DNA from: Tubulanus polymorphus | Lineage: Eukaryota; Animalia; Nemertea | NCBI RefSeq assembly: GCF_964204645.1 | Contig: NC_134029.1 | Coordinates: forward strand, 9,574,850-9,638,849 | Direction: 5' to 3' | DNA length: 64,000 nt | In this document: in pieces, positions 1-64,000 of the stretch | How the letters are laid out: each line of letters starts with the position of its first letter | How positions within the stretch are numbered: the first letter of the stretch is position 1 | Notes under the pieces: model-generated | Database searches by the model: none | Seen by the model: the letters and a program-made list of their open reading frames with translations, nothing else | What the model was told of the DNA's origin: nothing | Position numbers and translations under genes: made by a program

Positions 1-464
1 GTAAAAATTTTCTGAGGCCTGAAATTATACGCCAATGAAACCCCTTACATCTGGCCTTCCGACATATCGGTGGAAAAGTGGGTAAATGAGTGGAAAAATA
101 AATTTTCAGTTGTTCTATTGCTTTGAAATTTTTACTACATAAAGTAACGATATATGGCATACAATTTCAGTTGGAATTGAATAGATCAGTGCATTTTGCT
201 GGGAGACAGAGCAGTTTATCTGAAACTTTTTTGTGAATTTTTTTCATGGCGGCCATCTTGGAGTATGTGGCCTTGACCTCAAGTTCAATTATATTCAAAT
301 TATTTATGTCTACTTTGTTGGCCCAAAAGTTATCAACAACATGCTATATAATTTTTCTGTGTCAGATACCTTGGTAACTATTCTATGAAGCCTCAAATAT
401 ACCCTTATAAACCCCTAAATTCCCTCCGGTATAGCAGCGGAGACACTATGTGGTATTGAAAGGG
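1..464. mobile_element. Right end of a piggyBac-like non-autonomous element
   Basis: Ends ...tgaaaggg followed by TTAA (465-468), the same terminus as the 4112 family. Left end is outside the window. Confidence 0.45.
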
Positions 465-1070
465 TTAACCAGAGAACCAATGAAAAAATGCTCACATAAA
501 AAAAACGTACCGCCATTTTACATGAATTGCCTCAATGCCAACCTCATACTGCTGACAAAGGTAAACCAAAAATAATTGATGTAACCTCGAAAGTTGGGAA
601 GAAAATTGGGAAAAACAGGAAGATAGGAATGATCCAACATCTGGAAACCAAACTAGGCTGACAAGCATACTAGAATGGTATTTGGCAAACAGTAAGAACT
701 TGCCTGAAATGCTGCCTGCCCGGTCACTTGGGCATACAGGTTTCCTTTATAAATGAGAAAAACGTTATCATTTTTGTTTGGCCTGAGCACCTAACAAAAA
801 GTTCCAAAATCGAAGCCCCCAACAATATGTCTAGCTGCGGGCCTGCAAAACCAAAGATACCAAACCGGTAGGCCATGAAATCTCCTAGTTTGCATTTGAA
901 ACTAAGCGCCTTGACTGATACGAGTGTGTAGTATTTCTAAAATTCTAACTGTGGCACCGTTTAGAAGGTTTACTAAAGCTTAAAGTATTATCATCATTAT
1001 TCAAGTACTTCATCAGGAAATACAATGAATAAGTATATGTAACATCACATCTGGGGATTACGAGACTTAC

Positions 1071-1253
1071 AGGTGGAGGCTCCAGTAACTTGCTAAGCTC
1101 TACTTTTTTCCCATCCTGAAGATCATCTTTCATGATAGTCCGTAATATACTAGCGGCTGCTTTATGCTCAGCTGGTAGTAGATTACTACAGCACACCATC
1201 TCCTCAAGCACATCTTTCACTCGTTGTTTCAAACCAGGATCAGATTCAAAGTC
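1071..1253 (-). CDS. RASGRF1: RasGRF exon ([12 protein letters not shown]...[11 protein letters not shown]...LLEPPP)
   Basis: 183 nt, cattctag / gtaagt, phase 0->0. The CDC25 domain is expected beyond the left edge of the window. Confidence 0.93.
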
Positions 1254-4200
1254 CTAGAATGTTATCAGATAATTTCAAATGATCTGCATTCCTATATTCA
1301 GACTCATAGACATCATAAAACTCAATCAGTACCAGGTATATGTCAGAAATTTCTGAACTTACCGATGAATGCTTTGATACCCAATGTTTTAGCACATTTA
1401 GAACTCTCATAGTTGCAGCTGTACTGATCACTGATTCACGTTTTTTCACAAACGGTTTCAAATCTGTAGCACCTAATAGAAACCATACACACACACTTTC
1501 AAACGTTGTAGCTCTGAGCATATCTTCACTTTACTTATTGATAATAACAAAACGTACTGACCTGCACTCGGGTACCGACTAACAGTACGTGGATGACCAG
1601 GTGGGTTCGCTGCTCCCGCTGTCGCTACAGCAAAAGCTGACGCAGCAGCCGTACTGCTAGATCTGATAAAAAATCCAGCATAAAGAAAATTAATGAACAG
1701 TTTCAAATGTTGTACATAAACTTGGGGAGTGTTCGCAACTGGCAGATCTAAAATATGGATGTATAAGTAAGAACAGATATTCCTTGAAAACAATTTGAAA
1801 CAGAGAACATCTGGATACCTTCAAAAGCTCAGTTACCCAGTTAATACATTTAAAAAAGTAAGATCAAATTATGTTAGGTATGGAGCCATAATCATGGCTG
1901 CTGTTGATGAATATAAGTAGTAGTGCATACAACTCGCTGGAACATTAATACTATGTGGTTAAATAATGATGATTCCATTACCTAAGGCAAGATATTGCAT
2001 GCATTGTATATAGATTGGAATGCAGATTATTTGTACTTTCATTGCAAGGATATATTTGTATATACATGCCCACAACAGATGGCCGGTAATATTGATTATA
2101 CAAAATGGATATATAAGTGTCCACGTAGAGATCATATCATATATAATACATATTCTTCCAAGAAAATATTTACAGCACTGAACAAGACAAGACATACAAT
2201 GTATTTGGTACAAATCCTTATACCGCATATTGTATATATGGACAAAAATACGTATACATGAAACAGACAGATGTTCAGTATGTTGTATGTATATATACAG
2301 AAAGAAAGGTAATAGAATAACAGGATGCAGGATGATGATGCCTATAAATTTCTTTGAGCATATTTTACCTGTAACAATCATTTAGGGGGTTATCATGCGT
2401 TTGCCAGTTACAACAGAAGGTTGCCTTTGCTTTCATTATCGATCGATACAAATACTAAGGATTTTGTGCCACAGCAGAGTCTTGCAATGCCATAAGGTTT
2501 CGAATCCCTGCCAAGGGAAGATACTACAAACCATGCATATTCATGTGCGTAAGTATCATAATAAATGCGTATATCATGTGGGCGATGACAATACTTCATT
2601 CCAATATGCAACGATGTGCATGTTTACATTGATCATGGATCTAAAAGACCTTGATAGAATTTGATTTGTTATCTTCTTTTCACATAAAATGGTGGCCAAT
2701 AAGAGGTGAGCATCTAAGCTAATTTGCATATACCTGACACCCAAAATATTAAGTCTGCAAAATGAACTTGGAATAGGTCCTGTTATATAGATTGTAAGGA
2801 ATTGATTGGGATTAACTGAACTGGGCTTATTTCAGTAACTTGTGTTTGCCGTTTGGATGTTTCATTGAGACACGAGAACACACGGCAAAAAGAGTGCAAG
2901 TTCACGAAATAGAAATGGGAGGCTTGGCACACTGCAAATAGAACATACTTTATGAAAAAAGTGCTTTAGCTGAAGAAGAAAGACCTACAGTTCATATAGA
3001 AATATATAATATTCATAATAAAGTCATGCAACCATTGGAACAAAGTTTGATCAAGTGAAGGTTTTGTGAACCTTCCAATGACAATTGTAGGGGGAAAAAT
3101 TCTTTTTTCAAACAGTATGAATTCGGTTAAACGCTTTTGTTTCATTCCAGATTGTGCAGGCAACACCGGAAAAATTCATCTTTCCTTTCCACCATCAACC
3201 TTATCATCAAAAGTATACTTTTAAGTAGGAACAATTTTCATTCTGCAGACCAAGACTGCGGTGTGGGGGGTTGGTTAAGACCTGTAAAAAATCTTATCAA
3301 TTTTTTCTATCTACATAATGTCCAAGATATTCCAGTTTTTCTTTTTTTTCAGTGAGTTACAAAAAGGTGACGATAGAATAAAGTATATGCTTGCTTGCTT
3401 TGCTTAAATAGTGCGATAATAAATCATTTCAAGCTTTGAAATCAATTTTGATAAGCAACAAGAGTTAAAATATATCACAACGAATAATATATCATCTAAA
3501 ATTATTTAGAACTAAATGGAAAAAATATTTCAAATAAAAAACTTTTATCTACCATATGTTCTTTTTAAGTATTAGCACAATATGAACTTAAGTGCGATAG
3601 CAACTGGTAAAAATCTATAAAAGGCTTTGAAAGGGAGGAATTTGCAACAAGCTAAAAACAAATGGTGAAGACTGCACATCATATGTGTAAGTAGTAATTA
3701 GAAATCTAGCCATTGAGCCAATGGTAGAATGTACATGTACACGTACATGAATGTACTGTTGGCTACATTTTATACACTACTTAATGTATGCAAAGATAAT
3801 AATATCGTAATATATTTATCATATTAAGTCGATAGATTCCAGGGTTTAAATTTTCTAAGCGATATGTATATAAATACTGAAAAAACATGAATATATTGGA
3901 AATTAGCGTTCAGCAAATGTATAATGAATGGAAAGGAAAGGTAAAAACTTGAAAAAATATGGAAAACAGATGACAAGGTTGGCATTGGTTGCTAGAATTC
4001 ACTTTTGTCTTTACGAATATGCATAAGTAAAAAATATCTGTACATGGTACATGTAATTTACTATACAGGCTGTGTGCAAGATGAACTCTTTGTACATTCA
4101 ATTTACTTTAACCCTTTCAGTGCTGACTAATCAATAGCCTATAGTGCTGGAGATAATTTGAAAATTTTGAAAAATTCCGCCCTAGTGTTGAATAACGGGA

Positions 4201-7200
4201 ATACCACTAAAGTGCGTCTACACCGCGGCGCAGTGTATCGTTAGTTACTAATATTTCACTATGTTTGACAGGTGCTGCCATATTTCAATAGCGATAAAAA
4301 CTAATTACTCATTATATCAATACACCGCAATGCGGTATTCTGGCAAATCCATCACTGATTCATACACCGCACTGCGGTGTAGACGCACTGAAAGGGTTAA
4401 TGACAATCATATTTGAGCTTAGTTTTATCATAAACCCTGGTAACTTTAATAACGCTAATATTGGGCTATTGAAATGATGTTAGAAAAGCTGTTATTCGAT
4501 GTTTATTCTATATTTGAAAATTATTCAAAACACGTAATAGGTCGAGAAGTATATTTAGAGAGACTTGAGAATGAAGAAATTTATCATTAAACGGAAATGT
4601 TTGAGTAAGTTGAAGGAAAGTGCCAACCATGTCATCTTAAAAATTATTCTCAACCAAAACCTCACTGCGGGATCGGACAATACCTTCTGGTGTTTTGGAG
4701 CGCAACCAACAACATACTGCAAGAAACGGGAAACAATATTAGCGAACACACATAACTGGCATGCTAAATGATTGTTCGCAAAGATTTTTACATTGCATGA
4801 TAGTCGTCTTCAAGCTCTAAAAGGCGTCCATCCCTGGAATTGAGATACAGAGGGGGACAAGATTCAGAAAAATGTGGAAATCATAAACGAAGAATTGAAG
4901 AAATTGTTGAGAAAAAAGACTGGAAATATTTCACATGAGAAAAAGTTGAAGAATAATAAGAAAATGAAGAAAATGAGAGGAGTATACATATTGTAAACCA
5001 GTAATATGTAAATCATCACGTACGAATCAATAATATGATAATAATAGTAATAATAATGATAAATAGTAATACGATAATAAACAAGAGAAATTAGATAAAT
5101 GATTATAACAGGACATGGACGCACAAGTTATGTCAAAAACGAACAATTTTATTTTCATAATGCGTATAATGTGTAAGTTTCAGTATTGTTTTTGTATTTA
5201 ACACATTAGCTGTCACTATAGTCATTTTTGCAGGCTGCCACTTTATGACATATCCTGTATCTTTGGAGCTGTATGTATAATTGGACATTTTTGGCCATAA
5301 CTCGGTCAATTTGGGGGCTACACCTGAAAACTAATCATAACGCCAAGCAGCCGACCAAACACATCGTATTTAAATTTGTTTCACATGGATTGTCAAAGTC
5401 ATCATTCACAAAGAAGTGTTAGCATTTTGTAAAAAGGCGAAAAGGGGTGTTGAGTTATGTTCCAATATATGTTCAAGTTTATTCTTACAAAATTTACAGT
5501 TATGGACAAAAACATCCACCCATTCCCAAAGAAATGGATATAAGTATGTCTGGTACACACAAGAGTTAACTGCTGAGGTTAAATTCTTATGATGTACTAA
5601 TCTCATCGGGCTGTTGCAGAACTGATTATGTAAGTTATGATATCATATGTGTTCCAAATATGGTCAAATAGCTTAACTTTAGCACATTACAGTGAGAATT
5701 TGTGTATGCTCTTCCTCATAATCTGATCTGGTGTTTTTCTGTGAGCGAATTTTACCTTCTGCCAATAGCTTTCGAAGGTGCTTGGCTTTAGATACTAAAT
5801 CATTTTTAAGAATTAACCTATGAATGAGAAGGCAACAAGGTTGATAATGTAATAAGATATTAGCAATGTTTGTGCCTAAACACTAGGACTCCATTATATG
5901 TAGCTAGTTAGCCCATCGGATAACAAATTCATGCCTCGATTCAATGCTCATTGCTCCAGTTCAAACCACCAAGCCGCATGTATATTGTGTACATTGCACA
6001 CCCAAACCTTATTTTAGAGAAAACTCTCGTGGGAAAAATTCACTTAGAGAAAAGTGTGCATATAGCATAGTTTACAGAACACACTGATTTGAAGATGAGT
6101 AATGGAGGAACTCATATTATTCTCTGCTTCGAGTGAACAGATTATCATAATATGTGCATATAGCAAGCAAATTTGGTTGCAACGTACCTTCGTTTAGATG
6201 CCCGTGATGACGTTACAACGGCACCAGCTTTCGCTTGTGGTGGTGAGCCTTCTGACGCAGCGAAACTTGCTCTTGGCGAGAATGTCCCTACGCTTTCCAG
6301 GTCTGAAGCCGTTTTACCTAAAAAATCATACAAGCGTAGAAACAATTGAGCAACAAACAGTCAAATGTTTTTCACCAATTGGTAAGAACCGGCCAAATCA
6401 GATTTTGAAATGAATGCAGAAGTTCATCCCATTCATGAGAAAATCCATTATAGGAAATCGGGATTTGGAATCATATTCCTCAGTGATATATCAGGATACA
6501 GTAATTATTAACTGAGTACATCGAACTTCGTGAGTTAGAAAATCTGTTTGTTAAGATCGATGGTTCAACGGTTTCAACCAGTATGAAATCACCGTCAACC
6601 TTCCATATAATGCACTAGGATAAACAGGATACTTGCTTATATCATACTGAAACTCCAGGTCCGGGTCCCGGTTCTTCCTTAACATAATTCCGATAGAGAA
6701 TATTGCATATAGAGGGCCTCTGTATATCGGACATTCAAATATCCCACCGAAATCGCCGGTCCAAGTGTAATGCATTTCGTTAAAAATCGGTTTCTATATA
6801 CCGTAAAAACCGGCGTATAAGTCGAGTTTTTAACCCTTGATTTTACCACTAAATTATTGACCTCGACTTATACGCCGAGTACAGTTTTCTACAAGTATTT
6901 TCAGGTCACAAGAAATATTGATCCTACCAGACAAAAAAGACTATAACAGTGCTATAACAGTTTGAATAATTATTCATGATAAATAAAGTTATTAAATGAA
7001 AAAAACTTCTTTCATTTTGACACAGCTTCATTTAAAACGATGTATTCATATATGCGCGCGCTCATAGCAGCGCTTAATACATTAGGCTATATATAGCATG
7101 TGACTCACACTACTGTATCACTGTATGGTAGTGTATTATACCTGAGTGTGTGTAACAGTCTATTGATTAACACACAGCAGCAATCAGGCTGACGTGTGGT

Positions 7201-9554
7201 CGCGTGCGTGAAGGCACACATCGTTATCAAAACAATCTATTCAATACAATGATACTAGTAAATATAGCTGCAAAGCAGCAATAACGGGTTTTCTGCACAG
7301 TCTTAGAATCCTGTTCAACGGTGGATTTCGACGAAGCATTTGATAAGGCACAACATCAGCCATTACTAAACAGGCTATTAGGAAACAGTATCAATGATAG
7401 GTCGCCCAAATGGCTCAGCAGTTATCTCTGAACGAAAACTTGTAGCCGAAATCAACGGAACGCCTCATCTTGGAATAAGTCGGTCAAACTAGTGGAGTCA
7501 CGCAAGGTCTATCCTAAGTTGTCTTCTGTTTAATGTCCTGACAAATAACATACACAGTAATCCAACATATACCAGACCGAGTAAATTTCCAAATCGACCT
7601 TAACACGCTGTTCGACCAAAAAACTTAATGTTCCAACAAGAAAATCTTGTTCGAATGAAAATAATTCTGTTTGATCGAACAATACGCTTTTTGCTTGAAC
7701 CCAAAATTTTCTTCATTCTGACAAAAAATGTGTTCAAATAAAAAGCTATGTTATTGTTGAAATGAAAAATTTTTAGTCCCGGCAAAAAAATTTGGTCGAG
7801 CGAAAACAATTTTTTCAAACGAATGTTTGAATGAAAACAATTCTGTTCGATTGAACGAAATAGTTCATACTTTCAGTTCGGAGAAAAAACTTTTTTCAAT
7901 ATACTTGTTCGAACGAAAAACTTAATGTTCTGACAAGAAAATTCTGTTCAAATTAAAAAAGATTCTGTTCAATTGAACGATTGTTCGAACGAAAAACCTT
8001 TCGTTTGGACAAAAAAAGGTTTGTTCAACTTTGTTCTTCCGATTTTTTCAAATTGGTTCAATCGTATAGAATATTATTGGTTCAAACGAAATAAATTTTG
8101 TTCCGACGAAAGAATTTTCAAGCGAAAAGTCTTTTGAACGAAAAAAAAAAATATTTCTGGTGCTCCGCAGTAACTTAAATCCGGACGTAGGTTGGTCTTG
8201 TGACACGAGGCGATCCTTGCGTTGCACCGCAAGTTTCGGTGCAAGTCGGTTGCAATACGATTGTGTGCAAATAGTTTCTGCCAGTCGCAAGAGCGCGTCG
8301 GTTGGTTGTGACAGTCGTGTCGCGTCGCAGAAAGTAGAACACGTGCGAATCCATGTGACTGGCGTTGCTGAAAGATGAGGACGCCAGTGATATGACGACT
8401 GAGTTTCAAGTCGTCAAAACGTCACGATATGTCAACATATTTATGTTGACTTGATGCGATATATCGCGATATATCGACATAAATATGGCGACTTGTCGAG
8501 TTTGAACGCGACAACTCGAGGCCCTTTATGAAGTTCAATCCAATGAGTCCGTTAATAAACGCAACAATTATACTGTGTTTGTTTGAGACAGTAAAGCTCA
8601 GTACCGGTAGGCCTAAAGCCGCGTCAAACTCGATAAACGCTTCAAGCGACAAAGCGAACGATCTCCTTTCCCCCACAGCGAACGCTTACTCCAAATTTCA
8701 AGTGTGACTCCAGCATACGGAAAGGAGTGTGTTATATACTTGTATTTAGTAAATACCTTGTGCATTTGACAATGATCGGTATGTACTGTAGGAACTATAG
8801 AGTATTGATGGTATTGATATAGAGGTTGAAGCCCGCGGTCGAATAAAGTAATATATTATTTTATTTTGATACCTCGTCGACATAACAGCTTTTCTCCGCT
8901 ATATCTCTTCGGCGTGTTTCGTTTAGGCCTACGACTCCCCGGTACACTCATGATTTATCTTAGTAAATACACGGTTAATTCGGTAAAGAAAAACAGGTAT
9001 TGCTAAACTAACTGCTTGACGCCCGCAGCCAAATCACTGGTAGTTATAAATTAATTTGTACTTGATTTGATTCTCATGATGAGGAGAAACTCGCAGCTGA
9101 TCCCCGGAACGACGATGTAGTGACACACGTCGATTTGTCGATGTTTACGGCTCGACAGTGCTTTTAAAATCTAAAGTAGTAAATTTCCTGTGTATCGGTA
9201 ATATGATTTGATGAGGAAATTGGGCTATTGTTAAAATTAGTTTTTAAAAACCGCGACAGAATGTGCAATCTTTGGGTAATAAATTTGTTAATTTATGCTT
9301 GAATTGATAATCGACGTGACAAGAAACGTGCGGTAGATTTCGGAAAGACGACTTAGAAAAACATGTCGGCTCTTTGAATGGGGCTCAATTTTCGATGTTT
9401 ACGGCCCGACAGTGCTTTTGTAACGTTGATTCTTCAAAATTCGCACGGAGTATTTGTAGATTGAAGTGAGCTGAATGATATCAGACGGATTGTATCGGCA
9501 ACAGCGGTAATGGTTAAAAGCCTATGTACTTTTGACAAAAAAAGTGTGGAAAAA

Positions 9555-9586
<32 letters not shown>

Positions 9587-10211
9587 GAAACACGCGAATC
9601 TCAATAGGGTTTTCTGTGATGTAACAGAAAACCCTAATTATTCTTCTAAGAGAAGGGACTCGACTTAAAAGCCGGATATATGTTAAAATCATGAAATGTA
9701 GGTCTAAAAATCGACCTCGACTTATACGCCGCGTAGACTTATACGCCGGTTTTTACGGTAACACATAAACTCCTACGAGATGAAGTGTAGGCTAACCTTT
9801 GTGTAAAAAAAAAACAGTCAGAATCTGTACGCTAATTCATTTAGGAGGCCTGGCATCCCCACTGAGAATTGCCAAATGTGTGTAATTGGGAATAGGTTTC
9901 ATTTTGATTTGAACATATGTTGGCGGTTGCAGTTCTCGGGAAAATGGCAACTAAATTGAACTACTTAATCTAGTTTATCTGATCAGTACAGATTTGATGT
10001 GAGCTGCTTTTGAAGCTCTGCTTTACACCCAAAATATGGAATACATTAGAATCATTTTCAGCAAAGCTTCTTTCCTTTTGTTTTACTGTATACTTTGTAA
10101 TGAGGTCTAATACCATTGTTTTTATTATCATTTTACTCTCGTGTCTCATTCAAATGTATATATCCTAGCGTGCAGTATATATGTAGCGGACAGCGTGTAT
10201 AAAAAATTTCA

Positions 10212-10290
<79 letters not shown>

Positions 10291-13200
10291 CCTGTCAAGG
10301 TCCTGTTTTCATATTTGTAAAAATACTGATATCTGTACTAATATCATAAATACCCTTAATCGTGCAAATTGAGTCGGCCATTTTCAAACATTCACACACA
10401 TAGATATCACTCGGATGGCCAAATTACGAATGGATCAACAGGACAGGTTGCTTAAAAGCCATCTTGCATCAGGTGATGTGATCCAGAAAAAAGCATCAGT
10501 CACTCTGATGGGTGATACTTTCGAATTAAACCATGGTATCAGCAACGAAACGCCAGCATAAAGCCCCAAGCTATTGTAAGGATACCCAAGCAATGACAGA
10601 ACGTAGTGGATGAGTTGCACTGACAACTTCATTTTTTCACAGTATCGTCTTCTGTTTTAAGTTTAAAATGATCAATATCGTATATGTGGTCAGTATAAAA
10701 AACCTGAATTTGATCCAGTTAAAGCTAAATCAATTCTATATTGTAAACACTTTTTCATAAATTATACACATGCCTTGCTCACGTGCAACACGCGCACACA
10801 CACACAACACCTTGAACCACAAAAACACTTCCAGAATGCCAAGGCATGAGAAAGAATGAGAAAAGGATGAAATAAGAATTTGTGTTGAAGGTTAGAACTT
10901 GAGGTTAAAATTTTGCTAGTAAAATTCAGTTCTCATGTTCAAAAAAATTGTATTATTTGGATTTCTTTTAATTGCTTTTATATATAATCTCTGCAGATTT
11001 TTATCTGTCAAGCATTACTGATCTGAAAGCATGTGAAATAGCAAAGCTCCTCTAGCTTTTCTAGTCAAAAACAATCCGGTAGAGCCAGGTTACAATGCCC
11101 CAATATATGATAAAAAGAATTAAGTGCACATTTTTCACTCATTGGGAAGGATAATGTGTATAGAAAGATAACAATACAACACAAGACAAGAAAGTGCTGT
11201 AATCACAATCGAGGGTAACACACAAAAATCAATTCAATACAAGTTACATTTACTCTTTTAATATGAGTTAAAGCTTATACCACACTAAAAGGACAACAAG
11301 AATAACATCGCACAGGAAACAAAACAATAAGAAAGATCATATCATGCTTATGTATAGCACAAGGATCATGCTATTATTGATTACATTAGCCACAATACAG
11401 CCCTTAACTTACTTGATCCACGACGAATGTTGATTGGAATACTCGGTGAGGAATAACTCCAGCTGATTGGCGATGGAGCACGCTTTAGCTTCGGACTGGA
11501 AACTGGCGATTTGGCAGACTGGGTTTGGGATGGTTGTATGATAGCAGGCGAAGACGCACGTCCAGGTGAACGAATAGGTGAAGTTGCTCGCATCAATTTT
11601 GGACTTGAGGCTGGTGAAAGCGACGCATCCAGCGACTGACTACCACCGCTGGCTGGGATCTTAATTGGTGGTATGAATTTCTTCGGTCGCACAGCCAACT
11701 TCGTGGGACTTTTTGGCACTTTTTTTGGACTGGCCGTAGGTGATGTATTTGGGCTATCAAGCGGCGAGCCGGGAGTGAGTGTGTCTGAACTCGGTAAGGA
11801 AGCAATTGTAACTGGACTCTGTGGTCCACTGGTAGCTGAGCAAACATTGTCAGATATTATGTCCACAACTATACTGTGCTGTACAGGAGACAAAACTTTC
11901 GAATCAACCGTGTCTGTCGATGATTCCCCAGGTGGTTCACTGAGTGTTATACTCGTGACTCCATTTTGATGACTTGTACTGGTCGTGGTTATCATTGGAG
12001 GTGATATGCTCTTTCCTTTTTTGTCTTCAGGGCTGTCTTCATCGGTTGAGCCTTTTTCACATGTAACAGTGACATCAGAAAGTGTTTCGCATGAGGCGAT
12101 TGGAGCAAGTTTCATTTTGAGAGGAATGTCAAGTGTGTCAGCCTCTGCTTCTTCCTCAGCTGCTACAGTAGCTTCAGGTACAGAAGCGGGTTTCTCATCT
12201 GAAATATAATCAATGCATTATGTAAAACATTTGAGTAGGAAACAATAGAAAAAAGTAATAGGCCTATATTTGATAACTGGATAGGACTTTTTAAGAGTAA
12301 AAAATCTATGTTCCAGAGACATAATCTATTAATTAATTGTTGTGAATAAGATAAACATACTGGAGGGTCCAGTTCCACAATTGTGAGTTAAGAGTTAAAC
12401 AGAGAGTAAAAATTGGGGCACTTTCAATGAGTCAACTCTGAATCAAATCCTAACCCAGACTGTGGAACTGGGTGCTAAAAGTTACCAAAGTAATCAATCA
12501 CATTAAAATATTCGGGATGACCAAATCACCAATGACAGGGCACCAATGCCCCAGAATAACAGACATAACAAGCTTAGCATATGATATTTACCCAAACCCA
12601 TCTGTGAAGTCTGACCAAATGATAAACGTTTCTCTTTTGGAAGATGACCGCCGGACTCGCGTCGAAGGCCGCCTTTACTGACTAGAAATAGCGACAGAAG
12701 AAAAGTCACGAACAGAGTAACATGGAAAAGATGCAGCAGATATACATGTACAAGATAATATGCTTAGGGCCTCTAGCTAGTCTCTTAATGTACTTTATGA
12801 AATGCTTTTGAAAGCTTTATCAGTCATTATAGAAGCTTCAACTGAAAGCTGCTTAGAGTTAAAATGTTGATGAGTAACTGGACGTTTTAATCAAATCCAC
12901 TCATTTTTAAATGCAATTCATCTTCAATCAATCAGATGTTCTGTTATCAATGAACATTCAATGCCAGTCTTGAAAATTCAAACAAATTACGATGGACATA
13001 GGACGAGGAGCTGGTTATATGGGTTGCAATTTATAGATATCCCTAGTCCTTAACCTACCCAGTAGTACCAATGAAACAATGATAAAATACACAAGTCAAT
13101 CTATAAATTAAGATTTTTGCCACTAAAAATTGTATTTTTGAATGTTATATTTTTGTGCTTACCAATTTCTATAGTTTTTTGACAATATTCTCTGAATTTG

Positions 13201-16200
13201 GATTGATCACTAATCTTAAATCAATGCCCCCTGAAATTTGTCACCCAGGGTGATAAAATTTCCTAAATCAATGACGAGAGCCAGCGGGCATCAGAATCTT
13301 GAGAAATATTGCCCAAAGGTGATCCAGAAATAGAATAAACAAGGAATTTTTGATACTTTCATGTCTAGGTCCCTGGCAGCATTTTTCATAAAACAGCACT
13401 AGTTACTTGTGAACAGTTTACAGCTTTATACTCTAGAGGATTGACAGGTAAGACCTCGTGCTGCTGGCGCATCCTGATTGCTACTTTCTCCAAGGAACCA
13501 GTCAGGATGATTTGGTCAGCTCCTCTCAAAAAATTTTCAGAGCTTGCCAAGTACAGGTATGAAGGGTCAAGAGGAAGACCCTAAGTGAGCTCTCAGCAAA
13601 TTGAATATGAAACCACCAAATCTAGGCAAACCCCGGATCCAGCATCCATCACTGTTGACATGCCGAGACAAGATTTTGCCTTCAGATAATGGAATGGCAC
13701 GTAAGACAGACTGAGCCAGTGGTTGTATGAACTGATCAATCCCTTCTAATTTCTGAGCCACTGACTCTGAATCAGGGCCCCAATGAACAGTTGTGACGGT
13801 TTTACGCAACTCACCAATGAGGACTTTAACGACCCTGTCCTGAAATGATCTCACCCAGATAAGGTTATCAAGATTGGGCTGGCCTGCATCTGTAGGAGGC
13901 AACCCGTGATTGTTGGCAGGTGTATTCAACCTCCAAGGGGTCCTCCTAAAAAAACTTATACCCCACTAAAGCATCCAGGAATTTGGAGTTTGAATGGAAT
14001 ACACAATAATTTGGCATCCCTTGGACCCCAGCAATCTTATTTTGGAGACAAGAAAATCCCCTTGAGCAGGAGACTTTTTAGAGTCATTATTTTACTCATG
14101 GCAACCTCTGAATAGGTCGATAGCTGGGAAACTGGATTGTACCAGAATAGCGTCGTCTCCCTCCGTAAATACCAATGAGATTGACAAATGATGGACCTCA
14201 AGACAATAGTGGTCATGTGATCTCTTTTAAACTCCAGGAAGGATACATTGAAGTTTTACGCTTACCCAAGTGTCTGTGGGAGTATGACAATTAATCAATC
14301 AATGGAAAAACAGAAGATCCCAGACGACTGCAACAGACACACAGCAATGAGAATGAAAGCCTCCTGATATTCATAAATCCCCGTTTTATGGAATCACAAA
14401 TTCGATGCTTTTGGAGATTGCCATAGAAATAAGAAGGTAGTTTATCAACCCAAATGACACAGCCAGGTAGTCAAATCATAAGCGATCAATACAAATTCAG
14501 AGAAAAGTAGCAAAATCCAGGAAAGGGTCTAGTATTTGAAAGAAAAATTTTAAAAATATTAAAATCAGACCTTAGTTGTTCAATGTACATGTATGTTTTA
14601 ATCCCTTAAAGGTTTCATTCCCAGTGTTTCATTTTATTGCACAAAATTTATGACTTGCACTTGCAATCATTCAGTCTTCCTTGGATCTTCCAGGGTTCTC
14701 TTGAATGAAGAGCAGTGAAATCTATGTATTTGATGCCAAACAATGAAAGTAACAGTGTGGATACATAACAAGAAGAGGCCCAAAGATCACTACGGCCAGC
14801 CTGTCAGCTTTTTCGTAAAATGGCAAATGATGCATTCTGTGGGTTATATTTATCAAAATAATCTCCCAGCTATAGAGTCAATATCCATAATTTACACAAT
14901 ACCATTGTGTTTTCATAAGTAGCACAGACAGTGACTAGAGCTGGCAGGAACAAAGAGAGAACATAGAGGAGTCTTTGCTCTCTGCTTGGCTTCTTAAAAC
15001 AAATATCTTTGCATTTAGATTTTCGCGAATAAGCCAATATAAATTTTAACAAGGCACTTTTTCAAAGTTCAGCTTCATAGGAGAATGGATAATGTTTTAA
15101 TGAATGATTTGTATGAGTATAAGCTCAGTTGCACAGTCAAGGAGCCTTTGCTCTGAAGGAAACCATGTCATTTGAATACGCTCCATTTGTATAGTATGAG
15201 GCTCAGCCTACGGCTGGCCTAAAAATCCAAGAACAAGAAAAGTATTGGGCATAAATATATACTCAAAACCATTAAGGGGTTAAGATTATCCAGAAAAATG
15301 ATGAGATCTATCAATTGAAAATCTTTCTATATTTAGAAGTTGATTAAGTTGATTAAGTTCCCAATGAATATCAGTGGCACGAATCACTGACTCGAATTGT
15401 TGCGATAGCTTTATCATGTACAAACATGAAGTTTATGTCTATGTGAACATATCATAAGCATAAAAAACAGATTAAGGAACTTTACTCTACTAGAGATTTC
15501 AAAATGGAAACTAGAGTGGAAAAATACAATAACAAGCTAGAAACCAGAGATATGAAAATAAAGAGATTAAACGATGATGATGAATGTATACACATCATAC
15601 AAAACATACAACAAAATCCCGACACTCCATCTTTAAAAGTAAACATTCATATTACATAACAAAGGTAGTATAAATATATAGAAGGAAGTTTTGAAATGGA
15701 TAAAGTTACAAATATAAAATTTGTGAGGGAAAGTAAGCGAAAATTGTTCAAAATAACTAAAGGCTGTCCCAGATTTTCCCAGTAGTTTGAATGTTAATAT
15801 AGGTTGTTAGTGTTTAACATTGGAAACTATCTTGTTGCCAATGTATTTGTAAACACTTGCTAGCATTAATGAACATAAATTAAGCAAGTGGCTTACAGAT
15901 GGCAAGGATTGACTTATAATCAAATAACCTGGGACAACCTTTAACCAATACCAGATCACCTCACATTTTCAGGGAAATCGCCAATATCCGCAACGGGGTT
16001 TGAATATTCTGATTGCTTATATGAAACCCTGCTTCAGCATCAACAGATTTTCAAGACTTTATTAGAAGAGAAAACTATTCAATTATTTTGATGCAAATGA
16101 AAATCATAGTGAGTGATCTTTTCAAGAATTCACTCATTTCAGTATGAATAAATGAATTTCAAAAGCAGAAGTGCAGTTAGGGTTTCAGGAATGAAGGTGC

Positions 16201-19200
16201 ACTAATCCGTAAATACTATGCTTCTTTTCCTTTGAGTAGTATCTGCTATTAGCCCATAAAATTATTTCTTGGGAAAGGATTGTGCTTGGTGGCTATCATC
16301 ACTTTACTATGAACTCACAACATATATGTACAAAGAAACACCAGCTCCGAATATTTCATAAAAATGCAGCAAGAGCTCAAAAAAGCTGTATATCATATTG
16401 AAGAATATACAAAAAGATGTATTAAAGTAGTTACAGTGCAATCTTAGTTGATATGCAGCATGGATATAATCGCTATGTTACATTGGTGGCTGTTATAAGA
16501 CATTATTCATATAATTTCAATATGGCCAAAGACTATCCACGAAAATGCAAAGCTTTGGATATACAGGGTGTCTTAGAAAATGTGTTAGATAAGACCTTTT
16601 TTGGGACGGTTGAATCTTGGAGCAAATATATTCTAACATCAAAATGTTTACTCCAAGCATCACCCGATCAAGTGTCAACCGACTAAGATTACACATATGT
16701 TAAGATAATAGATAATTTATATAGGCCTATTTCCACAAAAAGTGGTGGAATAATATTGTAATAATCTGATTCATTTATCAAGATGACAAATTTCTCTTTC
16801 TTATTCTACCATAAATAAATCTGACGGATAGGTAAATATGTAAATAATAAATGTGGCGTGTATTATGCATGTATAAATGTATAAACAGAATGTGCAAATA
16901 TTCGGAGCTGGCATTGACCCTTGAACGTTGTTTCTTGACAATATGTCTTACATCTGCGGAAATGGCTGTTTTTCCCGTCAAGTTGGCTGACCTCACCCGT
17001 GACCTCTATTTTCATCATACCTGTGCTGATTCGGCGAGGTTTCTCAGCCTGGGGCTTTATCAGAAACCGATTGTCTGGAGGACTTAAACTGAATGCAACC
17101 CCTGTTGGTGGGCTGGTTGCACCAAACTCATCATTTGAACTAGTTTGGAATGCATGAGCCCTGAAAATAGACAGTTATTCTCAGCATTTGAAGGATTCAA
17201 TTCACCACATTGAACCTAAATTTAATAATTATCCTCATTATATGGCTTCAATAGTACGTATCAATGGTTCAACCATATGTCATGTTCAAACATGACAAAA
17301 CAAATACATTATTACATTTGAAACGAAGGCATTTTTTGTTCAGGTAATTTGTGATCAACATTCAGGTAAATGCACAGGTTCCTGTTACATACCTTCATTG
17401 GGGCTACCTTGCCCCACCAGAAGCGAGCTGCTCTCATTTGGTGTTAACCAGAATTCAAATACAGTGGTAGTAATATGATTTCAATTGTTACCATGGCCAT
17501 ATGAACACAGCAGTTTACTATTAACAGACTTTGAGCAAATGGCCTCTTCAAAAGACTGTGGTTATGGCGAAATTGATTTATCATAGACCATGAATACAAA
17601 CTACATAACCATTTTGTATAGAATAGTTAGCTTTTTTGTTATGATATTGCTTATTTACTGTGAAGAGGTGCGCATTTCTATATCTTCAGTAATTTTCATA
17701 ACCTGGATTTCCTGCATTGAGACTATCTTGGTGGATCAGAATGGCAGTAAGAGCGTATGTTGACCCATTTATGAAAGCAGGAATTGAAAAATACAAAACA
17801 GCTTCTGGTGACCATGACCTTTGACCTAGAGGACCGGAAATCTAATCAGTTACCCACAGTCTCTAGGATAACTCATCCATCAAATTTCACCTAGTTACTT
17901 TAAAGGGTTCATTAGTTAGAGCCGGAAATGAAAAACACAAAACAGCATTGGGTAACCTCATCTAGTACAACATAATTGTTGAATATCAGGAGAATCTGTC
18001 AAAGGGTTTAGGTGATAGGACACAGAAACCACTGCGGACAGACAGACGGAAAGTGAACGCAATAGCCACTTAAGTTGCAAGTGGGCTAAAAATGTACACG
18101 TGGCACTATTTTAAACGCTGTCTTACTTATGCAATATTTAATCAACCAAGAAACAAAAATTTACCATATACGAACTCAACCTTCTGTATTTCATATTCAA
18201 GAAGCTGCGAAAGTTTCAGAACCGTATGTTGCATTAAATGGATGTAATCGTTTGATGTGACATGTACTACGTACAGTCATCCTGAAGACCTGATCCAAAA
18301 TGACTACTTTCTGAAGGCAACAATGCTTGTCAGTTAGCTAATATCAGTAGAGATGTATCTACTACCATTTTTTTGGAAAAGATGTATGTTGATTTGACTG
18401 CTAAAACCAGTCCATTCGATCAACTTCTATTAACTCTTCTATCAACTAATTCCCTAAAAAACTTCGAAAATGTGTAAAAAGTACTGATTTTGGTTAACAA
18501 CGTTCACCATTTTCATCACGCCAGTTTTTGGGCTGTTGATGTGTCTTGAATGGATAGATGTTCGAACCTAATATCAACACTATCTTCAAAACTTCCCAAA
18601 CATTAGGATTCCATCTACAGATAGCAAACGGACAACAAACAAACTGCGAAAGCAATAGCCCCTATGTGGGCTAAATAGGTTAAATAGTTTTTTTTGCATT
18701 CCACAGGTAATACTGCTACCCCCAGTATCCTCAAGCTTCGTCAATGGTATGATATGTCAGTGAAGGAATTGTCATGATTGGCTATCAAAAAAATTCGCAA
18801 CACCTACTTAATCTAATAATTCATGGTTAATCAGTTGTGTGAGCCTAGTTCCCCTGGAACCTAATATTCAAAAGGGCACAACCTATGATATTTTGGTCTT
18901 GCATATACTTACGGCATTGAAATAGTACTGTATCGTTTATTATCAAGGTTTCCATGGTATTCCGGATTGATAACGACTCGCCTCAATGCCTCGAGAACCA
19001 TACGACCAGTTGTGAACACTCGGTATGTTAACAGGAATGTATTTAAGAAATCAATACTCAGAAAACGGAGATCAGTGAGTCGATCTAACAAACGATCAAC
19101 TGATGCATGACGAATCTGAAAAAGAATTGAACTCATTATCATCATATGGTCAACTACATTGTTGAATCATGAGTTCAAATGCCTTTGTTTGACAAGTCAG

Positions 19201-22200
19201 TCACACATTTTATTTTTCCCAGTTGTGAGATTATTTCCAACCATTAGCAAGTCCTTGCTGACCAACTGGTGAAATGTTCGATGTCATCCAAAAATATTGG
19301 GCCGTTTCCAGCACGCACTTCTTCCAATTTTGTCCGATTGGTGGCCTAATGATCTGGCCAATCCACTTAAGTGTAAAGTGCCATTTCGAAAATTAGTAGT
19401 GTTACATTAGATATCTCAATACCTGTGGAACTTTGCACGAATTCAGAGTTCGGCTGAATTTTATATCGATGTCATCTCTGAATAGCTTCGGATCTGACCT
19501 GCAATTGAGTCAAAGCAAAACAATAATTATAGCTAAATCTTTCATGAATTCAGGATACCTTTAATAAACAATATCATTTCCGGGAAGAAGTGTCTTTGGA
19601 AGAAATAACGAAAAATGTTGCTCTGAAAAAGATGTCAAAATTATAAAGCATAGCATTTATAGCATAGGCTTCACAAGTAACAGACTGAATGATTTCACTT
19701 AGGGAAAACTGCCATGCTTGTTACGTTTGAATGATTAGCACAAGAAATAAATTACATGTATGTACAATACAAATCACGATACAATATAAAATTCTATGTG
19801 ACGTAAGCCATATGATAAAAGTCTCATAACTTTTCAAACAGGGGAACACTAAATGATAGTGCCAGATACCATAACTGAAGCTGTTGGCAAAAACATGTTC
19901 ACGCACTTGTGCTGATCAGAGATAATGGATCTAGCCAGAAAACATCAATGCTCAACTCCTATTGGAGTTCAGGGATTTGGAAACAAATCAAATGTTTCAT
20001 AGATCATAAATCTCACCCATGAATTGTAAAAATATCACAAGTCACCAATTCATGATTTTCTTTGCCAAGTATCGCTCACCCCTTCATTGAGCTGTGGTAC
20101 TGATATCTGTGAAACATGAATAGTGATATTCATGTAGTGCTCACACAGAAGAAATACCATTTATTCTAGATTAATATCATAATAAAAAAATGTAACTCAT
20201 CAGGTTTATGGAGAATCTTGATTTAGGAAATATATACCTGGTTATTCTACAAAAAAGTGAACTATGATATCCCGGTTAGACCAATACCTGGATTGAGCTA
20301 ATCTGGACTAAGTGGGTTTTATTATATTATCATAACTACAGTCAATGACTGTTATATATTTCTATGGATAATACACTTTCTAATTAGTTACCGCCACGGA
20401 CAACAATAGTACGTGAAGCTTATGCTGGCTGCAAAGCAAAACTGACTATCACAGAATCATTATTGAATCTTCAGGGAACCCCTGGTTTCTATCATTGAGC
20501 TAGTAAATGAAGAATATCTAGCGAGACTAAATGTTGGCATTTAGACAGGTTAAGATGAAGACAATGTTTTGATTTGTAAACTAGCTTAGGCAAATAAGCA
20601 CAGGAAAAAATGATAGGTATAGGTATGTTATGTCGAGTGCCATTCCTTCTTGTTGACTAGATGAGCATTACGTAAATGTTAACCTAGGGGATCAAGAGAA
20701 AGCATGATTTTCTAGTATCGATAAAGCTTAAAAGTAAGTGTGGATTTAAATTTGTACCCAGTACTTAAGACAGACTGGACTGTCTTGAATGGCTAAGTTT
20801 CCGGCCCAGAAACTGAATCCAATAGTTATCTCCGGGACATTTGCAAGGTTTTGCCCAGCACATTAACAGAAAATAACTTAACCCTTAGGAACCTGCTCTC
20901 GCAAATTTGCGAGAGAACAGAAATGACACCGAAAGGTCTGATCTTGCAAATTTGCGAGAGGTGAGGTTTAGCCCAGTAACTGCAAAAGCACCGTGAAAGT
21001 TTTAAATTTAGTATCGACAAGTAGTATGCGTCTGGGGAAAGCCATGTCTGTACACAAACTCATAGCGTACCACTAAAAATTCTCGAGAAATCCACATTGA
21101 GTTAGCAGGGTGCCACAAGGTGGCGGTTTCTTCGATTTTACAATCAGGAAACAGACAACGTTACGCTGTTCATTTTGCTAAAAAATGCCTAGAAATTTCG
21201 AACGGATGACTAGATTGTTTAATTGATTGCCGACGAAGGCTCGGAAAATGAGGATGTTGTTACGGCTTGGTAATTAGGTACTTGTTTCCTTTGTTTTTAC
21301 CCTAAATTAATTCAGTCTTGCTCAGTTCATTGTTGTAAAAGAAATCCAGGTTCCTAAGGGTTAAGACATTACATGGAATGATAGTTTTCTCATAAAAGAA
21401 AAGAATTTAGATCATCTTGTACAAAAGCCCTAACCAACTTTTAGTGGACCTGAACGCCAAACTAAACGCCAAATGCTGGTTTCGAGGGATTTCCGGGAGA
21501 TTCTCAGGAGATTCTGTCAATGTTTTACTAACACCGAAAAAACATGCTTAATTTGCTCCACTAAAGCAATAATAGCATGTTATGTTATAATGAATAACAG
21601 CAGCTGTTAAACAGCCTTCTAACGAACAGACAAAGTACATGTACATGATATTCTATTTACACATTCTAATTTAATCATTATGCTCTGCCTCTGTTGTGGC
21701 AGAGTATTCATCAACATCTACAAGTCCCAGGGCTAATATATATATATATATATATGGTAAAATGGAATAATTGTAGGTGTAAATCAAGGCTGGAAGGAGG
21801 TGCAAAGTGAATTTGTGGAGAATTAAGAAAAAGTTACTCCCGTCCCTGTTTTAGATGGGATTTAACAAACCGAGCTCATAAGTCATACAAAATTGTGCGT
21901 CATCCTCACCTGTGTTGGATATATCCCTATTCAATTTTCAATTAATTTACAAATAATGATGTCTTAAGTGCACTGTATATCTATGATTAATCAATCAAAC
22001 TTGACTAGAAACTCTTTACCCCAGTTCCACAGTTATATTTGACACTTAAGTTAAAATGAACTTCAAAGTCAAAATCATCTTTAAATTCATTCCAAAGAAA
22101 AAAATTATCTAATAATGAACCTAAGTAATAGTTAAATCTTATTCCACTAGAGTTCCATGGCTGTAGACTGAAATTTGATTGTAGCTGAATAAGTCGCTTA

Positions 22201-25200
22201 CAGCAGCCATAGGCCGACTTGCAACCCTATTGGTTGCAACTCCGATGCGTCCGTCAAGTAAGGGTGTGCGAATAATCTCTATTAGTCAAAAAAGCAGCGT
22301 CGGTTGCCACTAGGAGAGATGTCTGTGCGACACGATTGTCGAAATAATTGTACTGGATTTGATGGACATATTTCTATATCATCACTCCACAGCGTAATGT
22401 TAACAAAACAAAACTTGGCTGAAAAATGTTTCATGAAAAAAAATTCAAATAGGCTTTGGTTTGAATGATTCAAATTCTAGTGATCATCAACAAAAAGCAG
22501 CTGGATCGAAACAACTCAGGTACAACTGTGGATCTTTATAGGGGGATGAATATTCAGCCCTTGCAAGGGAGGATGTCGCCGTATATTATATATAAATGAT
22601 GATATAAAAATGCACTGTATGCTCTTTCTAAAAGAAGACAAGGAGCTCCTGTAACTAACAAGGACAACAGTACTGCACATTGACAGACTCACCACAGTTG
22701 GTTGCTGTACACACTGAACCTGTTTGGAAAACAGTGCAATCAGATCAGACAATGTGAAAATCAAGCGACACAATAACAGCAACAATACACAAAACAGCAC
22801 TACAATTGTCTTAGTTTATAAACTCTCCACAAATGGTATGTATGATATATGTATGTTGCATGTGGTTATCTTCTGATTGAAGTTCTTGTTTATAATCTTA
22901 AGACGACCACATTAACCGATCAGAAGAGTTGAATATGTTATGAGAGTTTTTTTTTCAATCATGTGGCATTGCAGTGTGTTTGAGTACGTAGCTGTTTCAG
23001 TGGCTGAGGTGAAAGGTACTGTAAGCAGTGAAAGGGTCAACGAAACAATATTAATGCAGGAATCCACGTAAAAGTGGTTTGGCTCCTTAAGTTGATGGTT
23101 CTTATTCAGCAAGGATAATTCTAAAAATATAATTTTGTTCTGATAATCAGCATGTTCGATGAAGTGATTGTATTAAGAGTGTATTCCAACATGTACATAC
23201 GTTAATACAGCATACTATCATATACATGTTAATGTATGTTAAAATATTGTAGTATATACAAATCTACAATAAGTATTCAAACATGTACAGGTATTATACA
23301 AGCCAAAGTAAATGTAGTGTGCAAACATGTTCATAAAGTTAACTGCCATAACATGTTGTATACAAACATGTGCATGCAGTATGCAAACATGAATGTGAAG
23401 TATGCAAATATAGACATTTAGTATCCAAGCATGTACACGCAGTACCGGTATACTGCCACAACATATTCATGTAGTACATAAAAGCGTGAATACAGTATAG
23501 TGTCATAAGATATGCATGTACATGTTCATTAGTATGCTGCAATAAAACATGTTATGCATATTCTATGCTAGCCTGTACATGTAGTCTACAAAAACATTTA
23601 TGGGCAGTATATCAACATGTGTACACAAATACACTAACTTACGTATGTATGCATACATGAAATGTACATAATATACATTCCGTTCTAGAGTATTTACTGG
23701 TATATGAAACCAGGGAGGTTTCACTCCCACCTCCCTGATGTAACATACAAATGTACATGAAGTCTATAAGAAACATGTAACATATTACGCAAATACTTGC
23801 AAATGCTGATATTATTCAATTTCATTTCAGACCAACAAATATTTTGATTTCTTAAATTTTTGGTTTCATTGCACGATTAGGTCACCCTTTCAGTTGAACA
23901 GTCAGACAAAAACATGTTTTTGTGAACTAGAAATTGCATGCAATCGAGGGGACATTCCAGCGTTACTTTGATCCTGACAATGCGCAATAGTGAGAATAAA
24001 ATGCGACGTGACTCTTGTATAACCACTTTCATAAAATATCAATGATGTAGCTGAATTCTGTAAGGTGAATGAAATGATGCCAAGTTTATTATGTTGGAAT
24101 GTGGTTCTGTTCCAAATTTGCAGCCTTAATATTCCTCTTCTATTTATCATGATGGTAATACCTTCATATAGGTTCTTGAAAGTCTTTGTCTTATTATGAA
24201 GGTATTACCATCATGATAAATAGAAGAGGAATATTAAGGTTGCAAATTTGGAACAGAACCACATTCCAACCTAATAAACTTGGCATCATCTGCTTCCACA
24301 TACAGGTTCTTAAAAGTCTTTGTCTTATTATGTGGAAGCAGATGGTAGGCAGGAAAAAATCTATTATCCATTGACATTTGACAAAAGTGGTTGGCAGTTT
24401 TTAGTTATGCCAAAAAAAGCGTTTTTAATCATAATGAAAAACCATGCCTGACACACACAGGTTGCGCAATCGTGGACAAGTTCTAGACGAATACAAGATG
24501 AAGACAGGGATATCTTGGGAGACAAGATCATGAGCAATCCTGATAGAAATACGCCAAAAAATTTAATAAAGATATATCAAGGATAAACAATTGGTTAAAA
24601 ACGTTATGAGGGTAGTACTGAATGTAGGTGCGCAGGCATAGGTCATTGAATGGTTTGGGTATATTTGGTTTGGCACTTGTAGAGTTTTGAATGATTTTAG
24701 CATTAGTTACCTTCGATGATTCATTGACCTACCTCACTGACTGTGGCATCGTCACAGATGATGTATCACTCATCGATGTATTCAGTAAATCACTGTAGTG
24801 CAGATTCTCAATACACTACAAACATTCAGAAATAAGCTTTTTGACAAATCCCCAAATCAGGCTAGATCCTCAGAGAAAACTATGATTCATTATTCAGTAT
24901 TATTCGGTATTCATCAGTACAATTTTCACCTAGTAGAAATCTTTTGTCATATCTTTATTGCAAAATCCACAATTTCTCAAACACATAAACAACACAATAC
25001 ATCAACTAAGTGGATTTAACCAGTCTCAAAAAGCCAAGAAGTACTACATCTTTATATATAATCTAAATTGAAATCATAGCGATAACTTTTATTCAGACGC
25101 TAGAGATATATAAACAATGTAAAATTCGCTGGCTACAGCAGTCAGTGGTCTTCAAGACATTTAAGTGATTTAAAAGTAAACGCCCCTAAAGGTTATTGGC

Positions 25201-28200
25201 CAATGGGACCAATGACTCAGTTGAGAGAGTCAGTCCGTACCATGTTCTACTTACCTGACTGATATCGCTACACCATGCTGCCTTTTCTTGTAGCGTTGAA
25301 GCGACCAATGTGATTGTGACTGGCGGTCCACTTTTTGTATCGACTATAATCCGGAAGTCGAGGCCATTGTAGTCGATGCTTGATCGATGTTCACATGACT
25401 GCGTCGATAGGAGGTTCGCCTGTGAGCCGGCACTCATACTGGAATCTATGGAGCACGCTGGAATAAGAGTGGGGGTTCGGGAATACACGTGACACTGTAG
25501 TGACATGCTGAATGCTTTGCAGAGACCTTATGTACTCTGTAACTATTAAATTTATCAGAAATCATTCTTATTCACCAATCCTAATCTACGAACAGAGCGA
25601 CTACAAAAATCTGCACTCACACATCTATTTCAACCTCAAATTTAAACAAAAACCTAACATTTTTGTATGTATATGTATAAGCCACTAAGTTATTGCAGTG
25701 TAATTTGAATTCTGCACATATTCGTGAGAATTGAAGCTGAAAATCTTTTGAGACAGTTGGTGCGTTCAATGATTGTGCCTGCAAAAATGATTGTGCCTGA
25801 TTTTTCCGCATCATCCTATCAAAACGAATGAGCCAGTGAATTCCATGCCACATATTATGTGATCTTAAATCAATAATAATAATAATGATAATAATAATAG
25901 GTGAAATGTAATAATATGAATATGATATTGTAAATATATAATTATCAGCATGTCACTCATAACAACAATGAAAGCCACCAAAGCAATTTGACTCGATGGT
26001 TTTTATAAAAATAAACTTGCGATATAGGATAATCCAGATAACTAGGTTACATTTTACTATAAGTCTAAAGAATTGTATTGTGAAACGTTTCGATATGTAA
26101 GTATATATAAGTATATGTAATTTACGACAATGCATTCAATAGTATCAAGATCAAGAGTTATACATAGTCCGAATCAGTTTAAGCAATTTTCATGTTATAC
26201 CAAGGGCCGGGAAGGTTGTAGCATTACAATGCAAGAGAATAAACAAGGGAAAATGACCATGATCAGAAACAATATAGTAAGCATGTACACTGTATGTACA
26301 TGCATGCTTCTGTCTGCACCAGTCAGTCTGTGTCAATGAAACTCATTCTGACAATGATTGGAATCTACTTTACTGAATAATCAGTGAATTCTCACTACAT
26401 TTGCAGGTGAACTATGCTAACTAGTGATTTAAAATAATACAGAAAACCTCTGTTGAACAATACTTTAACATAGCGGAAACGAATACAAACCAGCCACTTT
26501 CGGTATCCTGTAAAACTTCGCTGGTTGGCATTTAGTAATTTCACTATATGCACTTACAGTACTAAATTAAGCAGTATTCTTCATACAGAGGTTTTAGTGT
26601 ATTTTGTGCAGCCATACTTAGAAGCCTACGCATATCTGACTGGTGAACACTTGAGCATTTGAATATTCAAGAAGTTTTTCAACATCTAATGACATAAAAG
26701 CTTCCATGCACTAGTTTTCCCATCATATTTCTCCTCAATAAAGCACTTTCTTAATATCAAATGTGCTCCACACCCAAGAATTTACGCCTTGTAGGTTAGT
26801 CAATCAGCAGGATATTTGTTTACATTCCCCTGTTGGGGAGTTGTTAAGTTTTTTCTTTACTTACTATCCTCCTCAAAAAAGAAGACGTCTGACGTTGAAT
26901 CTTCAACTAACGTACAATCAGCTAATGGAATTTTTCCATAATTCTGAAAATGATGATGCAAACTACATTCTCACACTGATTTCACACATCAAAATTCCAT
27001 AACTCAATATTTGATGCTACTATCATATTCTTACGTATTATACCTGTCAATTCTATGTAAAATGTTCAACAAAACATCATATTTGAAACATCAAATTTGA
27101 TCTTGGATATACTGTAAAAACCAAGTCACTATCACTTCCTTATGAAACGTATGAAGGTTGACAATCAATTTTGGTCAATAAAGAAGTTTCCAGTTTCTAG
27201 GCGCCATTTTGTGGCGGTCCCTCAAGGTTCCCATTGTTGCGATAATTTGCGTTCATTTTTAAAACATAAGTTTTGATTGAATGTCATATAGCTCTGCAGT
27301 CCCTTGCTTGATTAAATTCATTTATAGACCATTTTAAAGGAAATTAAATGCAGATATTTGCGCCAGCGATTCTTGGATTTTTTTTAACGCAACAATTAAG
27401 AGCAGTGACGATTGTGTAACCAAGGACCGCATATTTCAACCGTGCGTAAAAAAATTGCAATTTCTACAGATTTTGAAATATCTAAGTGGTTATTAAAGCT
27501 AGATTCCCCATCTTTTCTGAGGTTAAAGAGCGTTATTTGCAGGTTTAGCCTGGGTTGAAAATTTTTAAATATCTTTCCTGACGACTGATCTGTAACCACT
27601 AGAGTTTGAGGGGATATTTTGAGATTATAATTCCAATCTTGTTTGTACAACGTTTGGCGGGAGCATTCGTTTAAGCTTGCTTTCGCGATCCGGTTTTTCC
27701 CACTATTGAAGTTTGAACCGCGCAGTTTAGGAATTGTCATATGCAGTTCGTCCAGCTTAGCGCCGATTTTGTGTTCGGTGAAATCATGGACTCGTTTGGA
27801 GTCCATGGTGAAATGGGGGCTATCAATTCAAACGCTTATGACATGTTAAAAACATAAGTCTCTCTCGTAATCCCTCATTCTGGGATCATACGATGAATTT
27901 ACTGAACATCGACTTTCTTGCTGGAAAACATGACCAGAAAACCTTACTGATATCAAATTCCAATATCATGAATATCATATCTGTCCCCCATTTAATAATC
28001 TGTTTTAGAGGATCAACATCCATTTTTGCAACATTCAACTGAACCACATATTCAAAAACATATAAAAACCTTGATTTTGTTCTAAAGTCTCCAACCATGA
28101 GCGGTACATTCTGTTCAAACGCAAAGATAGGCTCTCAACTAGGTCATTTTCGTATCCAACACAGAAAGTACCCTTTCTTACAAGAAATCCTTTAATTTTC

Positions 28201-31200
28201 CGACGCTACAAAACTCGTATTCCTCAAAGCACTCATAGTCCATTTTCAACCATACGAAATTAAAGGTAACATATAACCTTAAGAAGCAATATTGATAACT
28301 AAAAACCAGTATAAAATTGTATATTTGCCATTTCCATTCCCAAATCTCAATGTTCAGTGAAATAGCTGTGCGCAGTGGGAGACCCCTTTGGCGCGTAATC
28401 TCAAACTCTATCGATAACAGATCAGTCATCAGGAAAGATATTTAAGAAATTTCAACGCAGGCCAAAACTGCAAATAACGCTCTTTAACCTCAGTAAAAAT
28501 GGGAAAATATAGCTTTAATAACCACTTTGATATTTCAAAATCTATAAAAATCGCAATTTTGAACCCATTAACCCTGGATTGATGAGACCAGTGACCGGCG
28601 GCTTAAACTACATGGCCACTCTGGCAACTAACAGTCATCAAGTGTTAAGTCTTCAAGGATTATTTCTTCATTAGATCATATATTTGAGAGTTATTCTAAT
28701 AGTGTGGCGATTAATTCTGTGGTCAATATCAACAGGGCACATGTGTTGTACATACCTTGGCTAAGTGTAACCTGCCATTCGATGCTCGACTAGTGAGTAA
28801 CATGTGATATGTAAAAAGGAATACTTGTCTGACGACTTCTTTCTTCGATTCTTTGAAAGAAGAACTGAATGAGCCAAGGCGACCCCTGGATGACTTTCGA
28901 CCATCATTCAAAACGTGAAGAAGTGATCCTAAAAAAGCAAGGTTCATAGGCGTGAAAGATATCACTAATTAGAGTTTTATATACTAATCACTAGTATATA
29001 AAATTATTAGTATATACTAATAATTTAAGTTTTATATGCCTTGTTTAATCATGTATATCCACCTGACATCCTCAAAAAACCTCCCTAACCCAACTCCAGC
29101 ATCAACATCTTGTCAAAAATTTTTGAAAACAAAGATGGCCACCAGTCAGCCATATGGCATTGTGACCTAGATTGATCTACTGGTACATACTGTTATCTAA
29201 CATTCTCTGAAATATCAAGGTTCAACATAAAAAATCTTTACAGTTATACACCAAAATTAAAATCTCTGGAAACAAAGACGGCTACCAGGCATTTAAAAAA
29301 ATTGGCTTTAAAAAAATGATATTTTGTATTCAGATTTTCGCAAATACCTCCTGTAAATTTAAACGAGGCCATTTTTAAAAACTCAGTTCCATAGGAATTG
29401 GAGAGTGGATAATGCTTTAATGAATGATTTGTATAAATATATGCTTAGTTGATCAGTCAAAGGGGCCATAGCTCTGGAAACCATGGCATTTAAATTTGCT
29501 CCATTTCTAAAGTAATAGGCTCAGCCTACGGTTGGCCTAAAAATGGTAACAGTGGGATTTGATCCAATTAACTTAGGATAAACTAGAAACACAAGATGTT
29601 TAATTTCCCTTAAGAAATCAACATCTTTCTATTCGAAATTCTCAAGTATTTGTAGTATGAACATAACAGATCAAAGGTTTGGATGAATTTCAGGGGGAAA
29701 AAGGTCCAATTTTGTGGTCCACTTCATCAAATCATACAAGCAAATGAATGCATCGTGGGTTTACAATAAAATCATACAAACTTGTAACATAAAGATCAAC
29801 TGGAAATGAGCAATTCTGTTTTAAAATCAATGTAGATTTTTCTTTAAACTTTCTGAGTCAAAACAGATATTACATAGTGAAATTCCTCAGTGCTAATGGG
29901 TAAGCAGGGGTTCAAATTTCTGTGAAAAAAAAAAAAAAACCGATGGCCACTGATTGTGGGGTTGACTATCATACATGAATATACGGTACATGTCTCAGCC
30001 AAAATCCTTCTGATATGTAAAAAATTAAACTCTTTGGGTCTGTATTGCATAGTACTTAAACGCTCATCATTTTTGCCAACATTCAATGACACAAGGATAG
30101 TGTCTTAATGGGGAAGGCAGGTGAGACTCCCACAATAGGAATAAGTAAGTACTATATTCAGGAATACATATTTTAGTCCCAAAAATTGTAATATTTCCAT
30201 CAGGTATTGTATCCTTTCCTATGGTCTTAGCAAGACTAGTCCAGCACAAAGATGGTGGTGGCCAGTGAACCAAATCAAAGCTTGCTTGCAAGGTAGTAGG
30301 AAAAGAAACGGTGTCCACCAGAGCAAAACCACAAGAACAATTACTCAACTAGAAATATTTAAACATGCGGTCCGTTTTCCTGCCCAGGTAGGTTTGAATG
30401 ACAAAGATTGTTTTTCATTGGACTGACTGAGACAATAACCCTGATAGATCATGTTTTGCTTGTTTACAACTGTCAGAGACTGTCAAGTAAAGATAGGCTG
30501 AAAGTCTTCGAGAGATCCGTCAATTGATCATGATGATGAGCCCCAAGGGGCACTACGCTTTTCATAAATTGAATGATCCGCAATGTTTGGGTTATATTTG
30601 TTAACCCCGATCAATTGACAATAGACAATTGACGTGTTTATAAGTAACAGTACTAACAGAGACACTGGGCTGGCACGAACGAATACCTAAGATCAATCTT
30701 AACGGATTGTCTAATGAATAAATTTGAATGTAGAATAAAATAAAATTGAATTTGATGAATTTGATTTTTTTGCTCAATCAAGTTAAATTGACTTGGATTT
30801 GATATTTTTGCGGAATAAAATTTCATTGATTTTGCAATCTGTGCACATGGCTAATCTGCATATCATGGTCATCAATCCGATTTGAGAAAAAACTTTCCGG
30901 AACAATTGTCAAGGATGAATATTTAGAAGTGCAAATAGAACTTCCTCTCAAAAACCAAATTTACTTATTGTATCACAGGCATCACTCTTGAAATACAATC
31001 TTAAATCTTATAATTAAACCTGGAAATAAAACAGTCGTCGGTACTGCGGATTCACATGAAAACCTTGATGACTTCTGCGGGTAAGCAAAGAGGAGACGAT
31101 GCTTTCTGATTGGCTTTTTTAAACTGACAGTTTTGCGTTCATATTTTCATGAAACATCTGCTGTAAATTTCAACAAGGCCCTTTTTCAAAATTCAATTTG

Positions 31201-34200
31201 AATTCCCTCCATTTGTATAGTAATAGGCTCAGCATACGGCTGGCCTAAAAATCACTTTCCGATGTTACTCTTGCATCATTTTGTTTATTTCATCAACACA
31301 CAGCGGCAAGATAATTCAACCTCGTGTCTGCTATATAGTACGTTTGTATGCACCCGGTCAGCATTCAGCAGTGTGTGCTTCAGTGATGATAGTATGAACA
31401 GCACTCTCACACATCGGTAGCACACACTTATTAGCCTCTTACATCTGACAAACTGTCAAGCGCGCTCAACATAGCAGTGCCGTGCCGTCAATATGTGCCA
31501 TAGTCTAGCAATAATCTTACAAAGTATCCTGTTAATTTTTTACATCAAATGATGGAAATATTGGACAGCCCAATATACTTGATCTAACATTCAATAGAAC
31601 AAATAAGTTGTATACTGCGAAAAGTGTTGACATTATGTTGTTACAAAGAAAACTGAACGGTAAGAATTTGACTGACCTAGGAGACAACATGACGTCATTT
31701 GAACAGGATAACAAAGTAGTCGTTCACTACGTGAACCAACCACAAAGATAACAACAGGAATTTCAGAACATTATATACGAAGCTTGCTATATAGCCTGCT
31801 CTGAAAAGCCCGAAGCTGACAAGGATCGCTTGAAAACAGCCAGGTGAGCACATTTAACCACAGGGTTTTTTGGTGCCGCCAATCCTTCCTCTGAGGCATA
31901 AGTTATGGGAAGAGTTGGGAAAACCCTCATATTGTCATACAGAAGGTTGAGGAGCAGGTGAAACCATTTCAGAGCTGGCCAACATGAAGCCACAAAAACT
32001 AGATTGCAGTTGATGGATCTCTCCTCTAGATCCACTACAAAGGCATGGGATGGCATCCAAGGAAACAAGTATGCGTGTATCCATCTCTGATCAATCCCAG
32101 GAGAAAGCACATAGTCCCCCACGCCTCATGCATGTTTCAGGTTCAAGGACGACACCCATTGATCGTTTCCCTGAATTTAAGAATGTCCTGGGTACCGATC
32201 AAAGGACAGAACTTTCAGTTTTCAGAATTCTTCAGAAAGAGCATTCCCTGATCAGTCCAAGGCCCTGATCAGTCCAAGGCAGCTACTAAAGGCTGGCTTG
32301 TGTCGCCAAGCGACTCGACCCCTACTGACGCAACTCGATTTATCACCGATTAACAGCAGTTGCTGCTCTATCAGTTCGACATAAGCCGGCTTGCAACAAA
32401 AACCTGATGCCTACCGACTTGTCGCAAGCCATATCTTGAAGATCTTAAAGAGATAGCTTTTCAACTGGAAATATATTTCCCATTAATTCAAAGTAACTTG
32501 AATTTATTCTCAAAATGCTTTTCATGTGACCATCGGAGGCGGTGCAGTTGCTAGCAATCATAACCGACATAAGCAGGGAAGCAACCAGGCGGATCTCGTA
32601 TCCCGTTTATCGGCCACAGTTGTTGGAATAGGAACACAGTCGATATAAGCTGTTGCAATTGCAGTTGCTCTCAGTTGTGTCGGTAGGAGTCAGTAGGAGT
32701 CAGTAGGCGTTGCGTCGCTTGTCGACATGACCTGCCTAACTCAATGACTACGTTAAGCCGATGTCAGCGGCTCGCCGGTATTTACCATTGCATACGGAAA
32801 GCTGATGAGAGCGGCTTTCATGATGTCACAAATGTAAACACTGCCTACATTCAAACTACACATGATTTTAACCAATCAGAATGCAAGTAAACACTATTAT
32901 CATAAATTATGTGAGGGAATTCCATGGAATCCCCTACGCAACGTGTCATAGACACTATTGATCATGGGAAGTACCAGAGGGGGAATCCCCTGTCAACCAA
33001 AATGGCGGAAATTCCATCTGCTTCGCGCGATTTTGAATTTGGGTATTCCGGAGTGAATGAGTTAATGCGTGCTTCAAGCCCTCAACTACAGCAATCTTTC
33101 TCCCCAACTGGTCAGAATAGTCTTCCTATTGAGACAAGATTTGCCTGTCCATAGCTAGATAATGAGATGGCATGAGACGGACCAGACCAGCGATTGCATA
33201 TCCCAATCCCTCCCTTCCCATTTCAACTCCGGATTGTGAAAGCAATAGATGGCCGTGAGAGCTTAATGCAACTCACCCATAAGGACCACTAATAACCATG
33301 TCCTGATTCCACCCTGGCAAGGTTATCCAGGAAGGACCATCATAGCTATTACTCCTGATTTTTGCCTGACAACCAAGCTATTCTGCATAAATCCAAATCC
33401 AGGCACACATGACCATGATCAACACCTGGAGTGGTATAATATGACCTGCCGACGTATCTAACCATACCCACTTTTCAGAGACTGCAGAAGATTCTCAAAA
33501 AACATTCACTTCAGAGACTAGGGCTATTAGGTCTCCATTGGCTCCCTAGCAAGGGGAGCTGAAGAGGGATAAGCATGTGTTACTCCATGTTTGACAAAGA
33601 ACTTGTCTATAATGATCTGAATGACATATCCCCTGTCGGCACTGTAAGTACACAGCAGGAAGGAGGTACCGATCGCTGAACAGGAGGGTATATAAGGGAA
33701 GACCCTTGGAGGCAGTCTGGGATCAGAGAACAGAACAAGAACTTAATTTACCTTTGAAGGGTCCTCTTCATTAAAATAGGATCCCACTGGAGCATCCAGG
33801 ACTTAAGAGTCCAAATAGAATGTAAATCAGCCCAGAAGACATGGCTCATATCTCTGCTCCACGATTCTGCCCTTAAGGGAGTGGCATTATCCGGAGTGAT
33901 TACATCTATTTCGTTCGTGAAGATGGTGATCTACCATCCTGGATGAAACAGTAACCACTAGTGGGCATACGGGAAAATCATTAGCAATTAGTCCAAACTC
34001 AGAGAATATTGGCAAAAACCATAGGTAAGGATACAGTACTTTTAAGGAAATGTCCTAGCCCAAAATCTTAAAGAAGCTACAGACCTCAGAATTCAATAAT
34101 AGATGACCCTTTTTGGAAGAAAAGTGGAAAATCTTGTGTCCTATTAAGCCAATTTCTAATATGATGATGGGTCCTCTATCTTTGAAGATATATAGAGCAA

Positions 34201-37200
34201 TAATCTATCTTGATGATTTCTATGTATATGGGCCATGTATAGAACCCATCATCTGAGACTGGAGCTGTGTGTATAGTAAATACATATATGTGTATCAAGT
34301 GGACTAAAATGCATAATTTCAGGTACAAAATGTTCAGATCTTTCCAAGAAGTAATGACTAATAACATTGAGTCCAAAATCATTTTATCTAATATTTATAC
34401 CAGTTCATCATTTATCATTAGGGGGTGGGCTCATAAAGCAAATAAGACTGAAGTATATACTGATTATATACAAATGAGTACCATACTCAGATTCAATAGT
34501 GTAGGCAACAGTTTTACATTTTCACCCATATATTTAACTGTGTAGCTGCCAACATTTACAAATCGTTTGTAGCCACAAAAAGTACCATACATCATATAAC
34601 ATGTGTAGGGAAATAGGGAAATTAAAACCGTAGACTATGCCATTTTATGCATTTGGGTTAAAAATTAGATATAAGATTATGGAATGGAATTGGAAAAGCT
34701 TTTTTGTACCTTGCCGTACAAAAATTTGGTTAACATCAAGTAATATGTCACAACCTTCTACAATCATTCTTTCTATTGCCAGATTTTTTCTTATGTTCTC
34801 AGTCTCACTCACTTCATCATGCATTATCTGAAATAAAAGGTGAAAAGTCTATATCATGGACTACTTTCACAAGTGCTTATTGTGTGGTGCATCAATGCAG
34901 GTTCCAAGGTTTCTTATTGCATATATTGCTCCCACAGTTATATGAATTCAAAATTTCCCAAGTATTCATCAATTTTCCCAAAATGGAGTTGGAGCCTTTG
35001 TAAAAGCGAACATACCATCACACTAAAGGGATAGTGAGCATATTAGCGGTGACTGGTTGAAAAAGGTAATTTGAAGAAAAATTGCTGAAGTAAGTTAACT
35101 TTGGGCAAGCAATTGACATGCCAGAATTATGCTACGTTACGCGTAGAATGAATTTTTCCAAATATTTCGTAGATGAAAGGAAAATCAATTGAAATCCCAA
35201 ATATTTCCTATCATAGGCTATACTAATTTCCCAGTATGTGGGAACCATGTTATCACATCTATTAGTCCATATCTTCAAATCCCACAATTATTATCTGCAG
35301 ATACTTACATGAGACAGTTCTTCTAGGCGACTTTTCGCATATTCAAGTTTATTCCGTTCGACATGGTCATGTGGAGTATGAGCCAGCAACTCATGCAGTG
35401 TGATTATGTACCTTGGAATCTAAACACATGAAATTAAAACAAACATTATGAACTGGTATATGATGATTTAAGGTTTGGTCAAGCAAGAGCTATGCTTCAC
35501 GGTTTGTTATCTATAGCCATATTCATATAAGAGTCAGAATTACTTATCTGATACGGATATGATCATTTATTTAGACATAGCCGATTGCAGTTAATTTATT
35601 TTGGATGCGATGAAATGAGACGGGTTCATTTCACAATATGGCCAAACGATCAGTGCTTTAGGCTGAATTATCTAATACGAAACTAAGTTATGTCAACAAC
35701 AAATAAGATGTAGTTACAAACTTATTTGTATTGATGTGAGCAGAACTGTAAGCACAAAATGTTTCGGTTTTTATTGAATGAAGGCCCAAATGAAGGTCCA
35801 ATGATGGAATGATGGAACAAAGTCCACAAGAGATTGGATTAAAATATCAATTACAAAAACAATTAAATGGATTTTATGGAATTACATTATTCCACCAGTA
35901 TCAGGTAAGATATAAGATTTTAGAGCCCCTTCCCACTTTCGATGTCAATGATATTGTCTATGCTTGTAATTGCTTCTTCTTACTTTATGTCGATGACAGC
36001 CCCGACCCTAATTTGGAAACACTTCAGTCAATACAAAATGTTGAACTCACCAAACTCTGTAACTGGCTAAATTTGCTAAATTCTTAATCTGGGGGTCCAG
36101 GTATCAAGAGCTAACAGAAAGTTACATACAGAACCATTCTATTAGAATAACCACAGTTGATCCTAAAAATGTGTAAAAAGTGCTGATTTCTGAGAAAATG
36201 GCCACCCATCACGATTCTAACGGAGCCAGTTTTTGGGGTGAAGATGTGTCTAGGGTAAAATAGATACATGAATTAACCATTCATCATGACATTCCATTGA
36301 AGCGTCTTCAGCAAAACTTCCCTAAGTAACCAGATTCCATCTACAGACATCTATGATCAAACCATCGAAAAGTGAACACAATAGCCCGCTGGGACTGAAG
36401 TCCCAAGTAGCCCCGACTTAAGTCCCAATATATTCAATATCAACTTTGTTATGGGCAATGTATCGATAACTAGAAACAGAGTACTAAACTTCTGAACCCT
36501 CATATCAATATGCTATAACCATGTTCTACAGGTTGTCTCCAATGTGTTACAAAAGCTTTATTTATTAATTATAATTGAAATACATTTTTAAGATTGGTAT
36601 ACCTAGATTTTTGCTTAAGGATGGCATACCAAAATTCAATAACAAGTCATGCATGGCTGAGCATTAGGTATTTTCTAACATACATAAAAGTGGAGTTGAA
36701 CCAAAATGACAAATAAGGATTGTTCCGTAGCTTTTGTTATTTGATGAGTGACAAGCTGCCGTTCGAAACATGACAATTAAATGAAAAACAAATCAACTGA
36801 GACAGATTTCTCCTTAATAAAATTGTTGGACCTCTTTACTAATTAAGCTGCTACAGACTTGTTCAATATGGATATCATTTCACCAAAGCACAGTTCAGCT
36901 CAACGTCTCATTTCCTTCACTGAAAAACTTCAATAAAGGACCATGGGTCTAGTAGGATCAACTGAGTACATTTTTAGTTTTGAGCACAAAAATCGATTTG
37001 TTCTTGGATTTGCAATAACGGACAGCAGATAAAGATGAAATCATGGTGCACTTTGTAGCAAGCATGTTCAACTTAGATGATATACATGGTAGTGGGTTTT
37101 CCCTATGAGTCACAAGTACATGGTAGAAAACAGTTCTTGATAATGTCACTGGGAAATCTCTTCTAGAGGGATTTCCAAGTGATGCCCTTGTGAAGGGTTT

Positions 37201-39862
37201 CCTCTGTGATGTCATGAAACTAGGTCAAGCATCAATTAGTAGAACGGAGGAAAAATTCATTGAAATTTTGCACATTTTCTCCCAGCACATCCAAATGGCT
37301 TAAGGCTGGCTTATGTCCACAAGCAACGCGACGCCTACAGATGCAACTGGGTTTATTGCCGATTAGTGACACCTAGTGGCCTACAAGAGGCCGCCAGTTG
37401 CTGCTCTATTGGTTCGACATAAGCCGGCTTGCGACAGCAACCCGACGCCTACCGACTCGTTGCAAGCCGTATGCGGCTAGTTGCCCTTGTTCTACTCCAG
37501 CCGGACAGTTGCTTTCGATTGCAACCGACGTAAGCTCATCTGCGACGTGACGGAACTGAGCGCAGGGGTGCCAGCCAATCAGAGATCGCATATATAGTAC
37601 ACATAATGACAGCTAGTTAGCGTCAATCATAATTAGCCATAAACTATCAAATTCAAGTAGTTCCAAACGCAAACCAAACCTTTAGCACGGCAGATGACTG
37701 GACCAACGATCTAGAAACGAAATTGGTAGAATTATGGTGTGAGCGGCCATCTTTATATGATGTCGCTAGCACAATGTATTCAAAACAGAATCAGAAAGAT
37801 AAAGATCTTGAAGAAATAGCTTTTCTAATAGAAATATATTTTCCAATAATTTAAAATAATTAAAATTCATTCCCAAAATGCTTATCACGTGACCATCTGA
37901 GCAGTTGCAGTTGCCAGTAATCATAACCGACATAAGCAGGGAAGCAACTGGGAGGATCTCGTATCTAGGTAGTCGGCCACAGTTGCTTGGAATCGGAGCG
38001 CAGTCAATATAAGCTGGGCTGCGACCGCGTTTGCTCTCAGTTGTGTCGGTAGGAGTCAGTAGGCGTCGCATCGCTTTTCAACATAAGCCAGCCTTTAGAG
38101 CTGATGGACAAAACTTGCCATATTCGATTCCACCACCTATTTCCCTCCATATGACAAAATATCTTTTTATATCCAGTGGTTACAATTTGTGCCACCAAGA
38201 GCTACAAAAAGTTACTCTCAGAACCATTCTGTAAGGATCAACACAGTTGATCCTAAAAATGAGTAAAAATTGCTGATTTTGACAAACAAAAATGGCAGCC
38301 ATCTTGAATTGGATTGGGTCCGTTTTTGGGCTACAGATGTGTCAAGGGTAGATACATGCATAAACCCAATATCAGGACAGTCAATCGAAGTGTCTTCAAA
38401 ACTTCCCAAAATAACTGGATTCCGTTAATGGACTTATAGACTAACGAAAAGTGAATGCAATAGCCCCCTAGACCTTTACTGCCTTATTCTATATTGATAC
38501 CAGTGTATAGAATTAATCAATTTGATATGTGAATCACTTGCACTGTGCCTGAAAGGGGATTATGTAACTCCCGAAAACGTTCGCTACAATAAATATATTA
38601 AAATTAGATTTATACTGTTCTTGCTACTATGGATTTTAAACTATCTGATGTCTACACAAGATCTATACAATCTAGAATAACATGGTTCCTTATATGCTGC
38701 CAGTGAAAATATTGTTCAATGCTCATTGGTCAATTCTTAATAAAGTAAAGACTATGCAATTAGGCTACTCCTATTAACTTGATCTTAACATTGATCTGAT
38801 AAACTTGTTGAAAAATTACTGAGACAACAGATGTGTTAACTCTCCGGATTTGGTGCATTGGCAACAGCAACCGATATTATAAGATCAAGCTTTTCGTGAA
38901 AGTGGTCCTAATTTGGCGACAAAATCCTCATCAATTCACAACATTAAACCATAGGAATGAAGCAATACACTTGATGAACTCAGTTGTACAATCATGATAC
39001 AAACTGCCATTGCCAATACTAAATAAATGCATTGATAAATAAATGGCAGCCATTTTACACAACTCTGGAATGGTATTATATATTAGACATGCTTGTCAAC
39101 AGTTCCATTCATCACCTACATTTCGACTGTCATCACAAGACACTCGCTCTTATCTTCTTAATCCTCTTTTAACTATCAACATATTGGATTTGGAAGGGTT
39201 CTTATTATTTCTCGTGTCAAAAAAATATGAATAAATCTCATGTACCGCAGATGGACTTGTGAAGAAAAATCATAACTGCTACCGACTTATTCGACCCTGA
39301 ATTACATTCCAAGAACTTTTTTTCAATCTTGTATAAGGATTTTGAAAATATACATGTTAGGCGCCCATTTCATATTAGGGATATGCCCTTAACCATGCTT
39401 CCGCAAGCTCTTAAGTCACAACCCACATAAACAAACCTTTCACATAGGAATAAGAAAAAATCATAGATGATAAAGCCATGATCCAAAGATCATTTTGTCC
39501 GGGTCAAACTGGCACGAGTCAAACTTTGCCTTCATTAAAGACTGTGTTCACAGGCAGAGCACTCACTCTTTGGTCGTTCCAAACCTACTCAGAATCGATC
39601 AATGAATAAACACCATACCTAATCTATACTTGGGCCAGTCTATAAAATATTCCAATACCCAATCAGTGCAAACATTACCTTACCGATAAGCAGCATAAGT
39701 TAACGTTGACTATGGATGTCAAAATTTTTATTCATTAAGTCAGTAATTGTCTCACTTAGCCCAGCTTAACAAGCATCCGTCCCAGCCATTACACCCTCCA
39801 CAATAACACAACAACAAACAATTTTCTTCATTTCTACATACACACTATGTACATTCACGTAT

Positions 39863-39949
<87 letters not shown>

Positions 39950-42900
39950 AATACATTTATCACATGTACATTATGCACAAGAGGAGAGCAAAGAATAGGA
40001 TGCTTCATTCAGACTGGAATGTGATCCAGTGCGAATAGAAAGTAAAGAGTTCTGAGTATAATAAGGACAGAGATGCAGAGGATGGATGGTTTGATGCATG
40101 CGATTCATAATGTGGAGCTCTGCACCAGAATCCAGTGACACAACTCACAATTTCTACTACTTAATAAAATGGTATTGATAATAATTAGTGATAATCATAT
40201 TGGTTAGATAATAATACATGACCAGTGAAACCTTTGGTGGGTGCAATTACTTAACGAATTGATCTTACTTGATGCATAGGGTAGGTTAGGAGTGTCTCGA
40301 GGGAACCACTGCTGTATACCATCTTCTCTTCACTACGTTTGCCAGCGAAAGGGCCCTTCATCTATAAAATTGGCGATAAAATTCACTGATGCAGTTTCAA
40401 CAATCAGCGAGAAAATGAGATGAAAAATTCATCCATTACATTTAGAAATACACTTTGTTCATCGCGCGAGCTTGTAAAAGACGCGTAAAACACTTTTCTA
40501 GTGTTCTGGTGCAGAATTCCCCCTGATTCTGGCCCCTGAGTTAAATCAATTCGCTTTGAATTTGATAATGAATATATCAATGCACCAGTGCACTGCATTT
40601 TCCAACATGCTAAACCAATGAAACAGTGGTATGCCTCAGATTAAACTACAAATACTGCATTTCCAATATTATATGGGTCTGTGAATAAGAGAAAATTGAT
40701 ATCATTTTTGATTACATTAACCTTTTCAGTGCTGACTAATTATTACCTGAAATTACTATTAATTTAAAAAATTCTAAAAATTCCACCCAAATGTGTATAA
40801 GAACAGGCACACTGCTATAGTGGGTCTATATCATAGCCTGGTGTATTGTAAATGACTAATATTTCACTATGATGGACAGGTGCTGCCATCTCTCAATAAA
40901 GATGAAAACCAATAACTATGTACATCAATGCACCGTGATGTGGTGTACTAGCAAAGTTCATCACTGATTTAAACACTGCCCTGCGATGTAGATGCACTGA
41001 AAGGGCTTAACGTACAGAGTGATAGCAGGAATTGTAATGGGTTCATTGTGTGCGTCGAGTCATTGTTTCTGAGAAATGAAATTATCATTCAAGATCAATT
41101 TCAACAATCGAACGAGGCCAACACGGATAAAACATATTTGAGTAATGCTTAGAAGATGAAATAAATACCTGCTGCGCATACTAAAATTTATTATCCAAGA
41201 GACATGGGAAACGATCTCATGATAGTGTGACAGTGTGCAGGTAGAGGGAATCTATTGTTAAGAGTTTATCGTGCACTTATAAGATGCTTTCCAAGAGTGA
41301 TCTACCACTGCGCTTAAAGCCCCACTAAGTTCGCTCCTACGGCGGGACAGATCCAGGACTAACTGGATTTCGAGCGACTGTTTGGCAGGAATCAGAATCA
41401 AACGGCAGCATAGGTTCGAATCCCATCTCTTGTATTCTTTCGACAGTAGAATTTTTCAATTATCATCACGAATCAATGGCTTTATTGTGTATGCTGCTTT
41501 CATGAGGCAAATTGAAAAGTTAGATAAGTTACACGGAAGGAATTTTCGTGAATAATACAGATACAATTTATGTTGGAAGATGGTGTAGGGCCTACTGTGT
41601 AGCAGTTACTTATCCATTGATTCATATGTAACTTTCATAAGTCCTTGATCTAATGAAGCTGAAATGATACAATGAAAGCTAGTGACCTACTCAACCTCAT
41701 GGTTGTAAGTAATAATTCAGTACGTCTCAATCATAAATATCAATTCCTAAGACCGTGCAAAATTATTCAGGACTAATACCACTGTTTCATATTATGTCAT
41801 ATTCAATAGCTAGTGCTACATGTCAAGTTCTTAGATTGATAACGGATATTACTATATGCATTTCAAAGCAGCATTCTAAATAGCAGTTATTCATTATTTC
41901 CCTTATTCTTATTCATGCACTACCGATACATAGAATGTAGAAGAACAAGAACCGTTGCCTTCATAAGGTTTGAAAGTTTTTTCCTTGATGACAAAGAATG
42001 GTGTAGTTCTTGAAAACTTCTTGAAGACAAAAGATGCATATGCTTCAAGGCCAAAAGTCGCTCATGCACCATAACACTGAAAAATCTTACCATCTCAATG
42101 GGGCTAAACATGACAGTACTATAAACATCGGGGCATGTATAATGAACCAAATTATATGAATTCAAGAATCAGATGTTTCTATGGATGAAATGTAACATAA
42201 ATGGCGATGAGTGTATGCATGGAAACTAAATAACTTCTACAAGAATAGTGCAAGAATTATGCCAAAAACTCATCCTAGTTCAATTATTCAAATCTCTTCA
42301 AGACTCTGTCATCAAGCAAAACCCTGCAATGGTAGAAAGGGCGTGCAACTATTCATAGTATTGAGGTACATGTGACCCAATCAGATTGCCTGTTGCATAC
42401 AAGCTTTTCTCTCTTCATCACTCAACCAAATGAGCACCATGAGCAGCACTCATTGTTTCTTTCACCCAATTGAGGGGAAGGAGTGAATGAAGAACCTCTG
42501 TCACCACCAAACCCAGCCTTGGGATGCGAGGTGAAAGACTGATGGTTTTAATGACTAAAACACTTTCTAACACTTAGTGTATTTTGTATGGTGTCAAAGT
42601 CTTGATGCCATCTTGTTCTTATCCCTGCAAGGGAGGATGACAAACTTAAACAAATTATGAAAAAAGATTATGTTTTATATAAAAGGGAATAATAACCTAC
42701 ATAACTAAGTATTACCTAAAACTGAAATTTTCAGGTTAAAGTAACCGAACCAAGATTGAGGCTGTAATCGTAATTTGGTTCAAAAAACAAATTCCAAAAT
42801 GTTTCTATGTATTGTATAGTGGTAAAAATTTGAAAAATGTGAAATTGCATTAGTTGTTAACCCTTTTGTCAATCCACATAGAATCTGGGAGACAGAATAG

Positions 42901-45478
42901 AATAGTAACAAGAGTGCTCAGAAAAGAAACTCTTCAAATGCAGTCAGGAAACCCACAACAACCAAACTAGACAACTTTTGACCCCATTTAACGAAAAGTA
43001 ATAGAAAAAGTTCAACATATGATTAAATTCATTCAATTCAAGTAAGTAGAAAAAGTTGATGCAAGGCGTCTCGATTATCAATAATGTTAACCAAACAACT
43101 AAAGGATGATACCAGAACACAAAAAAGCCAATATTTACATAGACTCGGGCGGCCATGTTACTGAACATTTGTTGCATGGAGAACATAGAAACAAAGTAAA
43201 AAGATACTATACCAAACAAAAGGGGAAGAATAGGTTATAATACATAATGGAGGAGGCTCCAAGAGATTTGCTTCACTTACTTGATGCATAGGGTAGGTTA
43301 GAAATGTTTCCAATGAACGGCCTTCGCAAGCGGGTTTCTCTTCATAACGTTTGAGCAGTGCATTAAATTCAGGTTTTTGTTTATACTCGGCTAACACTTG
43401 AAGACTAAAATGATGATTGCGTACATATTCCTGGTATATGCCTAACATTGGAAGCAGCATATCGAACAAGTCACCTGTAAAACAATTATTCTAAAAGTAT
43501 GAGCATTTACAGCAATAGATACACAGAGCGTCGGCATTAAAAAACTTTGTGCCTGATTCACTTATCATCGCCTAACCCATTGAGGGCTTTTTATAACATT
43601 ATTAGTGGTCTCTGCATTTTTCTCTGACAGAGCGGAGGCCAGAAAAGAACCACTGACTAAGACACCCTGCCATCACCAGTATTTGCAACCTGTGTAACCC
43701 AGATTAATCAGACTATTACAAAACCAATCCTCTAGGCCATAGCCTCTCACCCAAACCACTGCAAGGATAGATATAGAAAGTTTGATTGAAAACTTATAGG
43801 GTTTTACATGAACTTTTTCCTATAAAATGAAATATGCTTTCATTTCTATGTCAAAAATTGCTCTGGAAGTATCTATATCATATAATGTATTTTCAAGGAT
43901 TTTAGACCAAATTTGAGGTTGCTATGACTTCAGATTTGTAATTCTGACCCACCATACTAAACATATTCAATCAAACCCTAAGCGCCATTTCGAATTGGTG
44001 ATACGTAAGTTTATTCTTACATCCCCAATTCCAATGTGCACCACTCAGGACTTTATCATTCAGGGGGCTCTGAAATTTCATAAGTAGTATACTTACCTAA
44101 AACTAACGTTGGCCAATTTTCCATCCTGGCACTCAAGCCTTTCAGAAAAATTTGATGTAAAAAAAGTACAGTTTCACTAAAAAAGAAGATCATAATACAT
44201 TTATTCATGTAGATATATTGAGGATTCGATGTAATCAGAGAGCTACCAAATTTTTCATAGGGAGCGTTTGAGCAGTTGAGTGGATAGATGATAGCTGTTT
44301 GTGTGCAAGGTATGTTTTTACTTTTTAATAGAAAAATACAAAACTTAAACATTGCTCTCAACCCTGCATACTTAAACAATGCTATTCATTGTTTTCATTG
44401 ATATGGGAATGAAAACATTTAAATGCTTTAGTAATCAAGGTGTAAAACCCTCAGTGTAACACCTGGAAAATTAGGAACAGTTAGCAGCTTGGAATTTCCA
44501 ATTGTAATTCATATCATTCATGTTCTACATCTAAAAGTTTTGTACAACGACAGTCTATTGAATGATAAGTAAGATTTAAAGTCTAGGGCCTGTAAGATTT
44601 CGAGGACCACTTTCATGGAGGCAGGTTAAATTCAATCCAGTTTCAAAAAGAATAACAAAACTTTTTCTGACCTCTGGTTAACAAACTTATAACAAGTGAA
44701 ACTAGAAGTAGACCATTCCTACTTGAAAAGAACTCTGAAATGCTCGACAGTCTGACAATTTCAATATTCAGCGCCCCTCATGCACACATGAGGAAACCAA
44801 TGACCTTCAAACCCACCATGTCATGAGCTACAATTTGACAATTGATTGGCAGTTACAAAATATGCCTACTATTGTTGGATCCATAATTTTGTTAATAATA
44901 AGTTGATCTGTTTATATTATGCATCAGTTAGTCTAGTCAGGATTTTGCATTCAGAAATGAACTATGAATTGGCATTAACTTGCTTTTGTTTTCGTCTATC
45001 AGCGATTGTTTACCTAGAATACACTCTCGCTCTCGTAATTCTGAATAAACGGCTTCCGCAGACGTAATCGCCTATTTTGTTATGCAAATGAATAGGTCAA
45101 GACATCATAGCAATGTCTCAAAGCATCCATGAAGCAGATTTTCAACTAACAAACTGGACACTGGTTTTTTTTTACTTAAGCGAGTAATGACAAATAGGAA
45201 TAGAATTTCATCCTTTCGATACAACCAAATCCATAATGATCAAGACTAGTAGCATGAACATGCAGCAGGTGAATACACCAAATTTTAAATTGCACCCAAG
45301 AATAAATCGTACATCATTGTCCTCACTACACATCTGAAAGCTGATGTGTGACAAATTATTTGATGATGCGCAGGAGTGCGTGGTCGGACTTGCTAATGAC
45401 CTCCCCCGCTCACCTCTTTTGGCACTTACATTATACTGGCTATCTGATCAGTATATCTATACATGATCAGATCATTGA

Positions 45479-45536
<58 letters not shown>

Positions 45537-48500
45537 CTGCGTGAATACCCAGCAACACTACTGATCCACTACTCATCGTTAATTGATGTTCTCCTCTCTT
45601 CTTCGCCTTGAACGATGTTAGGCCACTAAGTCATTTCACGATTTGAAGGCATCGAGATATGCCTGCGTGATTATCATCACGGCAGCTGTATAACGACTTT
45701 AATTGTCATCAGTCATGTCGCCGAGTGTTGTTTGATAAAACGCCAATTTTTAACCCACCCATAAAATACGACGCATCTTTTTGATAATGCCTATCGCTGC
45801 CGTGATAGATAAAAATGCAGCAAACTGATCGGTTTTGTAAATCATCTTTCAAAATAACATTATGTTGTAAAATCTCTGGCCGAGTACACACAGTTTCTGG
45901 GTTTCCAAACAACAAAAAACTGCATAATGGGGAACCACAACACTAGCTATTCCACAAGATGGCATGACAAACACTCAGGCTTATCTTGTCAAAACTAGTC
46001 CATTATGAATGAACGCTGATCTGAATTTTTAGGCTCCCATACTATAGTTTTCATTAATATTCAAAGAAATCTAACGCTGAAAACTGATAAACTCATAGCG
46101 AATCTGTGGATTCCTTGATTGCCAAAGTAGCATTGGAGGTTCCCCATCCTCTGCAAAATTACCTATTGCTTGAGATTTCTATTACTTAAAATTCCAAAGT
46201 TGCTCTACAAGTGCGCCTGAAAGGAAGATTAACGCATTTCCACCTTACCTATTTAAAAATATAGAATTCACATCTTCATGAGTAATAGGTGGTTTTTTTG
46301 AGCTTGCTGCCATTTTGAGAGGTCGTAAAAAACAAGAAACTAAAGTAGATAACTGGCGAACATATTCCTCTTCGCCCTCAACCATTCCGAACACAATACT
46401 GTTACGTTTACGCATGCTTTCTGCATGCTCCGAACGTATATATTCGTCCACGATTTGTTTCCACCGCCGTCGACAAAGCCAGCCTCGGAAAAAACTCTGG
46501 ACCTAAATTATGAAAAAAAACTACAATACTTATTTACGAAAATAAATTTTTAAACCGTCATACCAAAATTTGATTAGCAGATTAAGCGAGACCTTAGGGA
46601 ACGTATCCACTGGTTTGAATTTTTTAGTATGGGAAGATAGCATGTCGTAATACCCACGGCAGGTTGTTTGCATATCAATGCAAGATTTTTACTCACTTTT
46701 TTAATTTTTTTCAGCTCATCACTTTCTTGTTCATCTAGAATCATATGATTGGGCATTTTCAATCCTCGTTTGTATTCTTTCAACTGAAACAAAAAAATTA
46801 TTTGATGTTACCTCCGCACCTAATGCCAATGAGTTTGATCAATGTGCACACCTTACACCATTCAAAATTGATATATACACATGAACCTTTCAAGAAAAGG
46901 AAAGAATTGGACTTAGATTTGTAGGAACTATCTATATTTTTCAGATTTCTGCTTCCGATGCCTGTGCCGATGCTAATCTTGCCAAAGAAAAGGTCAGGAA
47001 GAGCAAATATTTCAAATGAGTTCACTTCTAGAGGAATCAATTTACAAAGCAACACTTTTCATGCATTTTCTATGTTTATTATTAAGCATTAAAAAACTAT
47101 CAACAACCATGAGGACAAGGGCCAATTTCATAGAAAGGGTTTCAAAGAAATGGTAAGACTGGGGAATATTTCATAATCTTTAAAATTGGTTTTAGCTCCT
47201 GGAGCGGTAACATTTATTTAAAGACTAGTTCGGTGCCCTGTTAATGAAAACTTGCTCTGAATTCGGAAATGTGGATAAGCTTGTCTGCCGAGGAGAAAGT
47301 TTAACCAATAAAGCATCTCTATTTATCTATGCAATGAGCATATTCACTATGGAAAAGGTTTTTTAGAGAAATATCCATCAATTCTGTGATCTATCCCTGG
47401 AGATAAGAGTACATATGCTTGAATGCAGTGCTAAATAACTGAGAATGAAAAAAACAGGCTTTTATTGGGCAAAATGATTGCGTGCGACTGTGCAACTACT
47501 AAAGTCAACGTTAAGTCAGACTGTATAAGCACCCCATTCCAAGAAATCTGATTACAATTGCCAGTTCGCAGAATGCAAGGGTCTATTGCTGCTGCATTGG
47601 TAGTTACGAAATATTTTTCAGTACATGTATATCGCGAGCCTCCCTGGACTTAAATATTGCTGTATGAACAAGGATGAAGCAGTTTCTAGTATTTTAGGCG
47701 TATATGAGTGTCACATATGTAAAAATCAGGTGCTAGCACAACAGTCAAGGGGGCAGGGGGATGTCTATCATTGACAACGGCTCATTTTATATTCAAAGCT
47801 CTTTCATAAATTCTGCATGTAGTTAGGCTAGGCTGTGTTGATTTGGAGATGCACAACATATATGTGTACACAACGTGTATCGCAAGATTGCAAAATTTAA
47901 CAGCAAAATTTGCTTCTGCTATTTTCTCATGGCGCTTAAAGAGGCTATCATCGTTTCTATGGCAATGCATATTATTCAGTGTTTAGATCAATTTTGTGAT
48001 GTATTCACTGACGCTGTGTACAGACTGCTCGTCCTGCATTGTGTGTCTCGCTAGTGTAAAATCCCTCACATCTATGAAACAATGATGACAAAATGACTGC
48101 AACGGCAAATAAAAGACACTTGTTGCATACATCCAGCCAGTGTGTTATATCACGCCAGTGCTCACTTAACATCAACATTTTCTGAGAATATAGGTACATG
48201 CCTAATCTCACTCAAATTCAATGAAAATACTATTCTTTAAAAAGCTAAATTTGTTTTAATGCTGTTTTTTTTTCTTTGTCTCTGCGGTGGCATCATAATG
48301 TGTTTGCATTGAATAATTTTGATTTCATCAAAGAACAGTTTTTACACCTGTCTCTTGATTTAATCATCAATTGATATAAGTGGATATTAAAGACTTAAAA
48401 ATTCAAAATTCATTTACATTTGTTTTATAAAATATGTACTTAAGCCACTTATGAAATAAAAATGTTTTAGGAATGTGGGTATTTAACCGTGAAAACTGGT

Positions 48501-51500
48501 GGATCCAGAGTTACATATGCCTTTAAGAGTATATAAGTGTTTAATGTCATACGTGAAAATATTTCAGGCACAAAAAGGGATTTCGCTGATTTAGCTGATC
48601 CGAGCAACATAACCTTGTCTTTTCTGTTGAAGCTATGTAAAAGTTTGTGAAATTTGTCTGTAAAATGGCACTTCAGAGGACTGAACATGCTCACCCCTCC
48701 AACCTGTTCTAGATCCACTAAGCAAAGGAGGAAGAGATATCTTTTAAGGACAAAACGCAGCAAATGAATAATCCCCATCTGCTAGCCATATGACAAATAC
48801 TCAAAATATTATGAAGTCTTTCATTTCAATAACATTCCTGAATTCAATGATTAGCAAATCTTCCACTGTCTACCACAAGTAAATATTCTTTAAAATTCTT
48901 TGTAGGCCTATGCATTAATGCTTAAAAATATCTTTATGCAGCTTAGCAGTGGTAACTTTTTTTGCATATCACCTGAAGGAGCAAGCAAATGCTGTAAACT
49001 ACACTTCTTGCAGAATGCATGAGACTCTTGTTTAAAGCTAATTTTTCTTTTTTATATTTAGTATTCACCTCATCTTTCAGTTTCTTCACTTCACAGGAGA
49101 GCTCTTCGGTCTGTTGCACATAGTGCCACTTAGCTTGCCGTTCGCTGTCCAGTATTTGCAGCAAGTGCAGATGCTTCTGTTCCAGTTCTTCCTTTTGTTC
49201 GAGCACTTTGCTATAGCTGCAATTTTCAAATGATACATTATATGATTCAGCAATCAAGGTACAAAACTCAAAGTACGTAGACCCCGATTAAGTTTTAAAC
49301 AATTTCAATCCTATCAACGTCCTCAATAAATATGTAGACCTCCTCATTAAATATTTTCAGTTTTCAGAAAGTAACACATTAGCATTGGAGGTTACCCAAT
49401 TTCTTCGTCAAATATGAATATTTTTTGATTGGTTTGAACAAATATAATATAGCCAAAAGATTTAGATACATGGTATTCAGTAATTAGTAATATAGGCCTA
49501 TGCCAAACAGAAACCGGGTTGATATGAACCAGCAGATGTGAGTGCTATTACTCTCACTATCAAATTAACCCCTGGAAGGGTTTCAATTGTTTCTTAATAC
49601 CATTTTCCTAGGGTTTCAATTTATTGCCCAAAACTCACAATTTCATTTGAAAAATCCCATCGTAGCCCGGTGCTACCATGGTTGTTTTGAATGCCTCGAA
49701 GACCTTAGCAGCATCTATCGGGTATCAGGCAAATGAAATAACAGGTGTCCGAAACACTTGGGTCTTGGGTGATGGGTGTTGACATGAACGTATGTCCTAA
49801 ACCCCCAGAGAATGGACATATTGGAAGTAAAGATATATCCAAAATATTCATTTTAAAGGAACAAACAGTCAACTAAAATCTTACATTGTTTATACTCTCA
49901 GTCAATTTACATAAATTGAGACCCAGCTCCAAACAAACTCAGCAACAAACCGCTCAGCAATTCATTTCATATTCCTTTAATCAGTCCTTGATTTATGAAT
50001 ATGTAAACCCTGGCTGGGCACACGGGCAACTTTTTCTAGTAATTGTTGAGCGCCAGCCGAATGGGCTTTATGTCATATGTCTACGGGCAACTTTTTCTAG
50101 TAATTGTTGAGCACCGGCCGAATGGGCTTTATGTCATATGTCTGCAGTGACAGGAGACAGAAATTGCTTCTTGTAGAAAGAATTTGCACGGAGTTGCCCA
50201 ATATCAAACATGATCAGAAAATAGCTTGCCACTGATATATCTCTCATCGATCGCTTCGAGTTGCTGTATATGCGCCTGCTGGAGAAGCCAAGCAATAAGC
50301 AACCCATCAACTCGCTAATGAATGAGCAAATAATTACCATGTGATACTGCCAAATGTGGGAACTTCCAAGACAGTTATCCATAAATAGATTGCCCATGGG
50401 AAAAGTGGTTTACCTTGAAAACTGGAGCTTGTTTGCCCAAGACATTGTCTCTGAGGAATATTTTTCATATATCCCAATCGCAATGGCTTGTAGAGACAAC
50501 ACCCCAAAATTCGACTGAAAAGCAGTCTCTTGTGTTCGAAGGTCGTCATTTTGACAAGTCACATGACATAGATGTTTCCACGGAAATGCTCCTGTGATAG
50601 CACATGGGAAACCACAAGCAACCAATTGCATTTGCTTATTGCAACAACGAGCAACTAAAATTGCCCGTGTCACTAGGCTTAAGAGCATTATGCCATTTAA
50701 TTGATGCTGGGTCATTGTCGATCTTAGATCAGCGAGCGATCTTTCACAAACAGTTTTGGACCACATCAAAGACCCGTTCCACCGGGCCTGCAATGCCGGC
50801 AACAAACGCTACCAGTGAATGCTCTTCCAGTTCCTTAAGAAGGGTCTATGAACTAGTTGAGGATGATGATATGACTCGTCTTCATTAAGCCGTTACACAT
50901 TCTTAACCTTCAATTGAGTGAAGGCTTAAATGCATAGGCCCAGAATGCCTCATGCCTCAGAGCTTCTAATTTTAGAATTAACTTAATCATTCAATACCTG
51001 TGACATGGTCAAATCTATGGCGAGGCCCACTGCTGTTATTGGTATATGAAAATATGAATTTTAAATTTTCATTCAATCCATGGATTTGGTACCGTACAAG
51101 TAGTTTGAAACTCAAATATACCATAAGCATGATTCATACTGCCTAACATTAATTTCTCTGGCCAATCATCCTGTCCGATCACAGTGTGCACGTAAAAAGA
51201 TTTGGGATTTGGAAAAACCTTGGAGTAATCATCTTGCCCAGATGTGTCAAGATTATTCACTCCAAGGAAAACTCAACCCTCTGTGCGGGAAAGGAGGTTA
51301 TTGTGGTACGAAAAAGAAAATATTAAGCAAATCCAACCCACCTTAAAATGATCTGAATGATTTCGTTTCATAGACCAACCAAAACTACTAGCATTGTAAA
51401 CCCAATCCATAGATTGAAAAAAAAATTGGGGCACCCGGGGTGCTCCATACGTTTTCGTTTTTATATCCCCAAATTCCCATGAGTTTGCATTCATCAATCA

Positions 51501-52350
51501 ACGAGAAATGAAACTCTCCGCTATGGACTAGGTATTTTACAGGCTTTTTAGGGCATTCAATCTGCCTTGATTATCCAGTCAAAATGCATTAAAAAAACCC
51601 TAAAGAGGCCCTTTATGCTGCAGACCCAAGAGCGACAATCGCAGAGCATGCTCAGGTCACTACAACTGCAACTAAGATTACAAGGAACCATCGGCGATCA
51701 GTCTTGTTACAGTGCTGCACTCAGGTTGCAGTGCTATACTGCAGTCATTGATCATTTAAACAATCTGAATAAATACATTATCAAAGATAAATCAACACTC
51801 TGCAGAACCTTTCAATCATCGTGTTCTACCCAGAAAAATATTTCATCGAAGACTTAGCTTCATGTAATTAGCACACATAGCAATAAAAACAATTAAAAAC
51901 ATGATAATATCAAAAGAACACAGCAGAGAAAATCAATATCTAAAATCAGCACACGCGAGATTCGAACTGCCATTTTTTAACAATCACATGATCGCAGTAA
52001 GCTCCGCAATTCAGCAGCGATTGTTGGCAGAAATGGAACTTAACTTAGTGATGGGTAGCTCGATTGCATTGCTCAAAATGCAATATGAACAATTTGATAG
52101 CGACTGGCCATTGGGAAATAATATCAAATGGATTTCAAAAATAATAATCTGGATCAGCCGGGACATCTGGAAATCATTAACTGCACATTTCGTATTCAAC
52201 AAAATCGTATTAGTGAAGTTCTACTATATAGAAATCAATTTACCTGGCTTGTTTAATTGCATCAACCCATGCAATGCATTCAGCCTCCGTATCAGTGCGT
52301 AAATCATACTGTCTCAAGCCTTCCGGACGGTAGTAGATCGCAAAACAATA
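1071..52350 (-). CDS. RASGRF1: Ras-specific guanine nucleotide-releasing factor (RasGRF1/2-like), partial multi-exon gene, 21 exons in window, 5' and 3' ends outside
   Basis: Phase-consistent GT-AG exon chain totalling 3456 nt with no in-frame stop. Domain order PH1(C-term)-CC-IQ-DH-PH2-REM(split). Hallmark peptides [75 protein letters not shown] and [13 protein letters not shown]. Cannot assign to vertebrate paralogue 1 vs 2. Confidence 0.96.
1363..1472 (-). CDS. RASGRF1: RasGRF exon, REM C-part ([36 protein letters not shown])
   Basis: 110 nt, ttctattag / gtaagt, phase 1->0. Confidence 0.94.
1562..1662 (-). CDS. RASGRF1: RasGRF exon ([33 protein letters not shown])
   Basis: 101 nt, ttttatcag / gtcagt, phase 2->1. 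Contains the conserved SAFAxATAGA motif. Confidence 0.92.
4112..4396. mobile_element. piggyBac-like MITE (TTAA TSD)
   Basis: TTAA|ccctttcagtgc ... gcactgaaaggg|TTAA. Second copy at 40721. Confidence 0.85.
6188..6317 (-). CDS. RASGRF1: RasGRF exon ([10 protein letters not shown]...[14 protein letters not shown])
   Basis: 130 nt, ttttttag / gtacgt, phase 1->2. Confidence 0.88.
7321..7560 (+). pseudogene. Degenerate non-LTR (CR1/L2-type) reverse transcriptase fragment
   Basis: Translates [19 protein letters not shown] ... KWLSSYL ... SGVTQG(frameshift)[10 protein letters not shown], matching the DFxKAFD and GVPQGSxLxPxLF RT motifs. Confidence 0.75.
7600..8150. repeat. Degenerate array of tgttcgaacgaaaaa-like motifs inside the Tc2-like element
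   Basis: Recurrent ttcgaacgaaaaa / aaaacttaatgttc / attctgttc units. Confidence 0.6.
9295..9640 (+). mobile_element. Helentron/HINE-like non-autonomous repeat with (AAT)n and 3' hairpin
   Basis: (AAT)n at 9557-9585, 13-bp stem tagggttttctgt / acagaaaacccta (9605-9636), subterminal inverted match 9303 vs 9591. A related end occurs at about 56025-56080. Confidence 0.55.
10215..10284. repeat. (TA)n microsatellite
   Basis: About 35 TA units, seen directly. Confidence 0.98.
11413..12198 (-). CDS. RASGRF1: RasGRF large Ser/Pro-rich exon within the REM insert
   Basis: 786 nt open, atttcag / gtaagt, phase 1->1. Overlaps the 244-aa ORF. Confidence 0.88.
12592..12681 (-). CDS. RASGRF1: RasGRF exon, REM insert ([29 protein letters not shown])
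   Basis: 90 nt, ctatttctag / gtaaat, phase 1->1. Symmetric, so possibly a cassette exon. GC-richer than flanks. Confidence 0.7.
14767..15225 (+). repeat. Dispersed repeat family ending in aggctcagcctacggctggcctaaaaat (copies at about 29270-29545 and 31060-31252)
   Basis: Three colinear copies share aaggc..ttttcaaa, ccattt.tatagta and the terminal hairpin-like end. Probably Helentron-derived. Confidence 0.7.
17021..17160 (-). CDS. RASGRF1: RasGRF exon, REM insert ([20 protein letters not shown]...KPRRIST)
   Basis: 140 nt, ctattttcag / gtatga. Provides the phase 2->1 bridge that the chain needs. Low-conservation region with alternative donors. Confidence 0.75.
18913..19115 (-). CDS. RASGRF1: RasGRF exon, REM N-part ([36 protein letters not shown]...)
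   Basis: 203 nt, tctttttcag / gtaagt, phase 0->2. Confidence 0.95.
19423..19498 (-). CDS. RASGRF1: RasGRF exon, REM start ([25 protein letters not shown])
   Basis: 76 nt, ttgcag / gtattg, phase 2->0. Confidence 0.94.
20080..20106 (-). CDS. Candidate 27-nt microexon B ([10 protein letters not shown])
   Basis: attcatgtttcacag|ATATCAGTACCACAGCTCAATGAAGGG|gtgagc; phase 2->2, open in frame. Confidence 0.5.
20882..21360. mobile_element. piggyBac-like MITE (TTAA TSD), second family
   Basis: TTAA|cccttaggaacctg ... caggttcctaaggg|TTAA, with internal palindrome ctctcgcaaatttgcgagag. Confidence 0.85.
22693..22719 (-). CDS. Candidate 27-nt microexon A ([10 protein letters not shown])
   Basis: ttgcactgttttccaaacag|GTTCAGTGTGTACAGCAACCAACTGTG|gtgagt; phase 2->2, open in frame. 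Confidence 0.55.
24074..24344. repeat. Compound inverted repeat (95-bp arms plus 16-bp arms sharing a 26-bp loop)
   Basis: 24074-24168 vs 24195-24289 inverted with 2 mismatches; 24287-24302 vs 24329-24344 perfect inverted. Confidence 0.95.
24733..24815 (-). CDS. RASGRF1: RasGRF exon ([27 protein letters not shown])
   Basis: 83 nt, tttgtag / gtaggt, phase 0->2. Confidence 0.9.
25255..25457 (-). CDS. RASGRF1: RasGRF exon, PH2 C-term (...[36 protein letters not shown])
   Basis: 203 nt, ctcttattccag / gtaagt, phase 1->0. A second in-frame acceptor would start the exon at 25445. Confidence 0.92.
26865..26943 (-). CDS. RASGRF1: RasGRF exon, PH2 ([26 protein letters not shown])
   Basis: 79 nt, ttttcag / gtaagt, phase 0->1. 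Supplies the missing GxIxLxDCTL motif and the required phase. Not in the ORF track. Confidence 0.92.
27451..28560. mobile_element. Foldback-type element with ~160-bp diverged inverted repeats
   Basis: 27451-27610 is the reverse complement of 28400-28560 (ttttgaaatatc, gtggttattaaagcta, ctgaggttaaagagcgttatttgcag, aaatatctttcctga). Confidence 0.75.
28756..28928 (-). CDS. RASGRF1: RasGRF exon, PH2 (SLLHVLNDG...[25 protein letters not shown])
   Basis: 173 nt, ttttttag / gtatgt, phase 1->0. Confidence 0.94.
31790..32250 (-). mobile_element. Degenerate DIRS-like retrotransposon fragment (methyltransferase-like region after RNase H)
   Basis: WIHAYLFP...[21 protein letters not shown]...LAVF...GFSEQAI resembles the DIRS pattern W..xYxFPP..LIxxxWPxxxWFxxLL..GFS. 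Confidence 0.6.
32290..32737. mobile_element. PIF/Harbinger non-autonomous element, internally deleted relative of 37303-38094
   Basis: Shares the aggctggctt terminus and internal blocks (gttcgacataagccggcttgc, aatcataaccgacataagcagggaagcaac, ttgctctcagttgtgtcggtaggagtcagtagg). Confidence 0.75.
34710..34827 (-). CDS. RASGRF1: RasGRF exon, DH-PH2 linker ([39 protein letters not shown])
   Basis: 118 nt, ttttatttcag / gtacaa, phase 0->1. Confidence 0.95.
35309..35419 (-). CDS. RASGRF1: RasGRF exon, DH C-term ([37 protein letters not shown])
   Basis: 111 nt, tgtttag / gtaagt, phase 0->0. Not in the ORF track. Confidence 0.95.
36935..38470 (+). repeat. Dispersed repeat family host copy (others at about 18340-18675, 36100-36425, 53165-54235, 58925-59445)
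   Basis: Shared blocks agtaggatcaact.agtacattt, acagttgatcctaaaaatg, cttcaaaa.ttcccaaa..actggattc, aatagccc. Some copies carry (GACA)n, which is HINE/pearl-like architecture. Confidence 0.75.
37303..38094 (+). mobile_element. PIF/Harbinger non-autonomous element with MADF/Myb relic
   Basis: TTA|aggctggcttatgt ... acataagccagcct|TTA. 37699-37854 reads [41 protein letters not shown], a MADF-like helix pattern. Confidence 0.85.
39865..39948. repeat. (TA)n(CA)n microsatellite
   Basis: Seen directly. Confidence 0.98.
40269..40361 (-). CDS. Candidate alternative exon, diverged duplicate of the DH exon 3' part ([31 protein letters not shown])
   Basis: 93 nt, ttttatag / gtaaga, phase 0->0, open. 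Its 3' end is nearly identical to the 3' end of exon 43281-43474. Confidence 0.6.
40721..41005. mobile_element. piggyBac-like MITE, diverged copy of 4112-4396
   Basis: Colinear similarity (cagtgctgactaat, gacaggtgctgccat, catcactgatt, gcactgaaaggg) with TTAA flanks. Confidence 0.8.
43281..43474 (-). CDS. RASGRF1: RasGRF exon, DH ([21 protein letters not shown]...[11 protein letters not shown])
   Basis: 194 nt, ttttacag / gtaagt, phase 1->0. Confidence 0.96.
44097..44176 (-). CDS. RASGRF1: RasGRF exon, DH ([26 protein letters not shown])
   Basis: 80 nt, ttttttag / gtaagt, phase 2->1. Confidence 0.95.
45480..45531. repeat. (TA)n microsatellite
   Basis: Seen directly. Confidence 0.98.
46249..46502 (-). 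CDS. RASGRF1: RasGRF exon, IQ motif and DH start ([18 protein letters not shown]...DVNSIFLN)
   Basis: 254 nt, atttag / gtaagg, phase 0->2. Confidence 0.96.
46697..46783 (-). CDS. RASGRF1: RasGRF exon (LKEYKRG...[10 protein letters not shown])
   Basis: 87 nt, tttgtttcag / gtgagt, phase 0->0. The KKIKK end precedes the IQ motif as in RasGRF. Confidence 0.92.
49069..49216 (-). CDS. RASGRF1: RasGRF exon, coiled coil ([20 protein letters not shown]...KKLKDE)
   Basis: 148 nt, ttgcag / gtgaat, phase 2->0. Confidence 0.93.
50022..50143. repeat. 61-bp tandem duplication
   Basis: acgggcaactttttctagtaattgttgagc..ccgaatgggctttatgtcatatgtct x2 with 2 mismatches. Confidence 0.95.
50150..50900 (+). pseudogene. 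Degenerate hAT transposase relic
   Basis: Plus strand: [16 protein letters not shown] (decayed CxxHxLNL) and [18 protein letters not shown] (hAT dimerisation motif PATxxxxERSFSxLRR). Minus strand: [23 protein letters not shown]. Confidence 0.7.
52244..52350 (-). CDS. RASGRF1: RasGRF exon, PH1 C-terminal half ([35 protein letters not shown])
   Basis: 107 nt, ttttcag acceptor, AG|gtaaat donor, phase 0->2. Contains the PH terminal helix with conserved W. Not in the ORF track. Confidence 0.9.
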
Positions 52351-53256
52351 CTGAAAATATATTAACATTCATGAAAAATTAGAGGCCCAGATTTTGTAGT
52401 CTCAGTCAAAATATATAAATACCCTTTTGGTTACTGCAACCACCATGTAGCTTTAAGATTGAACTGAATCAATACGACCTCTAATACTTCATAGGCCTAA
52501 ACATTCCTGAAACTCCTGATACCAGTTATGTGTAAATCAAATACGACTTGACTGGCAGACTGTGAGGATGGTGTGAAAGAGAGTGAGATTGGGTCTACGA
52601 GGGTGGCATGAAAATCTTATAAACCATAATTGGATTTTTGTATTTGTACTTCTATTGTACAATAACTATAATTCAAAATGAATAGAATTATTATCATTAT
52701 CATTATAATTATCGTTATAGACTGGGATATACCTTCAAAATGATGGTTAAGAATGATCCACAGACACACGATTAGGCTATAAGGTGCTTGTTCGAGTGTC
52801 CTATGACAATGCTCATAATTATCCAATATCTACTTATAAGTTATATCTACTAATAACTTACAAGGTAAAACTTATTGATATTTTCCTGAAAAAAACTTTT
52901 CTCATCTACACGTAGAACCGACTAAGATGGCCGCCAATTACGTAAAAATAGACCAATTGAATAACCTGTCTGATATCTTAAAGATCCGTTTCCAAAGTAT
53001 ACTTACTCATCATAAGAAGTTAAGGGTCTCAAAATGGTCACATAACCGCCATCTTGTTTTCCATCGACCCAACTTTTCTTATGATGATGGGCCCTAAGAG
53101 GATACATATACAATTCATGTGAAAATTGATCAAACTGTTATCTAAATTTCCTTTGAAATCGTCAATAAAGGACGATGGGTCCAGTAGGATCAACTCAGTA
53201 CATTTCATTTTTGAGCACAAAAATCGATTTGTCCTTGGATTTGCAGTAACTATTAA

Positions 53257-53706
53257 CTCTTTGCCTGCCAGGCCTATTTTTCAGGAAATTCTGCACTTTG
53301 CCAGGATTTCCATGTTTTTCAGAGATTCATAAAACAAAAACTAGAAGAGATATCTTCATCAAATCTGTTTTATTTTGTTCATCTGGTCTTGCTTTTTCAT
53401 GTAAAATAAGTGGTATTTCTTCTTAGAGTGATAAAATCTGCAGCAACCACCAGTGTAGAGGGGGTATTTTGCAGAAAATATGCCCATCCATGCGTGTTCA
53501 GCCCCATTTCAATAGATGACGTCACTAACACACTGCATAGGACGACTGGTGATAGTTAATTTTAGTAGTAAAGGGCAATAAACTAACTGGTGTTGTGCGA
53601 TGAATACGCCATCTATCGTTTAAGTTAAGAAACCGTACCAGTACAGTTTTGGCAGGCAAGTGATAGAGATATCGGACGTACCAGTACGTTTTTGGCAGGC
53701 AATGAG
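53257..53706. mobile_element. TTAA-flanked MITE nested in a dispersed repeat
   Basis: TTAA|ctctttgcctgcca ... tggcaggcaatgag|taaa. It interrupts a repeat whose 36935 copy lacks it. Confidence 0.7.
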
Positions 53707-56700
53707 TAAAGTAAGCATGTTCAACTTTGATGATATACATGGTTATGGGTTTTCCCTATGAGTCACAGGTACATGGTAGTACAGTTCTTGATAATGATGG
53801 CATATTTTCGCCGAGCACTTTCAAATGGTTTAGAGCTGATGGACGAAACTTACAACAACAATTCCAACCCCTATTTCCCTGCTAATGACAAAATATCAGT
53901 TGTGTATATCCAGAGGTCACAATTTATGCCACCAAGACCAAACAGAAAATTACTCTCAGAATCATTCTGTACAGATCAACACAGTTGATCCTAAAAATGT
54001 GTATGTGCTGATGATTTTGGTGAATAACAATGGCTGCCAGTCAGCCATCCTGAATCAGGTGAGGCTAATTATTGGGCTGCAGATATGTCTAGGGTACATA
54101 CATGCATAAACCAATTATCAAGACAATCCATAAAAGCGTCTTCAAAAATTCCCAAAATTACTGGATTCTATCTACAGACAGGCAGGCAGACGAATGAATG
54201 AAAGGTGATGTAACAGCCTGCTGGGAGTGGGATAAAACTGATACATCATCTGAAGCATCTTTTCAAGGACCACGAAGAGTCCCATGAGAGCACCCTTCTA
54301 TCAGTCAAAGTTAATAAGCTAGGAACGGAAAACCTCATTTTTGAAATCAGAGACACTTTTGAAGATACTTTTCTGGAAGAATTTAGATATAGAATAAAAT
54401 GTAGCAGGAAAGCAGTGATATAAGTTTCTCCAAATTTGCTTACGGTTTCATATAAAACTATATTACTTAATATTTCTAAATGAATGAAGGCTTGTTGAAA
54501 AGGTGAATCTAGACATATACCAATTTTGGTAATAAGTTCAAGTATAACTGAGATATGCCCACAGGTATTTTACTTTAGTATCCTCAGTCGAGCATATATG
54601 AACTAATCATAAAGGACATTTGATAAAAGTATCTGCGTACGAAGTACTATCATAATCGGTCACTTGGTTACATCGATAATAATGGGAGTTTTGGAGAAAG
54701 GCAGAAACTACAAAAATTTACATGGATTAACAACAGAGTTTCTGCAAAATGTAACGATTTCCCATGTTCCGGCAAAACCCACATACATTTAGCCATCTAT
54801 GTGTGAAGCAAACTCTTGGGGAACACCAATGCTATCCTCAATGCTTGTCGAGAAAGTATAATAGAGAATCTTTAGTCTATCCCTAACAGTAAGTGTTGGG
54901 AAATTTTGAAGGTCACAATTATGGCAAATGTACTTTGACATCGCAGAGTTTGCGTTCCCATAGGCTTTAGTTCTATCGACCAATTGAAAGCATATCAGTC
55001 ACACAACATCAAGATGGCACTCTCCATAAATCTGTCATCTGTCCGTAGATGTTTTCGTAGCTAGAGCCAGAGCTGCGTTGGGAATTTATTTCCATCGTCA
55101 GCCGTAACATTAGAACTATGGCTGTGGTGCTGGGCGGCCCTGAGACATAGAATGATAACTTTCAATGCACGATAGGTCAGTTGCCTATGGCAGTTTGTTA
55201 GAATGTCAACTTGGACGCAAGAAGTCCTCATCTGAATCGTAGTCCTGAGCCCTGAACTTTTATTGTGTAACCAAATTAAGTGCTGCCACCTATCCATGAC
55301 ACCAAGAACATGCCGTGATTATCAACGATGGCAGACTATTCAATGCTGCCAAATTTACAATGTTGACAGCATGAAAATGTAACCTTGTTTAGTCAAAATA
55401 TAGTAGGAGTAGATCTAAGTTGATCTGTTAACTCCATCCATCCAGAAAAGCGCTAACGTAAGAGAGACTATGTACCATACTATCATAAATTGCTAATCTC
55501 AAGAAACCTGCATAACCCTAATTTCGAACATATCTTCTAAAACATTTGAATAATGAAATCATATGTTTACACATTTTTATATTGACCGCTTGAAGCCGCC
55601 GATGAAATTCACGCCGGCCCTACACAGATCGTAGATAGCTTCATCATTCCACCAGCATCCCCATGTCAGGGTCTAACTTTTATATCAGACTTCAAAATCG
55701 TGTATACATGCGCCATTTTTACCGAATAATCCGATTTACTTATCATTTCTATTTGTGCCTGCTGCTTCTGATATAATCATACCTCCTTTACTATTACAAA
55801 ATGTCTTCTAGTGATATTCAATGCAATATAACATTTCAACGTTCAAATAGAGCTCATTATATAATCACAGGATGCCATTCTACATCATTGTCAATATTTT
55901 GCCAAATAGCTTGTATGTGTACACATAGACCTGTGACGCTTTGCACATCGATTTAGGGTTGTCGTTTATAAAATGACGCTGAATGGTTATCATGGTAACG
56001 TTTTATAAGGCGTCAAAAAAGGAACAATAATAATAATCAAGAGAATAACAATAGGGTTTTCTGGAAAGTAGCAGAATTCTTTGTTTTCTAGCACTGCACA
56101 CTACAAAATAAGCAAATAAAAGTTTTTGACTGGAAATGTGTTTTGCGTCGGGGTGGCAGCTGATAATATGGTGTCAGAACATCACTGTTCATAGTCGTAC
56201 AATCTTTATCTATGCAGAGGTTAAGCAGCATTACATATTGGCCATCAAGTACAATGAGCTACCAGAGAACCTATCATTATTGACTGCCATTTAGTGGCCA
56301 ACGCAACGTATTTGAACAATAATAAGCCTGACAAAAACAATGAAGGATTTATGAGGACTCAGCCACATGATGCCACTTGCATCTGATTGCACAGTGTGTC
56401 CACTGGACACAGTGCAAATAATTTTGCTGCGAAAGTCACCAAGTGACCTATCATCTTAGAGCCCTTTATCATCTCTGACAATACAAACCCGAGATTTCAA
56501 AAGTGTCATATCTATAACTCAGAAGACCCCAAAATTTCAAAAGAAACCAGATTTTTAAACGCCAAAATAAAAACCACAATAGCCGATTGGCCCAATTGGC
56601 ACAGATCATCGGGCCCAAGTCAAATTTGACCAGTACCTAATTAGAGAGCTCATTCACGCGTAAACCACTCACTCATATTAAACAATGCTTAAACAAAAAC

Positions 56701-57765
56701 ACTTCCAGAACCAGATGCAATTCAAACACAGTAATTTGACCATCCTAGAATTTGGCTCAGGCCTGATCCAACGTTATTGGTGAGACACTTCCGGCACCAG
56801 TTACAATTCAAACGCAACAATTTTGGCTCAGGCCTGGTGCAACGTTTTTGGTTAAGCCAAATTTTGGCCCAGGCCAAACAGGCATGGGTCCATTTGGCGC
56901 CCGTGTGAATTATTTGTTCCTGGCCAAATTTGGCCCTGGCTAAAAAAAGCTGGCAGCTAGATACGGCTATCGTAAAATGACTCAGAAGGAAATTGCTGAC
57001 TGGAAAGATATCGTGAAAACATTTGCCGCATCGGTTTTCTGCTCTGCCCCCAAAAACGACCTTGAAAACGGTCAAACTGAAGCAGCACGCTGTTGCATGT
57101 AATAGGCCAAGCTTTTTTGTCACAGAAAACCACTCATGAAGAAACCTGTTGATGGTATTGAAATACAGTTGTTGGAATGACCACACACATTCGCGCTTGT
57201 TGTCGCTCAGGGGCGGGCGCAGGAAAACTCTGTTAGCCTAACCGTGGATAGCGGCTTACCGCTGGTTAGGCTAACCGGCTTCAAATAAGAGGCCACACGA
57301 AGACAATGGATAGCTAACAGCATTTTCCTGCACCCATTTATGCCTAACAACAGTGTTCGAACCACGGTTAGCACTAACAGGGTTTTCCTGCACGCGCCCC
57401 AGGACGTTACACATAAGGAAAAAGCAGCGACAGATGGCTGGAAAATGTTACGTGAAAAATACGTTTTCACATAGCTGGAACAAGCTGTAGGAAAAAGCTA
57501 GCAGGACACTGCTCATGAAAACCAACCTAACCTTTTCAAATAACGTAGTCAAATTGGCTCTCCCAATGTTCAATGGTTTTGGTGAAGTCGCACTTTCTCT
57601 GAAATTTCTCAAAACAAAGATTCATGCGCTTCAAATCGTTTTTGATGATATTTGATGATAAAATATACTTTTGATATTCAATAGCATTTTTTCATGGAAA
57701 TAGCTACTTGGGTGGATTAGGAATTGAATAGGCTGCATGGACAGTAGCACTCTCTTACTGACTAT

Positions 57766-58135
57766 AGCCACGTTCACACTAGATTTGGTGCTTATGAAGT
57801 ACCGTACTTTGCTGGTGCCAAATTCACCAAAATACGGCGCTTACACAGCCAGTTGCGTTCTCACAGCAAGTCGGCAATTCAGCACTTAGTAAGCCCAGTA
57901 TAGTAGTCACCCGGTGTGCCGATAGAAGGGCGTGTAATTAGTCTTGAGTGTATTGTACTACGCCGATGTAAATACGCAGCTTGCTAAGCGCCGAATCTGC
58001 GTTCACACTACAGAAAATACGCGGCGAGCTCAGTTCCATACTCAGATCGCACATTTCAGCACGGAACTGAATAAGCCGCGAATAGGCTAAGTGTGAACGC
58101 TTAGTACCGCACTAAAATCTAGTGTGAACGCAGCT
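57766..58135. mobile_element. Harbinger-like MITE
   Basis: TIR agccacgttcacactagattt / aaatctagtgtgaacgcagct, 3-bp TAT flanks, internal gcgttcacac repeats. Confidence 0.75.
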
Positions 58136-58560
58136 TATAGGTATGCTGCCTGAATGAAATCACTGGTATTGCTGCCTATGAGTATCTTCAATTAATCAAA
58201 AACAGAGAGGGATAGGTAGGTCTAGAAGTGTGAACGAGTAAGCTCATTTTAAATAGAGGAGAAAAGTTGCCTGCGACGAGTCAACTCCTTTCGAAATGGT
58301 TGACGGGTTAGCTAATGCCACCCAGCAACATGACATGACCGAGCGCAACTGGCAGTTCCAGCAACGACCTGAAACTTGTGGCTCCTGTATGCAGTTAGCT
58401 CCAGTTGACATTAAGCCTATTATGGCCCACCACATAAATTCCAGAATACGTTTTCATTGAAAACCATGCCCAAGCGATATGAAATGTTGAGATCTACCAC
58501 GGGGCTAATTTTCAGGGCGATACATCCAGTTACGACAGAGCAGTCGGTACGAAAATTAGG

Positions 58561-58670
58561 CATTATCATTATCATTATTACTGTTATTATTATTATTATT
58601 ATTACTATTATTATTATTATTATTATCATTATTATTATTATCATTATTATTATTTCTATAATAATTATAA
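58561..58670. repeat. (ATT)n microsatellite
   Basis: Seen directly; gives the spurious poly-Ile ORFs. Confidence 0.97.
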
Positions 58671-59179
58671 TTTTTTCAGGTGCAGTGACCTGTACAGCCT
58701 CTAGGCTTTCACTGCTTCCTTCATTTAACTGTTATTTCTCTTCACTATTGTCGTTATTATATCTTGTACTTTAAGTTGAATGAAAAATAAATTATTATTA
58801 ATAATCATCAATATCAGACTAGGCTGGCTGTGTAACAACTAACCTGTTTAATAATAATAACATTTAAATGTGTACAAATTTCAATGAAAAATGGTAAGCA
58901 TGAAGAAACTATAGGCCTCAGAATTCACACTAAACCTTTTCGACCACACCGGTCATCTTGGGTCTGATCAGCCTGATTTTTCTTGGGGTGATGGGCTCTA
59001 GGGGATGACACATCGAGATAATCAATTAACATTCAAAATTTTCCCCCATAACATCAAAAATGTGCTTAAGTGCCACTTTCGACAAATAACATTGATTCTG
59101 ATTGGGCCAGTTCTTGGGCTGCATATGAGTCAAGGGAACATAAATGCATAATCCAAATATCATGACAAACTAAATATCA

Positions 59180-59428
59180 GACATACGTACATACGTACGT
59201 ACGTACGTACGTACGTACGTACGTACATACATACATACATACATACATACATACAGACATACATACATACATACATACATACATACATACATACATACAT
59301 ACATACATACATACATACATACATACAGACAGACAGACAGACAGACAGACATACATACATACATACATACATACAGACAGACAGACAGACATACATACAT
59401 ACAGACAGACAGACAGACAGACAGACAG
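59180..59428. repeat. Compound tetranucleotide microsatellite (TACG/TACA/GACA)n
   Basis: Seen directly; lies in the 3' part of a dispersed-repeat copy and gives the spurious MYVC ORFs. Confidence 0.97.
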
Positions 59429-60027
59429 AGTCTAAGTGGGCTAAAAGCGAATATTCGATATTTGAGCCCCTTATGGGAAAAAGGACAAATATAATTCTCC
59501 CAGGAACTACTTGTTGCTTATCAATTTGATAAAAGATGGCAAAACAATGGCAGTCATGAATTATAGCATTTCTTTGTAAACATTCGTGCCATCATCATCC
59601 ATTTCATGAATCATATTATAGATGTATGTCTTATGTTGACAATGGTCGGCATGTAAATGGAAATATGAAATGGCTGATGAACTCAGGGCCCATCGAATGC
59701 GAGCTTATCTGTAGGATCTCGGTGTACAGCTCAGTACTAGACAGCCAACAGTTGCCATGACAACCTTAAATGTAAGTCTCACCGCACAAACATTTTTCAT
59801 TTGTTTTGGTAGATAATGGCGTGCTCCTCATAGCGTTGTCGTTGTCATCATAGGTTCTAAATGCAATATTTCACATGCGCCGTATGACATAATATTTTCC
59901 ACGCGAGAATATTGATCGATCGCGAATACCTGCTAAATGTGTCATAATTAAGCGTTAAGTTTTCTCGGTACATGTTGACGACCGCGAGGCCAGCTGGTGA
60001 GCAGCACGTATAGTAGTAATAACGCAC

Positions 60028-60114
60028 CTTTTGACCATTACAGCCGGAATTACGTCGTCGAGAATATGGAAGCATAAATCTTCCGTTCGATACAGCGTGG
60101 CTGCGTAGTCTCAT
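60028..60114 (-). CDS. Candidate alternative first coding exon (MRLRSHAVSNGRFMLPYSRRRNSGCNGQK)
   Basis: ATG with an in-frame upstream TAA, AAG|gtgcgt phase-0 donor compatible with the exon at 52350, locally CpG-rich. Confidence 0.4.
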
Positions 60115-63099
60115 AAATTGGTCCAATTACGACAATGATAATAAGAACGCTGATAAGTGAGTTGCGCGCTAATCATTTCCAAATTCTAAGATGAAATTTA
60201 TTATTCGCCATATTGCAGTTGTAGCTATTATTAAGAGGGTTACCAATTGTGGCTGGAGCCGTGGTCACACTAACTTAAGTCGGGCTACAGTGTTCGGTAC
60301 CTGTAATGGACAGCCGCGTTCACACTACATTTAGTTAGGATACATTGTTAAGTACCTGGAATGGGCCAATTAGAACGATCCAAACAAGAAGTGCGCATTC
60401 ACACACGTGTTGTTGAATTCCCTATAAGAATTTATCAAATTATCAAATCCTAACCGCACTGGAATTCTGTTAAAACAGCTGATTTTTCAGTTACTGTCAT
60501 GCTCCAACCCTTATCTCGTCAACATATTGGCATGGATTGTAAACCACTTACTCGATACTAAGCAATGCTTAAACAAAGTAAGTGAGTCACTTCCCAGACC
60601 AGTCACTATAATCTGGCTCGAGCTGCGTCCAATGCTGTTGGTCGGTTCAAACAAGCACAGGCCCATTTTGCACTCATTTGAAAAGTTGTTCCGGACCAAA
60701 TTTGACACAGGCCAAAATATCTCGAGCGATCGCGGCTATACTACTGTGACAAGACTGTTGCTACGCTAGCTAGGAATAACGCTACAAAGCCAAGTAAAGC
60801 CTGGCACTATTTTCTGTGGGTTTTCCACAAAACTGGAGATCAATTCGCAACAGACATCAATTTGTCATAAATATTGTCGATGAAATATGAGGCCACAGTA
60901 ACAGCTGTTTTACAATCCAGACTAGACTAACAGGATTTTCAATGAGATTTGTATCACAGCCAGGCGTTTATTTGATAAGCCACCAGACTGGTGCAATGAA
61001 TGATGTCAAACGATTTGCATTCATGATAGTCATCAATCTATTGCACCAATATCACAGCGCCGTCCATATACTGCCACGTTGTCTATACAGTTGATTGTGC
61101 AGCGACTAAATATTCCAACTAGGAAATTCCAGCACTGGGCACACAAAGCAAATTTCTAGATTTGCTAGCACCCAAAAAGCCAACACCGAAGCAGACCTCA
61201 GCGTTCCACATATGCTGGAAGTTTAAAGGACTGCAATCATCATAACTGTATGATATCACGGCTGCTGAAGCAGTAAGGCTTTCAATCCCCCAAATATCCA
61301 GAAAATTAAGCTTCATTTTGGTGAAGCCTCTAATATTTCTGGTAGGGGCAGAGGATATTTTAGAAGGGGTTGGCTGATTTTCAGAGGGGTGGATGTAAAA
61401 ACGATAGGAGTGGCCACCCCTCTAAATCTGTTGTTGTTGAGAACAATGGACTTTGGTTGAAGGTTAAAGTGATTAAGGTAGCCACATCCAAGGATAATAT
61501 GAAGATTCAATGTCAGCAATTGATTTGCATTTTTACATTCATCGCTACAGCGTTATTCTTGTCTAAAAAATCTCATTTGACTGTGATTGCTGTGATAAGA
61601 AAATACAAAAGTGGAAGTGCATGAAATAACTGCTATAACCGCTCCTGAATATATCACTGTGTAAAATGTAGTTTTGCTGCTCAGCAAATCACTAATCAAA
61701 ACTATACAGCTTATCCTAAGGCTATAGGCTAAAACCATAGGTACACACTATGATTTGGCCCGCCAGTCGAAACTGGCCTGGACCCAAGTCAAATTTGGCC
61801 TTTCGTTAACGTGATTGTGTATTCCCACATAAAATACTCATTCGTTACTAAAATTAATCCTACCAAAAGGATGTTGTGGCGAAAAAGGCGAGTTACTTTC
61901 TGATTTGAACCAGGAGTATTCAAAAGGAATGCTGAAATTTGGTGTGCGCCCACTCCAATATCTTCGGTTTACTGATATCAATCAGGCACAGACCTATTTG
62001 GCACCAATGTGAAAGTATGCCCGGACCAAAAATGCTTAGGCGTGATTGCAGCCATGGTCTAAGTGTCTTTGAATTTTTGGAGGTTGGGGTTCAAGTGGGA
62101 GTAGAAAAAACTTAATTACCAGAGAAGCCACTTTAAACGTTTCAACGTAGGGATGCACTTAAATGAACTGAGTAAAGCGATGTGATGAGAATTCTACCAT
62201 GTTTTGATCTAAAGATTTTTTCATCGTTTATACTGGGAGAAAATAAATCTAAGGGGCAACATTAATTGGAAGTGCAGGATCTGCCACAATGAGCCAAAAA
62301 ATCCTATCAATTCCATGATAAAATCGATGCCACAAATCAAAATTCGTATCAAAAGGAACAAACAAAAAGATTTTGTACTAAGAATCTTCAAACGTGTCCG
62401 CCATAGTGATGAGCAGTTGAATTGAAAATATTGTATATACCGGCAAATCAATTCTAATCATAATAGATTTACTCATTTATTTCATATTGTGGACATCACA
62501 ATTTCATAATTTCACAAGCAAGCCATTTTGAAGAGTAAGCAATGCATTAGCATCTAGGCCTATTTCTAATCCAAACAGTCCCCCATAATATTGATAATAA
62601 CATGCCCTCCCCATTTCTGGAATATACTTTCTGGAATATTCTTCACCAAACATTGAAAACACGAAAATATGACATCACGCACAAGAAAGCTGGAAACCTA
62701 GCAAGGCCATAAAGTCTTAATGAATATTTGATTTCACAGTTAAACTATTTAATCGAGAAATGGGTTCAGATACATGTCAACACTGACCATACATTATCGA
62801 GATCACAATGATTAGAACAAAATCATGAGTGGCGAGGAATCAGTGATATTGTTGTGAAGCAGCGAACTTTGCCTTCTTCCTTCAATAAGTCAGAATATCA
62901 GCCATCGTCGCTCTCTGACTGATCATATATAATACATTAATCGGGCCTCATAAAACAGTAATTACTTGTTTACAAACAATACACTGACTTAGACCTACGG
63001 GCAATTATCTGATAATTGCACGTAGCTTAGACATACTAAGCTATGTACAAGTGATGGGAGTTGTTGCATCAAATCTTTTATGAACAGAGAGTGTAAGGC

Positions 63100-63235
63100 C
63101 TGGGCACAGTTTCACGAAAAAGTTTAAGCCTAAAACAGTTAAGTTTAAATTGTTGTCCTCATTGAAGATATGAAGTTACCAATGGCAATTACACCAAAAA
63201 TTTGAGTTTAACTTTTCTGTGAAACTGGGCCCTGA
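63100..63235. mobile_element. Short MITE
   Basis: Inverted termini ctgggcacagtttcacgaaaaagtttaa / ttaacttttctgtgaaactgggccctg. Confidence 0.6.
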
Positions 63236-63311
63236 TACCAGGATCTTACGACACTTTCGTCAAATCATGGGAGGAGCTATGATATCTTCGCTTAGGGTCA
63301 CATTGTAACAA

Positions 63312-63643
63312 CAGGGTCCCTCAGTCATTCCAGAATTCAAGGGTTTTTTAATGAGTTTTTAAAGAGAAAATTTCAAATCTCGAGGAGTGTATGCCTAACT
63401 TTCATATTCCAATTACTATTGACTCCTCCTAAATCGGTACTGTAATCTCAGTAAAACCAATTAATTCGGAATCTATGTGCATAATACCTAAAACCTAAAC
63501 ATTTTCTAATTGCCAATTTCTCAAAATTCAAGTTTTCAAGGACTTTTGGGCATTTTGCTCAAATTCAAGGATAATCAAGGACCTTGAAAAACATTTTTGG
63601 GTTAGAAGGAGTTTTCAAGGAATCAAGGAGTCATAGGGACCCG
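63312..63643. mobile_element. Short TIR element with ttcaagga subterminal repeats
   Basis: cagggtccct ... agggacccg termini and repeated tcaagga motifs. Confidence 0.5.
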
Positions 63644-64000
63644 AAGAAAAGATTATTTCAGACCAAAAACTGTATTGATAAAGTTTTTAACAGTGACTGT
63701 TTTGAAATTTTGTCAGCTGCAACTATTAGTTACAGCTTCTGTTTCGGTTTCCATTAAGTTTGAAAAAACATAAGCCATCATTTGCAATAATCTAATTTTA
63801 TCATTAAAAGGCTCATTCTGAATAGTTGCCGTGTGAGTGGACTTTTTCTTCCACAGCTAAGCAAACAGGATTCGGATTCTCATGATTCAAGTTGAGCCAC
63901 GTACAACAAAAGCACATTTTTGGAAGTGATAAGGGCGCCCCCTGTCATGAGCTAAATCTTCGCTATTGATTGTGGTTACAAATTATGCGTACCAATATGA

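What the first reader, a model, noticed from the sequence alone, without database searches (positions are those of the whole stretch)
20080..22719. Two 27-nt microexons whose mutual junction spells TGA: possible stop-codon-enforced mutual exclusion
Seen: the phase-2 intron between exons 24733-24815 and 19423-19498 holds two segments of identical 27-nt length, each with a CAG acceptor, pyrimidine tract and GTGAG donor. A alone gives [17 protein letters not shown] alone gives [17 protein letters not shown] ends in TG and B begins with A, so A+B makes an in-frame TGA upstream of REM/CDC25. Both place a Ser codon (AGC) at the same position, hinting at an ancient duplication. Known: premature stops upstream of many junctions trigger NMD. 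Inference: a three-state switch (skip, A or B) at the PH2-REM hinge, where double inclusion is removed by a junction-built stop rather than by frameshift. If it escapes NMD, it would yield a Rac-GEF-only (DH-PH) product. From memory, vertebrate RASGRF1 also has a short optional insert at this hinge; this needs checking.
Basis: partly seen in the sequence, partly recalled or inferred. Interest (0 to 1): 0.82.

Follow-up and report, generated by a model that had tools for sequence, protein, structure and literature searches.

The report
RasGRF microexon pair spells a stop
Inside a signalling gene (RasGRF) of what is likely a ribbon worm sit two 27-base optional-exon candidates that each keep the reading frame but together spell a stop codon; the first matches a tiny exon shared by molluscs, a lamp shell and an annelid, the second is likely real but unproven, and the stop would discard messages carrying both, likely as a by-product rather than a purpose-built switch.

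Summary
A is the orthologue of a 24-nt cassette exon (YIHSTQIW type) annotated in molluscs, Lingula and Owenia (1 of 11,498 random 27-mers scored as well) and has neural-microexon-like features. B has no orthologue found and only weak similarity (p about 0.04), but such a 27-nt site pair arose in 0 of 600 simulated introns, so it is probably an exon. The only RNA contig at this intron shows the skip form; A, B and A+B were not observed. The stop needs little explanation: all 50 relatives' 8-residue inserts end in Trp (TG), so B merely has to start with A (roughly 25-40%). Lineus models join their two exons here in frame (Cys), so the stop is not conserved. Verdict: a real conserved microexon, a probable second one, and a plausible but unproven, likely incidental, stop filter. 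These are 'at most one' cassettes, not classical mutually exclusive exons.

The parts
24733..24815 (-). Upstream constitutive exon U (end of PH2 helix and linker), ends in phase 2 (AG|gt)
   Evidence: tblastn 96% to Lineus; covered by spliced contig of run X3, joined to 25255 upstream
22693..22719 (-). Microexon A, 27 nt; orthologue of the 24-nt YIHSTQIW-type cassette exon and the Lineus 27-nt exon; ends in TG
22722..22799 (-). 78-nt AG-free zone upstream of A with CUGAU branch-point-like motifs (22748, 22743) and UGC (22738-22736)
   Evidence: second longest AG-free zone of 15 acceptors examined
20080..20106 (-). Candidate microexon B, 27 nt, starts with A; no orthologue found
   Evidence: weak peptide similarity to the conserved exon, 454 of 11,498 null
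19423..19498 (-). Downstream constitutive exon D (start of REM region), begins with G
   Evidence: tblastn 89-96% to Lineus and Lingula; first 10 nt seen joined to U in one X3 contig
18913..19115 (-). REM (RasGEF_N) exon, downstream of the junction stop
   Evidence: Pfam PF00618 E=4.6e-13; spliced to the next exon in an X3 contig

Best explanation
A and B each keep the frame alone and spell TGA together; A is the orthologue of a conserved cassette microexon, B is likely a second, lineage-restricted cassette microexon, and the stop would send any A+B message to nonsense-mediated decay, likely as a by-product of A's conserved terminal Trp codon. The gene would thus have three productive forms (skip, A, B) that change a short, low-confidence linker between PH2 and REM. 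A is likely included in neurons by the Srrm234/eMIC pathway (long AG-free zone, UGC near the acceptor); B lacks those marks and is likely controlled separately, so co-inclusion may be rare anyway. Shown: sequence, frames, stop, skip junction, conservation of A. Inferred: splicing of A and B in this species, tissue, NMD, effect on Ras versus Rac exchange.
For: A: mean BLOSUM score 19.6 against 7 relatives' inserts, reached by 1 of 11,498 random 27-mers. The 8-residue insert is in 50 of 331 relatives' proteins with both anchors (530 held), from at least 17 named species of Mollusca, Brachiopoda and Annelida, with skip and inclusion models in the same species (e.g. Ostrea P0138 vs P0142). Lineus X2 vs X1 differ by a 9-residue (27-nt) insert ending Q-L-TG like A. 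B: acceptor stronger than 14 of 16 near-edge acceptors of the gene's own exons, 0 of 600 null introns give a 27-nt equal; its splice sites and length are intact although its body is at chance identity to A, which fits selection rather than decay. By-product: 50 of 50 inserts end in W after R; 5 of 15 exons of this gene start with A, 5 of 12 among A/G. No steric block (2,586 nt between A and B), all sites GT-AG, no significant RNA duplex over the four sites, so the stop is the only exclusion device found. Insert lies in a pLDDT<50 linker after the PH2 helix in a Patella model.
Against: No RNA contig covers A, B or A+B; the only contig at this intron (depth 5, one run) shows skipping. No B orthologue in 530 proteins or in the metagenome introns examined. 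One of 3 window candidates at B's thresholds (48717, 23 nt, with an in-frame stop) may be a chance pair, so strong sites alone do not prove an exon. UGC is weak evidence: 5 of the 13 other acceptors also have one within 40 nt, and about a quarter of SRRM3/4 targets lack it (10.1101/2024.09.17.613571, passages), so B could share A's regulation. The splice-site score was an approximate recalled matrix. A by-product origin cannot be told from selection without relatives that have B.
Confidence: 0.55

Rival explanations
1. The junction stop is a selected control element: co-inclusion of A and B acts as an AND gate that lowers RasGRF by NMD, or the built-in stop is what allowed a duplicated exon to be kept as an alternative.
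For: Same length and phase; weak similarity of B to the conserved exon's front half (454 of 11,498 null; 230 of 4,603 against Lineus alone). A tandem copy of an exon that starts with A and ends in TG would carry the stop from birth (inference). A partial tandem exon copy exists elsewhere in this gene (40361-40269). Alternative sites that would rescue A+B in frame are weak (A donor at 22696 scores -4.6).
Against: The stop is expected with about 25-40% probability given the conserved Trp. Lineus models join the 27-nt exon to a 78-nt exon in frame through a Cys codon. A-B nucleotide identity is at chance.
Confidence: 0.2
2. Only A is an exon; B is a chance or decayed splice-site pair that is never or only rarely spliced, so the stop has no biological meaning.
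For: No RNA or orthologue for B. No UGC and a short (31-nt) AG-free zone. 17 of 600 null introns hold some pair as strong.
Against: Only 4 of 600 such pairs are 3n and open, 0 of 600 are 27 nt; B keeps Arg at the upstream split codon as all 50 relatives' inserts do; relatives repeatedly carry lineage-specific exons at this intron (Lineus 78 nt, Octopus 54 nt, hemichordates 36 nt).
Confidence: 0.17
3. A+B escapes decay and yields a stable PH1-CC-IQ-DH-PH2 protein with Rac but no Ras exchange activity.
For: The stop falls cleanly after PH2; the DH-PH unit of RasGRF has Rac GEF activity (PMC3762125, passages). Amniote RASGRF2 has database models that end after the DH domain with a conserved alternative tail (11 of 15 listed members, 552-564 aa), a precedent of sorts.
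Against: At least 7 junctions lie downstream, the second about 100 nt past the stop, which by the recalled 50-55-nt rule predicts NMD; no truncated-at-hinge protein among the 330 relatives checked.
Confidence: 0.08

Closest known systems
NMD-policed mutually exclusive exons (Hatje et al. 2017, PMC5740500; Kuroyanagi et al. 2014, PMC4165533; passages read)
   Same: Double inclusion gives a premature stop that would be removed by NMD.
   Different: In those surveys the stop comes from a frameshift (non-3n exons) or an exon's internal stop; here both exons are 3n and the stop exists only across their junction. Double skipping is in frame and observed, which PMC4165533 classes as tandem cassette exons.
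Srrm234/eMIC (SRRM3/4)-dependent neural microexons (PMC8797185; 10.1101/2024.09.17.613571; passages read)
   Same: A is 27 nt, 3n, in a linker, with a long AG-free zone and a UGC between branch point and AG.
   Different: Neural inclusion and eMIC dependence untested; B lacks these marks; no strict CUAAY branch point at A.
Bilaterian hotspot of recurrent alternative splicing in Fgfr IgIII (Burguera et al. 2017, PMC5703972; passages read)
   Same: One conserved intron position repeatedly gains lineage-specific alternative exons (here 24, 27, 36, 54 and 78 nt inferred from protein inserts).
   Different: Different gene; microexons in a linker rather than domain-sized exons; no functional data for RasGRF.
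Lineus longissimus RasGRF models XP_064620077.1 / XP_064620078.1
   Same: Closest named protein (93%); a 27-nt optional exon ending in TG followed by a second exon in the same intron.
   Different: Second exon is 78 nt, unlike B, and joins in frame (Cys); both are computed models whose read support I could not see.

Membership tests
RasGRF | PH1-coiled coil-IQ-DH-PH2-REM order, groups with named RasGRF proteins | tested here: met
   Pfam IQ, RhoGEF, PH, RasGEF_N in order; exon map; tree, sister to Lineus 99/98. CDC25 domain lies beyond the window start.
Mutually exclusive exons | Exactly one exon included (no productive double skipping) | tested here: not met
   Skip is in frame, seen in one X3 contig and in 264 of 331 relatives' proteins
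Mutually exclusive exons | Junction reads from each exon that bridge the other | tested here: inconclusive
   No contig on A, B or D in run X3; contigs show presence only
Mutually exclusive exons | Homologous exons of equal length and phase (tandem duplication) | tested here: inconclusive
   Equal length and phase; 8 of 27 nt identical (p 0.37), peptide p 0.09, B versus relatives p 0.04
Mutually exclusive exons | Steric block (under 50 nt from donor to branch point) or U2/U12 incompatibility | tested here: not met
   2,586 nt apart; all sites GT-AG with ordinary GTRAG-type donors
Mutually exclusive exons | Competing RNA structures over the splice sites | tested here: inconclusive
   Best duplexes at the four sites matched by 15-69 of 250 random windows; A donor by 16 of 150 shuffles; no homologous introns to test covariation
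NMD-policed exon pair | Double inclusion gives a premature stop well upstream of later junctions | tested here: met
   TGA at the A|B junction; at least 7 downstream junctions
NMD-policed exon pair | Double-inclusion RNA exists and rises when NMD is blocked | not testable with these tools
   No such data
eMIC-dependent neural microexon (exon A) | At most 27 nt, frame-preserving, conserved | tested here: met
eMIC-dependent neural microexon (exon A) | Long AG exclusion zone and UGC near the 3' splice site | tested here: met
   78 nt, UGC at -19; 6 of 248 AG spacings in the intron are as long. B: 31 nt, no UGC (not met)
eMIC-dependent neural microexon (exon A) | Neuron-specific inclusion that depends on Srrm234/eMIC | not testable with these tools
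   No tissue-resolved reads

The most novel reading that the evidence does not exclude
A pair of frame-preserving microexons is kept 'at most one' by a stop codon that exists only across their own junction and is maintained by selection: an NMD filter, or AND-gate off switch, for 3n exons, a class for which the surveys I read list no NMD route. It sits in a RasGRF intron that is an unreported bilaterian hotspot for optional linker exons.
Probability: 0.2. Interest if true: 0.68.

Novelty: new variant of a known kind. Interest (0 to 1): 0.42.

Why it matters
If B is spliced, this is a clean natural test of whether a junction-only stop can police 3n exons, something MXE surveys screen for only through frameshifts. 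Independently of B, the work shows a microexon in RasGRF conserved across four spiralian phyla, at a PH2-REM linker where octopus, nemertean and hemichordate models carry other inserts, pointing to a recurrent splicing site that may tune Ras versus Rac output of a neuronal, calcium-regulated exchange factor. If B is not spliced, what remains is an ordinary conserved microexon already present in public gene models.

Tried and rejected
No whole genome held. Run search listed 3 runs from one study, none on record as RNA; X1 is continuous genomic, X2 patchy genomic, X3 spliced. No X3 contig on A, B or D: lack of cover, not evidence of absence. Degenerate pattern for the conserved microexon in metagenome contigs: 0 matches. 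80 metagenome loci: 6 spiralian-like loci (547-1,442 nt) and 4 arthropod-like loci hold the whole intron at the same position; none shows a convincing A- or B-like exon (18 loci scanned by peptide score). A 17-nt inverted repeat over A's donor (21507-21523) is not significant: rejected as a docking mechanism. Lineus 78-nt, Octopus 54-nt and hemichordate 36-nt inserts have no significant match in the intron (best local score 35, upstream of A). Shared AGC codon: chance level. Alternative splice sites inside A and B all score below zero. Vertebrate RASGRF1 insert not retrieved; a single trout model has a 13-residue insert (P0252), of unknown standing. Patella model is low-confidence around the linker and REM, so it only places the insert outside PH2. 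Literature: no paper on a RasGRF microexon (2 hits, one read, RASGRF1 only as a fusion partner; listings only) and none on a junction-built stop in 3n exon pairs (listings, plus passages of PMC5740500, PMC4165533, PMC5703972); the library lacks most subscription papers and supplements were not read. Earlier scan findings: nothing relevant.
Full report
Observation. The minus strand carries exon U (24815-24733), segments A (22719-22693) and B (20106-20080) and exon D (19498-19423) exactly as described. Skip, A-only and B-only are open; A ends in TG, B begins with A, and A+B reads TGA. With an approximate splice-site score (recalled frequencies) A and B are the only two candidates of 3-60 nt in the 5,234-nt intron and stand well above the other five open 3n candidates up to 300 nt. 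B's acceptor outscores 14 of 16 near-edge acceptors of the gene's own exons, some of which may be mis-picked. In 600 simulated introns 17 held a pair as strong as B, 4 an open 3n one and none a 27-nt one; the window's plus strand held none and the minus strand three, the third being a 23-nt piece with an in-frame stop.

The gene. Pfam finds IQ, RhoGEF, PH and RasGEF_N in order; tblastn maps about 20 exons. On 540 columns the protein is 93% identical and sister (99/98) to RasGRF of the nemertean Lineus longissimus, within spiralians (24 named relatives chosen by me), so the window is likely from a ribbon worm. The intron lies between the last PH2 helix and the REM region; in an AlphaFold model of the Patella protein the homologous insert (residues 643-650) falls in a linker with pLDDT under 50, and the downstream exons align with the SOS REM start (weak E-values 0.003-0.02).

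A is a conserved cassette microexon. Of 530 proteins held, 331 have both flanking anchors; 264 have no insert and 50 have an 8-residue insert of the YIHSTQIW type, in at least 17 named mollusc, brachiopod and annelid species, with both forms modelled in the same species. Lineus X2 differs from X1 by a 9-residue insert ending in Q-L plus a TG-type codon. A's peptide aligns to these with a mean score reached by 1 of 11,498 random 27-mers, and to the Lineus exon alone by 26 of 4,603. A has a 78-nt AG-free zone, CUGAU motifs and a UGC at -19, the features listed for eMIC-dependent neural exons (PMC8797185, passages), although UGC is common at other acceptors here (5 of 13) and not strictly required (10.1101/2024.09.17.613571, passages).

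B is probable, not proven. It has no orthologue among the proteins or the metagenome introns examined, lacks A's upstream features and resembles the conserved exon only weakly (454 of 11,498). A and B share 8 of 27 nt, which is chance. In favour: the null result above, the preserved Arg at the split codon, and the fact that relatives gain other exons at this intron (Lineus 26 residues, Octopus 18, three hemichordates 12). Intact splice sites and length beside a body at chance identity fit selection on B better than decay of a dead copy (inference).

RNA. Three runs hold the region, none labelled RNA. X3 gives spliced contigs. One contig, depth 5, joins 25255 to U and continues with 10 letters of D followed by two mismatches at its end, so the skip form exists. 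Nothing covers A, B or their junction, which is no evidence either way.

Is the stop a device? No steric block (2,586 nt), no splice-site class mismatch, no frameshift and no significant RNA duplex were found, so the junction stop is the only exclusion device visible, and escape through alternative sites looks weak. With at least 7 junctions downstream NMD is expected by the recalled vertebrate rule, untested in nemerteans. But all 50 relatives' 8-residue inserts end in Trp after Arg: TG is fixed by the protein, and the stop then needs only an A as B's first base, about 25-40%. The one relative with two exons modelled here, Lineus, joins them in frame through Cys. I therefore read the stop as a likely by-product that would still discard A+B messages (0.55), ahead of a selected switch (0.2), B not being an exon (0.17) and a stable Rac-only protein (0.08).

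Comparison with what is known. MXE surveys list steric block, U2/U12 mismatch, frameshift-NMD and RNA structure (PMC5740500, passages); in C. elegans 3n clusters showed no NMD dependence and pairs with in-frame double skipping were reclassified as tandem cassettes (PMC4165533, passages). This pair works like an NMD-policed pair but fails MXE membership because skipping is productive. Searches found no paper on a RasGRF microexon or on a junction-only stop in 3n pairs, within an open-access library. The intron resembles the recurrent splicing hotspot described for Fgfr (PMC5703972, passages). The recalled vertebrate RASGRF1 insert was not retrieved and stays untested.

Verdict. Observation confirmed; interpretation partly supported; a new variant of a known kind; interest 0.42, rising to about 0.68 if B is spliced and the stop proves conserved and NMD-dependent.

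Noticed in passing
window 40269-40361 (-): Partial tandem copy of the 3' end of the DH exon 43474-43281 with its donor (86% over 43 nt; about 70% over 78 nt); an upstream AG would give an open 93-nt phase-0 exon. Pseudo-exon or extra cassette.
   Followed up: partly
window 48695-48717 (-): 23-nt segment with the strongest short acceptor/donor pair in the window (12.7 bits) and an in-frame TAG; poison exon or chance.
   Followed up: partly
window 24058-24305: 111-nt inverted repeat, 93% complementary, 26-nt loop, upstream of A; looks like a small non-autonomous transposon.
   Followed up: no
window 20872-21370: Element with 24-nt terminal inverted repeats between A and B, with raised depth in run X1, so repeated in the genome.
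   Followed up: no
P0535-P0545: Amniote RASGRF2 database models of 552-564 aa that leave the canonical protein just after the DH domain and end in a roughly 100-residue tail conserved from a lizard to mammals; possibly a real alternative last exon.
   Followed up: partly
window 26944-28755 (-): Relatives carry a second set of optional inserts inside PH2 at this intron (32 of 94 proteins, 6-17 residues); no candidate was found in the window's intron.
   Followed up: partly
window 22693-22696 (-): A ends in a tandem GTG|GTG donor; the weak upstream GT (score -4.6) would give a 24-nt exon that joins B in frame.
   Followed up: yes
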